DNA from: an uncultured Acidobacteriota bacterium
GTDB taxonomy: Bacteria; Acidobacteriota; Vicinamibacteria; Vicinamibacterales; UBA8438
DNA length: 64,000 nt
Assembly (NCBI GenBank): GCA_913043225.1
Contig: CAJWLU010000016.1
Location: 1-64,000, forward strand
Direction of reading: 5' to 3'
Shown: piece after piece, positions 1 to 64,000 of the stretch
How the letters are laid out: the number at the start of each line of letters is the position of its first letter
How positions within the stretch are numbered: position 1 is the first letter of the stretch
Position numbers and translations under genes: made by a program
The notes under the pieces: generated by a model
Seen by the model: only the letters and a program-made list of their open reading frames with translations
Told to the model about the DNA's origin: nothing
The model's database searches: none

Positions 1-59
1 GATAGAGCGTCTGCCTCCGGAGCAGAAGGCCACAGGTTCGAATCCTGTCGGGCGCGCCA
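1..59 (+). tRNA. tRNA-Arg(CCG), 5' end truncated by window edge
   Basis: Anticodon arm TCTGC-CTCCGGA-GCAGA, T-arm GGTTCGAATCC, 3' end GGGCGCGCCA. Confidence 0.93.
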
Positions 60-70
60 CTCCACTACGT

Positions 71-150
<80 letters not shown>

Positions 151-171
151 TCTTCAATAAAACCAGCCGTC

Positions 172-200
172 GGTGAGCGGACGCCACGCTCACCTTCCTT
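172..200 (+). terminator. Possible terminator hairpin downstream of tRNA-Lys
   Basis: GGTGAGCG(172-179)/CGCTCACC(187-194) stem followed by TTCCTT. Confidence 0.4.
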
Positions 201-214
201 CTCGTTTCGCGCTT

Positions 215-233
215 TGTGCCAACGATGTACCAA
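215..233. repeat. Short direct repeat resembling integrase arm-type sites
   Basis: TGTGCCAA (215-222) and TGTACCAA (226-233), 11-bp period, about 65 bp inside the att copy. Confidence 0.4.
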
Positions 234-282
234 TTTGTTGGGCGTTCCACGCCCAGCGGGCCCCTGCGGCCGCAGACCTGCA

Positions 283-345
283 CCCAGCACAACCCGTGCT
301 GATTGGCCGTCGGTCGATTGATGTTGTTGAGGACGAGATTTACGG
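283..345 (+). repeat. 63-bp inverted repeat, left copy
   Basis: CCCAGCACAACCCGTGCTGATTGGCCGTCGGTCGATTGATGTTGTTGAGGACGAGATTTACGG; 59/63 identical to the reverse complement of 2193-2255. Confidence 0.92.
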
Positions 346-374
346 GTTACCGCGGGCGCCCCGCGCACCGCCCT

Positions 375-423
375 TATGTAACCTTTACTTCCCTTATTTG
401 AAATGGTAAGTTTACGTTACATA
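375..423. promoter_or_regulatory. Imperfect inverted repeat, candidate operator of the downstream XRE regulator
   Basis: TATGTAACCTTTACTTCCC ... GGTAAGTTTACGTTACATA (15/19 complementary) in AT-rich DNA upstream of the two-gene unit. Confidence 0.5.
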
Positions 424-538
424 TCTGCGGGAGATGGAGAACAGCCCATCACCCACGAGGAACTCCAGCGCGGGATCAAGAGGGTCGGCGACTTGGTCAC
501 ACTTGTAAGAAAAGAACTGGCAACGACAGGAGCAAAGT

Positions 539-928
539 ATGAGTGAGTTAATTCCAGTTTTAGGCATCTTGGCTGGAATCATTATTACGATAGGGGTATT
601 TATCTGGCTGTATTACGAAAGCACGAGCAAAAGAGAAACCATTCTTGAGATAGCTAAACACCTAGACGATCCTTCCAAAGTGGAGAAGTTAATAGGTGTT
701 TTTGAAGAGAGAAAAAAAGATCCGATAGATTATCGAAGAGGAGGAACAATTACGCTTTTTGTTGGCATTGGCATTTATCTTCTTGGTTTTACTGCGCTAG
801 GACCTCTCTTTGAAGGCGTTGGACTTTTAGTTGGCACCATAGGTGTAGGTACTATGGTTGCTGGATACCTCTATCCAAATACCAGTGAAGAATTAACTAA
901 TGCTGTTGAGAAATTTGAAGAGAAATAA
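539..928 (+). CDS. Small membrane protein, DUF6249-like
   Basis: RBS AGGAG, three hydrophobic segments, AT-rich codon usage unlike host genes. Confidence 0.75.
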   Translation: MSELIPVLGILAGIIITIGVFIWLYYESTSKRETILEIAKHLDDPSKVEKLIGVFEERKKDPIDYRRGGTITLFVGIGIYLLGFTALGPLFEGVGLLVGTIGVGTMVAGYLYPNTSEELTNAVEKFEEK

Positions 929-931
929 CAA

Positions 932-1144
932 GTGGGTAAAAACCACAAAAAGCTTATAAACAATCTAAGAGAACTCAGGAGATCTGCCGGTTTAACTCAA
1001 CAAGAACTTTCTGAGATTGCCGATGTTTCAAGAAAGAGCATCAATGCAATTGAAAATGGCATCTATGTTCCTTCCACCGTCCTCTCACTAAAGATCGCAG
1101 AAACTCTTAATTGCTCCGTCGAAGATCTATTTCAATTGCCGTGA
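932..1144 (+). CDS. XRE/Cro-CI family HTH transcriptional regulator
   Basis: NNLRELR..GLTQQELS....VSRKSINAIENG.YVPS..LSLKIA..L...VEDLF signature. Confidence 0.92.
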   Translation: MGKNHKKLINNLRELRRSAGLTQQELSEIADVSRKSINAIENGIYVPSTVLSLKIAETLNCSVEDLFQLP

Positions 1145-1222
1145 AGTTCTCGTCTACACCAACTGTCCCCACACAAAAACCTGACGCCTCGCCCGCGAGT
1201 GGGACGAGGCGAATCCGCGTAG

Positions 1223-2026
1223 ATGATGATTACGGAGGGTCAGCACGACGTGTTCCGAGCGCGGGGACTACTTCGTTTGGAACGTTTTCTGCCAGCCGAT
1301 GAGGTGGTTCGAGCACGGGACGTGGTGATACGTGCTCTCGGGCGGCATGGTTGCGTACAACGAGACGGCGAGTGGGACCTTACGGGGCTGGACCAGTTGC
1401 TCCAGCGCAAGGTGAGTTCAACGTTAGGGCGGGGCGTTGGACTCTCCCCCAAGTTGATCCCCGCGGAACTGCTCGACACTATCCAGACCCTTGCTGGGGA
1501 TGCCTGCGTTCCCATGAATCCGAGTCGTCGTTTGAAGCCGTCGCTACTGTTTTCTGTGCCCAATAGCAAGGCCTGGGCCGTGCCACACAATGGGTGGCAC
1601 GTAGATTTGCCGAAGCTACGAAACCGGGGGATGCCTCCGGGTGTCCAGCTGTTCGCGTTGTTGGATGCCGTGCGTCCCGGAGGGGGCGGCACGGTCGTCG
1701 TGGCGGGTTCGCATCGACTTCTGGACGGTATGCCATTCTTGGGTCCGTCCATGAATCATGCGAAACGTCTTCGCAGACTACCGTTTTTTGCTGATTTGAT
1801 GTGCGAGGAGTTCTCCAAGCGTGCCGGTCTCATGAGTAAGTCTCACCGTGAAGGCGATGTGGACCTGCAAGTGGTCGAATTGCACGGCGGACCGGGTGAC
1901 GTCTTCTTGGTGGATATGCGCGTGCTGCATACGGTGGCTCCGAATGCTTCGCGTGCGCCAAGAATGATGTTTACGGAGCGGTTTGTGAGCGAAGATGTTC
2001 TCGAGGAGATGTTCTCGAGGAAATGA
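1223..2026 (+). CDS. Phytanoyl-CoA dioxygenase (PhyH) family Fe(II)/2OG oxygenase
   Basis: HxD in GWHVD, GGT.VV.GSH, G.PGDV, distal His in VLHTVAPN, then R..M. Confidence 0.85.
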   Translation: MMITEGQHDVFRARGLLRLERFLPADEVVRARDVVIRALGRHGCVQRDGEWDLTGLDQLLQRKVSSTLGRGVGLSPKLIPAELLDTIQTLAGDACVPMNPSRRLKPSLLFSVPNSKAWAVPHNGWHVDLPKLRNRGMPPGVQLFALLDAVRPGGGGTVVVAGSHRLLDGMPFLGPSMNHAKRLRRLPFFADLMCEEFSKRAGLMSKSHREGDVDLQVVELHGGPGDVFLVDMRVLHTVAPNASRAPRMMFTERFVSEDVLEEMFSRK

Positions 2027-2039
2027 TGCTTGCGTCCGG

Positions 2040-2192
2040 GTAAAGGCCGCGGCCATTATCGGCTGCGCGATCATTGTGGCCGTCGCGATGTAGCTCTATT
2101 TCAATCCGTATCAGAGCTGCGTGCGCTGGCATCAGGGTGAAGGGTTCGACGGCGCAGTAGCAGCAAGGCTCTGCCTGCACGGGCCGGGTTAA
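2040..2192 (+). pseudogene. Degraded small membrane-protein gene
   Basis: Frame reads VKAAAIIGCAIIVAVAM*LYFNPYQSCVRWHQGEGFDGAVAARLCLHGPG*; internal TAG at 2091, no start codon, TAA 2190-2192 abuts the right inverted repeat. Confidence 0.45.
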
Positions 2193-2255
2193 CCGTAAAT
2201 CTCGTCCTCAACAACACCAACCGACCGACGGCCAGTCAGCACGGGTTGTGCCGGG
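2193..2255 (-). repeat. 63-bp inverted repeat, right copy
   Basis: Reverse complement matches 283-345 with four transitions. Confidence 0.92.
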
Positions 2256-2299
2256 GCTGGGAACCGCATCCGCGTGAGCCGTAAGCTCTCGGTTCCCGT

Positions 2300-2389
2300 G
2301 TGGCCATTTGTGGCCATTTTTCCGTTACGGGCGCATATCGGTGACTACGCAGGACACTTTTTGTCAGTAAAGACAGGCCCTGACTACGC
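2300..2389. repeat. Arm-type-like short repeats next to the distal att copy
   Basis: GTGGCCATTT tandem at 2300-2309/2310-2319; TGACTACGC at 2342-2350 and 2381-2389. Confidence 0.5.
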
Positions 2390-2408
2390 CTGACCAGCGT
2401 TTACACAA

Positions 2409-2459
2409 GACTCTTAATCAGTGGGTTCGGGGTTCGAGTCCCTGGCGGCTCACCACTTT
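2409..2459 (+). repeat. att-like direct repeat, distal copy (duplicated 3' half of tRNA-Lys)
   Basis: Starts in the anticodon arm and runs past CCA; single C>T difference at 2422. Confidence 0.92.
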
Positions 2460-2603
2460 CTCTCTCCCCATCATGCGCTGGTGGCCTCGCGCGCGCTCCC
2501 CTGACGTCAGCCGGTTCGGCGCCGACCCCCAAGGCCTTTATGGTCGATTCGCCGAGAACACCACGAAGGGCTAGCGGGAACGATGAGGTGAGGTGTCCGG
2601 TGT

Positions 2604-3704
2604 CTACCGCGTCGGGTTCAACACCCCTCCGGTCTCCTCGCCGCGGAACTCCGCCTCGAGCAACCGGGCACCTCGCATGATGCCACCGAACGAGTAGTTC
2701 GCCTCGTGGCAGGCGTACTCGAACACCTTGCCCTCGGTGCGCGGCCAGGCGTACTCGCCGGTGAACGGCGCCGTCCACACCGTCGGGTCCTCGACGGTGA
2801 AGGTGTAGATGAGCTTGTCGGCGCTCTCCATCCGGAAGCGCTCGGTCACCTTCATGTTCGCCGTGCCCTGCGTGAAGGAGGGGCGGTCGGTGAAGTTGGT
2901 GGTCTCCACCACGAGGGTGTCGCCCTCCCAGTGCCCGATCGAGTCGCCCAGCCACTCTTGGATGTAGGGAGGGTCGTGCTCGGCGTTCATTCGGATGATC
3001 CGCGCGTCGTGGTTCATCTCGGTGAGGATCATGACGGTATCTTCGCTCTGCACAATCCGCTTGTGATTGTTGTAGAGCACCGACAGCATCGGCGGCCCCG
3101 CAGTGGACCCGAAGCCGATGAGACAACGCTCGGCGAATGGCCGCTGCTCCATGTTGTCGAACGGGCCGGGCGTGTCGAGGCCATCCTCGAGCCAGTAGGC
3201 GGTGCCGTCGTTCTGGCGGGAACGGAACCCGCTGCCCCGACGCTGCTCCACCCGCGGCGGATACCGGCCGTTCTGCGGATCGATGATGATGGAAGTACGC
3301 CACTCGCCGTCGATCTGGAACATGCCAGAGCCGGGGTCGATCCAGAAGGTGTTATAGCCACCGACGTTGCCCGATGCTCCCGTCGAGCCATCGCCACCGA
3401 CCGGAGGTGCGCCGCGATTCGGATCGCTGCGCTGGGTATTGACCGATTCAACGATGTTGTTGCGGCGATCAAGCCCGGCCGTCGCCTCGGCACCAAACTG
3501 GGCCGCTTCCTCGTCGGTCAGCGACATTTGCTCGGCGAGCTCCCTCGGGCGCTGCATCGGCGTAAGTGTGCCGACGTCATAGGTACCGGACAGATCCGGT
3601 CGCCCACTCGCCGTCCGCGGAATATTGCTGGACTGTGCCGCCGCCATCGACGCCACACACACGAACGACAGCCCACCGACACCGATCGCTATCCGACTGC
3701 GCAT
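2604..3704 (-). CDS. Conserved exported protein of unknown function
   Basis: RBS GGAGG before ATG 3704, signal peptide, motifs GRPDLSG, GDSIGHWEGDTLVVET, EYACHEAN. Confidence 0.85.
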   Translation of the reverse strand: MRSRIAIGVGGLSFVCVASMAAAQSSNIPRTASGRPDLSGTYDVGTLTPMQRPRELAEQMSLTDEEAAQFGAEATAGLDRRNNIVESVNTQRSDPNRGAPPVGGDGSTGASGNVGGYNTFWIDPGSGMFQIDGEWRTSIIIDPQNGRYPPRVEQRRGSGFRSRQNDGTAYWLEDGLDTPGPFDNMEQRPFAERCLIGFGSTAGPPMLSVLYNNHKRIVQSEDTVMILTEMNHDARIIRMNAEHDPPYIQEWLGDSIGHWEGDTLVVETTNFTDRPSFTQGTANMKVTERFRMESADKLIYTFTVEDPTVWTAPFTGEYAWPRTEGKVFEYACHEANYSFGGIMRGARLLEAEFRGEETGGVLNPTR

Positions 3705-3934
3705 ATGACCTCCTGAAACTCGATGCCGACATTGTAGCGCCAGTCTGCTCGCCGCTCCCACCTCGCCAGTCAGGTCGACTACACTGAACAGACAGACGGT
3801 TTGGCAGCCTGGTCGAGCTTCAGGGGCGCCGAACCGGCCGATAGGACCGCCCCCGACCACGTTCGGCCACTTGTTCACCCTAGAGGCAACCGCTCGCCCG
3901 CCGACCCTCGACATGCGGGTAGCCACATGACGCG

Positions 3935-6601
3935 ATGACAAACACTCCTCTCACCGCCCCCGATCTCGAGCAGGACGAGATCCACGACTGGCTCGACTCG
4001 CTGGACGCGGTCATCGACCATCACGGGCTCACAGCCGCGGGGCGGTTGCTACAGGACCTGACGCGGCGTGGCGAGCACGCAGGCGTGCAGCTGCCGTTCA
4101 CCGCCAACACCCCGTATGTGAACAGCATTCCGCCAGATGAAGACCCGGCCTACCCCGGCGACCGTGACCTGGAGCAGCGGCTGAAGAGCCTCGTCCGGTG
4201 GAACGCGCTCGCTATGGTGGTGAAGGCAAACCGGGAGGCGGATGGCATCGGCGGACACATCTCCACCTACGCCTCGGCGGCGACCCTCTACGAAGTCGGC
4301 TTCAACCACTTCTTCCGGGCCGCTACGGACGACCATCCGGGCGACCTCGTCTATTACCAGGGACACGCTTCGCCAGGCGTGTATGCCCGCGCCCATCTCG
4401 AAGGCCGACTGGATCGGGCCCACCTGGAACACTTCCGCCGCGAGCTGACCGGCTCGGGGCTCTCGTCGTACCCGCACCCGTGGCTCATGCCAGATTTCTG
4501 GGAGTTCCCCACGGTCTCGATGGGGTTGAGCCCGATCATGGGCATCTACCAGGCGCGGTTTCAGCGCTACCTGGAAGACCGCGGCATCCTGCCCCCATCG
4601 GACGCCAAAGTGTGGGTGCTCATGGGCGATGGCGAGACCGACGAACCGGAATCGTTGGGCGCCATCACGCTGGCCTCGCGCGAGCAGCTCGACAACCTGA
4701 TCTTTGTGGTGAACTGCAACCTCCAGCGGCTGGACGGGCCAGTGCGAGGCAACGGGCAGATCATCCAGGAACTAGAGGCCGCCTTTCGGGGAGCCGGCTG
4801 GAACGTCATCAAGGTGCTCTGGGGCCGAGACTGGGACCCGCTCCTGGCTGTCGACACCGAAGGGCTGCTCGTCCGCCGCATGAGCGAGACGGTCGACGGG
4901 CAGTATCAGCGCTATGCGGTCGAATCTGGCGCCTACGTCCGCGACCACTTCTGGAGCAAGTACCCGAAGCTGCTCGACATGGTGGACCACTTCACCGACA
5001 ACGAGCTGAAGAAGCTCCGGCTCGGCGGACACGACCCGGCGAAGGTCTACTCGGCATTCGCCTCCGCCGTGGCACACCGGGGCGCGCCCACCGTGGTCCT
5101 GGCCCGCACCATCAAGGGCTACGGGCTCGGGGAGGGCGGCGAGGGCCGCAACGTCACCCACCAACAGAAGAAGCTGAACGAGGACGAGCTCCGGGCGTTC
5201 CGCGACCGCTTCCACATCCCGCTGTCCGACGAGCAAATCGCGGGCCTACCGTTCTATGTACCGGAGGGCGACAGCCCGGAGATGGTCTATCTGAATGAGC
5301 GGCGGGCGGCGCTCGGCGGCTCGGTGCCCAAGCGGGTCGAACGAGCGGTACCGATGGACCCGGTCTCGACCGAGCTGTTCGCGGAGCTACGGGAAGGGAC
5401 CGGCGACCGGGAAATCTCTCTGACCATGGCGTTCGCGCGGCTGCTGAGCCGCCTGCTGCGCGACCCGGAGATCGGCGACCTGATCGTCCCGATCGTGCCG
5501 GACGAGGCGCGTACCTTCGGCATGGAAGCACTCTTCCGCCAGGTGGGCATCTACGCGCACGCCGGTCAGAAGTACGAACCGGTCGACCACGCGACACTCC
5601 TCTACTACCGCGAAGCCGAGGATGGGCAGGTGCTCGAAGAGGGCATCACTGAGGCGGGCTCGATAGCGTCATTCATCGCCGCCGGCACCGCCTATTCGAC
5701 GCGAGGCGTCAACACCATTCCATTCTTCATCTTCTACTCGATGTTCGGATTCCAGCGAGTGGGCGACCTAATCTGGGCAGCGGCCGATTCGCGCTGCCGA
5801 GGCTTCCTGCTGGGCGGCACCGCCGGGCGCACTACCCTGGCCGGCGAGGGCCTGCAGCACCAGGACGGGCAGAGCCACCTGCTGGCCTATCCGGTGCCAA
5901 ACCTCCTCTCGTATGACCCGGCCTATGCCTACGAGCTGGGCGTCATCATCGAGGAGGGCATCCGTCGGATGTATGTCGAGAGCGAGAGCGTCTTCTATTA
6001 CCTGACGGTGGAGAACCAGCCGTATCCGATGCCGCCCATGCCCGACGGCTGCCGCGACGGCATCCTCAAGGGCCTCTACCGGGTGCGTCCGTCCGAAAAC
6101 GACGGCCCGCATCAGGCGCAGCTCCTGGCCAGCGGCGCCATTCTGCCGGAGGCGATCGCCGCCCAGACCATGCTGACTCGCTACAACGTTGCCGCCGACG
6201 TCTGGAGCGTCACTAGTTGGGCCCAACTCTATCGTGACGGCCACGCGGCGGATCGGTGGAACCTCCTCCACCCGCTGGACGAACCGCGCGTGCCCTATGT
6301 GACCCAGTGTCTGGGTAATGCGCCAGGCGTGGTGGTGGCCGCCAGCGACTACCTTAAGGCGCTACCTGACTCGTTGGGCCAGTGGCTGGATAGGAGGCTG
6401 GTCTCGCTGGGTACGGACGGCTTCGGTCGCAGTGACACCCGCGAAGCGCTCCGCAACTTCTTCGAGGTGGATGCCCGATTCATCACGCTGGCGACCCTAG
6501 GCGCGCTGGCGCGTGACGGCGCGATCGACTACACGGTGGTGGCGCAGGCCATCGAGGATATGGAGATCGACCCAGAAAAGGCAGATCCAGCGGTTTCATA
6601 G
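3935..6601 (+). CDS. aceE: Pyruvate dehydrogenase E1, homodimeric type
   Basis: GGHISTYAS, YYQGHASPG, FPTVSMG, TPP motif GDGE..E...NCNLQRLDGP, GEGLQHQDG. Confidence 0.97.
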   Translation: MTNTPLTAPDLEQDEIHDWLDSLDAVIDHHGLTAAGRLLQDLTRRGEHAGVQLPFTANTPYVNSIPPDEDPAYPGDRDLEQRLKSLVRWNALAMVVKANREADGIGGHISTYASAATLYEVGFNHFFRAATDDHPGDLVYYQGHASPGVYARAHLEGRLDRAHLEHFRRELTGSGLSSYPHPWLMPDFWEFPTVSMGLSPIMGIYQARFQRYLEDRGILPPSDAKVWVLMGDGETDEPESLGAITLASREQLDNLIFVVNCNLQRLDGPVRGNGQIIQELEAAFRGAGWNVIKVLWGRDWDPLLAVDTEGLLVRRMSETVDGQYQRYAVESGAYVRDHFWSKYPKLLDMVDHFTDNELKKLRLGGHDPAKVYSAFASAVAHRGAPTVVLARTIKGYGLGEGGEGRNVTHQQKKLNEDELRAFRDRFHIPLSDEQIAGLPFYVPEGDSPEMVYLNERRAALGGSVPKRVERAVPMDPVSTELFAELREGTGDREISLTMAFARLLSRLLRDPEIGDLIVPIVPDEARTFGMEALFRQVGIYAHAGQKYEPVDHATLLYYREAEDGQVLEEGITEAGSIASFIAAGTAYSTRGVNTIPFFIFYSMFGFQRVGDLIWAAADSRCRGFLLGGTAGRTTLAGEGLQHQDGQSHLLAYPVPNLLSYDPAYAYELGVIIEEGIRRMYVESESVFYYLTVENQPYPMPPMPDGCRDGILKGLYRVRPSENDGPHQAQLLASGAILPEAIAAQTMLTRYNVAADVWSVTSWAQLYRDGHAADRWNLLHPLDEPRVPYVTQCLGNAPGVVVAASDYLKALPDSLGQWLDRRLVSLGTDGFGRSDTREALRNFFEVDARFITLATLGALARDGAIDYTVVAQAIEDMEIDPEKADPAVS

Positions 6602-6612
6602 AGGACACCGAG

Positions 6613-7920
6613 ATGCTGATCGATGTGACGCTGCCGGTACTCGGCGAGGGGATCGAGGAGGCTGAGGTAATCCAGGTACTGGTGAAGACTGGCGACGCCG
6701 TCGAGGCCGACCAGCCCCTGATCGAGGTCGAGACCGACAAGGCCACCGTTGAGGTACCGGCGCCATCAGCCGGCGTCGTGGGCGACATCGCGGTGAGCCA
6801 GGGCGCCACCATTAAGGTGGGAGCGCAGCTCCTCACCCTGACCGACGGCGCCTGGACGGCCGGGTCCCAAGCCGAGTCGGCGCCTCCGGCACCACCGGCC
6901 GAACCCGAGGAACCAGCCGAGGCTCCGGCACCGAAGCCCAAGCCCCTCACCGAAACCGCTCCGTTACCCGCACCAGTGGCGTCCACTCAGGTTGCTTCGC
7001 CCGGTCCCCCCTCGCCAACGTTCGGTGGACGGCACGCTCTGGCGTCGCCCTCCGTACGGAAACTCGCCCGAGAGATCGGGGTAAACATCGAGACAGTAAT
7101 GCCGACCGGCCGCCGAAATCGCGTCACCCTGGACGACGTGAAGACGCACGCCAAGCAGGCGATGGGGCAGCTGGCGGGGGGAGGCGCGGGCCCGGCCGCG
7201 CCAACGCCGCTCCCCGACTTCGCCGTGTGGGGCCCGGTCGAGAAGCAGCCGCTGAAGGGCATCCGGCGTACGGTCACGCGTCGGATGAGCCTGGCCTGGC
7301 AGACCGTGCCGCATGTCACCCAGCACGATCAGGCCGACATCAGCGAGTTCGAAGCCGTGCGAAAGACCACCAAGAAGCATACGCCGGATCTTCCGCTGAC
7401 AGTGACCGCGCTGGCTGTAGCGGTCGCGTCGGCCGCGCTCCGGGAGTTCCCGCAGTTCAACGCCTCGCTCGATGTGGCGGGGGGCGAGATCGTCTACAAG
7501 CAGTACGTACACGTCGGGGTCGCGGTGGACACCGAGCGCGGACTGCTCGTCCCGGTTATTCGAGACGCCGATACCAAGAGCCTCGGCGCCCTCTCGACTG
7601 AGATCTCGGCGCTGGCGAGCAAGGTGCGAGAGGGCAAGGCGGAACCGGACGACCTGCAGGGGGGCACGTTCACCATTACCAACCTGGGTGGCCTAGGCGG
7701 CACCGCCTTCACCCCCATCGTCAACTATCCCGAGGTGGCCATCCTCGGCCTCTCGCGGTCGACCCAGGCGCCGGTCTGGATCAATGACCGGTTCGAGCCA
7801 CGCCCCATCATGCCCCTCTCCCTCTCCTACGACCACCGCCTTATCGACGGAGCTGACGGCGTGCGGTTTCTCCGATGGATTGCAACACGCCTCGAACACC
7901 CTCTGTTGCTTGAACTGTAG
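6613..7920 (+). CDS. aceF: Dihydrolipoamide acetyltransferase E2 (one lipoyl domain)
   Basis: ETDKA lipoyl site, ASPSVRKLARE E3-binding domain, DHRLIDG catalytic motif. Confidence 0.95.
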   Translation: MLIDVTLPVLGEGIEEAEVIQVLVKTGDAVEADQPLIEVETDKATVEVPAPSAGVVGDIAVSQGATIKVGAQLLTLTDGAWTAGSQAESAPPAPPAEPEEPAEAPAPKPKPLTETAPLPAPVASTQVASPGPPSPTFGGRHALASPSVRKLAREIGVNIETVMPTGRRNRVTLDDVKTHAKQAMGQLAGGGAGPAAPTPLPDFAVWGPVEKQPLKGIRRTVTRRMSLAWQTVPHVTQHDQADISEFEAVRKTTKKHTPDLPLTVTALAVAVASAALREFPQFNASLDVAGGEIVYKQYVHVGVAVDTERGLLVPVIRDADTKSLGALSTEISALASKVREGKAEPDDLQGGTFTITNLGGLGGTAFTPIVNYPEVAILGLSRSTQAPVWINDRFEPRPIMPLSLSYDHRLIDGADGVRFLRWIATRLEHPLLLEL

Positions 7921-7930
7921 GTTGCGATCC

Positions 7931-7951
7931 CGGGCACGCACAGCGTGCCCG
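7931..7951 (+). terminator. GC-rich hairpin after aceF
   Basis: CGGGCACGC-ACA-GCGTGCCCG perfect 9-bp stem; no U-tract. Confidence 0.35.
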
Positions 7952-8268
7952 CCGGCAGCCCCGGGGGCTATGGGGTCCCCACAAGCGGGCGCGAGGGGTT
8001 CGGCTGCAACGCGCCTCGCATAGCCTGTGTCGCTTAAACCGTGCACTTCACTGCCCGGTTTCTCGTTTAGTTCACCGGACGCGAAACGTAGCCCCTGTCG
8101 AGACTGCGGCATCTAGATCTATCTTTTGACCTAATTCGACCTAATGCCTGCAAGATACTGCAGACAAGTGGTCTAGCGCGACGACGGCTTGTCAGTGAAT
8201 CGCAGAACGACCTCGAGAGCACGGGCCAGCAACGCAGCGTATCTCGCTTTCGCTGCCCGCGACGGGGG

Positions 8269-8297
8269 TTGCGTCTTGGTCACGAGTAGTCGATACT
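8269..8297 (+). promoter_or_regulatory. Candidate sigma70 promoter for the KamA-family operon
   Basis: TTGCGT-17 bp-GATACT. Confidence 0.3.
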
Positions 8298-8437
8298 AGT
8301 CACCCCATCCGAGTGTCTGGTTCTGTTGCCCCCCGCGGTTGCCGGGATGGGCTTGACCGGGCCCCGGCATCGGCAGGGAGCACCAGCATGCTCCGACCGG
8401 TGCCTGGCGGTGGCGGCTTGATAACCGCAAATTGCCT

Positions 8438-9577
8438 ATGAATACTGTGACTCAGCCCACGCCAGACAAGCCGAAACGGCGAGTCAAATACGTGCGCAAG
8501 CTGGACCAAATCGAACAGCTCACGCCTGAGCAGCGTGATCGTCTCGGACCTGTAGCTGCGCGCTATGTCTTTCGCGCCAACGACTACTATCTCGGCCTAA
8601 TCGATTGGGACGACCCGGAAGACCCGATCAAGCAACTGATCATCCCGCGCGAAGAAGAGCTGTCCGAGTGGGGAGAGCTTGACGCCAGCAACGAACAGTC
8701 GGTCACCGTCGCGCACGGTGTCCAGCACAAGTACACGGACACAGTGCTGCTGCTCTGCAACGAAGTCTGTGGCGCCTACTGCCGCTACTGCTTCCGCAAG
8801 CGGCTGTTCATGGACGAGAACGACGAGGTCACCAACGACGTTTCGGCCGGGTTGGCCTATATCGCCGACCACCCGGAGGTGACCAACGTGCTGCTCACCG
8901 GGGGCGACCCGCTGCTAATGAGCACGCGCCGGCTGGTAGAAATCTTCGACGCGCTCCGCCAAATTCCGCACGTCAAGATCATCCGGCTCGGATCCAAGAT
9001 GCCGGCGTTCGATCCTTTCCGGTTGCTGAACGACGAGGAGCTACAAGCTGCCTTCCGGAAGTACTCAACGCCCGAGCAGCGCATCTATCTGATGGCGCAC
9101 TTCGACCATCCGCGCGAACTCACCCCCGAGGCCATAGCTGGGATCGACACCTGCATTCGCAACGGCATCATCTGCGTCAATCAGTGCCCGCTCATCAAGG
9201 GGATCAACGACGATCCCCACGTGCTGGCCGAGATGTACTCGACGCTGTCCTACACCGGATGCCCGCCCTACTACCTGTTCCAGGGGCGACCGACGGCTGG
9301 CAACGAACCGTATGAGATCCCGATTGTCGAGGGCTGGCACATCTTCCAACAGGCGCTGAAGATGGGCTCAGGCCTGGCGCGCCGCGCCAAGTACTGCATG
9401 TCGCACGAGACCGGTAAAGTCGAGATCCTGGGTGTCGACGCCGACCACTTGTATCTGCGGTATCACCAAGCTAAGTTTGACGAGGATCTCAGCCGATTCT
9501 TCGTCGCCCGGCGAGACGACAGCGCCTACTGGCTTGACCAGCTAACAGTTCTCGACACCGTTCCCGACCACGTCTGA
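8438..9577 (+). CDS. KamA-family radical SAM/PLP aminomutase, substrate uncertain
   Basis: HKY, CGAYCRYCFRKR (CxxxCxxC), VLLTGGDPL, HFDHPRE, NQ.PL..GIND, C-terminal GK. Confidence 0.92.
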   Translation: MNTVTQPTPDKPKRRVKYVRKLDQIEQLTPEQRDRLGPVAARYVFRANDYYLGLIDWDDPEDPIKQLIIPREEELSEWGELDASNEQSVTVAHGVQHKYTDTVLLLCNEVCGAYCRYCFRKRLFMDENDEVTNDVSAGLAYIADHPEVTNVLLTGGDPLLMSTRRLVEIFDALRQIPHVKIIRLGSKMPAFDPFRLLNDEELQAAFRKYSTPEQRIYLMAHFDHPRELTPEAIAGIDTCIRNGIICVNQCPLIKGINDDPHVLAEMYSTLSYTGCPPYYLFQGRPTAGNEPYEIPIVEGWHIFQQALKMGSGLARRAKYCMSHETGKVEILGVDADHLYLRYHQAKFDEDLSRFFVARRDDSAYWLDQLTVLDTVPDHV

Positions 9578-9592
9578 CACACCCCTGGGGGC

Positions 9593-10363
9593 ATGATCGA
9601 GCTCCGAGGATTGAGTAAGCGGTACGGCAACCGCCTCGCAGTCGCCGAGCTCTCGCTCGAAGTGGCCAAGGGCGAGCTTCTCGTCCTGCTCGGCGGCTCG
9701 GGCAGCGGCAAGACCACCACCCTGAAGATGATCAACCGGCTGATCGAGCCAACCAGCGGCTCGGTTCGGCTGGACGGCGATGACGTCGCCGCGCTTACCC
9801 CCTCCGACCTGCGGCGCCGGATCGGCTACGCCTTCCAGCAGGTCGGGTTGTTCCCGCATCTCTCCGTGTCTGAGAACATCGGGGTCACGCCGTCGCTGCT
9901 CGGCTGGTCGCCGGACCAGATCCGAGAGCGGGTCGACACGCTACTCAGGCTGGTCGAGCTCGACCCGGACGAGATGCGTGACCGGCGCCCCGACGAACTC
10001 TCGGGCGGGCAGCAACAACGGGCGGGCGTTGCCCGTGCACTGGCGGCCCGGCCACGGGTGATGCTGCTCGACGAGCCGTTCGGCGCCCTCGACCCACTAA
10101 CGCGCCAGCGGCTGCAGGATTCGTTCATCCGGATCCGGCGAGAACTGGGAGTGACGGCGGTATTCGTCACGCACGACATGACCGAGGCGCTGCTGCTGGG
10201 CGATCGGATCGCCGTGCTCTCGGAGGGCCGGATGGTGCAGATCGGCGCACCGGCCGAGCTGATGCGCGCCCCGGCCAACGACTATGTGCGCCAGCTGCTC
10301 GACACCCCCCGGCGCGAGGCGGCGCTCGTCGACTCGCTACTGTCGACGGAAGACACGGCATGA
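9593..10363 (+). CDS. Osmoprotectant-type ABC transporter ATPase (OpuA/ProV/EgtV-like)
   Basis: GSGKTTTLKMINRLIEPTSG, LSGGQQQR, LLDEPFGALDP. Confidence 0.93.
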   Translation: MIELRGLSKRYGNRLAVAELSLEVAKGELLVLLGGSGSGKTTTLKMINRLIEPTSGSVRLDGDDVAALTPSDLRRRIGYAFQQVGLFPHLSVSENIGVTPSLLGWSPDQIRERVDTLLRLVELDPDEMRDRRPDELSGGQQQRAGVARALAARPRVMLLDEPFGALDPLTRQRLQDSFIRIRRELGVTAVFVTHDMTEALLLGDRIAVLSEGRMVQIGAPAELMRAPANDYVRQLLDTPRREAALVDSLLSTEDTA

Positions 10364-10429
10364 GTTACGGCCGCACCCGATTGCAAGGTAGTCGTACGGG
10401 AGCCGGGGGTTGGGGCGGAGCTTCATGAC

Positions 10430-11947
10430 ATGAATGAACAGCTGGCCCTGCTCCCGGCCTATCTCACGGCGCATCTGCAGCTAACGCTGCTGGCGCTGGC
10501 CGCCAGCGCCGCCGTCAGCCTGCCGCTCGGTATCGCCGCCACACGGGTCCGCTGGCTCGAACAACCAGCGCTGGCCATCGCCGCCGTCATCCAGACCATT
10601 CCGAGCTTGGCGTTGCTGGCGGTGATGGTGCCGATTCTGGCAACCCTGCAGCTGCAAAGTATCGGCTTCCTGCCCGCATTCATCGGCCTGTCGCTCTACG
10701 GCATTCTGCCAATACTGCGGAACACGGTGACCGGTATCGCCGGGGTCGACCCCGCTCTGAAGGAGGCAGCCCGCGGCGTGGGGATGACGCCCGCCCAACA
10801 GCTGCGCCAGATCGAGCTGCCGCTGGCCATGCCGACCATCGTGGCCGGCCTCCGTACCGCGACGGTCTGGACCGTAGGCATGGCGACTCTATCGACACCG
10901 GTAGGAGCCACCAGTCTCGGCAACTACATCTTCACCGGGTTACAGACAAGGAACTTCGCGGCCGTGCTTGTGGGCTGCGTTGCGTCGGCGGTGCTCGCAC
11001 TGCTGCTCGACGCCCTTGTGCGCTCGCTCGAGGTGGGGGTGCGGGATCGTCGTCCCCGTCTCGTGAAGGTCGCGGCGGCGGTCACCGCGGCACTCTACCT
11101 CTATACCGTCGGCAGTCTGGCCGGATCGCTTGTCGGCGGGGGCGACCGTCCAATATCGATCGGAGCCAAGGGCTTCACCGAGCAGTACGTGCTGGCCGAG
11201 CTACTCACGCAGTGGATCGAGCAGGAAACGGGTCAGCCCACCGCCCAACGGCAATCGCTCGGTTCGATCGTGGCGTTCAACGCCCTCGCAGCCGGCGACG
11301 TCGATGTCTACGTGGACTACTCGGGCACCGTGTGGGCTAATGTGATGGGACAGACGGGCATCGGGAGCCGCGCCGAGGTCAGGTCGGCGGTGGCGCAATA
11401 CCTCGACGAGACCCACGGCATCCAGATCGCCGCCACGCTCGGCTTCGAAAACGCCTACTCGGTGGCGATGCGCAACGAGGATGCCGACCGCCTGGGAATC
11501 GCGCGGATCAGCGATCTGCCACCCCTAGGTCTCACCCTGTCGATGGGCGGCGACCTCGAGTTCTTCTCCCGACCGGAATGGACGGCCATCGAGGAGGTGT
11601 ACGGCCTGAGACTGGCCGAGGAGCGGACGATGGACGCCGGCCTGATGTATCAGGCAGCCGCCGAGGGTGCCGTCGACCTGATTAGCGCTTACACCACCGA
11701 TGGACGGATCACGGCCTACGGCCTCCGTGTGCTCGACGACGATCGAGGAGCTATTCCCCCCTACGACGCGCTGGTGATGGTCAGCGACCGCCTGGTCGAA
11801 GAGCGGCCGGACGTGGTCGAGGCGCTCGGGCGTCTCGACGGCCGCATCGACGTCGAAGCCATGCGACAGATGAACCTCGCGGTCGACGAAGGCGGTGAGA
11901 ATCCGGCCACCGTCGCCACCGAGTTCCTGCGGAGCCTTGCGCGGTAA
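10430..11947 (+). CDS. Fused ABC permease + quaternary-amine substrate-binding domain (OpuBC/EgtU-like)
   Basis: QTIPSLALL, EAARGVGM, then IGAKGFTEQ, YVDYSGT, GFENAY, PPYDA. Confidence 0.92.
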   Translation: MNEQLALLPAYLTAHLQLTLLALAASAAVSLPLGIAATRVRWLEQPALAIAAVIQTIPSLALLAVMVPILATLQLQSIGFLPAFIGLSLYGILPILRNTVTGIAGVDPALKEAARGVGMTPAQQLRQIELPLAMPTIVAGLRTATVWTVGMATLSTPVGATSLGNYIFTGLQTRNFAAVLVGCVASAVLALLLDALVRSLEVGVRDRRPRLVKVAAAVTAALYLYTVGSLAGSLVGGGDRPISIGAKGFTEQYVLAELLTQWIEQETGQPTAQRQSLGSIVAFNALAAGDVDVYVDYSGTVWANVMGQTGIGSRAEVRSAVAQYLDETHGIQIAATLGFENAYSVAMRNEDADRLGIARISDLPPLGLTLSMGGDLEFFSRPEWTAIEEVYGLRLAEERTMDAGLMYQAAAEGAVDLISAYTTDGRITAYGLRVLDDDRGAIPPYDALVMVSDRLVEERPDVVEALGRLDGRIDVEAMRQMNLAVDEGGENPATVATEFLRSLAR

Positions 11948-11956
11948 GATCGGCCC

Positions 11957-12505
11957 ATGGGCATTCTTGACATGCTGGGACTGACGGACGACAGCGATGG
12001 CGCTCCCTCGCACGGCTCCAGCCACGGCGACACCGACACTGTGCGGCGCATCGCGGGCGAGCTGGACGCGCTCGAACCGGACCGGGCGAGGTTTCTAGCT
12101 GCCTTCGCGTATGTCCTAAGCCGGGTGGCACACGCCGACTCGGAGGTCTGTGTGCACGAGACCGAGACGATGAAGGAGATCGTGCAGAAGCTGGGACACG
12201 TCCCGGAAGCCCAGGCGCTGCTCGTGGTCGAGATCGCCAAGAACCAGGCGCGGCTCTTCGGTGGGACCGAGAACTACCTAGTCACTCGGGAATTCCGCGA
12301 GATCGCCACCGCCGAGCAGCGGTTGGAACTGCTCGACTGTATCTTTGGGGTGGCCGCTGCTGATGGCTCGATCAGCACGATCGAGGAGTCACAGGCGGGC
12401 CAGATCGCCAAAGAGCTCGGCTTTACCCAGCCCGAGTATTCGGCTGCACTTGCGGCTCACGGGGAGCATCGGGCGGTGCTGCAGCTGCTGCGGTCGAAGC
12501 AGTAG
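11957..12505 (+). CDS. TerB-family protein
   Basis: RVAHAD...E and VAAADG.I...EE repeats typical of the TerB fold. Confidence 0.8.
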   Translation: MGILDMLGLTDDSDGAPSHGSSHGDTDTVRRIAGELDALEPDRARFLAAFAYVLSRVAHADSEVCVHETETMKEIVQKLGHVPEAQALLVVEIAKNQARLFGGTENYLVTREFREIATAEQRLELLDCIFGVAAADGSISTIEESQAGQIAKELGFTQPEYSAALAAHGEHRAVLQLLRSKQ

Positions 12506-13619
12506 CTACCTCGGGTTCTTCGTCCTCGTCCGACGTTTCGTAGGCCGACGGATTGCCGTCCAACATGACAGCCAGCCAGCGCAGGTCCTCGGTGTTCTCG
12601 AGTGCGATCTTCAGCATCATCGTCAGCGGCACCGCCAGCAACATCCCCACCGGCCCCCAGACCCAGCCCCAGAAGACCAGGGACAGCAGGATCACGAGCA
12701 CCGACAGGCCGAGGCGTCGTCCGAGCAGCATCGGCTCGACCAGGTTTCCAAAGATGACGTTGATGCCCAGGTAGCCGGCGGCTACCAGAAGCGCGTGCCC
12801 CACTCCGAACTGCACAGTCGCCAGTAGCACCGGTCCAACCGCGGCGAAGATCGACCCCAGATTCGGGATGTAGTTGAAGAGGAACGCGATCAACCCCCAC
12901 ATCAGAGGGAAGTCGAGCCCCAGCGCCCACACCCAGATGCCGGCCAGCAGACCGGTACTCAGGCTCACCACCGTCTTGATGGCGAGATAGCGTTGAATCT
13001 GACGAGTCATCTGACTAAAGCGCTGCATGCCGCGGCTGCGCTCGCCGAACGCGACCCGCAGCTTGGCCCGGAAGCCGGCCGCCTCGAACAGCATGAAGAT
13101 GACCACGAGGAACACGAGAAAGGCATTCGACAGTAGCCCAGCCAGTGCCCCCAGGATGCCGTTCAAAAGGTCGACCATCGCCTGCGGATTGATGTAGTCG
13201 AGCGGCGTCCACTGGGTAGCGGGCAGGCCCATGCTCTCGGCCCAGGCGAGCGCGTCGCGCAACAGCCCCTGGAGCCGAGCCTGATAGCTGGGCGCCACGT
13301 CGGCAAACTCGCTCACCGACTGCCCCACCACAGCGCCGAAGATGCTGACCACGCCGGCGGCCGCGCTCACCGTCGACAGTACGGCCAGCGCGGTAGGCAC
13401 CCGGCGGTTCTGGAGCCAGAGCATGATCGGCAGGCTCACCATGGCGAGGAACACCGCCACGAGGAACGGCAGCAGGATCTGGTCAGCTTCCCGAAGCCCG
13501 GCCACCACGATGATGAAGGCGGCCGCCAACAACAGGAACCGTGCGCCTCGGTCCTGGCGTAGCGACTCGACCGACCCCTGACGCACTCCGAGATACGCCC
13601 GATCGCGCCTCTCGCTCAT
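12423..13619 (-). CDS. AI-2E family transporter
   Basis: Polytopic; NYIPNLGS, NLVEP, WGWVWGPVGMLLAVP; ATG 13619 with RBS GGGGAG. Confidence 0.92.
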   Translation of the reverse strand: MSERRDRAYLGVRQGSVESLRQDRGARFLLLAAAFIIVVAGLREADQILLPFLVAVFLAMVSLPIMLWLQNRRVPTALAVLSTVSAAAGVVSIFGAVVGQSVSEFADVAPSYQARLQGLLRDALAWAESMGLPATQWTPLDYINPQAMVDLLNGILGALAGLLSNAFLVFLVVIFMLFEAAGFRAKLRVAFGERSRGMQRFSQMTRQIQRYLAIKTVVSLSTGLLAGIWVWALGLDFPLMWGLIAFLFNYIPNLGSIFAAVGPVLLATVQFGVGHALLVAAGYLGINVIFGNLVEPMLLGRRLGLSVLVILLSLVFWGWVWGPVGMLLAVPLTMMLKIALENTEDLRWLAVMLDGNPSAYETSDEDEEPEVATASTAAAAAPPDAPREPQVQPNTRAG

Positions 13620-13635
13620 GTCGTGCTCCCCCTGT

Positions 13636-14607
13636 CTACCACACCTCGAACACCGTGGTAGCGAACCGCGCCGCCGGCTCGACCCACTGATCCCGCACGC
13701 CGAATCCGGCCAGCTCGCCCATCTGGACAATAGCCTCCATCTTGTATTTATACGAGCTTTCGGTCCAGATCGACTCGCCGGCGGAGAACTGGACACGCAG
13801 GTTGGCGCCGGCGACGGTGACCGTCTGCGCGTCGAGGCTCTCGAGATGCATCTCCACGCGAGACGCCCCGGAATTCCAGACCGCCCGATGCGCGAACTGG
13901 TTGAGGTCGAAGTCGGCGCCCAGCTCGAGATTCAGCCGGACCAGCAGGTTCTTGTTGAACGCCGCGGTCACGCCGAGTGGATCGTCATAGGCGAGGACAA
14001 GCTCGGGCTCCGGCTTGACCAGATCAGCTCCAAGCAGGAGCCGGTCGCCCGGCTGCAGCACCGCACGCACGCTGCGCAGGAACCCAACGGCGGCATCCGG
14101 CTCCAGGTTGCCGATGTTGGATCCGAGGAACGCGACAAGGAGGCCGCCGCAAGGCTCCCGCGATCGTGCCACTTCGGCCAACCCCTCCTGGTAAGTAGAC
14201 TCGTGGAGCGACACCGTCAACCCATCGAAACGCGACAAGGTGCGCCTGGCCATCTGAAGCGCGGTGACCGATACGTCGACCAACTCGATCCCTAACAAAC
14301 GGCCGGACGACACCCAGGGCTCGACCACCAGCGCCAGTTTCTCTCCGCTTCCGCAACCCAGCTCCACCACCGTGGTGGGCGGCTCAAGCCCAGCCAGAAT
14401 CTGCCTGGCATGCTGGGACAGGAGCTGGCATTCGGCCCGCGTGATCCGGTACTCGGGCAGCGCGCAGATCGCCTCGAAGAGCTTCGAGCCGAGCGCGTCG
14501 TACAGGTAATGCGGCTGCAGACGCTTAGGGCTTCCGCCGAGATCTCGGCGAACCTCGTCGACCAGACGCGCCTGACCGGTTAGCTCGATCCCACTGGTGG
14601 GCTCCAT
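13636..14607 (-). CDS. egtD: L-histidine N-alpha-trimethyltransferase
   Basis: YD..GS.LFEAI..LPEY..TR.E, VELGCGSGEK, GSNIGN, AYDD..GVTAAFN, EMHL, TESSYK. Confidence 0.92.
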   Translation of the reverse strand: MEPTSGIELTGQARLVDEVRRDLGGSPKRLQPHYLYDALGSKLFEAICALPEYRITRAECQLLSQHARQILAGLEPPTTVVELGCGSGEKLALVVEPWVSSGRLLGIELVDVSVTALQMARRTLSRFDGLTVSLHESTYQEGLAEVARSREPCGGLLVAFLGSNIGNLEPDAAVGFLRSVRAVLQPGDRLLLGADLVKPEPELVLAYDDPLGVTAAFNKNLLVRLNLELGADFDLNQFAHRAVWNSGASRVEMHLESLDAQTVTVAGANLRVQFSAGESIWTESSYKYKMEAIVQMGELAGFGVRDQWVEPAARFATTVFEVW

Positions 14608-14623
14608 ATTGGGTGGTGTGGGG

Positions 14624-15961
14624 CTATCCCTGCACGCAACGGAAACAAGCGTAGACGTATGGATAGTGTGGACGGAACCAGTTGCGGAAGCTCCGTCTGA
14701 GCAACCCGGGCGCCGTCACCGGCGATCCGCCCTTGATGACATAGTGCAGGCCGTCAAAGAAGTCGGCCGAATACTCCGGGTAGGACGGCATCGGCGAGAA
14801 GCCAGGGAAACCGTCAAACACGGTAGAGCTCCACTCCCACCCGTTACCCACCAGGTCGTGCACGCCCCAGGCACTGACACCGTCGGGGAACGAACCGACC
14901 GGCACCGGTTCCCAGTAGCGGAACCCGAAGTTGCCATGCCGGCTGGGGTCGGGGGCGTCCTCGCCCCACGGGTAGCTGCGCTCAGCTCCCTCGGGCGTGC
15001 CGTAGGCGGCCCGATGGAACTCAGCCTCGGTCGGCAGTCGCTGGCCCCGCCAGCGCGCGAAAGCCGATGCTTCGGCATGGGTGACATACACCGGCCAGGC
15101 GGCAGGCAGCGGAATCAGGTCGAACATGCTCCGCCAGTGCCAACGTCCATCCTCGCGCACCCAGAACGGCGGATGCTCGATCCCTCCGGCCGCGCACCAG
15201 GCCCAGTCGCTGTCGGACCACCAGCGGCTGTCCCCATAGCCACCTGCGTCGACAAACGCCTGATACTCCTGATTGGTGACATTGTGAACGTCGATGGCGA
15301 AAGCCGGCACGTCAACCACGTGAATCGGAAACTCGTTATCCCAGCCGAACGGAACCTCTTCGAGCGCCGCCCCTAGCGTGGCCCTTCCCGGCGCGACCTC
15401 GATCTGGCGAGCTGGCGGGACCACCCCCTCTGTGACGAGCGGCGCACCAGCTGGTCGGCATTTTCGGTCGAGCGACAACCGGTGCCACATGTAGGCCAGC
15501 GTCTCCTGGTGCAACTCTTCGTGCTCAATGAGCGTGTGCACCGCTTGACCGCGGTGCAGCACCGGATGGCCCGGCTGCTCGACGGGCGCCTTCGCCAGCG
15601 CGTCGAGGATCAGCTGGTCGGCCGCCTCGACGTACTCCTGCACGGCATCACGGGTCGGCCAGGCATGGATCGCCACGTCGTCGGCCGAACGCTGGTCCTC
15701 GGGATCGATGCCGCGGGCAAACAGTAGCTCGAGGCCCTCGTCGATTCCGGGGCGGCCCAAACCACATTTGATCAGCGTGTTCACGCTGAAGGCGGGGATA
15801 TGCCCTTCGTAGAACACTACCGGGTGGCGAAGCGAAATCGGTCGCTCATAGTAGGCCTCTGGGCTCAGCAGACGAAACAGCTCGGCCGTGCGCTCTCGGG
15901 TCGCCAGAAACCAGGCGATGCACGCCTCACGATCGACCACGGCGGTCGGTGCGGAGTCCAT
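14624..15961 (-). CDS. egtB: Non-heme iron sulfoxide synthase (EgtB/OvoA family)
   Basis: DinB-like domain with FYEGH and HEELHQE (HX3HXE), FGE-sulfatase domain (FGWDNE, RLPTEAE, GNGWEW), adjacent to egtD; start uncertain (15961-16039). Confidence 0.85.
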   Translation of the reverse strand: MDSAPTAVVDREACIAWFLATRERTAELFRLLSPEAYYERPISLRHPVVFYEGHIPAFSVNTLIKCGLGRPGIDEGLELLFARGIDPEDQRSADDVAIHAWPTRDAVQEYVEAADQLILDALAKAPVEQPGHPVLHRGQAVHTLIEHEELHQETLAYMWHRLSLDRKCRPAGAPLVTEGVVPPARQIEVAPGRATLGAALEEVPFGWDNEFPIHVVDVPAFAIDVHNVTNQEYQAFVDAGGYGDSRWWSDSDWAWCAAGGIEHPPFWVREDGRWHWRSMFDLIPLPAAWPVYVTHAEASAFARWRGQRLPTEAEFHRAAYGTPEGAERSYPWGEDAPDPSRHGNFGFRYWEPVPVGSFPDGVSAWGVHDLVGNGWEWSSTVFDGFPGFSPMPSYPEYSADFFDGLHYVIKGGSPVTAPGLLRRSFRNWFRPHYPYVYACFRCVQG

Positions 15962-16042
15962 ATGTCCCAACACTAACATAGGGATTTCTCGGTCCCCACG
16001 CCCTCCCACACCAGTGTGGTAGCCTGAACTCGAGGCCATTTG

Positions 16043-16128
16043 GCGAAAGTGGCGGAACTGGCAGACGCGCTGGATTTAGGATCCAGTGGCCCTAGGCCGT
16101 GGGGGTTCAAATCCCCCCTTTCGCACCA
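16043..16128 (+). tRNA. tRNA-Leu(TAG)
   Basis: GCGAAAG/CTTTCGC acceptor stem + ACCA, anticodon arm CTGGA-TTTAGGA-TCCAG, long variable arm. Confidence 0.96.
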
Positions 16129-16167
16129 CACCACTCACATTTTGTTCCACGCAACCGATTGACATAT

Positions 16168-17466
16168 ATGAAGACGGAGCTCACGTCGCTGAGTGAGACG
16201 CGAAAGCGGCTCGACATCGAGATTCCCGCGGCCGAAGTGGACCAGGCGATTGACCGTCTGGCCAAGCAACTGACCAAGCGTGCCAAGGTGCCTGGATTCC
16301 GACCGAGGAAGGTACCGGTTAGCGTAGTACGACAGCGATTCATGTCGGACATCCTGCATGACGTCTCGCACGACCTGGTGCCCCCCGCCGTCGATACGGC
16401 TCTACGAGATCATGAGATGGTTCCGGTCGAGACGCCAGACGTGCACGAGATCTCGATCGACGCCGGGCAGCCACTGACATTCCACGCGCTCTTCGAGGTA
16501 ATGCCTGCGCTCGAGGATCTCGACTACGAGGCGCTCACACTTCGGCGCACGCCGGTGGAATTGGACGCCGCGGCAGCCGAACGCGCCCTCGAGGAACTGC
16601 GGCGCCGGGCCAGTAAGCTGGAACCGGTGACCGACCGAGCGGTCAAGGGCGAGGACGTGGTCACGCTGGACCTCACCAGGAAGGGAGTCGCTGGGCCGGA
16701 CGGCCCTCCCGAGACGCCGCCAGAGGAGCGGCATGAGGGAGTGAGCATCGAGCTCGGAACGCCAGCCAACCCACCGGGTTTCGACGATGAGCTAGTGGGT
16801 TTGGAGCCGGGCGACACGAAATCGTTCGAGCTCACCTATCCCGCCGACCACGAGCCGAAGGACCTGGCGGGCACAACGGTGGCCTACGACGTCGAGGTCA
16901 AGGCCATTCACCGGCGAGAGCTGCCAGAGCTTGACGACGCATTCGCTACCTCAATCGGAGAGTTCGAATCGCTGGAGGCGCTGAAAGAGCGAATCGCGAG
17001 CGACCTCGAGCGGGAAGCGAAGGCGGAATCAGACCGGGAAGTGCGCCGCGACCTGCTGTCGCAGCTGGCGTCCCGGGTCACGGTGGAGATGCCCGAAGCG
17101 CTGGTCAACCGGGAGATTGGACGGCGACTCGAACAGATCGCGAGCCGTCTCGCGCAACAGCAGGTCGACCCGACGAAGGCCAACATCGATTGGGAGACGC
17201 TAAAGGAAGAGCAACGTGCCCCGGCGCTCGAGACGGTACGGGGCTCGATGGTTCTCGACGAGGTGGTGAAACGCGAATCGCTCAGCGTGAAATCGGACGA
17301 GGTCGACGAGGAGGTTACCAAATACGCCGAGCGTCTTGGACAGACCCCGGCCGCGGTTCGGGCTCAATTGGAGAAAGAGGATGGGATCGCGCGACTGGCG
17401 GAAGGACTGCTGCGGAAGCAGGCAGTCGAGTTTCTTCTGTCGCGTGCTACGATCGTGTCCGCGTAA
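16168..17466 (+). CDS. tig: Trigger factor
   Basis: VPGFRP.KVP ribosome-binding motif, FKBP-like domain, position before clpP. Confidence 0.95.
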   Translation: MKTELTSLSETRKRLDIEIPAAEVDQAIDRLAKQLTKRAKVPGFRPRKVPVSVVRQRFMSDILHDVSHDLVPPAVDTALRDHEMVPVETPDVHEISIDAGQPLTFHALFEVMPALEDLDYEALTLRRTPVELDAAAAERALEELRRRASKLEPVTDRAVKGEDVVTLDLTRKGVAGPDGPPETPPEERHEGVSIELGTPANPPGFDDELVGLEPGDTKSFELTYPADHEPKDLAGTTVAYDVEVKAIHRRELPELDDAFATSIGEFESLEALKERIASDLEREAKAESDREVRRDLLSQLASRVTVEMPEALVNREIGRRLEQIASRLAQQQVDPTKANIDWETLKEEQRAPALETVRGSMVLDEVVKRESLSVKSDEVDEEVTKYAERLGQTPAAVRAQLEKEDGIARLAEGLLRKQAVEFLLSRATIVSA

Positions 17467-17640
17467 GGGTCGCTTTCCTGCCGTCGTCTCAATCCCCAAG
17501 CAGCGTGCTCACCGGTCCCCTGGCACCGCGGTGGTTCGCTCAGGGCCAGACAACGGTGACAGGCAACGACACCCCGGCGTGGGGCGAAGGGGCTAGCTAG
17601 CGCCGCGAGGGGTTTAGGGCGAAGCCCCCTGGTGAGATCA

Positions 17641-18261
17641 ATGACTGACTCCAAGACCGTGCCCACTCCGCGTAACCAACTCATCCCGATGGTGGTCGAG
17701 CAGACCAACAGGGGCGAGCGGGCGTATGACATCTATTCCCGGTTGCTGAAGGACAGCATCATCTTCATTGGTACGCCGATCGAGGATTCCATCGCGAACC
17801 TGGTCATCGCCCAGATGCTGTTTCTGGAGGCCGAGGACCCGGACCGAGACATCGTGCTCTACATCAACAGCCCGGGCGGGTCGATTTCGGCGGGGCTCGC
17901 GATCTACGACACGATGCAGTTCATCAAGCCCGATGTGCAGACCGTCTGTATCGGTCAGGCTGCGTCGATGGCGGCGGTGCTGTTGTCGGCCGGAACTGCC
18001 GGCAAACGGTTCAGCCTGCCAAACTCGCGTGTCGTCATCCACCAGCCGCTGATGAGCGGTCTAGCGGGGCAGGCGACCGACATCGACATCCACGCCAAGG
18101 AGATCCTGCGGATGCGGCAGCGGCTCAACGAAATCCTCGTGTCGCACACCGGACAGAAGCTCAAACGGATCGAAGAGGACACCGAGCGAGACTACATCAT
18201 GGACGCCGAGCAGGGTCGGGAATACGGTATTATTGATGAAGTGATCAGACAGCGCGCCTAG
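17641..18261 (+). CDS. clpP: Clp protease proteolytic subunit
   Basis: [25 protein letters not shown]. Confidence 0.97.
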
Positions 18262-18302
18262 GCGAACGTGGCGTGCCACGCCCGCCAAGGGCACTGTTTA
18301 AC

Positions 18303-19550
18303 ATGGTCAAGAAAAGCGGTGAACCGGAGATTCTGCGCTGTTCGTTCTGTAACAAGGATCAGAACGATGTCCGCAAACTGATCGCCGGTCCGACAGTCTT
18401 CATCTGCGACGAGTGCGTCGAGGTCTGCAACGACATCATCGCGGACGACAACCGGTTCGAGCACCGCGGCTCCAAGTCAAGCCTCCCGGTTCCTCAAGAG
18501 ATCAAGAAGTTCCTGGACGGGTACATTGTCGGCCAGGAGCAAACCAAGAAGAAGCTCTCGGTCGCCGTCTACAACCACTACAAGCGCGTCGAGATCCAGA
18601 AGCAGTCGAGCAACCGCAACGACACCGAGCTCACCAAGGCGAACATTCTCCTGATCGGCCCGACCGGCACTGGCAAGACGCTGATGGCGCAGACGCTGGC
18701 CAGGATGCTGTCGGTGCCGTTCACCATCGTCGATGCGACGACGCTGACCGAAGCCGGCTATGTAGGCGAGGACGTCGAGAACATCGTGCTGAAGCTGCTA
18801 CAGGCCGCCGGTGGCGACATCGAGAAATGCCAGCAGGGCATTATCTACATCGATGAAATCGACAAAATCTGCCGTAAGGACGAGAACCCATCCATTACCC
18901 GGGACGTCTCGGGAGAGGGCGTGCAGCAGGCTTTGCTGAAGATCCTAGAGGGCACGGTAGCCAACGTGCCTCCACAGGGTGGCCGCAAGCACCCGCACCA
19001 GGAGTTCTTCCAGATCGACACGGCCAACGTGCTGTTCATCTGTGGGGGCGCTTTCGTTGGCCTCGAGCAGACGATCCAGCGGCGCACCGGCCGGAGGTCG
19101 CTGGGCTTCGGCGCCGACATTAAGACCGCCGACGAACGGGACCTCGGCTCGACCCTCGAAATGGTCGAGCCGGAGGATCTCATCCGCTACGGCCTCATTC
19201 CGGAGTTCGTCGGACGGCTACCGGTCATCGGCGCCCTGCACGAGCTGGACAAGCCGGCTCTGATGCAGATTCTCACCGAGCCGCGCAACGCCATCACCAA
19301 ACAGTACGAGCGCCTGTTCGAGTACGAGAACGTGAAGCTCCGCTTCACCGAGGACGCACTCGAGGCGATCGCCGAGTCGGCGCTCGAGCGCAAGATCGGG
19401 GCCCGCGGGCTACGCATGATCATCGAGGCTCTGATGCTCGACATCATGTACACGCTGCCAGGTCAGAAGAAAATCAAGGAGTGCGTCATCACCCGGGAAG
19501 TCGTACAGTCGAAGGACGATCCAATCACGGTCATCGAGAAGGCGGGCTAG
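18303..19550 (+). CDS. clpX: Clp protease ATPase subunit
   Basis: CSFC/CDEC zinc finger, [29 protein letters not shown] loop. Confidence 0.98.
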
Positions 19551-19601
19551 CGCACGTCTGAGACCAGCGCAGCGCACCGCACCTGAACCACCACATAACT
19601 C

Positions 19602-21986
19602 ATGGAAGTCTACGAGACTCTACCGATAGTTCCCCTGCGTGACGTCGTCGTGTTCCCGCACATGATGATGCCGTTCGTCATCGGACGACCGTCATCGACG
19701 CGAGCGCTCGAGCACGCGCTGGTGAAGGACAAACGGATCTTCCTGGCCGCCCAGCAGGACGCGGTTACCGACGACCCGCAACCCAAGGACATCTACACGA
19801 TGGGCTGCGTGGCCAACATCGTTCAGAGCCTGAAACTCCCCGACGGCAACATCAAAGTGCTGGTCGAGGGGCTGGAGCGAGCGCGCGCGGTCGAGTGGAA
19901 AGAAGACAAGGGCTTCTACCGCGTCGTCGCCAAACTGCTGCCGAAGCAGGACGACGTGAGCGACGATCTCGAATCGACCATGAGCAAGGCCGTCTCGCTG
20001 TTCGAGCAGTACGTCAAGCTATCGAACAACCTGCACTACGACGCCATGATCGCGGCGGTGCGGGTCGACGACGCCAGTAAGCTCGGTGACACCATCGCCG
20101 CCCACCTCGTGGTCGGGGTGGAAGAGAAGCAGAACCTCCTCGAGATTATCTCACCGCTCGAGCGGCTGGTGCGGATCGCCAGCCTGCTGGAAATCGAGGT
20201 CGACAAGCTTCAGGTAGACCGCCGGATCCAATCTCGCGTGAAGAAGCAGATGGAGAAGGCGCAGAAGGAGTACTACCTCAACGAGAAGATGAAGGCGATC
20301 CAGAAAGAACTGGGTCGTAAGGAAGACAAGGGTAGCGAGCTCGAGGAGCTTCGCAAGAAGATCGAAGAAGCCCGCATGCCGAAGAACGTCGAGGAGAAGG
20401 CGATCCAGGAGCTCAAGCGACTCGAGGCCATGCCTCCGATGTCGGCCGAGGCGACCGTTTCGCGCAACTACCTCGACTGGCTGATTGCGGTGCCCTGGCA
20501 CAAAAAGTCGCGCGAAAGCCGCAACCTCGAGAAAGCCGAAGAGATTCTCAACCAGGACCACTACGGTCTCGAGAAGATCAAAGATCGGATCCTCGAATTC
20601 CTCGCGGTGCGCACCCTCGTCCGCAAGCCTAAGGGCACCATCCTAACGCTGTCTGGTCCGCCGGGAGTCGGCAAGACATCGCTGGCGAAGTCAATCGCTA
20701 GAGCCACCAACCGTAAGTTCGTGCGGCTGTCGGTCGGCGGTGTCCGCGACGAGGCGGAGATTCGGGGGCATCGGCGCACCTACATCGGCGCCTTCCCCGG
20801 CCAGATCATCCAAATGATGAAGAAGGCCGGCACGATGAACCCGGTCTTCCTTCTCGACGAAGTCGACAAGATGTCAATGGACTTCCGCGGCGACCCTTCT
20901 GCCGCGCTGCTCGAGGTACTGGATCCAGAACAGAACCACACGTTCCTTGACCACTACCTGGACGTGGAATACGACCTGTCGAACATCATGTTCATCTGTA
21001 CCGCCAACGTCCTGCACACCGTGCCGCAGGCGTTGCGGGACCGGATGGAGGTGCTGCAGCTCGCCGGATACACCGAGCTCGAGAAGATCGAGATCGCCCG
21101 CACCTTCCTAGCGCCCAAGGCGGTGAAAGCCACCGGGCTGACCGACAAGAACATCCAGTTCAAGGACGAGGCGTTCGAGACGGTCATCCGACGCTACACG
21201 CGTGAGGCGGGTGTCCGGAACCTCGAGCGAGAGATCAATGCGCTGTGCCGGAAGGTGGCGCGCAAGGTGGTGGCCGAGGGTAAGCAGTTCTCGGAAGGGA
21301 TCACTGCCGAGAAGATCACCGAGCATCTGGGCGTGCCCCGCTATCGGCCGCAGATGGCCGAAGAGAAGAACGAGGTCGGGATTGCCACCGGACTAGCGTG
21401 GACGGAGGCTGGCGGCGAGCTGCTGCTCACCGAATCCACGCTGATGCCAGGCAAGGGCCGGCTGACGCTGACCGGCAAGCTCGGCGACGTAATGCAGGAA
21501 TCGGCGCAGGCCGCCATGAGCTATGTGCGGTCAAGGGCCGCCGCGTTCGGCATCGACAAGAACTTCCACCGCCGCACCGACGTCCACGTGCACGTACCCG
21601 AAGGCGCCATCCCCAAGGACGGTCCGTCGGCCGGAATCACACTGGCCACGGCGCTGGTCTCGAACCTGTCAAACATACCCACGCGTCGAGACGTGGCGAT
21701 GACCGGCGAGATCACGCTCCGCGGAAAGGTGCTCCCGATCGGTGGAGTCAAGGAGAAGGTGCTGGCCGCACACCGCGCCGGGGTCAAGACGATCATCCTG
21801 CCCAAGGACAACGAGAAGGACCTCGCCGACATCCCGAAGGCGGTGCTCGACGTCATGGAGCTACACCTGGTGGAATTCATGGACGAGGTACTGCGGATAG
21901 CGATGGCCAAGCCGCTAACGGGTCTTCTGGCCGCCGAACAGACCGAGACCGAGAACACCGCCAGCGACGACACGGTGACACACTAG
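19602..21986 (+). CDS. lon: Lon protease
   Basis: [33 protein letters not shown]. Confidence 0.98.
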
Positions 21987-22005
21987 GGCGGACCTCGGGT
22001 CCGCC
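21987..22005. repeat. REP-like palindrome after lon
   Basis: (TAG)GGCGGACC-TCG-GGTCCGCC perfect 8-bp stem. Confidence 0.45.
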
Positions 22006-22036
22006 GGCCCCGACCTCCAGGCGCTCGAGAAGGCGA

Positions 22037-22657
22037 ATGAAGCTCCTCTCTGCTGAGTTCGTTACAAGCGTCGGACCGGCCAGCCCGCTTCCGGTGACCC
22101 AGCTGCCGCAAGTGGCTCTGGTAGGTCGATCGAACGTCGGCAAATCCACCCTTATCAACGCGTTAGCTAAAAAGAAGATCGCGCGAGCCGGTGGGGCGCC
22201 TGGCACCACCCGGTTGCTCAACGTCTACCAGTTTGAGCTGGCAAAGAACCGCGGTAACCTGCTGTTAATCGATCTCCCAGGTTACGGCTACGCGCGTGGA
22301 CGGGACGCCGCCGCCCAGGAGTTCGCGGAGCTAACTGGGCGCTACTTCCAGGCCGATCTGCGAGAAGAGGAGCTCGACCGCCCCGGTCAGGTCGGCCCGG
22401 CAGGTGCGGTGCTGCTCGTCGACGGTCGGCATCCCGGGCTGGACCGCGATCGAGAGGCGCTCGAGTGGCTGATCGGGCTCGATCTGCCGATGATCGTGGC
22501 CGCGACTAAGATGGACCGACTCAAGCGGTCGCAGCGTCTTAAGGTCGTGAAGCAACACGAAACCGCTCTGGGGACGGGCGTGTTACCGATCTCCGCACCA
22601 AAAGGGGATGGTTTGGGACCGTTTTGGATGGCCCTGTTAGGTCTGGCTAGACTCTAG
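22037..22657 (+). CDS. engB: Ribosome biogenesis GTPase YihA/YsxC
   Basis: GRSNVGKS, PGTT, DLPGYG, TKMD; follows lon. Confidence 0.93.
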   Translation: MKLLSAEFVTSVGPASPLPVTQLPQVALVGRSNVGKSTLINALAKKKIARAGGAPGTTRLLNVYQFELAKNRGNLLLIDLPGYGYARGRDAAAQEFAELTGRYFQADLREEELDRPGQVGPAGAVLLVDGRHPGLDRDREALEWLIGLDLPMIVAATKMDRLKRSQRLKVVKQHETALGTGVLPISAPKGDGLGPFWMALLGLARL

Positions 22658-22673
22658 CGTCTGTCATCCCCTC

Positions 22674-22682
22674 TGCTATAAT
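22674..22682 (+). promoter_or_regulatory. Extended -10 promoter of rpmE
   Basis: TGCTATAAT about 30 bp upstream of the start codon. Confidence 0.65.
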
Positions 22683-22714
22683 GGGAGTTTAAGGCAGGCG
22701 AAGAGGAGCACACG

Positions 22715-23023
22715 GTGAAGGAAGGTATCCATCCGGAGTATTTCGAGACTGAGGCGCGCTGCGCCTGCGGAGCCACCTGGAAGACACGGTCGACCAAGGA
22801 GGAGCTCCGGCTCGAGATCTGCTCCAGCTGCCACCCTTTCTTCACTGGTAAGCAGAAGCTGATCGACACCGAGGGTCGTGTCGAGCGGTTCACGAAGAAG
22901 TACGGCAAGCAGACGGTCGCCGGTCTCAAGGAGCGCCAACAAAAGCTCAAGAAGGCCGGGACCCCGCCGCCCACTCCCGATCCAGAATCCGCCCCCGCAG
23001 AGACCGAGTCGTCCGCCGGCTAG
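22715..23023 (+). CDS. rpmE: 50S ribosomal protein L31 (zinc-binding type, C-terminal extension)
   Basis: [27 protein letters not shown]. Confidence 0.97.
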
Positions 23024-24285
23024 GCTCCGTTTCCTGCAACCGACAGTCGGCGCTTGAGTCGACTCAGCCGTTTCTCGCCGTCGCGCAGTCGGTGTCTGGT
23101 GCGCTCGCCGTCGTACGCCCGCCGGGCAAAATCAAGCGCCTGACGAGTGTCCTTCACGCGATGCTCGTTGTGGATAGCCAGGGCTCTGAGCGCCTCTCGT
23201 TCGAGGGCGCCGGTCGGACGCCCCAGATCGACCAGTTTCGCCCAGACTTCGGCCGCTTCGTCGTAGCGTCGCTGCCGGCGCAACGCTGAGGCGACCCGGG
23301 ACAACGCCTCGGCCTGTAGGTCCGAGTGCACCGGCCACGGCGCGGTCGTCTGCGCCCCCTCGGCGAGCCGCTCGTAGCAGTCCACAGCCCGCCGCCGCTC
23401 CCCCGCCCGCTCGAACACGCGTCCGAGGCCTAGACACTGTTGTGCGTCGTCGGCTTCATCTGGCCCGCCGTCCACCAGCCGACAGGCCAACCCGGTGAGG
23501 ATCCCGAGCGACACCAGATCAAGCTGATTGTGGAGCAGTACGCCCTTGAGCGGCGCCGGGTCACTGGTGCGGAGGTAGCGAAAGTACAGAGCTGGAATCT
23601 CGGCGCCAGGCACATCGTCGGGGCGGTGGACGCCAAGCATGCGATGCTCGAGCACGCTCAGCCCTCCAGTGTCTGGTCCCCAAAATCGGCGTGCCGGATG
23701 CAGCAGATCCAGATGGCGAACACCCGGCATCGGGGTCTCGAGCCGATGATAGAGCCACCGCATCTCCATAAATGGCACATCGAAGCTCTTGCCATTGAAG
23801 GTGACCAGCGTATGGGCACGGGCCACCGCCTCACTCACCGCAGCCAGCAGGCCACGCTCGCTGGCGAAGCTGGGCAGCACGAACTGCCAGGTGTGGAACC
23901 GCCCCCCCTCGAAGCACCCGAATCCGACCACGAACGCCACCGTGCCAGACCCGCCGCTAAGCCCCGTGGTCTCAAGGTCGAAACAGACCAGGCCGTCTAT
24001 CGGTTCCAGCCCGGTCCAGGACGCCGGGGCGCCGCCAGACAGAGTCTGCAGTCCGGTCTCGGTGACCTCCCGAGACGCCTCGGACAACTGCTCGCCGTAG
24101 AGACCCTCCAGCTCGGTACCATCGAACCATCGCCGCACCACCGCACACGGCCCAAGGGTGCCCTGCTCGAGGCCGGCGCCCACCCGTGCCGCGAACACTT
24201 CGAGGTCAACCACCACCGAGGACGGCCGCAGCGACGGCGCTTCCGCTTCCCCTCTAAGCACGGCCCGCAGACGCGCCAGATCCAT
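23020..24285 (-). CDS. RNase H-like exonuclease with TPR repeats (MrfB/YprB-like)
   Basis: [27 protein letters not shown]-terminal TPR helices; ATG overlaps the helicase stop (TGATG). Confidence 0.88.
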
Positions 24286-26729
24286 CACGAGCCACCGGCT
24301 AGATCGGTCGCTGCCTGCACCCCGAGTCCCTCGAGGATCGCCAACGCCACGGTCTTCGCCAACGGGCCTGTCTGTCCGATCGGGCCCACACACGCCGGAC
24401 AACCGGTGTCGCACGGGCACTGCTCGATCAGTTGCCTCGTGTGCGACAGCAGCGGCTCGTTCAGCCCGAAGAGCGGCTCGCTGAAGCCGATGCCCCCCGG
24501 GTAGTTGTCGTAGATGAAGATCGTCGGCTCTTCGCTCTCGGCCGCAGCGTCGGTATAGGCTCGACGCGGCGGCGCCTGCCCGTCGGCCCCACGAATCGCC
24601 AGCCCGATATCGTGGCGATCGCACATCAGAAGCAGCTGCGCCACCTGGCGGAGTGCGAAGCCAAGCCCGACCACCCCGTCCCGCCGACCGTCTCCCTCGA
24701 AACCGAGCCCATCGAGATAGGGACGGGTCAACTCGAGCCAGTAGGCGGTGGTATGCATCTCCTGCTCAGGCAGCTCCAGTTCGCCCGAACCAACGTTCTC
24801 GTTGGAGTAGAACTTGATCTTCTTGAAGCCGACAACGCGCGACACCACGTGCACTTCGCCGTGACATCCGGCCGCGGCCGGCAGAGCCAAGGGCAGCCGG
24901 TCAAACTCGTCCAGGATGGTCACCTTCGTATAGGTAATGGCATCGGTGTAGTAGTCGCTGTCAACCGGTCGCACGTACGCCTTACGCTGATCGAAATCGA
25001 AGCGAACCACTTGATACTGACGCCCCTCGACCAAGTAGATCGCCTGCTCGTAGAGCGTGGAGGTCGCGGCGCTGAAGTCGACCTCGCCGATGATACGGGT
25101 ATCGTCGGCAGTATCGACCACTACGAAATTATCCGACGAGACCGAACGGAGGCTGACCGCATCGGCCGGGTAGGACTCGTGCAGCCAGTGCCATCGGTCG
25201 TCAACCAGATCGACGAATCCTTCTTCGCGCAGGAGCCCAAGCACCGCCTGCACATCCTCCCCTCCGAACTGCTCGTCGCGTGCGAAGGGCAACTCGAAGG
25301 CGGCACACTTGATGTGGTCGAGCAGGATTTGGAGGTTATCTGGGTTGACGAGCGCATGCTCCGGAGACGCCTCGAAGAAATACTCCGGGTGCTGCACCAT
25401 GAACTGATCCACCGGAGCACTACTCGCCACCATGATGGCGGCCGAGCACGTGCTCCTCCGTCCGGCACGACCGGCACGCTGCCAGCTGGCCGCGATGGTG
25501 CCCGGATAGCCAGCCATGATGCAAACGTCGAGCGCGCCGATGTCGATACCGAGTTCCAACGCATTGGTCGACACCACGCCGGTCACCGTGCCCGCCCGCA
25601 GACCCTGCTCGATCTCGCGGCGCCGGAGGGGCAGATAGCCCCCACGGTACCCTCGGATAGCGTCTGGCCCTCCGGGTAGACGTCGACCGGCATCCTTCAA
25701 ATAGGTGGTCAGCACCTCGGTCGTCAGGCGACTCTGGGCGAACACGATCACCTGCAACCGTCGTTTCAAGAACTCGATCGCCAACCGCCGAACCTCGGAG
25801 ACGTACGACCGGCGGATGCCGAGCTGCGGATTGATCACCGGCGGGTTCACCAGCGCGAAGATCTTCTCGCCCCGGGGCGCGCCGTTCTGGGCCACCAGGG
25901 AGAACGTCTCTCCGGCCAAGCCCTCGGCCAGCTCCTTGGGATTGGCGATGGTCGCCGACGAGCAGATAAAGGTTGGCGTCGATCCGTAGTGGGCACACAC
26001 GCGACGCAGCCGCCGAAGAATGTTGGCCAAGTGGCTTCCGAAGACGCCTCGATAGGCATGCAGCTCGTCGATGACCACGTAGCGCAGGTTCTCGAACAGC
26101 TTCGCCCAGCGCGGGTGGTGCGGCAGGATGGCCGAGTGGAGCATATCTGGATTGGAGAGCACCAGATGCGCCCGGCTGCGTACGGCTCGTCGCGCATCCT
26201 GAGGCGTATCGCCGTCGTAGGTGAACGCGCCAATCGATAGATGCGGCTCGAGGCGATCGGTCAGCGTGAGCAGTTCGGCCAGCTGGTCTTGGGCCAGCGC
26301 CTTTGTCGGATAAAGGTACAGAGCGCGTGTCGCCGGACTCTCGAGAATGGTGCTCAGAATCGGCGCGTTGTAGCAGAACGTCTTCCCGGACGCCGTGGGC
26401 GTGACCACCACCACGTGGCGACCCTCCAGCGCGTGGGCCATCGCCTCAGCCTGATGGGTATAGGGGCGGTGAATGCCTCCCTCGGCCAGCGCCTCTCGGA
26501 GCCGGGTATCGATGGCAGCTGGATAGTCGGAGTATTTCGCAGCGATGGCAGGGAAACGGCGCCACGTGGTGACCAGTTCGTCATCCACGGCCACCGAAGC
26601 CAAGTCGTCGTTCTGAGGCGCCGGAACAAGCCGCTCGAGCGCGGCGAGGACGGCGGCTTCGCGCTGCCCCCCGGACAGCGCAGGCTGCTCAGCAGAACCG
26701 ACTGGACCGACGAGAGGCGCTCCCCGCAT
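24285..26729 (-). CDS. DEAD/DEAH helicase with DUF1998 (MrfA/YprA-like)
   Basis: TPTASGKT, PTKALAQDQ, DELH, SATIANP, QRAGRAGRR, C-terminal CPC..GCPAC. Confidence 0.94.
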   Translation of the reverse strand: MRGAPLVGPVGSAEQPALSGGQREAAVLAALERLVPAPQNDDLASVAVDDELVTTWRRFPAIAAKYSDYPAAIDTRLREALAEGGIHRPYTHQAEAMAHALEGRHVVVVTPTASGKTFCYNAPILSTILESPATRALYLYPTKALAQDQLAELLTLTDRLEPHLSIGAFTYDGDTPQDARRAVRSRAHLVLSNPDMLHSAILPHHPRWAKLFENLRYVVIDELHAYRGVFGSHLANILRRLRRVCAHYGSTPTFICSSATIANPKELAEGLAGETFSLVAQNGAPRGEKIFALVNPPVINPQLGIRRSYVSEVRRLAIEFLKRRLQVIVFAQSRLTTEVLTTYLKDAGRRLPGGPDAIRGYRGGYLPLRRREIEQGLRAGTVTGVVSTNALELGIDIGALDVCIMAGYPGTIAASWQRAGRAGRRSTCSAAIMVASSAPVDQFMVQHPEYFFEASPEHALVNPDNLQILLDHIKCAAFELPFARDEQFGGEDVQAVLGLLREEGFVDLVDDRWHWLHESYPADAVSLRSVSSDNFVVVDTADDTRIIGEVDFSAATSTLYEQAIYLVEGRQYQVVRFDFDQRKAYVRPVDSDYYTDAITYTKVTILDEFDRLPLALPAAAGCHGEVHVVSRVVGFKKIKFYSNENVGSGELELPEQEMHTTAYWLELTRPYLDGLGFEGDGRRDGVVGLGFALRQVAQLLLMCDRHDIGLAIRGADGQAPPRRAYTDAAAESEEPTIFIYDNYPGGIGFSEPLFGLNEPLLSHTRQLIEQCPCDTGCPACVGPIGQTGPLAKTVALAILEGLGVQAATDLAGGS

Positions 26730-26742
26730 GCCCGGGGATCGT

Positions 26743-26786
26743 AACAGGCGAAATAAAAGCGATCAACAGGCGATAAAAGAGCAAAT
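26743..26786 (-). promoter_or_regulatory. Four 11-bp-phased boxes upstream of the helicase
   Basis: GCGA at 26748, 26759 and 26770 and GCAA at 26781, with A-rich spacers. Confidence 0.6.
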
Positions 26787-26791
26787 CTTAC

Positions 26792-27571
26792 TCAGAATTG
26801 TGCTTTTGATTGGCAGCCGTCAACCGTGACGCAGGCGCCGCTGACCCAGCTAGCGCGCGACGATGCGAGAAACGCGACGACATCACCCACTTCGTGGTCG
26901 CGGCCAAACCGGCCGAACGGGAGCTCGCGCTCGACGAACTTGGCCATCCCCTTGGGGTCTTCCGCCTGACGCTTGGCCCACGAACCACCAGGGAACGAGA
27001 TCGATCCTGGCGCGACGCTGTTGACCCGGATGCCGTCCTTGGCAAGCTGCTGGGCTAGCGACTTACCCAGGCTGATCTCGGCCGCCTTGACGGCGTTGTA
27101 GGTCATGCGGCCACCCGACTCGCGGCCCCAGATGGATGCGACCATGATAATCACTCCGCCGCCCCGATGCCGCAAATGAGGCACAGTCAATCGCGATGCC
27201 CAGATCGCCGGGTGGAGCGTCTGGTCGAGCGCCGCCTGCCACTCGTCGTCAGTGGTCTCGAGCAGCCCGCTGCCGCCGGCCTTGCCGACGTTGTTCACCA
27301 GAATGTCGATGCCACCGAAGGTCTGCACGGTCTCGTTCACCGCCGTTTCGACGCCGGCCAACGTACTCAGGTCGGCCTGGACGCCGAGGACGTGGCCGTC
27401 GCCTCCGGCTAGCGTCCTGAGCTCGGCCTCGGCTTCGCGCAGGCGTTCTTCACCTCGACCGGTAACGCAAACCCTGGCGCCTTCGGTAACGAGCGAACGC
27501 GCGCTTGCAAGGCCTAGTCCGCGGCTCGACCCGGTTATAAGAGCAACCTTTTCAGTGAGTTGGAGATCCAT
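26792..27571 (-). CDS. SDR family oxidoreductase
   Basis: TGSSRGLG, LVNNVG, YNAVK, VNSVAPG. Confidence 0.95.
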   Translation of the reverse strand: MDLQLTEKVALITGSSRGLGLASARSLVTEGARVCVTGRGEERLREAEAELRTLAGGDGHVLGVQADLSTLAGVETAVNETVQTFGGIDILVNNVGKAGGSGLLETTDDEWQAALDQTLHPAIWASRLTVPHLRHRGGGVIIMVASIWGRESGGRMTYNAVKAAEISLGKSLAQQLAKDGIRVNSVAPGSISFPGGSWAKRQAEDPKGMAKFVERELPFGRFGRDHEVGDVVAFLASSRASWVSGACVTVDGCQSKAQF

Positions 27572-27580
27572 AAACGCCCG

Positions 27581-28432
27581 TTAGCGCGGTGGCCCGCCGG
27601 TGAGATCGTTCAACCGCCAGTCGAAGTCGATGTAGCGCAGCCGGAAGGTGTTCTGTTCGAGAAAGGCCTGCTCGCTCGGAAAGAGCGCTGGCTTGATGAG
27701 CTCGACAATGGCGCGCTCGAGTGCAGTTCTGTTGGGATCGCCAATGGTCGGCGCCACCGCTTCGAATTGGCTCGACCGCCAGCCGAGCACCGCGTTCACT
27801 CCGACCTCGTCGCCAGTCCGGTCGAGGGTCACGTGTCTCGGCGTGGTGGCAAAGTCCTCCATCACGGCCTGAAGCTGGGTTTCCAGCCGATTGTCTCGAA
27901 ACGCCTCGCTGCGCAACCGGGGACTGCCGGCCGCGCCACGCCCGAGCGCGAGGGTGGCGCGCGGGTCGCCAAACGACGCCACCTCGTTCTCGATCGCCTC
28001 CAGGGTCATCCGCCGTCCGGCGATAAGATGCTCGCGTCCGGTAAACATCCCTGGGATGTTCATGACACTGTTGGTCGGAAACTCGGCCGACGCGCCCTGA
28101 ATCGGGTAGTGATCGATGACGGTCCGCAGAACGAGTGCGTTGTAGCCGTTAATCCAGTACGCGAGGCGCCGGTCGCTTGACCACGCTTCGAACGCCTGGG
28201 GCTTGTCGGCCAGCGACTGTATGAAGCGGTCGATCGCATGCCGCTCGATCCGGAGCGCGGCATAGTAGACGAGACCGTCTCGCACGTACTGGTCGAGAAT
28301 CTCGTCCAACGCACTCGCCGCCAGTCCCTGAGCCCGAGCCTCCACCGGAACGAAACTGGCCAGACTGCACACCAAGAGGGGCGCCAGCACGGACCGGCGA
28401 TACCGGGTACGGCAATTGGGCGATTCGGACAC
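27581..28432 (-). CDS. DUF547 domain exported protein
   Basis: Signal-like N-terminus, LAYWINGYNA, DPR...AL, SP.L, FDWRLN; start uncertain. Confidence 0.8.
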   Translation of the reverse strand: MSESPNCRTRYRRSVLAPLLVCSLASFVPVEARAQGLAASALDEILDQYVRDGLVYYAALRIERHAIDRFIQSLADKPQAFEAWSSDRRLAYWINGYNALVLRTVIDHYPIQGASAEFPTNSVMNIPGMFTGREHLIAGRRMTLEAIENEVASFGDPRATLALGRGAAGSPRLRSEAFRDNRLETQLQAVMEDFATTPRHVTLDRTGDEVGVNAVLGWRSSQFEAVAPTIGDPNRTALERAIVELIKPALFPSEQAFLEQNTFRLRYIDFDWRLNDLTGGPPR

Positions 28433-28452
28433 GGAGACGCATAATACCCCAC

Positions 28453-28836
28453 GTGCTAACCGCAGCGACCTTGGGGATGGCCGGCTACGGCCTCTACTCC
28501 GTCGGGGCGGGTTTGACAGATCTGCTGGGCGCTTCACGCCTCGAATGGCAGGTAAACCTAGCATTGGTCGTGCTCGGCGTGATGCTGGTGCTGGGCGGCC
28601 TCTTCGTAAGGGTCCGGATGCCCGGCAGCCTCGCCCTATCGCTTGCGGCGCTCTTCGGCCTACAGTCGCTCGCCCTCCACAACGCGGGACACCTCTACGG
28701 CCAGATCGCCCCTGAGCCGCAGATCGCCCGCGCGGTGTTTGCGGTGACGCTGATCGCGCTGGCCTACTTCGGCAAGCTCGCGGAGGTAGACGGACGGAAC
28801 TCAGCGAACGACAGCCAGAAGCCAGGAGAAGCCTGA
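28453..28836 (+). CDS. Hypothetical membrane protein
   Basis: Four hydrophobic segments, host-like codon usage, fills the gap between opposite-strand genes. Confidence 0.65.
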   Translation: MLTAATLGMAGYGLYSVGAGLTDLLGASRLEWQVNLALVVLGVMLVLGGLFVRVRMPGSLALSLAALFGLQSLALHNAGHLYGQIAPEPQIARAVFAVTLIALAYFGKLAEVDGRNSANDSQKPGEA

Positions 28837-28855
28837 CTCTCCGTGTACGAAGCAT

Positions 28856-28883
28856 GGGCCGGACGGCAAACACCGCCCGGCCC
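28856..28883 (-). terminator. Hairpin between convergent genes
   Basis: GGGCCGGGCGG-TGTTTG-CCGTCCGGCCC on the minus strand downstream of nrdJ. Confidence 0.45.
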
Positions 28884-28918
28884 GATTCTATCTCCAGACT
28901 ACTGTGTACTTGCGGGCG

Positions 28919-31690
<2,772 letters not shown>

Positions 31691-31869
31691 GTAGCAACTC
31701 CTTCCGAACGGAGGACACGAAGACGTGTCATTCAACGAATCCGGGACTGTGCCCGGGGGATTGTGGGACCCCGCCGCACTGCGCAATTCCGTGACGAATT
31801 GTGCCAGATATCCGGCGTATGCCCAGGTCGCCTACTATGGACCCAGCTGTCGGTGTTGTCAAGCGATAG

Positions 31870-31885
31870 CCACTACATGTTGTGG
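31870..31885. promoter_or_regulatory. NrdR box (proximal)
   Basis: CCACTACATGTTGTGG matches the acaCwAtATaTwGtg consensus. Confidence 0.85.
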
Positions 31886-31901
31886 TTTTGTTTTAGGTCA
31901 A

Positions 31902-31917
31902 TCGCAATATATTGTGA
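31902..31917. promoter_or_regulatory. NrdR box (distal)
   Basis: TCGCAATATATTGTGA, 32 bp from the first box (typical tandem spacing). Confidence 0.85.
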
Positions 31918-31963
31918 GTGTGACTAGAAAAATCGCCTATTTCTGCTGTGTTAGAGTCCGCCC

Positions 31964-32734
31964 GTGAACGATCAACCCCTATTCACCCGTCCCGCGGAGG
32001 AGGCACCGGCCGAGAACGCCTCAGGCCAGACCCCCAAGGACCGCATTCGGGCCCTGGTCGAGGTCGTGATCTGCTCGGGTTTTCCGACCCAGCTGCTGAT
32101 CGTGCTGGCCTTGAGCCTGTTTGGTTGGATGCCGACCGACGGCGAGGGTTCGCTCTCGCTAGCCTACATCGTCACGCTGTCGCTCGTCGATGCCGCGCTG
32201 CTCGTAGGTCTGGTCTGGCTCTTCCTCACCCTGCAGGACGAACACCCCGGCGAACTCCTCCTTGGCAACCGGCCGGTCCCCAGGGAGGTGACGCTGGGAA
32301 TCCTGCTATTACCGGTGGCGCTGCTCCTCACCGCGGTCAGCTTCGCACTGGTCCTGCAGTTCGCGCCAACCCTACGTAACGTCCCGGTGAACCCGCTCGA
32401 AGCGTTGATAGCCAGCCCGATGGCGATCGCCTGGTTCGCGCTGGTGGCCGTGGTGGCCGGTGGCATCCGGGAAGAGATCCAGCGCGCGTTCATCCTCCAC
32501 CGCTTCGAACAGCGACTCGGCGGCGCCGTGGTCGGCCTGGTAGTGTTCAGCGTCGCCTTCGGCCTAGGGCACCTCGTGCAGGGCCGGGACGCTGCCATCG
32601 TCACCGGGGTGCTAGGCGCCTTCTGGGGTACGGTCTATCTCAGTCGGCGCAGCGTGGTCGCACCCATGGTGTGCCACGGACTGTTCAACCTGTTCGAGAT
32701 CGGAATCGCATGGCTAGGCGGCGCCGGAGGCTAG
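31964..32734 (+). CDS. CPBP family intramembrane metalloprotease
   Basis: EEIQR, FGLGH, H..FN motifs in a polytopic protein. Confidence 0.9.
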   Translation: MNDQPLFTRPAEEAPAENASGQTPKDRIRALVEVVICSGFPTQLLIVLALSLFGWMPTDGEGSLSLAYIVTLSLVDAALLVGLVWLFLTLQDEHPGELLLGNRPVPREVTLGILLLPVALLLTAVSFALVLQFAPTLRNVPVNPLEALIASPMAIAWFALVAVVAGGIREEIQRAFILHRFEQRLGGAVVGLVVFSVAFGLGHLVQGRDAAIVTGVLGAFWGTVYLSRRSVVAPMVCHGLFNLFEIGIAWLGGAGG

Positions 32735-32746
32735 CCGCAGACCGGT

Positions 32747-33271
32747 CTACGGACCAACCCTGAGTACATCCGCGCGCGCGATTAACGACGCAATCCACTC
32801 GTCAACCAGATCCGATCGCACATCGGACGAAGGGAAGCGGCCGGCAAGGTAAAGCTCAATCCGAAGATCGTCGCGCACGATCTGGAACACGTCGCTCCGC
32901 TCGAGCCCCACCAGCGGCAAGAGCGACTCGAAGAAGGACGTGCCCCCGACCCGCTCGACCACCTCGCTAAATCGTGCCGTCACCTCTGCCGCGGTGGGAT
33001 CGTCGACGACATAGCGCTCGACCTCGGCCAGGACCAGCTGCCGCTCGATCAGGGAGGTGAGCACCCGCTCGTCGGCGTCGGCCGTGGCCGGCGGTGCCAC
33101 CAAACCGAGCTCGGAAAAGGCGCGCACGTCGGAGCGCATGATGATCTGGCCATCGACGAACGCCAGAACGCTGTCGAGAAGCTCCGCGCCCTCAGGCTGC
33201 CCTGCCCGGGCGCTACCCGCGACGATCAGCATCGCCATAACCACCGTCACCAGTCTTCGCCCCACGTCCAT
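32747..33271 (-). CDS. Exported protein, SurA N-terminal-like
   Basis: Signal peptide, LD.VLAFVDGQII..SDV, L..LIERQL; follows the Omp85 gene. Confidence 0.65.
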   Translation of the reverse strand: MDVGRRLVTVVMAMLIVAGSARAGQPEGAELLDSVLAFVDGQIIMRSDVRAFSELGLVAPPATADADERVLTSLIERQLVLAEVERYVVDDPTAAEVTARFSEVVERVGGTSFFESLLPLVGLERSDVFQIVRDDLRIELYLAGRFPSSDVRSDLVDEWIASLIARADVLRVGP

Positions 33272-33313
33272 TAATGTACACCGCGGACAGACAAGCGACG
33301 CGTGGCAGTGGTT

Positions 33314-36241
33314 CTAGAAAGCTTGACCGATGGAGAGATGGAGCGCGGTAGGGCTCTCGAGCTCGCCGGCGAACTCCCGCCGGTCCAGCTTGAACCCGAG
33401 ATCCACCCGGATCGGCCCAACCGGCGAACCATAGCGTATGCCGAAGCCGGCGCCGCCCCTGATCCGTCCAAGGCTGAGGTTGGCGGCGCGATCGAATACG
33501 TTGCCAACGTCGAGAAACCCCACCACCTGGATGGACTCGGTCACCGGCACCCGTAGCTCAGAGTTCAACACCATGAGGGCATTGCCACCGGTCGGGAAAC
33601 CGTTCGGATCGATGGTGAGCCCATCACCCAGGCGGTCGAGGGCGAACCCACGCACCGTGGTGTCTCCCCCGGCGAAGAACCGTTCGCTCGCCGGCAGCGC
33701 CTGCACCACGTTGACCGCCTCTCCTGGCACCAGTACCAGCACTCCGTCGTCACCAAAAACCGGTGTCGGGGGCCCGGCCAACTCAAGCACGAAGCCGCGC
33801 GCCAGACCGAGACGGCCACCGCCGGCGAAAACCACGCCGCCAGGAAGCTCGCGATAGATGAAGCCCTGGACCGTGGCCTTGGCAAAGCCGACCTCTGAGC
33901 CAAGCCGCCGGAACGCCACTTCGCTCTCCACTCCCACCAGTTCGCCGTCGGTGGTGTCCAGCGGGTCGTCTCGCGAGTCGCTTACCAGCGACGTAGTGAA
34001 GCTGGAGAGTGTCACCTCGGGAAACAGCCGGTCGACCAGCGGACGGTCTGCGGGCAACAGCTGCTCGTTGGTCACGCGGTTGCGCCCGTAGGTGTAGCCC
34101 ACCGTCGCGCTGGTGGTCAAACCGAGCGCGCGGACCAACTCGACGTTGACGCCGCGGCTGAACAGGTCGAAGCTGGGCCGGATGGCCTGTTCGATGAAGC
34201 CCGAGACCAGCAGATCGCCCACCTGGCGGAAAGCCCTGGGCTCACGGTAGTTAAGCAGCATGCGGTATTCGTTGAACCCGAGCCCAGACTCGGTCATCTC
34301 GGTCGCCGATTCCCCATCTCGCCGCACACTGACGCGGGTGAAGAGATCGATCGAACGGTTCTTGCCCCAGAGGTTGCGGCGCCCGATCTCGAAGAACCCG
34401 CGTGGGGCGAACTCGAGCCGCTCGGCGGCCACACCCGTGTCGGTAGCGCGCAGACGCTCATTGACTTCGAGCCCACCGCCGTAGCCCACACGGGTGGCCG
34501 GCGCCTCTTCCACCACCACCACGACATCACGCCGAAGCTGGTCGCCATGGCTGAACTGCCGCAGGTCAACGCCGCGGAACAGTCCGAGCGCCGCCAGCCG
34601 CCGGCGGGTCTGGTCCAGATCGTCCTGCCCGAGCGGCTGCCCCGGTCGCACCGCGAGTTCCTGACGGATCGTCGACGAGTCGATCTGCTGGTTCCCCACG
34701 ATCAGCACGTGGTCCACCAGGATCTGCGGCCCCTCTACGATGACGAAAGCGAGATCAACCACCGTCCCGCGCTCGTCGAAACCAGGCTGCACCTCGACCG
34801 ACGCGCTTTCGTAACCCTCATTCAGATAGAGCGCCTGGAGGGCCGCCCGACCGGTCGCCACCATCGGCGCGAAGTACGCTGCCCCGGGCACCAACCCAAT
34901 GAACCCGATCACCTCGGCCAGAGCCGACTCATCGAAGGCCCTGTTTCCCTCGAAACGCAGGGTCCCCAACGCGGTCGGCGCGCCCTCGAAGACCTCAACC
35001 ACGAGCGAGACCGGGACCACTGCCGGGGTGTCGGCGCCGGTGTCGGCCTCCTTCAGGCGCGGCTGCACCACCACGCCGCGATAGCCCAACGCCGCATACC
35101 GATCTGCAATCGCGGCACCTCCAGTCTGGAGCGCCTCCATGACCAGCGGCTCACCCACGCGCATCGCTAGAAGGTCGCGCAACTCCAGCTCGGCCAGCAC
35201 GGCGTGCCCTTCAAACTCGACCGACACAAGGCGATACTCAGCGCCCCGGTCGACGTCGAACACGACCGTCAGCAACCCAAGCTCGTCCAAGCGACGGTGG
35301 ACCACGCGCGCATCTCGATAGCCGAGCCCGCGCAGGTAGTCTTCGACCCGCAGACTCGAGTCCTCGAGCAGGTCCTCGTCAATCGATCCCTCGTCGGCGA
35401 CCGGCACGAGCTCGTCGAGGTTGGCGTCTGGAACAGGGTCGCCGGCGAAGCGGACCGTTACCGGCGAGCCGGTCTCGATGTCGAGGACGACGTCCACCGA
35501 GAGCCCGTCCGGCGTCGGAATCGCATCGTGCCGCAGGCGCGCCTCGTAGTAGCGACGACCACGAACCTCCGACTCAAAATCGGCCAGCCGCTCGTCCAGG
35601 CCGACCGGGTCGTAGACACCGCCCTCGACCAGCCCTAGACGCTCCAGGACCCCGGAACGTCCATCCTCCAGCGCCCCCCGAAGCTCGATCGACGCAATCT
35701 GGGCGGGTGGCCCCTGATCGATGTCGAACCGCAGCCGACCGGCGCCGAGCGGCGCCGGTTCGATGCGGGCCGCAAACCGTCCCAATGCGCGGTACTCAGC
35801 TTCGAGCAGCACCACCGCGTCGTCCAGTTCCTCGGTCCGCACGACGCGACCGAACCTCCGCGTGACCACGTCGATCAACTCACTGGCGGGCCGGCCCAGA
35901 TCGCCCTGCATCTCGAACCCGATCCGCCGGTCCAGCGCTACGAGGTCGTAGCGCAGCACGACGCCGTTGTCGCGCATCCAGCCGCTCACCACCACGTCGA
36001 AAAAATCGCCGAGTGCGTAGAGGTGGGTAATGCTCTCGCGCACCTCTCGGAGCGAGAGTGGTTGCGCCTCGCGCGTCTCGATCAGCCCTAACCTCGTCTC
36101 GTCGCGCTGGGGCACGCCGTCGACGAACAGCTGCACCTCGACCACCGGCCGTCCAACCAGCTCGACCACCTCGGCCGCAGACACCGGCGCCGCCGCCAGC
36201 ACCGCCGCTAGCAGCAGCCGACACGGACCCGCCTGCCTCAA
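33314..36241 (-). CDS. Omp85 family outer membrane protein (BamA/TamA-like) with POTRA domains
   Basis: Repeated POTRA motifs, RFFAGG..VRGF, SPVGPIRVD, terminal SIGQAF; TTG start overlaps the tamB stop. Confidence 0.92.
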   Translation of the reverse strand: MRQAGPCRLLLAAVLAAAPVSAAEVVELVGRPVVEVQLFVDGVPQRDETRLGLIETREAQPLSLREVRESITHLYALGDFFDVVVSGWMRDNGVVLRYDLVALDRRIGFEMQGDLGRPASELIDVVTRRFGRVVRTEELDDAVVLLEAEYRALGRFAARIEPAPLGAGRLRFDIDQGPPAQIASIELRGALEDGRSGVLERLGLVEGGVYDPVGLDERLADFESEVRGRRYYEARLRHDAIPTPDGLSVDVVLDIETGSPVTVRFAGDPVPDANLDELVPVADEGSIDEDLLEDSSLRVEDYLRGLGYRDARVVHRRLDELGLLTVVFDVDRGAEYRLVSVEFEGHAVLAELELRDLLAMRVGEPLVMEALQTGGAAIADRYAALGYRGVVVQPRLKEADTGADTPAVVPVSLVVEVFEGAPTALGTLRFEGNRAFDESALAEVIGFIGLVPGAAYFAPMVATGRAALQALYLNEGYESASVEVQPGFDERGTVVDLAFVIVEGPQILVDHVLIVGNQQIDSSTIRQELAVRPGQPLGQDDLDQTRRRLAALGLFRGVDLRQFSHGDQLRRDVVVVVEEAPATRVGYGGGLEVNERLRATDTGVAAERLEFAPRGFFEIGRRNLWGKNRSIDLFTRVSVRRDGESATEMTESGLGFNEYRMLLNYREPRAFRQVGDLLVSGFIEQAIRPSFDLFSRGVNVELVRALGLTTSATVGYTYGRNRVTNEQLLPADRPLVDRLFPEVTLSSFTTSLVSDSRDDPLDTTDGELVGVESEVAFRRLGSEVGFAKATVQGFIYRELPGGVVFAGGGRLGLARGFVLELAGPPTPVFGDDGVLVLVPGEAVNVVQALPASERFFAGGDTTVRGFALDRLGDGLTIDPNGFPTGGNALMVLNSELRVPVTESIQVVGFLDVGNVFDRAANLSLGRIRGGAGFGIRYGSPVGPIRVDLGFKLDRREFAGELESPTALHLSIGQAF

Positions 36242-39200
36242 AAGCTGTGCCTCACACGGAAGTCGAGCGCGTAGGTGCGGTCTTCGTTCTGGGACAGGAT
36301 CCAAGACAATCGGTCGCTCTGGTCGTACTCGAGAACCATGATCAGGTCACGGTTCGCACCACTGAGCGCACGCGACAAGGTGAGATGCGCGCGGTTCGAA
36401 ATCCGCTTACCGATCAACACCCGTGCGGTCGGGTTGAGCTGCGCCGATTGCTGCGACGACGGGTCACCGAGTGACGGCGTGATCTGGAAGGTATCGACGC
36501 CAAACGATTCCTGTACCACGCGGCCAACGCCGGACGACAACGGCGTCGTGAGCAGTCTGGCCGCGCCCGCCTGGAAGCGCTGCTGCTGCGCTAGCTCTGG
36601 CGCCCTCGCGGCGCGCAGGTCCGCGCTCAGTGGATCTCGTCTGTCGCCCAACAACATCGACAGGATGTCGACTTCGGGGAGTGGCGGGTCGGAAGACAGC
36701 GATGGCACTAGCCGTTCGAGCGTGCCCTGCGCACGGAGCGTGACGCGGTAGGTCTGCCCGGGCACCCGATGATCAGTCTCAAGCTCGACATCGATGAAAG
36801 GTTCGATCTCTTCCGGGTTGGTGAAACCGACCGTCCCGTAATTCAAGCGATAGCGGTTCCCCTCGATAAAGGTTTCGCCGCTCTCGAACTCGACGGTGCC
36901 GAACAGCGTCGGTTGAGCCAACGTCCCCTGGTAGGCGAGGTCGGCACTCGCGACGGCCCGGATGCTATTGCTGGTCATCCTCAGGGTCGAAGGGGCCACG
37001 ATCTCAACGTCGAAGCGCAGGGGCATCGCCTGCTCCTCGGCCAGGGCTTCGGTTTCGGTTCCCAGACTCAATCCGCCGCCGAACAACCCGTCGCCGAGAT
37101 CGAACCCGTCGAGCAGCACGGCGTCGAGCACGTTGACATTGCCCGAGAGTAGCGGTGCAGCGACATCGCCCGTCAGTTCCAACTCGGCATCGATCTGCGA
37201 GCGGAAGCCCTCGGGGTAGCGTAGCTGCATCCGTTCACCCCGAAGCGTCACCGCGAGTTCGCTGGGCTGGAACCCGGCGAGCCCGATCCGGCCTCCGATG
37301 GTCACCGGGCCGCCGCCCATCCGTCCCGGCACGTCGTCGAACCTGATCTCGCCTGGCGTGAACACCACCCGCCCGTTGATCTCCTCGAGCCCATGCGGCA
37401 GCGAGAGGTGACGAAGCCGTCCGTCGGTCAGAGTGGCCCCGCCGCTGAGCACCGGTCGAGCCGCCGGTCCCTGCACCTGGGCTTCGACAACCGCCGCACC
37501 CGATCCGCGGAAGTCGGGGAGGAAGCCTTGGAGGATACCGACACTGGCATCGCCGTTCACGTCGATGGCCAAATCGTCGGCTACGAGATCCGCGCTACCC
37601 GAGAGCTCGAGCGAAGTGCCCTCACCCACAAGTCGGAATGCATCGATCCCGATGTTGCGCTTCTTGAGCGAGAGCTGGATCGGTCCCTCGTTGCGAACGT
37701 CGTAGTCGAACACGCTCAGGTCCGCCTGCTCGATCACGGCCTCGGCACCCAGGTGGTCCCAGTTGCCGAGTTCCCCATGTACCTGCATGGATCCGCTGAG
37801 CACGGCCCGGGTAAACGGCGACCACTCTGGGACGAACATCCGTACGTAGGGGTCAAGCGACCAGTTCGCCACGCGGAACGACAGGTCGGCGTCGTAGGGC
37901 ACTGCCATGCCTACCTGGCCGGTCGCAGACACGAAGATCGTGGACGACGCGGCTTCGAGATCGAGCGACAAGGCTCCATCTCGAACGTCGAGCAGTCCGG
38001 TGACGGTGCCCACTTCCTCGTCGCCGATGAACATGTCGTGCACGGTAGCGCGCACCGAATAGCGCGGGTCGTCGAAGATGCCCACCCCGGAGGCCGACCC
38101 CTCGAGGGTCCCGGACGGCTGCTGCGGCAGCATGGGGAGGAAGTTGATGGTGTCGACGCCGACGTTCCGGGCATCGAGATTGAACGAGTAGGACGCGTCC
38201 CACTCGATGAAAGCCGCTCCGGTGGCCGTGCCCTCCCCTTTCTGGATCTCCAACCCGTTCAGCCGGACGCCCGTACCCTCGAAGAGCAGGTCGGCCGACA
38301 CAGCGTCGAACGGTTCGCCGTAGGCGGTGGGGTGATCGAGTTCCATTCTCCCAAAGCCGAACAACCGCCGGTAGGCGCCGTAGAGATGCACCTCACCGGT
38401 GGTCGGTCCTTCGATCGAGTAGCCCTCTTGCAGCCCGAACGCGGCGCGAATGTTGGCGGAGGGGAACCGACTGAAGCGGAACACGCCGTTCATCTCCTCG
38501 CCGCCATCGGTCCGGGGCCGGGAGAGCGAAAAGAGTCCGTCGACACTCAGCTGCGCCGCGCCACGCCTGAACGCACCATCGCTCAGGTCGAGATAACCGT
38601 TCTCGACCACGAGCTCGCCCGCGCCGTGACCCCACTCGACGTTCCAGGCCCGCAGTCCCTCGCCGTCGAACCGGGCTTCGACCCGAGGATCGGACACATC
38701 GCCCAGCATCACGCCGTCGAACGTCCCGGCGCCATCGATGGCAAACGTTCCGGTCGGCGCTCCGAAGGCGGTCATGGTGGCCGCCAGCAGTCGGTCGCTT
38801 TCCTGCCAGTCGGTGCTCACGACAAGGAACGGAATCTCCGTCTCGGTGCCAAACCGGCTTCGGCCGTCGAAGGTGATGTGGGTCGATGGCGTCGACAGCT
38901 GTCCGTTGGCGAGCTCGATCCAGCCATCCTGCATCCGGTAGTCGACGCCGCCGCCGAAGGGGAAGGCGAAGGTCAAGAGGTCCGGCTCCCGCCCTGCCCG
39001 AGCCTCGACCGCAACGCCGGCGCTCGCCGGAAGCTCGGGACCGGCCACCTGCATCCCCTCTGGGGGCGTGAGGCTGATCGATCCGCTGTTCCATATGCCA
39101 CCGTCCGGCCCCTTGGGCCATTCGAGCAGGTTGCGGCCCGACGCCCGACCGAGCGGCTCGATGCCGCGCAGGTCGAACACACGGGCCACCGACAGCACTT

Positions 39201-40416
39201 GGAGACCGTCATAGCGCACCTCGAAGCGCTTCTGCCAGGGGTCCTCCTCGTTAGTCTTGGCCATCAGGAAGTCGTAGCTCGCCTTCCCGCCATACGGCAT
39301 CGACACGCCGTCCCAGATCTCGAAACTATCCCGCTGCCAGCGAAGAACCCCGCCAAAGTCGGGCAAGTCGAACTCGCCCGCCGCAATCGCGAACCCAGCC
39401 TGGGGGCTGGCGAACGTGCCCTTGAGATCGTGGCCTCCTTCAAACAAGTCGAAGCTGCCACTGAAGTGCCCCTTGCCCGACGTCGTGAACTCGTCGGCGG
39501 CGAAGAAAATCTCGCGCATCCGTTTGAAGTCGATGTCCGACTCCAGCGTGTAGGACATGCTCGGAAAGCTCGCCGCGTCGAGGTAGCCCTTGAGTTCGGT
39601 GCTTGCGCCGTCGGTCTCGAGTCCGATGCGGCTGACGTAGACGTCGGCACCGTCGAGCAGAAAGTCGAACTCAGCGTCGGCCCACATCGGCTCGTAGTCG
39701 GCGATCTGTACCATGCCCCCGGAGAAGGAGGCGTGCCCGCGGTAGTCGAGTACCTTGGTGATGCTGAAGTCGAGATTGGGTGCCACCACGCTCCAGTCCG
39801 AGCCATGGTCATCGAACACGAACTCGCCGTTCGTAGCGTGGAGATACTGGAGCGTCGTCACGAAGCGGCGGCCGGCATCCTCCTGCTCATTCTCACTAGG
39901 CAGCGGCTCCGGCGCCTTCTTCTCCTCTTCCGGCGCATCCGACTGAGGGACAAAAGCGGGGAAACTATGGCGACCATCTTCGAACGACTCGGTCAGCATC
40001 CGCCAGTTGTCCATCAACACCGAATCGACCAGCACCTCGCCGTGGAAAAGCGCGGTCCAGTCGGCTGACAGCGTGACCCGTTCCGCGGTGAGGAACGGCC
40101 GATCTCCAGGGTTCAGCCCGCCGATGGTGAGGTCCTCGACGAGAAACCGGCCGGGCACGATGAAGGCGCCGATACGTCCGATCGTCACCTCGCGTTCGAG
40201 GTAGTTGGCGGCCTCGCGCTCCGCCCGTGCGCGCACCGAGGGCCCAAGATCGATAGTGAAGGTCGCGACCAGGGCTACCGCGAAGGCGACAGCAAGAGCG
40301 CCAAGGGTCCAGCGCATGCCCAAGCTCAGCCAGCGGCGACGGCGCACCCAGGGCGACGGCGCGGCCTGGACTGCGTCCTGCTTCTGGTCGACGGGCGGCG
40401 CCGGCGTGTCAGTCAT
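36238..40416 (-). CDS. tamB: Translocation and assembly module TamB-like protein
   Basis: N-terminal TM anchor, long beta-rich body, C-terminal LSSDPPL...DILS.L and GKRIS motifs; upstream of Omp85. Confidence 0.85.
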   Translation of the reverse strand: MTDTPAPPVDQKQDAVQAAPSPWVRRRRWLSLGMRWTLGALAVAFAVALVATFTIDLGPSVRARAEREAANYLEREVTIGRIGAFIVPGRFLVEDLTIGGLNPGDRPFLTAERVTLSADWTALFHGEVLVDSVLMDNWRMLTESFEDGRHSFPAFVPQSDAPEEEKKAPEPLPSENEQEDAGRRFVTTLQYLHATNGEFVFDDHGSDWSVVAPNLDFSITKVLDYRGHASFSGGMVQIADYEPMWADAEFDFLLDGADVYVSRIGLETDGASTELKGYLDAASFPSMSYTLESDIDFKRMREIFFAADEFTTSGKGHFSGSFDLFEGGHDLKGTFASPQAGFAIAAGEFDLPDFGGVLRWQRDSFEIWDGVSMPYGGKASYDFLMAKTNEEDPWQKRFEVRYDGLQVLSVARVFDLRGIEPLGRASGRNLLEWPKGPDGGIWNSGSISLTPPEGMQVAGPELPASAGVAVEARAGREPDLLTFAFPFGGGVDYRMQDGWIELANGQLSTPSTHITFDGRSRFGTETEIPFLVVSTDWQESDRLLAATMTAFGAPTGTFAIDGAGTFDGVMLGDVSDPRVEARFDGEGLRAWNVEWGHGAGELVVENGYLDLSDGAFRRGAAQLSVDGLFSLSRPRTDGGEEMNGVFRFSRFPSANIRAAFGLQEGYSIEGPTTGEVHLYGAYRRLFGFGRMELDHPTAYGEPFDAVSADLLFEGTGVRLNGLEIQKGEGTATGAAFIEWDASYSFNLDARNVGVDTINFLPMLPQQPSGTLEGSASGVGIFDDPRYSVRATVHDMFIGDEEVGTVTGLLDVRDGALSLDLEAASSTIFVSATGQVGMAVPYDADLSFRVANWSLDPYVRMFVPEWSPFTRAVLSGSMQVHGELGNWDHLGAEAVIEQADLSVFDYDVRNEGPIQLSLKKRNIGIDAFRLVGEGTSLELSGSADLVADDLAIDVNGDASVGILQGFLPDFRGSGAAVVEAQVQGPAARPVLSGGATLTDGRLRHLSLPHGLEEINGRVVFTPGEIRFDDVPGRMGGGPVTIGGRIGLAGFQPSELAVTLRGERMQLRYPEGFRSQIDAELELTGDVAAPLLSGNVNVLDAVLLDGFDLGDGLFGGGLSLGTETEALAEEQAMPLRFDVEIVAPSTLRMTSNSIRAVASADLAYQGTLAQPTLFGTVEFESGETFIEGNRYRLNYGTVGFTNPEEIEPFIDVELETDHRVPGQTYRVTLRAQGTLERLVPSLSSDPPLPEVDILSMLLGDRRDPLSADLRAARAPELAQQQRFQAGAARLLTTPLSSGVGRVVQESFGVDTFQITPSLGDPSSQQSAQLNPTARVLIGKRISNRAHLTLSRALSGANRDLIMVLEYDQSDRLSWILSQNEDRTYALDFRVRHSF

Positions 40417-40987
40417 CGCCCTCCGCATCAGTCCGCACGACGAGCAGTACGGCACCCGCATCGACCGAGTCGCCATCGGTCACGCGCACATCGCTGACGA
40501 TCCCGGCCGCAGGCGACGGCACCTCGTTCTCCATCTTCATCGCCTCGACCACGGCCAGCCCCTGTCCCTCCTCGACGGTGTCACCTATGGCGGCGAGCAC
40601 CCGGACCACCTTACCCGGCATCGGCGCCGTCACCGGGGCCTCGCCCTCCACCGGAGCCGCCGCGGCGCTCTTGCGGCGCCGCTGGTCGGCAACCCGGACC
40701 TGCACCCGGCGCCCATCGAACCCAAGCAGCAGCGCGCCCGGGGCCGTCTCGTGGCCGGTAATCTCGTGACTCGCATGACCGCTGTCCCCCAGCACGAGTG
40801 ACAGCGCGCCCGAGGCGAGCCGAGTCACATCGGCCACTCGAGTCACATGTATGGCAGTTACCGGGTCGACCCAAGTGACGGCCAGCCGACCATCCTCGGC
40901 TGGCGTGACCTCGACTTGCCTGGACCGACCAGCCACCTCGACCTCGAATCTAGCCCGCCCGCGCACCGATTCAGTCGCGCTGCTCAT
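40409..40987 (-). CDS. Biotin carboxyl carrier subunit
   Basis: APMPGKV, EAMKMENE. Confidence 0.93.
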   Translation of the reverse strand: MSSATESVRGRARFEVEVAGRSRQVEVTPAEDGRLAVTWVDPVTAIHVTRVADVTRLASGALSLVLGDSGHASHEITGHETAPGALLLGFDGRRVQVRVADQRRRKSAAAAPVEGEAPVTAPMPGKVVRVLAAIGDTVEEGQGLAVVEAMKMENEVPSPAAGIVSDVRVTDGDSVDAGAVLLVVRTDAEGDD

Positions 40988-42501
40988 CGCTCCCTCACCG
41001 CCTCGCTTCGCGCCGCCTGCCGCCAAGCGGACGCCGTGGAGACCACGGGCGGCTCGGGCGCACGTTCGCCACTAGAGAAGTATGCCAGCAGAGCCGCCGC
41101 TACCACCGCCAGCTCCTCCTCGCGCTGTGATAGCACCGAGAACGACTCTCCCGCCCGTTTGGTCAGCGCACGGTCGAGGTACCCGGTGTCGAACTCTCCG
41201 GCGGCAAAGTCCTCCTGCTCCAAAATCCAGAGCAACGCCGGAATCACCGTGATCAACCCGCCGATCTCGTATTCGCGCAGCGCGCGATCCATCCGAATGA
41301 TCGCCGCCTCTCGGTCGGGCGCCCAGGCGATCACCTTCGAGATCATAGAGTCGTAGAACACGGGCACTTCAAAACCGGCCTCGACCCCGCCGTCGTCGCG
41401 AATGCCCGGACCAGACGGACTCCGCAGCGACGTGATCAACCCCGGCGAGGGCAGGAACCCCCGGTCGGGATCCTCGGCGTACACCCGGCTTTCGATGGCA
41501 TGGCCCACCGGAGTCAGCGCCCGCTCGGGATCGATGGTCAGGCGCTCGCCCTGCGCGATCCGGATCTGCCAGTGCACCAGGTCGATGCCGCTCACCATCT
41601 CAGTGACCGGGTGCTCGACCTGCAGCCGCGTGTTCATCTCTAGGAAGTAGAACTGGCCGTCGCGGTCCAGTAGGAACTCGAGGGTGCCGGCACCCACGTA
41701 GCTGACCGCCGACGAAAGCGCCACGGCTGCATCCGCAAGCGCACGACGAACCTCTAGCGTCACGGCCACCGACGGCGACTCTTCGATCACTTTCTGATGA
41801 CGACGCTGGATCGAACACTCCCGCTCGACGAATGGCACCACCGTGCCATGCGTGTCGCCGAGCACCTGCACCTCGATGTGTCTCGCCTTCTCGACCAACC
41901 GCTCAAGATAGACCGACCCATCGCCGAAGGCGGTCTCGGCCTCTGAACGCGCCGAGGCCACCGCCGACACGACACCGTCACTGGTATCGACCCGCCGCAT
42001 GCCGCGTCCGCCGCCACCGGCCACGGCCTTGATGAACAGCGGATAACCTACCTCGTCCGTGCGGGCCCGAAGTTCCTCTTCGGACAGCGAGGAGTTCAGG
42101 GCCTCGGTGCCAGGCACCACCGGCACACCGGCGTCGATGGCAGCGCGACGTGCTGCGGTCTTCCCGCCCATGGTCTCGATCACGTCGGCATCGGGGCCAA
42201 TGAAAGTCAGACCCGCGTCAACGACGGCTCGGGCGAACGTCGGATTCTCGGCCAGGAAGCCATAGCCGGGGTGCACGGCCGTCGCCTCGGCTGCCGTGGC
42301 GGCCGCGAGCACCCGTTCTATGTGCAGGTAGCTTTCGCCTGGCGGACCCGGTCCCAGCTCGACAGCGTGGTCGGCCATGCGGACGTGGGGCGCCGTGCGA
42401 TCGCACTCGGAATAAACGGCCACCGACCCCACCCCCATCTCTCGACAGGCGCGAAGCACGCGGACGGCAATTTCGCCTCGGTTGGCGACCAGAATCTTCA
42501 C
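40984..42501 (-). CDS. accC: Biotin carboxylase subunit of an acyl-CoA carboxylase
   Basis: ANRGEIA, HPGYGFLAEN, RECSIQRRHQK, EMNTRLQVEH. Confidence 0.93.
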   Translation of the reverse strand: MKILVANRGEIAVRVLRACREMGVGSVAVYSECDRTAPHVRMADHAVELGPGPPGESYLHIERVLAAATAAEATAVHPGYGFLAENPTFARAVVDAGLTFIGPDADVIETMGGKTAARRAAIDAGVPVVPGTEALNSSLSEEELRARTDEVGYPLFIKAVAGGGGRGMRRVDTSDGVVSAVASARSEAETAFGDGSVYLERLVEKARHIEVQVLGDTHGTVVPFVERECSIQRRHQKVIEESPSVAVTLEVRRALADAAVALSSAVSYVGAGTLEFLLDRDGQFYFLEMNTRLQVEHPVTEMVSGIDLVHWQIRIAQGERLTIDPERALTPVGHAIESRVYAEDPDRGFLPSPGLITSLRSPSGPGIRDDGGVEAGFEVPVFYDSMISKVIAWAPDREAAIIRMDRALREYEIGGLITVIPALLWILEQEDFAAGEFDTGYLDRALTKRAGESFSVLSQREEELAVVAAALLAYFSSGERAPEPPVVSTASAWRQAARSEAVRER

Positions 42502-42685
42502 GTGAACGTCAGCTATTCTCTGGTCGGGAGGGTCGTCGGACCACGGCAATCGTCACGAGCACCCCCCCCCACGCTCTCCGACGCCTTGGGCACGAGCGAC
42601 GAGCTTCATGACAGCGCGATCTGTCTATTATTCTAGCACTTATGCCGACAACCGAGAGCTCGGCTGTCCTGAGGGTCCGCCCGCC

Positions 42686-44227
<1,542 letters not shown>

Positions 44228-44234
44228 GCGCTGG

Positions 44235-44888
44235 TCAGACCGACTGTTTCTGGCTCTTAGACCAGTCGGCCAGAAACTTCTCCAGCCCGATATCAGTAAG
44301 CGGGTGATTGAACAACGCGTCGATGGCCTTGGGCGGGCAGGTGCAGATGTCGGCGCCCAGCCGTGCCGCCTCCACCACGTGGAGCGGACCGCGAATGCTG
44401 GCCACCAGGATCTCGGTCTGAAACGCCGCGCCCTCGTAAATGTCGACGATCTGGCTAATCAGGTCCATGCCGGGTGTCGCGATGTCGTCGAGACGTCCCA
44501 CGAACGGGCTGACGAAGGTTGCGCCCACCTTGGCAGCCAGCATCGCCTGGGACGCAGAGAAGACCAGCGTCACATTGACCTTGATGTCCTCGCTCGTGAG
44601 CGTGTGACACGCTTCCACACCCGCCTTGCCGAACGGCACCTTCACCACAATGTGCGGGTCGATCTGCGACAGCTCCCGTCCCTCCCGAATCATCCCGTCG
44701 GCATCGGTGGCCACGACTTCGGCGCTGACCGGCCCCTGCACCAGGTTGCAGATCTGCTTCAGCACGGTTCGAGGCTCCGGCCCCTGTTTGCCGAGCAGCG
44801 AAGGGTTGGTGGTCACGCCGTCGACGATACCCAGCGGGACGAAGGCCGCGATCTCGTCGACCTTGGCCGAATCAACAAATAGCTTCAT
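44235..44888 (-). CDS. tal: Transaldolase / fructose-6-phosphate aldolase family
   Basis: [30 protein letters not shown]. Confidence 0.92.
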
Positions 44889-45670
44889 ACTTCTCTCCCG
44901 GCCGTCGTCCCCGCGGACGACACCACGTTGTTCGTCACCTCGCCTACCCCGTCCACCGCCACGGTAATCCGATCGCCGGCCGCGAGCGGGCCCACCCCGG
45001 GGGGTGTCCCGGTGGAGATCACGTCGCCTGGTAACAGCGTCATTACGGCGGTCACGAACTCGAACACCTGTCGGATCGGGAAGATAAGCTCGCGGGTGCT
45101 CGAATCCTGCCGTACCTCGCCGTTGACAGTCGACCGCACGCCGATCGGGTGGTCGAGGTCGAGCGGCACGATACAGGGTCCGATGGGACAGAAAGTGTCG
45201 AACCCCTTCGCCCGCGTGTACTGGACGTCGCGCTTCTGCAAATCCCGGTCGGTAACGTCGTTGACGCAGGTCAGCCCCAGCACGTACTCATGGGCGCGGG
45301 CGGCCGGCACGTGGCGCGCATGGCGACTGATGACCACGCCAACCTCAGCTTCGTAATCGACCCGGCCAGCCCCGACCGGCAGCACGATGTCGGCGCCGGG
45401 GCCGATCACCGACGTAGACGGCTTCAGAAAGATGAGTGGCTCGGCCGGCAGCGGCTTCTGCATCTCCGCCGCGTGGTCCTTGTAGTTCAGGCCCACGGCG
45501 ACGACCTTCGACGGAGCCACGGGGGCCAGCACTTTGGGCGTCGTCAGGCCGAGCCTGTCACCAACCGTGTAGCCACCGAACAGGTCGCCGTCGAGCGCGT
45601 GCCAGGCGTCGTCGCGGCGGACCACATAGCGCGGCCCCTCACCGGTCTCGACCCGACAGATAGCGTCCAT
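44885..45670 (-). CDS. Fumarylacetoacetate hydrolase family protein
   Basis: VGLNY..H, FLKP, DYEAE, NDVT.RD.Q, TGTP.GVG. Confidence 0.93.
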   Translation of the reverse strand: MDAICRVETGEGPRYVVRRDDAWHALDGDLFGGYTVGDRLGLTTPKVLAPVAPSKVVAVGLNYKDHAAEMQKPLPAEPLIFLKPSTSVIGPGADIVLPVGAGRVDYEAEVGVVISRHARHVPAARAHEYVLGLTCVNDVTDRDLQKRDVQYTRAKGFDTFCPIGPCIVPLDLDHPIGVRSTVNGEVRQDSSTRELIFPIRQVFEFVTAVMTLLPGDVISTGTPPGVGPLAAGDRITVAVDGVGEVTNNVVSSAGTTAGREV

Positions 45671-45685
45671 GCGGTACTCCGAAAC

Positions 45686-47439
45686 TCAGCGCGGGCGTTC
45701 CTGAACCTGTGCCGAGGGCGGGCTCTCGTTGGGCGGCGTGGCGGTATCGACCGCAATCACCACGTAAACGTAGTCCACTCCCGGCTCGCCCGTGGTGTCT
45801 CGATAGGTGTTCTCGATCACGGGCTCCAGGGTAAGCGGCCGCAGTGTCTCACCTAGGGGCACCCCACGCAAGACCAGATAGCCGGCAAGGTCTTCCTCCT
45901 CGTTCGGCTCCCAGATCAGGCTGACGGCGCCCTCGCTGCCCACCGCCGTTAGTCCCTCGGGCTGGTCGGGTGGGAAGGTGTCGATGAAGGTCACGCAGGT
46001 CGGCGTAGAGACCACACTCCGGATATCGAGGCCGGCCACTTCGTCAAGCGAGAGAACGCCGTAACACCGCTCCACCCCGAATTCGACCCGCTTGTCCGAA
46101 TAGATCGGCTGCTCCAGCGGGTTCAGATTGAGCGGGAACGGCATGGCGGTCATACCGGGCCTCTGCTCGACAACTTCAAAGAGGTCGTAGCGGGTGGCGG
46201 GCGGCCACTCGACGATCGGCGTCGACTGCAGCTTAGTCAGTGCCGACCCCGTGACACCGGTGACGCCGGTCGAACTGGTGGGGCTCGAACCTGGATTGGC
46301 TGGTGGCGTCGTACCGGGCCCGGCCGGGACCGTAGTGCCTGGCGTGATGACACCTCCGGGAGGCGTGCCGATCACGCCGGTCGGCTCGGTCACCGCTACC
46401 TGGGTCGTCCCAGCCGTGGTTGTTGCCGGCGGCTGCCCGCCGGGGGCGGCCGCGGGCGACGTAGTCGGAGCGCCAGGCTGAGCCGGTAGCGGCGCACCAC
46501 CCGGGGGGAGCACCGGTCCCGTCGGCGCAGCAGCGCTCGGAGCGCCGGGGGTGGTGGGAGCCCCGGACGTCGTCCCCGGCACCGCGCCGAGGATCGTGGG
46601 CGCGGCGCCGGGAGCCGTTGCCGCCATGGTCGACGCACCGGTGGCCGCAGCACCCGGTGCGCCCGGCGGCTGGACCGGCTCTTGTACGGTCCCCCTTACG
46701 CCGATTGGCAGCTCCCAGGCAAGGTTGACCACCTCGGCGGTGTAGGTGACGACCGGAGCGGGCGGAGCCTTCGGCGCATCGACTAGCGGCACCGAGATCC
46801 GTTCGGCCGCCTCACCTTCCTCGCCTCGAGTGGAGATACCGACCACCGCGTACTGACGCTGCAGTACGTCGGGCTGGAGCGGGGTCATCAGCGGCAAACG
46901 GATCGGCCGCTTCCGCTTGCGCCGCTTTTTCTCGACCTCCTCCCGCTCGTCCTCCCAGGGATCGATCGGGATGAGCTTCTCCGGCGTCAGCTTATCAACG
47001 ATCATCGCCGGGAACCCCTGGGCCGGGCGCGGATCCACCTCGATCGGCCGAGGCGGCCCGACCAGATCGGCCTCTTCGACCGCCCGGGCCGCGTTCATCT
47101 CGGAAATTTCCGCCGGCAGCGCCTCGATGGTGCCGACCAACGTACCCTCCTCCATGAACTCCTCCAAATCGAGCTCACGGTCCGGGACAAGCCGTGGCTG
47201 GATGGTCATGGCGTAGACCTCGATCCGTTCGAGATCGGCTGGCGCGGACCCGTCGACGTTCGCGATTGGGAGAGTGAAGCCGACGTGCACCTCGTCGCCC
47301 AACCGATGCACGCGCATGTCGCCCATCGGCGCCGGGACACGGACGAACGGTGACTGAGGTGGACCGCGCTTACCGCACCCAAGCAACTGGACCACAATGG
47401 CCAGCAGGATGAACAGTGCCAATTGGCGCCCGGAGAGCG

Positions 47440-47443
<4 letters not shown>
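45686..47443 (-). CDS. Lipoprotein with fibronectin type III-like domains and a Pro/Ala/Thr/Gly-rich insert
   Basis: Lipobox [10 protein letters not shown]-terminal DTFPP..P.GL, L.W, GYLV.R, Y.V.AVD...NES; GTG overlaps the hslU stop. Confidence 0.8.
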
Positions 47444-48852
<1,409 letters not shown>

Positions 48853-48884
48853 CAGTGAGCACTGCAGGTAGGAACAAAGTCGGG

Positions 48885-49415
48885 CTACAACTCCTCGATC
48901 GTGACATTGGCATTCGTGTAAATGCAAATGGCGCCAGCGATCTCCATGGCCTTCTCCGCGATCTCGCGAGCCGGGAGATCAGTGTGCCTGGCTAGCGCCT
49001 TCGCAGCCGCCATGGCGTAGGGTCCACCCGACCCGATAGCCACGATGCCGTCGTCGGGCTGGATCAGATCACCGTTGCCCGACAGTAAGAACGTACCGTT
49101 GGCGTCGAGCACGATCAGCATCGCCTCCAGCCGACGCAGCAACCGATCGGTGCGCCAATCCTTGGCCAGTTCCACCGCCGACCGTTCAAGGTTGCCCCGA
49201 TATTGCTCCAGCTTGGCTTCGAAGCGGGAAAACAGCGCGAACGAGTCGGCCGCCGAACCGGCGAATCCGGCTACGATCTGGTCGTTGTAGAGCCGTCTGA
49301 TCTTGCGGGCCCCTTCTTTCACCACGGTGTCGCCGAAGGTGACCTGTCCGTCGCCGGCCATCACCGCCTGTCCGTTATGCCGCACAGAGAGCACCGTCGT
49401 CGCTCGCATCTTCAT
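48885..49415 (-). CDS. hslV: HslV peptidase
   Basis: TT N-terminus, AGDGQVT, DWRTDR.LRRLEA, IGSGG. Confidence 0.97.
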
Positions 49416-49463
49416 CGTTCTGTCCTTTGCTTCAGGGGGTTTCGCCCCACACACCACGCGACA

Positions 49464-50843
49464 CTAGCGGGACCACCGCATGGCGAGATACACCGGGATA
49501 CCGGCCGCGATCACGAGCAGCCCGGCCCCAGAAGTGGCAGGGCTGCCCAACAGCGCGTTGAGCACGATCACCGCGCTAGCGCCGGAGAACACCATGGGCG
49601 CCACCGGATAACCCCAGGCCTTGAACGGGCGCGGCTCCTCGGGGTGACGTCGTCGTAGCACGAAAAGCGACGTGACGGCCAGCCCGGCGAACAGCACCAC
49701 CGCGAAGCCGGTGTACTCCACCAACTGATCGAACCGCCCGGAGAGCACAAGCAGGCTGGCCCAGATGGCCTGGGCCACGATAGCGACCACCGGAGCTCTG
49801 AAACTGGGGTTCACCCGCGCGGCCGCCGCCGGGAACACACCATCCCGGGCCATCGCGTAGTAGACCCTCGGACCGGCCAGAACCATGGCACTGATGCTGG
49901 CGGCGATCATGATGATGGAAGCCAAGGCAAATGGCCCGGCCACCGCCGGACCGAACAACCGATCGGCCGCGGCATCCACTACCCGGGCGTCCACCGTGGC
50001 AAACTCGGCAACGGGGAGCGCATAGATGTAGAGCAGGTTGAGGAGAAGATAGACCACCACCACGGCCACGGTCCCGAGTCCGAGCGCCAGCGGCACGTTC
50101 CGTCCGGGATCACGCATCTCCTCAGCGACATACGCCGCCGCGTTCCACCCCGAGTAGCTGAACATGACCGGAATCAGGGCCAGCACCCAGAGAGACGGCG
50201 CGATGCTGCCGCCTGCCGAGAAGTGCGCCACGTCGCCTTGGCCCCATCCGAAGCCGACCGCCACGAACCCGACCAAGAGCGCAACCTTTAGCCCGCCGAG
50301 CAGGTTCTGGACCACTCGCCCCGGCCCCAGCCCGAACATATGCACGACCGACAGCAGAGCAATGACGGCCATGGCCACGATGGCCTGAGGCGACACGGTG
50401 AGGTCGAGCAGCCCGAGCGGCAGGGTGGCCAGGGGTGTAGTGTCTGCCGCGGCGGGGAGAAACCGACCGAGATAGCTGGACAGTCCGACCGCGCTGGCGG
50501 CGATCGCGCCGGCGAAACCAGCGACGAACGAGGTCCAGCCCGTCAGGAATGCAGCGAACGGCCCGAACGCTTCGCGAAGATAGACGTACTCTCCGCCGGC
50601 CCTGGGCCGGAGCGCGGCCAGCTCAGCGTAGGCCATGGCACCAGTGAACGCGAGCACGCCGCCGGCCAGCCAGACCGCCAGCATCGCCCACGGATTGGGC
50701 ACCGAGGCGGCGACAAAGGCGGGCACCAGGAAGATGCCGCCGCCGATGACGTTGGAAACGACGATGGCGGCGCCGTCAAACGCCCCGAGCCGGCGATCAA
50801 GCGCGTCCGGCCGGGCTGACGGCTCCTTGGGAACAGCGGACAC
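49464..50843 (-). CDS. APC family amino acid permease
   Basis: IGGGIF, YAELA...P.AGGEY, FSYSGW, EE...P.R, RPFKAWGYP. Confidence 0.93.
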   Translation of the reverse strand: MSAVPKEPSARPDALDRRLGAFDGAAIVVSNVIGGGIFLVPAFVAASVPNPWAMLAVWLAGGVLAFTGAMAYAELAALRPRAGGEYVYLREAFGPFAAFLTGWTSFVAGFAGAIAASAVGLSSYLGRFLPAAADTTPLATLPLGLLDLTVSPQAIVAMAVIALLSVVHMFGLGPGRVVQNLLGGLKVALLVGFVAVGFGWGQGDVAHFSAGGSIAPSLWVLALIPVMFSYSGWNAAAYVAEEMRDPGRNVPLALGLGTVAVVVVYLLLNLLYIYALPVAEFATVDARVVDAAADRLFGPAVAGPFALASIIMIAASISAMVLAGPRVYYAMARDGVFPAAAARVNPSFRAPVVAIVAQAIWASLLVLSGRFDQLVEYTGFAVVLFAGLAVTSLFVLRRRHPEEPRPFKAWGYPVAPMVFSGASAVIVLNALLGSPATSGAGLLVIAAGIPVYLAMRWSR

Positions 50844-51328
50844 TACTGGGCGAGGATACGCCGGTTGATGTCAACCGAGTCCAGCAGCGCCCACTGATCG
50901 CCACGGTGCTTGACGAACAGGTCTATCGTGACGTCGACGAAATCGCGATGCTGGAGCATCTCGGGGTGGGTCTGTTCACCGGTGTAGCCGCGCCCGGAGT
51001 CCAGACGGAGGACCTGGGAGGCCTCGCCGGCTTCGATCCCTTCAGTACCCACCACCCGGACGTAGGCGTTTCCCCACTCCTCTTCCTCGCCCTGGCGCCT
51101 GAAAATCGCGTTGATCTGGAGGTGGCGAACGACCTCGGGGGTGGTGTTGGCCACCCGGAAAGTGACCGACGGCACGATCTTGTGCCGGCCGAGGTTGTCG
51201 AGCCCCGCGTCAAACCATCCGCTCGTAACGTCGGTGACCGCCAGTGCCGCCGGAACGTCAAGCGGCCCTCGGCAGCTCACCAAGAGCAGGACGGCCAACA
51301 GGGGAAGGTAGCGTGCTCTCACCTTCAT
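50843..51328 (-). CDS. Hypothetical lipoprotein
   Basis: Lipobox LVSC after a basic/hydrophobic leader; stop overlaps the permease start. Confidence 0.7.
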   Translation of the reverse strand: MKVRARYLPLLAVLLLVSCRGPLDVPAALAVTDVTSGWFDAGLDNLGRHKIVPSVTFRVANTTPEVVRHLQINAIFRRQGEEEEWGNAYVRVVGTEGIEAGEASQVLRLDSGRGYTGEQTHPEMLQHRDFVDVTIDLFVKHRGDQWALLDSVDINRRILAQ

Positions 51329-51349
51329 GCCAGAATTCTACAACGCCGG

Positions 51350-52093
51350 TCAGCGTGACACCCGGCGCAAGTACTCCATCAACTGCTGGCGCGCCAACTC
51401 AGCATCCTCCGCGTCGACTTCGCGGAACGTGCGCTCCATCTCCGAGAGGTCGGAGCGGCGCTGACTGGCGATCCGCTGCTCAGCCTCGCGCACCCGGTTG
51501 TCGAAGACCAGCTGCTGGCGTTGCTCGCTCTCCCGGATCAGCTCGCGGACGTTGGCGATCCAGGGATCATCACTGCTGCCTGGAATCGACGCCAATTCGG
51601 CCGGGACACCATTGACCGACGTGGCTACCTGCGACGTCCGCATCTCCTGTCGCAGCCCGTCTCTCAGATCCGCCAGGTCAGCCGGCGACACCTGGTCGAC
51701 GGCCTGCGGCTCGCCCCACCCGAGACGAACCACCAGGCCTTGCTCGCCCACCTCGAACTGCAGGTTGGCTAGCGTCGCCGTGGCGGCGAGGACCAGCACC
51801 GCCGCGGCAGCCAGGCCCCACATTCTTGGCCGGAGCGTCCTCGCAGCCCAGCTCGGCGGCGCCGGGCCGAAGAACGCCTCGTCACGTTTCGATACCAGGC
51901 GAAACCCAAGCTCTGCCTCGGGCGGCCCCCACTCGCCGAGGGTCGCGCGCACGTTCCGAAGCTCGCTTACTTCGGCCGCACACTGCGGACACGAGCGAGT
52001 GTGCTCCTCGACCCGCGCCCGTGCCGACGCATCAGCCTCTCCGTAGAGGTAGTCGAGTAACTGTTCCTGTGCGATATGCGTTGTCTCAGTCAT
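51350..52093 (-). CDS. Zinc-binding (ZAS, zf-HC2) membrane anti-sigma factor
   Basis: HTRSCPQC (HxxxCxxC), one TM helix, start overlaps the sigma factor stop. Confidence 0.88.
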   Translation of the reverse strand: MTETTHIAQEQLLDYLYGEADASARARVEEHTRSCPQCAAEVSELRNVRATLGEWGPPEAELGFRLVSKRDEAFFGPAPPSWAARTLRPRMWGLAAAAVLVLAATATLANLQFEVGEQGLVVRLGWGEPQAVDQVSPADLADLRDGLRQEMRTSQVATSVNGVPAELASIPGSSDDPWIANVRELIRESEQRQQLVFDNRVREAEQRIASQRRSDLSEMERTFREVDAEDAELARQQLMEYLRRVSR

Positions 52094-52758
52094 CGGTCCA
52101 GATTCACGACTTTCCGGCTACTCTTCGCGATCGCGCCGCGACCGGCCAGAGCGGCCACGCTGCCCGGACCATCGAGTCCGCTGCGCTTCAGCTGTCGCCG
52201 CAGCACCCCGAGTCCCTGATACAACCGGGTCTTGACCGTGCTCAGCGGACAACCTTGCAGGTCGGCAATCTCCTGAAACGTTAGCCCATGGTATTCCTTC
52301 AGGACGATGGTCGTCCGCTGCTCTTCGGGCAGCGTCGCCATCGCCTCGGTGATCACCCGCCCCAGATCCCGTCGGAGTGCACGGCCCTCAGCGGTCTCGA
52401 CCGGCTGGCCCACCGGCTCCGGCTCGGACTCGGTGTCGAGGGGCAGCAGATGGTTGCCCCGCTTATCTCGACGCATCCAGTCGTGGCAGAGATTGAGCGC
52501 AATGCGATACAGCCAGGAGGAGAACTTGGCCTGCCCCTTGAAACCCTTAATCCCTCGGAAAGCACGAAGAAAGGTTTCCTGACAGACATCGCGCGCATCC
52601 TCCTCACGACCGAGAACGCGGTAGGCCAGGGCGAAGATCTGCCGCTCCCAGCGCACCACAAGCTGGTTGAAGCTTTCTGGATCACCGGCGGTCGCGAGCG
52701 CAACCAACTCTTCGTCAGTTCGTTGCATGCTGAGCACGCCGCTCTGAGTTCCACTCAT
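52090..52758 (-). CDS. ECF RNA polymerase sigma factor
   Basis: DEELV, DVCQETF, FSSWLYRIA.N, EIA..G..STVKTRL. Confidence 0.94.
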   Translation of the reverse strand: MSGTQSGVLSMQRTDEELVALATAGDPESFNQLVVRWERQIFALAYRVLGREEDARDVCQETFLRAFRGIKGFKGQAKFSSWLYRIALNLCHDWMRRDKRGNHLLPLDTESEPEPVGQPVETAEGRALRRDLGRVITEAMATLPEEQRTTIVLKEYHGLTFQEIADLQGCPLSTVKTRLYQGLGVLRRQLKRSGLDGPGSVAALAGRGAIAKSSRKVVNLDR

Positions 52759-52958
52759 GGTTCCGTGCCTGGATCGTCTCCATCGTCGTGGTCAAAATCA
52801 CGCGGCCAACCGCCACTGATGACAGGCAGCCGCCCACACACCATTAGACGCCAGCAGCGCCGCATTAGTCTTGTCCTTTTCACCGGTGTGTCGCGACCCC
52901 TAGCCGACACTGCCCAAGCATGGCAGAAAGTGCTACTCTACGCGGCGGACGATCTAGG

Positions 52959-53321
52959 ATGCTCGACGAGGCCTTTTCTCACAACGGACGAGGTAATCGG
53001 ATATCTGCAGGTTAACCTGCGAACGATTTACCGTCTCATCAAGGCGGGTCAAATCCCGACGGACACGCCGCGCTGGGGCGCCTCCGGCTATCCGGCTACG
53101 ACCTACTGATTACGAAACTACAGATGCCGGACATGGACGGGCTCACGGTCATCAGCGAAGCCCGTCGGCTACACGCCAACCTGCCCGTGATCGTCATCAC
53201 CGGATTCTCGATAGAAGCCAGAGCCATTGAGGCGGCCAACGTCGGCGTCTCCGGCTACCTGACCAAGCCATTCAAGGCCCCCAAGGTCCTGTCGGTCGCG
53301 GCCTGGGCGCTGGACGAGTAG
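52959..53321 (+). pseudogene. Disrupted excisionase-type HTH + receiver domain response regulator
   Basis: MLDEAF / LTTDEVIGYLQVNLRTIYRLIKAGQIP / DGHAAL...YDLLITKLQMP...YLTKPF split by two frameshifts; first half of receiver missing; acceptor Asp reads Lys. Confidence 0.85.
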
Positions 53322-53363
53322 CGACCACGCGCTATCCTGGCGCGATCCGCCGTTTCCGTAACC

Positions 53364-55358
53364 ATGCTCCAACTCTCCGCGCTCACGAAAGGGTTCGGAG
53401 GCCGCACCCTCTTCGACCGGATCACCTGGCAGATCTCCAAGGGAGACCGGGTGGGGCTGTGCGGCCCGAACGGCGCCGGAAAGACCACGCTGCTCCGGAT
53501 GCTGGCGGGCTTCGACGAGCCGGACGACGGCACCATCGCCCGCCAAGCTGACCTGACGGTCGGCTACCTCCCGCAGGACGGACTGACGCACTCGGGCCGC
53601 TCGCTAGCCGAAGAGGTCAGCAGCGCGTTCCAGACGCTGCTCAACGCCCAGAAAGAGATGGCGCGTCTCGAGGAGCAGCTCGCCGACGACGACCACTCTC
53701 GCGACGAACAGGAAGCGATGCTTGAACACTACTCGGACCTCCAGCACGAGTTCCGGGACGGCGACGGTTACAACATTGAGCTGAAAGTTGCCGGCGTACT
53801 GCGCGGCCTCGGTTTCAGTCCCAACGATTTCGAGAAACCGACCGAAACCTTCTCGGGCGGCTGGCAGATGCGGATCGCGCTGGCCACCCTGATTCTCAAG
53901 CGACCGCACATCCTGCTGCTCGATGAACCGACGAACCACCTCGACCTCGACGCGCGCAACTGGCTCGAAGAATTCTTGGCCGGCTACCCCTACGCGCTCG
54001 TGCTCGTGTCGCACGACCGCTACTTCATGGACCGGGTCGTGACCCGGATCGCCGAAGTTGGTCTGCGCACGCTGACACCATATGTCGGCACCTACTCGGA
54101 GTATCTGGAGGCACGCGACGCCCGCATTACCGCGCTGGTCGAGCAGAAGAAGCGGCAGGACGAGGAGATTGCGCGGATGCGGCTCTTCATCGACCGTTTC
54201 CGCTACAAGGCCACCAAGGCGGCGCAGGTCCAGAGCCGGATCAAGATGCTCGAGAAGATCGTGCCGATAGAAGTCCCGGTCGCGCGCAAGCGGGTGCACT
54301 TCACCTTTCCGGACTGCCGGCAAAGCGGTCGGGTGGCGCTGGAGCTCGACGGGGTGACTAAACGCTACGGCGAGCAAACCGTGCTCGACCATGTGAACGT
54401 GCACGTCGAACGAGGCGACCGGATCGCCATCGTCGGCCCGAACGGGGCCGGGAAATCCACCTTGATGCGGATGCTGTCTGGGGCCGAGGCGCCCGACAAC
54501 GGGACCCGGACCGAGGGACACAATCTCGTAGCCCAGTACTTCGCCCAAGACGAGGCAGCCCGCCTGGACCCAGGCCTGACCGTCTATGACACCCTGGGCG
54601 GCGGCTCGCCGGTCGACATGCTGCCCGCCATTAGGAACATCCTGGGCGGCTTCCTCTTTTCCGGCGACGACGTCGAGAAACCCGTCGCGGTGCTTTCGGG
54701 CGGTGAGCGAACGCGCCTGGCCGTCGCGCGCATGCTGCTGCACCCGTCGAACACGCTCCTGCTCGACGAGCCGACGAACCACCTCGACATCGACTCGACC
54801 AACGTGCTGCTAGACGCGCTGCGCGACTTCGGCGGCACCTTGATCTTCGTATCGCACGACCGCTACTTCGTCGAGCAGCTCGCCACCTCGGTGATCGAGG
54901 TGGGCGGCGCTGAGGCGGTGCGCTATCCCGGCACCTATTCTGAGTTCCGGCTGAGCAAGCAGGAGCGGTCGGCCGCGGCCGCCCAGAAGAATCCGGTCGC
55001 ACCGGCGCAGACGGCCAGCGCGACGAAGGTACCGGCGAGAGATACCGAAATCCGGCGGGCCGCCGGACGAGTCGACCGGGAAGCGCGACGGAAGAAGGCT
55101 CAGGCCGACCGTCGTCGCAGCCGCGAGCAGCAGGCGCGTCAGCAGCGGGTGGACGACCTTGAGCGCCGCATCGGTGAATGCGAAGAGGAGATCAAGGAGA
55201 TCGAGGCCACCATGTCGGCCCCCGAATTCTATGGCGACCGCGAGACCGCCCAGCCGGTCATCAATCGCCACCAGAATCTGATGTGGGAGGTCGGCGATTT
55301 AATGAGTCAGTGGGAAGAGCTGCAAGAGATGGACTGCACCAAGGAGGGTACCGGCTGA
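53364..55358 (+). CDS. ABC-F family ATPase
   Basis: Two ABC cassettes (GPNGAGKT, FSGGWQMR, DEPTNHLD twice), no TM segments, C-terminal coiled coil. Confidence 0.95.
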   Translation: MLQLSALTKGFGGRTLFDRITWQISKGDRVGLCGPNGAGKTTLLRMLAGFDEPDDGTIARQADLTVGYLPQDGLTHSGRSLAEEVSSAFQTLLNAQKEMARLEEQLADDDHSRDEQEAMLEHYSDLQHEFRDGDGYNIELKVAGVLRGLGFSPNDFEKPTETFSGGWQMRIALATLILKRPHILLLDEPTNHLDLDARNWLEEFLAGYPYALVLVSHDRYFMDRVVTRIAEVGLRTLTPYVGTYSEYLEARDARITALVEQKKRQDEEIARMRLFIDRFRYKATKAAQVQSRIKMLEKIVPIEVPVARKRVHFTFPDCRQSGRVALELDGVTKRYGEQTVLDHVNVHVERGDRIAIVGPNGAGKSTLMRMLSGAEAPDNGTRTEGHNLVAQYFAQDEAARLDPGLTVYDTLGGGSPVDMLPAIRNILGGFLFSGDDVEKPVAVLSGGERTRLAVARMLLHPSNTLLLDEPTNHLDIDSTNVLLDALRDFGGTLIFVSHDRYFVEQLATSVIEVGGAEAVRYPGTYSEFRLSKQERSAAAAQKNPVAPAQTASATKVPARDTEIRRAAGRVDREARRKKAQADRRRSREQQARQQRVDDLERRIGECEEEIKEIEATMSAPEFYGDRETAQPVINRHQNLMWEVGDLMSQWEELQEMDCTKEGTG

Positions 55359-55380
55359 CGGCACACCCTTAACGACAAAT

Positions 55381-55520
55381 CTGTCATCCACAGCCAAAAT
55401 CATCAACGAGCTCTCGTAGATCGGATCGATGTCGGCGCGCGCGTCGGCCGAGGGGCCCGGTTCCGGGTTCACTTGCTGGTGGCTCACCATACCGTTGGAA
55501 CGCCGGCTACGGCTGGTTGA
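55381..55520 (+). pseudogene. Remnant of a sensor histidine kinase C-terminus
   Basis: LSSTAKIINELS* then, in another frame, IDVGARVGRGARFRVHL; resembles the HATPase end (LSI..KII..H.G.I.V.S..G.G..F.V.LP) and lies just before a response regulator. Confidence 0.55.
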
Positions 55521-55537
55521 GTCAGGAGTGCCCGGGC

Positions 55538-56935
55538 ATGGCCAAGAAACGCATTCTCGTTGCCGACGACCACTACTTACTGCGACGGGGCATCGTCCGC
55601 GCCCTCAGCGAAGCGGGGCACGAAGTCGAAGAAGCGGCCAACGGCAACGCCGCCATCGAGCAGCTGCACAACGGGCAGTTCGACGTGGTCGTGAGCGACC
55701 TCAAGATCGGCGGCAACGACGGACTCGATGTGCTGCGCACGGCCAAAACGCTCCACCCCAAGAGCTCGGTCATCCTTATGACCACCTTCGGGTCGATCCA
55801 GACCGCGGTGGAGGCGATACGGATCGGCGCGTTCGACTACGTCCAGAAGCCGTTCGAGATTGAGGAGGTGGAGCTCAAGATCGACAAGGCGCTGCAGGTG
55901 CGTCAACTGAAGCACGAGATCGACTATCTGCGTCACACCCAGCCCGCCATCTACGACTTCGACCGGATCATCAGAGCGAGTGGGGCACTGCAGCGGGTAC
56001 TCGACATCCTGCGCAAAGTGGCCAAGACCGACACCACCGTGCTAATTCGAGGCGAGACCGGCACCGGCAAGGAGCTGATCGCTGGCGCGCTCCACCACAA
56101 CTCGCTGCGGGCTAGCCGGAACTTCGTTCGGGTGCACTGCTCGGCACTGCAGGAGAACCTGCTCGAGTCGGAGCTGTTCGGTCACGAGAAGGGCGCGTTC
56201 ACCGGCGCCGATCGGCAGCGGATCGGCCGGTTCGAGCAGGCGGACGGCGGCAGCCTCTTCCTGGACGAGGTCGGAGACATGAGCACGAACACCCAGGCCA
56301 AGGTGCTCCGCGTGCTGCAGGAGCAGGAATTCAAACGCCGGGGCGGCAGCCGCAACATTCGCGTCGATGTCCGGTTGATTACGGCGACCAACCGGAACCT
56401 GGCCGAGATGGTGGCCCGGGGCGAGTTCCGAGAAGACCTCTACTACCGGCTGAACGTCATGGCGGTCGAGATGCCGCCACTGCGAGACCGCAAGGAAGAT
56501 ATCAACGCGCTGGCCCAGATCTTCATCCGAAAATTCTCGGGCGAGCTACGCAAGAAAGTGGTCGACCTCGACCCCAGCGCCGAGAAGCTGCTGCAGTGCT
56601 ACAACTGGCCGGGCAACATCCGTGAGTTGGAGAACTCTATCGAACGAGCCGTAATGCTGGCCGAGGGTAACGTCATCACCCGCGACGACCTCCGCCTGGG
56701 CGAGCTCCCGCCCACCGCCGAAGTGTCCGACCCTGGCACCGTGGTGAAGATTCCACCGACCGGCATCGCGCTGAAAGAAATCGAGCGCCAGGCCGTGGTG
56801 AAAGCTCTGACAATATCCAACTGGGTACAGAAGGATGCCGCCGAGCTGCTATCGATCACCCCGCGGGTGATGAACTACAAGATCAAGACGCTAGGGATAC
56901 AGCTCCCGCGCAAGCGAAGAGCGATGGCCGTGTGA
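55538..56935 (+). CDS. Sigma54-dependent response regulator (NtrC/AtoC family)
   Basis: Receiver domain, GETGTGKE, ESELFGHEKGAFTGA, LFLDEV, WPGNIRELEN, Fis-type HTH; RBS AGGAG. Confidence 0.95.
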   Translation: MAKKRILVADDHYLLRRGIVRALSEAGHEVEEAANGNAAIEQLHNGQFDVVVSDLKIGGNDGLDVLRTAKTLHPKSSVILMTTFGSIQTAVEAIRIGAFDYVQKPFEIEEVELKIDKALQVRQLKHEIDYLRHTQPAIYDFDRIIRASGALQRVLDILRKVAKTDTTVLIRGETGTGKELIAGALHHNSLRASRNFVRVHCSALQENLLESELFGHEKGAFTGADRQRIGRFEQADGGSLFLDEVGDMSTNTQAKVLRVLQEQEFKRRGGSRNIRVDVRLITATNRNLAEMVARGEFREDLYYRLNVMAVEMPPLRDRKEDINALAQIFIRKFSGELRKKVVDLDPSAEKLLQCYNWPGNIRELENSIERAVMLAEGNVITRDDLRLGELPPTAEVSDPGTVVKIPPTGIALKEIERQAVVKALTISNWVQKDAAELLSITPRVMNYKIKTLGIQLPRKRRAMAV

Positions 56936-57020
56936 CCCGCCGCCAGAAACGTCCATTCACACTTGCCGCCATTGCGGCGCAGAACACTCCGGCCGCAATG
57001 CCCTGGAGACCGCTAAACCT

Positions 57021-57947
57021 CTACGCGCGAGGGTGCGATTTCTTGTACGACGCCATTAACTGCGCGTCGCTGACGTGCGTGTAGCGCTGAGTGGTGCTGA
57101 CGCGGGCGTGGCCAAGCAGCTCCTGGATAGCGCGTAGATCGGCGCCGCGTTCGAGCAAATGCGTGGCGAACGAGTGGCGGAGGGCGTGGGGGCTGATGCC
57201 GAGGCGCGCGCTGGTGGCGGCCACGTACTTGCGCACGAGACGGTCGACGCTCCTCGACGACAGGCGGCCGCCCCGGTAGTTCACGAACAACGGCTCGACC
57301 GCCCGGCGGCGGCTGGTCTCGCCCCGCGGCCGACGGCGCACGAGCGACTCGCGATCGCCCAGATACGTACGCAGGGCGGCGGCCGTGTTCTTGTTGAACG
57401 GTATGATCCGCTCCTTGCCGCCCTTGCCCAGTACGCGCACCAGCCGGCTGCTCAGGTTCACGTCTTCGAGGTCGAGCCCCACAAGCTCGCTGAGACGCAG
57501 TCCTGAAGCGTAGAACAGCTCCAAAATTGACCGGTCGCGGCGTCCAAGGAGTGTGTCCCCATCTGGAGCCGCCAGAAGCCGCTCGACCTCGTTCACTTCG
57601 AGGTGCGCCGGCATCTTACGGTCGAGCTTCGGGGTGGCCACCATGGCGCCCGGCTCCTGCTCGATTTCCTCTTCGCGCCGCAGATAACGTCCAAACGCCC
57701 GGATGGCGGCGAGCCGCCGCGCCGACGACGCGCGTGCGTGGCCACGGTCGTACAGCTCGGCCATGAACCCGCGCACCGCGTGGTGGTCCATCTCGGTGGG
57801 CTGGATCTGGTCGGCCGGACGTCGGAGGCGACGCTCGAGGAAGGCAAGAAACTGCGAGAGATCGCTCTCGTAGGCCTTCACCGTGCGCGGCGAGAGGTTC
57901 CGGTTCAGCCGGATGTACTCAAGGAAGTGCCGCAGATGCGTCTGCAT
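57021..57947 (-). CDS. xerC: Tyrosine recombinase XerC
   Basis: YASGLRLSEL, GKGGKER, HALRHSFATH, QELLGH, TTQRYTHV; downstream of topA-trmFO. Confidence 0.93.
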   Translation of the reverse strand: MQTHLRHFLEYIRLNRNLSPRTVKAYESDLSQFLAFLERRLRRPADQIQPTEMDHHAVRGFMAELYDRGHARASSARRLAAIRAFGRYLRREEEIEQEPGAMVATPKLDRKMPAHLEVNEVERLLAAPDGDTLLGRRDRSILELFYASGLRLSELVGLDLEDVNLSSRLVRVLGKGGKERIIPFNKNTAAALRTYLGDRESLVRRRPRGETSRRRAVEPLFVNYRGGRLSSRSVDRLVRKYVAATSARLGISPHALRHSFATHLLERGADLRAIQELLGHARVSTTQRYTHVSDAQLMASYKKSHPRA

Positions 57948-59310
57948 GAGTCGCTTCCAGATCGAGGCCCCGCTCGGCGGCCCAGGCGTCAAGATCGGCC
58001 AGCGCCCGCCCCGCGGTGGCACGGCGCCGGTCGACCCGGCGTCGGGGTGCCCCCTCCATCGAGGGTATCAGCCCGAAGGCGATATTCGAGGGCTGATAGT
58101 TGGCCGGGGCGGCGTGCGATACATAGTGGCCCAACGCCCCAATCGCGGTCGTGCGAGGCGGCGCCTGCGCCGCTTCGCCGCGCGCCAGAGCCGCGGCGTT
58201 CAGGCCGGCAATCAGGCCGCTGGCGGCCGACTCGACATAACCTTCGACGCCGGAAATCTGGCCGGCAAAGAAGAGCGACGGCTCCGACCGCGACTGCCAC
58301 GTCGGACGGAGGACGGTCGGGCCGTTGATGTAGGTGTTCCGGTGGATCATCCCAAAGCGGACGAACTCGGCGGATTCGAGACCAGGAATCAGCCGGAACA
58401 CGCTCGACTGCTCGCCCCACTTGAGCTGGGTCTGGAAACCCACCAAGCTGTAGTGGTCGGCAGCAAGGGTGTCCTGCCGCAACTGAACAACGGCGTATGG
58501 TCGGCGACCGGTACGAGGATCGTCGAGCCCGACTGGCTTCATCGGTCCGAAGCGAAGCGTGTCTTCACCGCGGCGCGCCATCACCTCGACAGGCAGGCAC
58601 CCCTCGAAGAACTTCGCCTTGTCGATGTCGTGCAGCGTCGCCAACTCGGCGCTCACCAGTGCCTCGTGGAAGCGCTGATACTCCTCACGATTGAGCGGAC
58701 AGTTCAGGTAGTCGCCCTCGCCGCTATCGTCGGTGGCCGCGGCATCTGAGCTGTGCCGGCCCCAGCGAGACGCGCGGTAGACCTGGTCGCGGTCGATAGT
58801 CTCAGCTAAGACGATTGGACTGATGGCGTCGTAAAAGTAGAGGTGCTCTCCGCCGACGTGCTGGGCCACGGCCGCCGACAAGCTCGGGGCCGTGAGCGGC
58901 CCGGTGGCCACGACCAGCGGTTCGCGAACATTGCCGGCTAGCGAAAGGTCGGCCACCTCTGCACGCTGAATCTTGACGTTGGGTTCCTGCGCGAGGGCGT
59001 TGGTGATGCCTTCGGCGAACTTACCACGATCGACGGCCAAGGCGCCGCCGGCCGGGACACGGGTGTCGTCGGCCACGCGGATAATGAGCGACCCAAGCCG
59101 CCGCATCTCTGCTTTCAACAAGCCGACAGCGTTCTCGAGCTTGTCACCACGAAGCGAATTGCTACAGACCAGCTCGGCCAGATGGCCAGTCTGATGCACC
59201 TCGGTCGGCGTGGCCGGGCGCATCTCGTAGAGCGTAACCGACTCGCCAGACCGCGAGGCCTGCCAGGCGGCCTCACTTCCAGCCAGCCCACCACCGACGA
59301 TGTGAATCAT
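57919..59310 (-). CDS. trmFO: Folate-dependent tRNA (uracil-54)-methyltransferase
   Basis: GGGLAGSEAA, ELVCSNS, FEGCLP.E, HRNTYI, AGQISGVEGY.ESAA. Confidence 0.97.
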   Translation of the reverse strand: MIHIVGGGLAGSEAAWQASRSGESVTLYEMRPATPTEVHQTGHLAELVCSNSLRGDKLENAVGLLKAEMRRLGSLIIRVADDTRVPAGGALAVDRGKFAEGITNALAQEPNVKIQRAEVADLSLAGNVREPLVVATGPLTAPSLSAAVAQHVGGEHLYFYDAISPIVLAETIDRDQVYRASRWGRHSSDAAATDDSGEGDYLNCPLNREEYQRFHEALVSAELATLHDIDKAKFFEGCLPVEVMARRGEDTLRFGPMKPVGLDDPRTGRRPYAVVQLRQDTLAADHYSLVGFQTQLKWGEQSSVFRLIPGLESAEFVRFGMIHRNTYINGPTVLRPTWQSRSEPSLFFAGQISGVEGYVESAASGLIAGLNAAALARGEAAQAPPRTTAIGALGHYVSHAAPANYQPSNIAFGLIPSMEGAPRRRVDRRRATAGRALADLDAWAAERGLDLEATHADASAALP

Positions 59311-59434
59311 CTCCTACGGGTACTCTGCCCCAGAGCCCGACTCGCAACTCGCTGGGGACCCAACACCCATCTCCGCTTCGTCGCAGGCGTACCCTGCGCC
59401 CCGCCAGCCCAGGCCACCTCCACACCGGGTTCGG

Positions 59435-61846
59435 TCAAGCCGATGCCGCCTCTTCTCCTTCGGTTCTCGAGTAGTCACAGCCTTCGGCGTTGCACAGCAC
59501 CTGATGCCCCGACCGCTTGGTGATCTTCTCGACGAGGTAGGGACTGCCGCAGGTGGGGCAAACTTCTGGCAACGGCCGGTTCCACAGCACGAAGTCGCAG
59601 TCGGGATAGTTGGCGCAGCCGTAGAAGTTGCGCCCCCGCTTCGACTTGCGCTCCACCACATCGCCTCCATCCTTCGGACAGGCGACGCCCGTGGATTTAA
59701 GTTTTACGTAGTGACAGCTGGGATAATTGCTGCAGGCGGTGAACTCGCCGAAGCGACCCTGCTTGACCACTAGGTTCGATTCGCACTTCGGACATTTCTC
59801 GTCCAAAAGCTGGTCTGGTTTGGCCGCGGTGAGCCCACCCTTAGTCTCGATTAGCTTGCGGGTGGTCTTGCACTCGGGATAGCCGGAGCAGGCCAGGAAC
59901 TGTCCAAACCGGCCCCGCTTCATCACCATGGCCCGCCCGCAGTTCTCGCAGGCGTCTGGCTCTTCGTCGGCAACCGGCTGCTCGGCCTGCTCAATCTCCC
60001 GCGTGTTGGTGCAGTCAGGATAAGAGCTGCACGCCAGGAACACACCGAAGCGGCCCACCTTGACCACCATGGGCGAGCTGCACTTGTCACACACCTCGTC
60101 GCTCGGCAGACCTTCGCCCTTAATGTTGGGCATCGCTTCGGCCGCGGCGCCGAGGTCGGAGCTAAACTTTTCGTAGAACCCGGCCAGCATGGTGCGGTAG
60201 TCGGCGGAGCCTTCCTCGATTTTGTCGAGCTGCTCTTCGAGCGCACGCGTATAGTCCACCGCCAGGATGTCGTCGAAGCTCTTGGCCAGCAGTTCGATCA
60301 CCAGGCGGCCGAGGCGAGTGGGCCGGAATCGGCCTTCCACCTTCTCGGTGTACTCGCGCGCCTGGAGCACGCCGATGATCGCGGCGTAGGTGCTGGGCCT
60401 TCCGATACCGTTCTCTTCGAGCTCTTTGACCAGCGTTGCTTCGCTGAACCGGGGCGGCGGCTGCGTGAACTTCTGCTGCGGGTCGAGCTCGCACAGCTCG
60501 AGCGTGTCGCCCACCGCCACTTGCGGCAACAGACTGCTCGAGACCGACTCGTCGCCGGCCGAACCCGCCTCGTCGGCCGATCCCAACTCGGCATCCGCCT
60601 GGTAGAGCGTCAGCCACCCGGCGAACTTCTGCACCGACCCCTTGGTACGCAGCAGGTAGTCGCCTGCCTCGACCTCGAGGGTGGTGTCGTCGAACAGCGC
60701 CGGCGACATCTGCGACCCGACAAACCGGTTCCAGATCAGGCGATACAACGAGTACTGATCCCGGCTGAGGTGCGGACGCACCGTTTCCGGATCATACGCC
60801 ATGCTGGTGGGCCGGATCGCCTCGTGCGCATCCTGAGCGTCTGACTTCGTCTTGAACTGACGCGGTTGCTCCGGCACGAAGTCGGCGCCGTGCTTCGCGT
60901 CGATGTGGGCCCGGACGTCGACGATAGCCTGATCGGCCACGCGGGTCGAGTCAGTCCGCATATAGGTAATCAGCCCGACCGCCCCTTCGCCCGGCAGCTC
61001 AATGCCCTCGTAGAGCTGCTGCGCGATCATCATCGTCTTCTTGACCGGGAAGCGTGCAGCCTGCTGCAGCTTGCTGGTGATGAACGGCGGCGGCGCCTGC
61101 TTCTTCCGCTCTTTTGTAGCTAGCGTCTTGACCACGAAGGTGGCCTGCTCGAGGTCGGCCACGACGGTCTTCGCCTCGGTTTCGTTGGCGACCTTGAGGG
61201 CGCTGGTGCCCTGCTTGACCACCTGCGCATCGAACTCGGGCGGCACCGAGCCGGCGAGCCGGGCAAATAGGTGCCAATACTCCTCAGACACGAACCGGTC
61301 GATCGCGTCCTCACGGTCACACACCAGCTTGAGGGCCACCGACTGCACCCGGCCAGCGCTCAATCCCCGGCGCACCTTGTCCCATAGCAGCGGGCTCAGC
61401 TTGTAGCCGACCAGGCGGTCGAGCACGCGCCGCGCCTGCTGCGCGTCGACCATGTTCTGGTCGATGTTGCGCTCTTCCTTGAGCGCATCGAGCACCGCTT
61501 TCTTCGTGATCTCGTTGAAGAAGAGCCGTCCGACCTTCCGCTTCTTCGTGCCCAGTTCGTTGGCCAGATGCCAGCCAATGGCCTCGCCTTCGCGATCAGG
61601 GTCGGTGGCGATGTAGATCTGCTCAACCCCCCGCGCGGCGTCGCGCAGTTCCTTGATCACCTTCCGGCGCGCCGGAATCGGCTCGTAGACGGGCTCGAAG
61701 CCCTCGTCGATGTCGACCCCCAGCTTGCTCTTCGGCAGATCACGGATGTGGCCCATGGACGCGACCACTTTAAAGTCGCGACCGAGGTACTTATTGATGG
61801 TCTTTGCCTTGGCCGGCGATTCGACGACGACCAGCGCTTTCGGCAT
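59435..61846 (-). CDS. topA: DNA topoisomerase I with C-terminal zinc ribbons
   Basis: VESPAKAKTI, DPDREGE, SAGRVQS, ITYMRTDS, GIGRPSTY, repeated C4 ribbons. Confidence 0.98.
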   Translation of the reverse strand: MPKALVVVESPAKAKTINKYLGRDFKVVASMGHIRDLPKSKLGVDIDEGFEPVYEPIPARRKVIKELRDAARGVEQIYIATDPDREGEAIGWHLANELGTKKRKVGRLFFNEITKKAVLDALKEERNIDQNMVDAQQARRVLDRLVGYKLSPLLWDKVRRGLSAGRVQSVALKLVCDREDAIDRFVSEEYWHLFARLAGSVPPEFDAQVVKQGTSALKVANETEAKTVVADLEQATFVVKTLATKERKKQAPPPFITSKLQQAARFPVKKTMMIAQQLYEGIELPGEGAVGLITYMRTDSTRVADQAIVDVRAHIDAKHGADFVPEQPRQFKTKSDAQDAHEAIRPTSMAYDPETVRPHLSRDQYSLYRLIWNRFVGSQMSPALFDDTTLEVEAGDYLLRTKGSVQKFAGWLTLYQADAELGSADEAGSAGDESVSSSLLPQVAVGDTLELCELDPQQKFTQPPPRFSEATLVKELEENGIGRPSTYAAIIGVLQAREYTEKVEGRFRPTRLGRLVIELLAKSFDDILAVDYTRALEEQLDKIEEGSADYRTMLAGFYEKFSSDLGAAAEAMPNIKGEGLPSDEVCDKCSSPMVVKVGRFGVFLACSSYPDCTNTREIEQAEQPVADEEPDACENCGRAMVMKRGRFGQFLACSGYPECKTTRKLIETKGGLTAAKPDQLLDEKCPKCESNLVVKQGRFGEFTACSNYPSCHYVKLKSTGVACPKDGGDVVERKSKRGRNFYGCANYPDCDFVLWNRPLPEVCPTCGSPYLVEKITKRSGHQVLCNAEGCDYSRTEGEEAASA

Positions 61847-61936
61847 TTCCCTCGTCCTTCACCCAGTGGCGGCCATCCGCCGCCATCCCGAGACACCGAT
61901 TTAGCCGACGTCCTGCACTACCCTACCACTCATTTT

Positions 61937-62760
61937 TCAGGAGCCCACTCTCATGAACCGTCCGCCCGCCAGCCACTCTACCCGGCCCCTCAGCTCTAAA
62001 TCGGAGAACCTCGCCAGCAGCGCCGAGCTGTCGACCCCGCTTATCGCGACCGGTTCGTCAACGTCGCAGGACTCGCCGCGCGCCAGCCGTGAGAGCAGCG
62101 GATAGTCCTCCAGATCATCGGCCACTGCTGAATCACCCTGCACCTGCGGTATCCGCAACTCTTCCAGGATATCGTCCACATCCTCCACGACCTTTGCCCC
62201 ATCCTTCGTTAAGGGGTGGGCGCCGCGACTCCGCCCGCTGAGGACAACGCCCGGCACCGCGATCACCTCCCGCCCCTGTTCCAGCGCCAGGCGAACCGTG
62301 ATCAGCAACCCCTTCTCCGTATCCTCGACCACCATCACGGCCAGGGAAACGCCGCTGATCAGGCTGTTCTGGATCGGAGAGTGGGCTAACCGCGGTTGGA
62401 TGCCAGACGGGAACTCGCTGACCAGCGCCCCCGTTCGACGATGGCCGTCGCCAAGCCGCTGTGCTCGGGAGGGTAAACGGTGTCCACCTCCGAGCCCAGT
62501 ATGGCCAAGGTGCCCCTTGTCCGGCGCGCGCTCCACAATGGGCGACGCCATCGCCCCATCGATCCAGGCCGCTGGTCACTGTGACGCCGCGATGGGACGG
62601 GTCGGTTCCCAGGCCGTGGGCCAGGGTACAGGCATGATGTATGCCCGCCCGTGATCCGACCAGCGCCACCGCCAGACGGCGTAGCCGCACCCGAGGGATC
62701 ACCCAGCCAGGCAGGGGCGGGCCGCCCCAGCCTGTGGCACCCCAACCGCGGATGACTGCG
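61937..62760 (-). pseudogene. dprA: Frameshifted DNA processing protein DprA
   Basis: AVALVGSR..VTSGL..G.DG.AH, AILGS..D.VYPPEH and LVSEFP...N.LISG.S...VVE...LIT..LALEQGREV.AVPG lie in three different frames upstream of topA; 5' limit approximate. Confidence 0.9.
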
Positions 62761-62926
62761 CCCGGATTAGCAGGTTTTCTGGATTATACGTCGCCGAAGG
62801 GGGGTCGTGAGAACCGGCTATCGCGTCTTGACCGTAGCCGCAACGGGCTGTCTTGCGCCCTCTCGTGCGGGCTGGCAACGCACTTGCAACTCTCGCGGAC
62901 GAGTGGCGATAATGGCGGGGGGTTCC

Positions 62927-63280
62927 ATGCACCGAGCAATCTTGACCGTCGCGGCTCTAATCCTCCTGGTGGCCCCGGTTGCTGTACGTGCCGACGACCG
63001 GGACGAGGCGCGCGCGCAAGTCGAGTTCGGCATCCAAGTGGCCATGCGCGGTCTGTGGAACGAAGCGGTCTTCCGGTGGGAGCGAGCCATCGAGTTGGAC
63101 CCAACCTACGCCGAGGCGTGGAACAACCTGGCGATCGCGTTCGAGAACCAAGGCCAGTTCGAAGATGCGCTCGAAGCGTATGAAACCGCTCTGGATCTCG
63201 ACCCCCAGAACATCCAGATCGAAACCAACTACGACCTTTTCCTGGAAGTGAGCGACCGTGTCAACCAAAGCGATCCTTAG
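62927..63280 (+). CDS. Exported TPR protein
   Basis: Signal peptide, TPR consensus (A.ELDP.YAEAWNNLA, A...YE.AL.LDP). Confidence 0.88.
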   Translation: MHRAILTVAALILLVAPVAVRADDRDEARAQVEFGIQVAMRGLWNEAVFRWERAIELDPTYAEAWNNLAIAFENQGQFEDALEAYETALDLDPQNIQIETNYDLFLEVSDRVNQSDP

Positions 63281-64000
63281 CCTGGCCTGCATCGCGTTGC
63301 TCGCGGGCTGCACAACGTTCTACGACGTCACGGTCGAGACATCGCTGACGCCGAAGCTCGATATCAATCGGTTCCAGCGGGTGCTAATCGCCGGCTTCGT
63401 GGCCGGCGGCTCGGGAGAGGTCGACGGCAACGTCGAGACCGCACGGCTGCTGCGCAGCCAGCTGCGCCGAAACTCCGACCTGCAAGTAATCGACGCCGAC
63501 GTGCTCGAGCTGCTGCAAGTGTCGGCCGAGCAGGGCGGCGGACCTCCGCGCGAGCCGGAACCGCCGCAGATTCCGCAAGGCTTCGCTGCCGCTGAAGGCG
63601 CCAACGAGGAAGAGGAAGCCGAAGAAGACGAGCGTCTCGGCGAAGACAACAGGATGTCGGAGCAGGAGCTGGAAAGCTACGAAACCATCTTCGCCAACGT
63701 CGGCTACTGGCGCGACCTCGGCGAGGAGTATCAGAACCCGCTGATCTTGACCGGCACCGTCTATTTTTCGCCGCACCAGCGGTCGGGCATGGTGACCCGC
63801 GAGCGAGAGGTCTACGATTCGTTCGGCCGCCGCCGCACCGTGCCCCAGCGGGTCTACCGCGACCGTCGCGGGTTCGTGCTGAGCCCGAAGTTCATCTTCA
63901 TTGACGGCGAGTCTGGGGCCACCCTCTACACTGAACGTCACCGCGAGGAAATCCTCTACGAAGCCTCGCAGAACACACCGGCGTTATCGTCCTACTTCGA
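63258..64000 (+). CDS. Hypothetical lipoprotein, truncated at window end
   Basis: GTG 63258, VSTKAILSLACIALLAGC lipobox, then TPKLDINRFQRVLIAGF; no stop seen before the window edge. Confidence 0.75.
   Translation, partial: MSTKAILSLACIALLAGCTTFYDVTVETSLTPKLDINRFQRVLIAGFVAGGSGEVDGNVETARLLRSQLRRNSDLQVIDADVLELLQVSAEQGGGPPREPEPPQIPQGFAAAEGANEEEEAEEDERLGEDNRMSEQELESYETIFANVGYWRDLGEEYQNPLILTGTVYFSPHQRSGMVTREREVYDSFGRRRTVPQRVYRDRRGFVLSPKFIFIDGESGATLYTERHREEILYEASQNTPALSSYF

Follow-up and report, generated by a model that had tools for sequence, protein, structure and literature searches.

A non-autonomous, CIME-like mini-island at a tRNA-Lys gene of an uncultured acidobacterium, with cargo that differs between related islands

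A 2.3-kb segment at a tRNA-Lys(CTT) gene of an uncultured Acidobacteriota bacterium (Vicinamibacterales; UBA8438) is best read, at a probability of about 0.7, as a non-autonomous, CIME-like mini-island that was left by tRNA-targeting elements of the phage-satellite type and whose cargo has been shuffled via shared repeats. Sequence comparison places it among integrase-less mini-islands found in several genera of the family to which the host belongs; members of this island family have conserved ends and carry different cargo at several tRNA genes.

Results

A tRNA-bounded island without mobility genes

The window analysed here comprises 64,000 nucleotides (positions 1 to 64,000 of contig CAJWLU010000016.1, assembly GCA_913043225.1) from a host genome of 3.85 Mb that is 96% complete. 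The outer features of the island are:

1–59, plus strand: 3′ part of a host tRNA-Arg gene, cut by the contig start (Rfam tRNA, 5′-truncated; context from contig L016)
71–146, plus strand: tRNA-Lys(CTT), the target gene on the attL side (ARAGORN, Rfam)
100–150, plus strand: left att copy, beginning at the anticodon stem-loop (direct repeat with 2409–2459)
2409–2459, plus strand: right att copy, the displaced 3′ half of tRNA-Lys (51-nt direct repeat)

The two att copies are 98% identical, correspond to the 3′ half of the tRNA-Lys gene and delimit the 2.3-kb island, in which three cargo ORFs, assigned by Pfam to DUF6249, HTH_3 and PhyH, lie between a pair of inverted repeats (IRs). A Pfam search of the island ORFs returned no recombinase or transposase, in agreement with the first-pass annotation, which had described the cargo as devoid of such genes; nor do the three ORFs include an integrase, a relaxase, a conjugation gene or a replication or packaging module. 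Apart from tRNAs, no Rfam family was detected in the searched sequence. No empty tRNA-Lys site was found in five relatives, and those with downstream sequence bear related left ends or the promoter module described below.

The same island is present in L016, an independent 166-kb metagenome contig that covers all of it plus 9.7 kb upstream and in which the tRNA order ahead of the island is Arg(TCG), Arg(CCG), Lys(CTT). Compared with window positions 1–2600, L016 has 11 substitutions and one 12-bp insertion, the island being identically oriented. An assembly fold-back or chimera as the source of the IR pair, a caveat raised in the first-pass annotation, might be suspected from the location of the island at the contig start and from the several islands of this assembly that are broken by repeats; because an independent contig spans the whole island in the same orientation, and because the IR arms differ at 6 of 69 bases, this explanation can practically be dismissed. 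Judged by indexed words, the stretch or part of it is contained in 19 of the 22 listed sequencing runs, which derive from eight studies and are all marine; 11 of these match at least half of the words.

The inverted repeat is the 3′ trailer of a Sel1-repeat gene

The IRs and the adjoining gene end are located as follows:

283–351, minus strand: left IR copy, a Sel1 3′ trailer read towards the left end (homology; abuts the Sel1 stop at contig C9 of this genome and in relative G096)
352–374, minus strand: degenerate final Sel1 codons joined to the left IR (Sel1-unit homology to 364; outer limit set by eye)
2187–2255, plus strand: right IR copy, a Sel1 trailer read towards the right end (homology)

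The arms are 69 nt long and identical at 63 positions (91% complementary; E = 3.7e-22 within the genome). Analysis confirmed earlier statements that their core (283–345/2193–2255) is an inverted repeat identical at 59 of 63 positions with four differences, all transitions, and that the arms, at 133 and 153 bp inside the two att copies (previously given as about 130–150 bp), enclose all the cargo. The restriction to transitions is ordinary here, the adjacent left flank having transition-to-transversion ratios of 15:5 and 6:1. The repeats had also been called structured, a description at odds with the DNA folding z-scores for the four IR strands (−0.66, −0.37, +1.37 and +1.09) and with the lack of compensatory changes in predicted pairs across 10 copies (0/18 and 0/14). 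A structured RNA or single-stranded DNA was therefore ruled out; just a 6-bp hairpin and weak terminator-like matches were found, the latter numbering 6 in a consensus scan versus 2.6 ± 1.8 expected.

At C9 each IR copy starts where a Sel1-repeat ORF ends, at its stop codon, and a tRNA-Phe island of about 1.2 kb in G096 consists of a left end, one diverged trailer copy, one Sel1 gene, a promoter-like module and a right end. The IR is thus the DNA that immediately follows the Sel1 stop, and the Sel1 gene is the probable ancestral cargo of the island. Because of this context, and because the IR is absent from the right ends of relatives (G001, G007, G014, G041, G043 and G096), it is taken to be a trailer that belongs beside the left end, and the right-hand copy looks, from its distribution, like a later duplicate; on the right side the IR is limited to the lineage of this species (window, L016, C9 and L024) and G004. 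The genome holds five full and three partial copies, every one in a tRNA-linked island, and the IR also occurs in a relative within the host's family. Copies are thus found near tRNA att sites with different cargo, as the first-pass annotation had envisaged, but not as a regular pair, since the ends of relatives have the sequence once or never. Searches of viral contigs with the IR, right-end and trailer patterns gave 0 matches.

These data also bear on the proposals that the pair bounds an invertible segment or delimits a separate nested element. Inversion, with phase variation of the cargo, would profit from 69 bp of inverted homology surrounding everything that is carried, and could yield the arrangement of one HNH cassette that, together with its IR, faces the right end in L024 and the left end in L015, an outcome equally accessible to translocation via the IR. 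It is nevertheless quite unlikely: both assemblies have a single orientation; the arms have not been homogenised, differing from each other at four positions (six in L016) and from copies elsewhere at three to seven, and are no closer than unlinked copies; the island encodes no invertase, the sole resolvase of the genome sitting on contig C55; and the captured unit has its own promoter inside the IRs, so that flipping would alter little. A nested MITE-like or composite non-autonomous transposon with the IRs as its ends is very improbable and already largely refuted. The island does resemble MITEs, as portrayed in PMC11389934, in being non-autonomous, in having inverted repeats and no coding capacity for mobility, and in needing an enzyme in trans; it differs from them in that its IRs are sub-terminal, are confined to tRNA-linked islands rather than dispersed, have no target duplication beside them, and on the left are continuous with the conserved 136-bp att flank and a Sel1 ORF. 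Moreover, the left end had no match in 72,556 plasmids, the right end none in 50,697 phages, and no Rfam family was hit. The existence of relatives with one IR copy or none likewise argues against a separate nested element.

Sel1 gene ends act as linkers between cargo blocks

Two further pieces of the Sel1 gene end lie on the plus strand of the island:

1184–1222, plus strand: 39-bp remnant of the Sel1 3′ end between cargo blocks, its stop codon abutting the next start codon (homology)
2265–2298, plus strand: second stub, the Sel1 stop plus the start of the trailer, fused to the right end (motif search in relatives)

The former, which separates the HTH and phyH ORFs, is missing from the first-pass annotation. 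The motif of the latter recurs in five relatives (7, 9, 3, 12 and 7 copies) and has 0 matches in a reversed control. Within the host genome, 12 of 16 Sel1-end matches lie no more than 1.1 kb from a tRNA gene or tRNA fragment, at eight loci, with 4.3% of the genome lying within 2 kb of one. In a search of the genome and 39 further loci, 55 Sel1 ends were found, 46 of which were classed as remnants; a reversed-genome control of this search gave 1 match versus 13. By a crude ATG-only ORF rule, and with an anchor pattern that itself enforces conservation, a co-oriented ORF ends at most 100 nt upstream of 25 of the 46 remnants, versus a convergent ORF at most 100 nt downstream of 8.

In relatives, remnants often have on their 3′ side a sigma70-like module whose spacer is 17 bp long (19 instances), a putative promoter that precedes the start of a Sel1 gene in some cases and a foreign gene in others. 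One array occupies 4.66 kb on contig C121 of G041, where six remnants (five recognised by pattern, one by eye) separate unrelated genes that all point the same way: SnoaL-like, an esterase, small membrane proteins and AhpC. DNA beside 65 Sel1 ends clusters into 51 upstream and 47 downstream groups (4 ends were judged by eye to be chance matches). One cassette has three different upstream neighbours in four copies, the IR-type trailer has five in nine copies, and two cassettes have two different downstream neighbours each; because the same cassette or trailer occurs in different company, neighbours have been exchanged at the remnant.

The 5′ limits of the remnants vary from about −16 to −110, as would be expected of illegitimate joints. 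Many joints nonetheless lie only a few bases from the Sel1 stop, with nine HSPs ending at −3, a cluster that random illegitimate recombination does not predict and that could come from coding constraint or from the anchor pattern. It would also suit a site-specific cassette system distinct from integrons, in which the last Sel1 codons are the crossover site, a cassette is a gene plus its remnant, and the Sel1 promoter takes the role of Pc; the mini-islands would then move by borrowed integrases, and some other recombinase would insert and reshuffle single genes at the Sel1 stop. Beyond the clustering of joints, such capture is suggested by the 87–98% conservation of the final nine coding bases in 60 copies, by the C121 array, by the switching of neighbours at the remnant and by cargo that stops close to remnants. 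We consider it unlikely. The search anchor inflates the conservation figure, and a stop codon likewise marks the end of coding constraint; the 5′ limits vary widely; no hairpin is conserved (mean z of −0.49 and −0.21, n = 58), and the candidate stem has no compensatory change. The attC core consensus is RYYYAAC ... GTTRRRY, and this pattern occurs in just 3 of 61 Sel1 ends and in none of the four IR strands. The 96%-complete genome has no integron integrase, TIGR02249 scores being 109, 105 and 67 against a cut-off of 265, with the first two due to catalytic domains only, and no Y1 or IS110 enzyme. A role for the remnant as an attC, REP/IS200-type or Helitron-type hairpin end was discarded, the hairpin of the window copy not being conserved, and no convincing match was found to an arm motif of dif/pdif-like sites.

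Conserved ends are reused at five tRNA species

The conserved portion of the island consists of the flanks outside the IRs, which contain:

172–194, plus strand: putative terminator-like hairpin in the conserved left end (consensus scan; stem conserved and loop variable in 13 aligned left ends)
215–232, plus strand: left arm-type repeat pair, two 7-mers 11 bp apart, at +108 from the anticodon core (motif as at integrase-bearing ends; putative role)
2299–2316, plus strand: right arm-type repeat pair, at −117 from the anticodon core (repeat comparison)
2343–2389, plus strand: 8-mer boxes (2343–2350 and 2382–2389) in the conserved right end, putative accessory-protein sites (repeats)

Among 104 genomes of the host's family, the left end was matched in 13, seven of them at E ≤ 2e-4, and the right end in 12, which represent 8 of 18 genera; the right-end matches cover the att-proximal part in 7 of the 12 genomes, host genome included, and in the remainder are confined to the IR or the Sel1-stop stub. 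The genes beside which related ends are found are tRNA-Lys(CTT), Lys(TTT), Leu(TAA), Phe(GAA) and Pro(GGG), and the cut is always at the anticodon loop. The right flanks of the window (Lys) and C9 (Leu) have 2 differences in 153 bases; in L015 the left end at tRNA-Lys(CTT) shares 95% identity with that of the window and is followed by different cargo; and in G096 and G041 the orthologous tRNA cluster bears related left ends that lead into other DNA. Such ends, bearing different cargo at several tRNA loci, fit the earlier suggestion of a non-autonomous element with swappable cargo that is serviced in trans.

A pair of short direct repeats recurs in 9 of the 10 right ends tested (from 7 sources) at −117 to −119 from the anticodon core, and in 10 left ends at +97 to +121. 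Between elements the two repeats of a pair vary together, the rest of the end being conserved. By analogy with lambda-type att sites, which have arm-type integrase sites, and because the same motif is found at integrase-bearing ends, we read the pairs as putative sites of this kind.

In addition to complete islands, junctions in which a right end, an att core and a left end follow one another were found at C9 (Leu), L024 (Lys), locus L058 of G041 (Leu) and locus L059 of G001 (Lys). Such a junction is the product expected of a circle or of a tandem attI. The Lys junction of L024 is inverted and lies 1.4 kb inside a Leu island, and the Phe island on contig C5 contains a Pro att fragment bearing arm repeats; these two placements are not explained by simple tandem accretion.

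A candidate integrase family is linked to satellite-like elements

A similar repeat pair is present at +94 to +111 in 8 of 8 ends that bear a tyrosine integrase designated family A, whose gene lies beside a full tRNA gene, in either orientation, in 13 of 21 loci. Three viral contigs link this integrase to primase and/or major capsid genes, and by these sequence associations family A is assigned to PICI-like satellites. Three complete integrase attP sites have their distal arm pair at −132 to −142, compared with −117 in the window; this spacing, together with the fact that neither family A nor family B (below) was found in the host's 96%-complete genome, counts against either family as the exact helper. 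No integrase gene was found on ends matching those of the window, and an integrase fragment with matching arms adjoins a related island in G007. The same relative has integrase copies that resemble family A and form a separate multicopy group, 20 of 21 loci having no tRNA gene beside them; these were set aside.

A second tRNA-targeting integrase family, B, occurs in 17 of the 104 genomes, lies beside Sel1 modules in G041, G005, G100 and G007, and is an alternative parent of the islands. The host genome itself encodes three tyrosine recombinases, namely a XerD-like protein, a XerC-like protein and a tmRNA-linked integrase on contig C37, the last of which targets a different kind of core and was not adopted as helper. 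Since families A and B were not found in this genome, the island is probably immobile in its present host until a helper arrives.

The DUF6249 and HTH_3 cargo genes are of foreign composition

Between the IRs, the captured DNA is organised as follows:

375–426, plus strand: AT-rich, palindromic putative promoter/operator of the DUF6249–HTH unit (377–426 86% identical to DNA upstream of the same pair in G051; palindrome 375–423)
427–533, plus strand: later insert between promoter and ORF (absent in the G051 copy)
539–928, plus strand: DUF6249 membrane protein, foreign (Pfam PF19762; GC 0.385, GC3 0.30)
932–1144, plus strand: HTH_3 (XRE) regulator, foreign (Pfam; GC 0.399, GC3 0.37)
1223–2026, plus strand: PhyH-family dioxygenase (Pfam PF05721; GC 0.58)

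For reference, the genome has a GC content of 0.643 and the neighbouring aceE a GC3 of 0.84. Taxon-named matches to DUF6249, among the best 120 of 5458, are to Porticoccaceae only (77%). In G051 the same promoter and two-gene unit, 79% identical, stands behind a 5S rRNA gene, unlike the window, where the 107-bp insert now parts the promoter from the DUF6249 ORF; over 60 nt the insert itself weakly resembles the end of a cargo gene in L024 (73%, E = 0.005).

Discussion

The variable 5′ limits of the remnants, the lack of a conserved hairpin and the lack of attC cores favour a model of satellite-derived ends and homology shuffling. According to this model, a visiting satellite or prophage would supply a tyrosine integrase in trans, giving rise to circles or tandem junctions. 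Foreign DNA would replace most of a Sel1 ORF by illegitimate recombination and so come under the Sel1 promoter. Islands would then exchange cassettes, and whole circles, by way of short homologous blocks supplied by the IR, the left end and the remnant/promoter linkers, and the right-hand IR may stem from one such exchange, which would make the inverted pair a by-product and not a recognition signal. Two points count against parts of this scheme: repeats of 25–70 bp at 80–90% identity are short for RecA, which weighs against homology shuffling, and the junctions are also explicable as tandem attI sites, which weighs against reading them as products of excision.

Among known systems, the closest likeness is to CIMEs and microCIMEs, described in PMC7563491 and PMC5704250 as decayed integrative elements of 1.2–13 kb that have kept attL, attR and cargo and lost their recombination genes, that are found at tRNA-Lys(CTT) and form tandems with internal attI junctions, and that derive from ICEs or IMEs and move by accretion and conjugation. 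The island likewise retains attL and attR without integrase, relaxase or conjugation genes. It differs from this description in that its likely parents are primase/capsid satellites, to which the integrase-bearing ends with its arm motif belong (no parent with identical ends was found), in that a single end chassis serves at five tRNA species, in that junctions lie inside heterologous islands, and in that cargo is ordered by a repeated gene-end linker. Membership of the CIMEs would imply an ICE or IME ancestor, and the island is therefore called CIME-like rather than filed outright as a CIME.

With tycheposons and PICI-like satellites, as presented in 10.1101/2020.12.28.424599, the family shares a marine setting, tRNA targeting, modular cargo, tandem junctions and islands that arise by repeated integration and contain many partial tRNAs; tycheposons carry an integrase gene of their own and often replication genes, whereas the island has no integrase of its own. 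The arrays recall integrons and CALINs, as outlined in PMC11389934, in their co-oriented, single-gene, repeat-separated cassettes that are shuffled between arrays where the integrase is absent, but they have no attC cores, conserved hairpin or IntI, and their separator is the end of a protein-coding gene, with a 5′ limit that varies and often with a promoter of its own behind it. Islander-type tDNA islands, characterised in PMC4383910 by an intact tRNA, a displaced 3′ fragment and an anticodon-centred attP, have the same layout as the present island, with its intact tRNA gene and a displaced 3′ fragment starting at the anticodon loop. According to that source, Islander rejects candidates that lack an integrase ORF and those under 2 kb, and elements such as these are therefore filtered out. 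Charybdis elements were considered as a match and proved unrelated. Among titles and abstract openings of the open-access literature, no description of this island family was found.

In summary, integrase-less tRNA islands are usually read as debris and are dropped by a standard island finder (PMC4383910), but here they form a family with conserved ends in several genera and with one chassis at five tRNA species. They carry genes that are foreign in composition, the nearest named relatives lying in another phylum (for DUF6249, among the best 120 of 5458 matches), and the family looks like a lineage-wide gene-swapping system. The Sel1-end/promoter linker is a concrete, countable marker of cargo gain and reordering, which makes the acquisition of cargo testable by mapping the joints; should these prove site-specific, the islands would represent a second, independent solution to the task that integrons perform.

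Integrases and elements outside the island

Within a single integrase family, the enzyme gene lies upstream of the intact tRNA gene in four loci (L064, L085, L100 and L101), providing the tRNA promoter and 5' half, and is convergent on it in five others (L086, L087, L088, L089 and L099), providing the 3' half; the geometry of the arms, the paired repeats near att, is alike in both sets of loci but rotated by 180 degrees. Among relatives, tyrosine recombinase matches number 33 in G007 and 66 in G043. Many of those in G007 (L065-L079) are close copies of a relative of family A, the integrase family of tRNA-targeting PICI-like satellites, and have no adjoining tRNA; this multicopy group is possibly a tyrosine-recombinase transposon.

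The genome of the window (G000) also contains a satellite-like element, sited at tmRNA fragments:

C37:9500-19420, satellite-like element with integrase, excisionase-like HTH and probable AAA helicase ORF

A short ORF near this element has a motif resembling that of terminase small subunits, and is followed on its 3' side by the promoter module of Sel1 (the probable ancestral cargo gene), the 5' stub of a Sel1 gene and a gene of lower GC content. By eye, another non-coding repeat, adjoining the tmRNA att region, is present in three islands (the 3' end of C47, C9:1500-1700 and C37:16300-16600).

A second, full-length but mutated copy of tRNA-Lys(CTT) is found at C6:178708-178783, with tRNA-Pro(GGG) and a cold-shock-like gene ~570 bp upstream of it, and is followed by a partial left end of the island and then by a Sel1 gene. 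A whole tRNA gene may at times be carried by the element.

Other features of the window contig

One recombinase gene on this contig is a host gene with no relation to the island:

C16:57066-57602, XerC-like recombinase gene

A tRNA-Pro(AGG) called by ARAGORN at 48759-48847 looks spurious. The 3' end of phyH includes a short tandem duplication (1993-2020), of which L016, an independent metagenome contig with the same island, has one extra 12 bp copy relative to the window.

Cargo in other settings

The low-GC DUF6249-HTH unit of the window, together with its putative palindromic operator, is also inserted 3' of a 5S rRNA gene in a genome of a different genus (L184, G051:C9:701-1371).

Inspection by eye also revealed unrelated ORFs, one of them resembling a lytic transglycosylase, joined in frame to the Sel1 start and signal-peptide region (L005/L014 in G004; C6:133800 in G000). 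These fusions suggest that captured ORFs may also gain an export signal.
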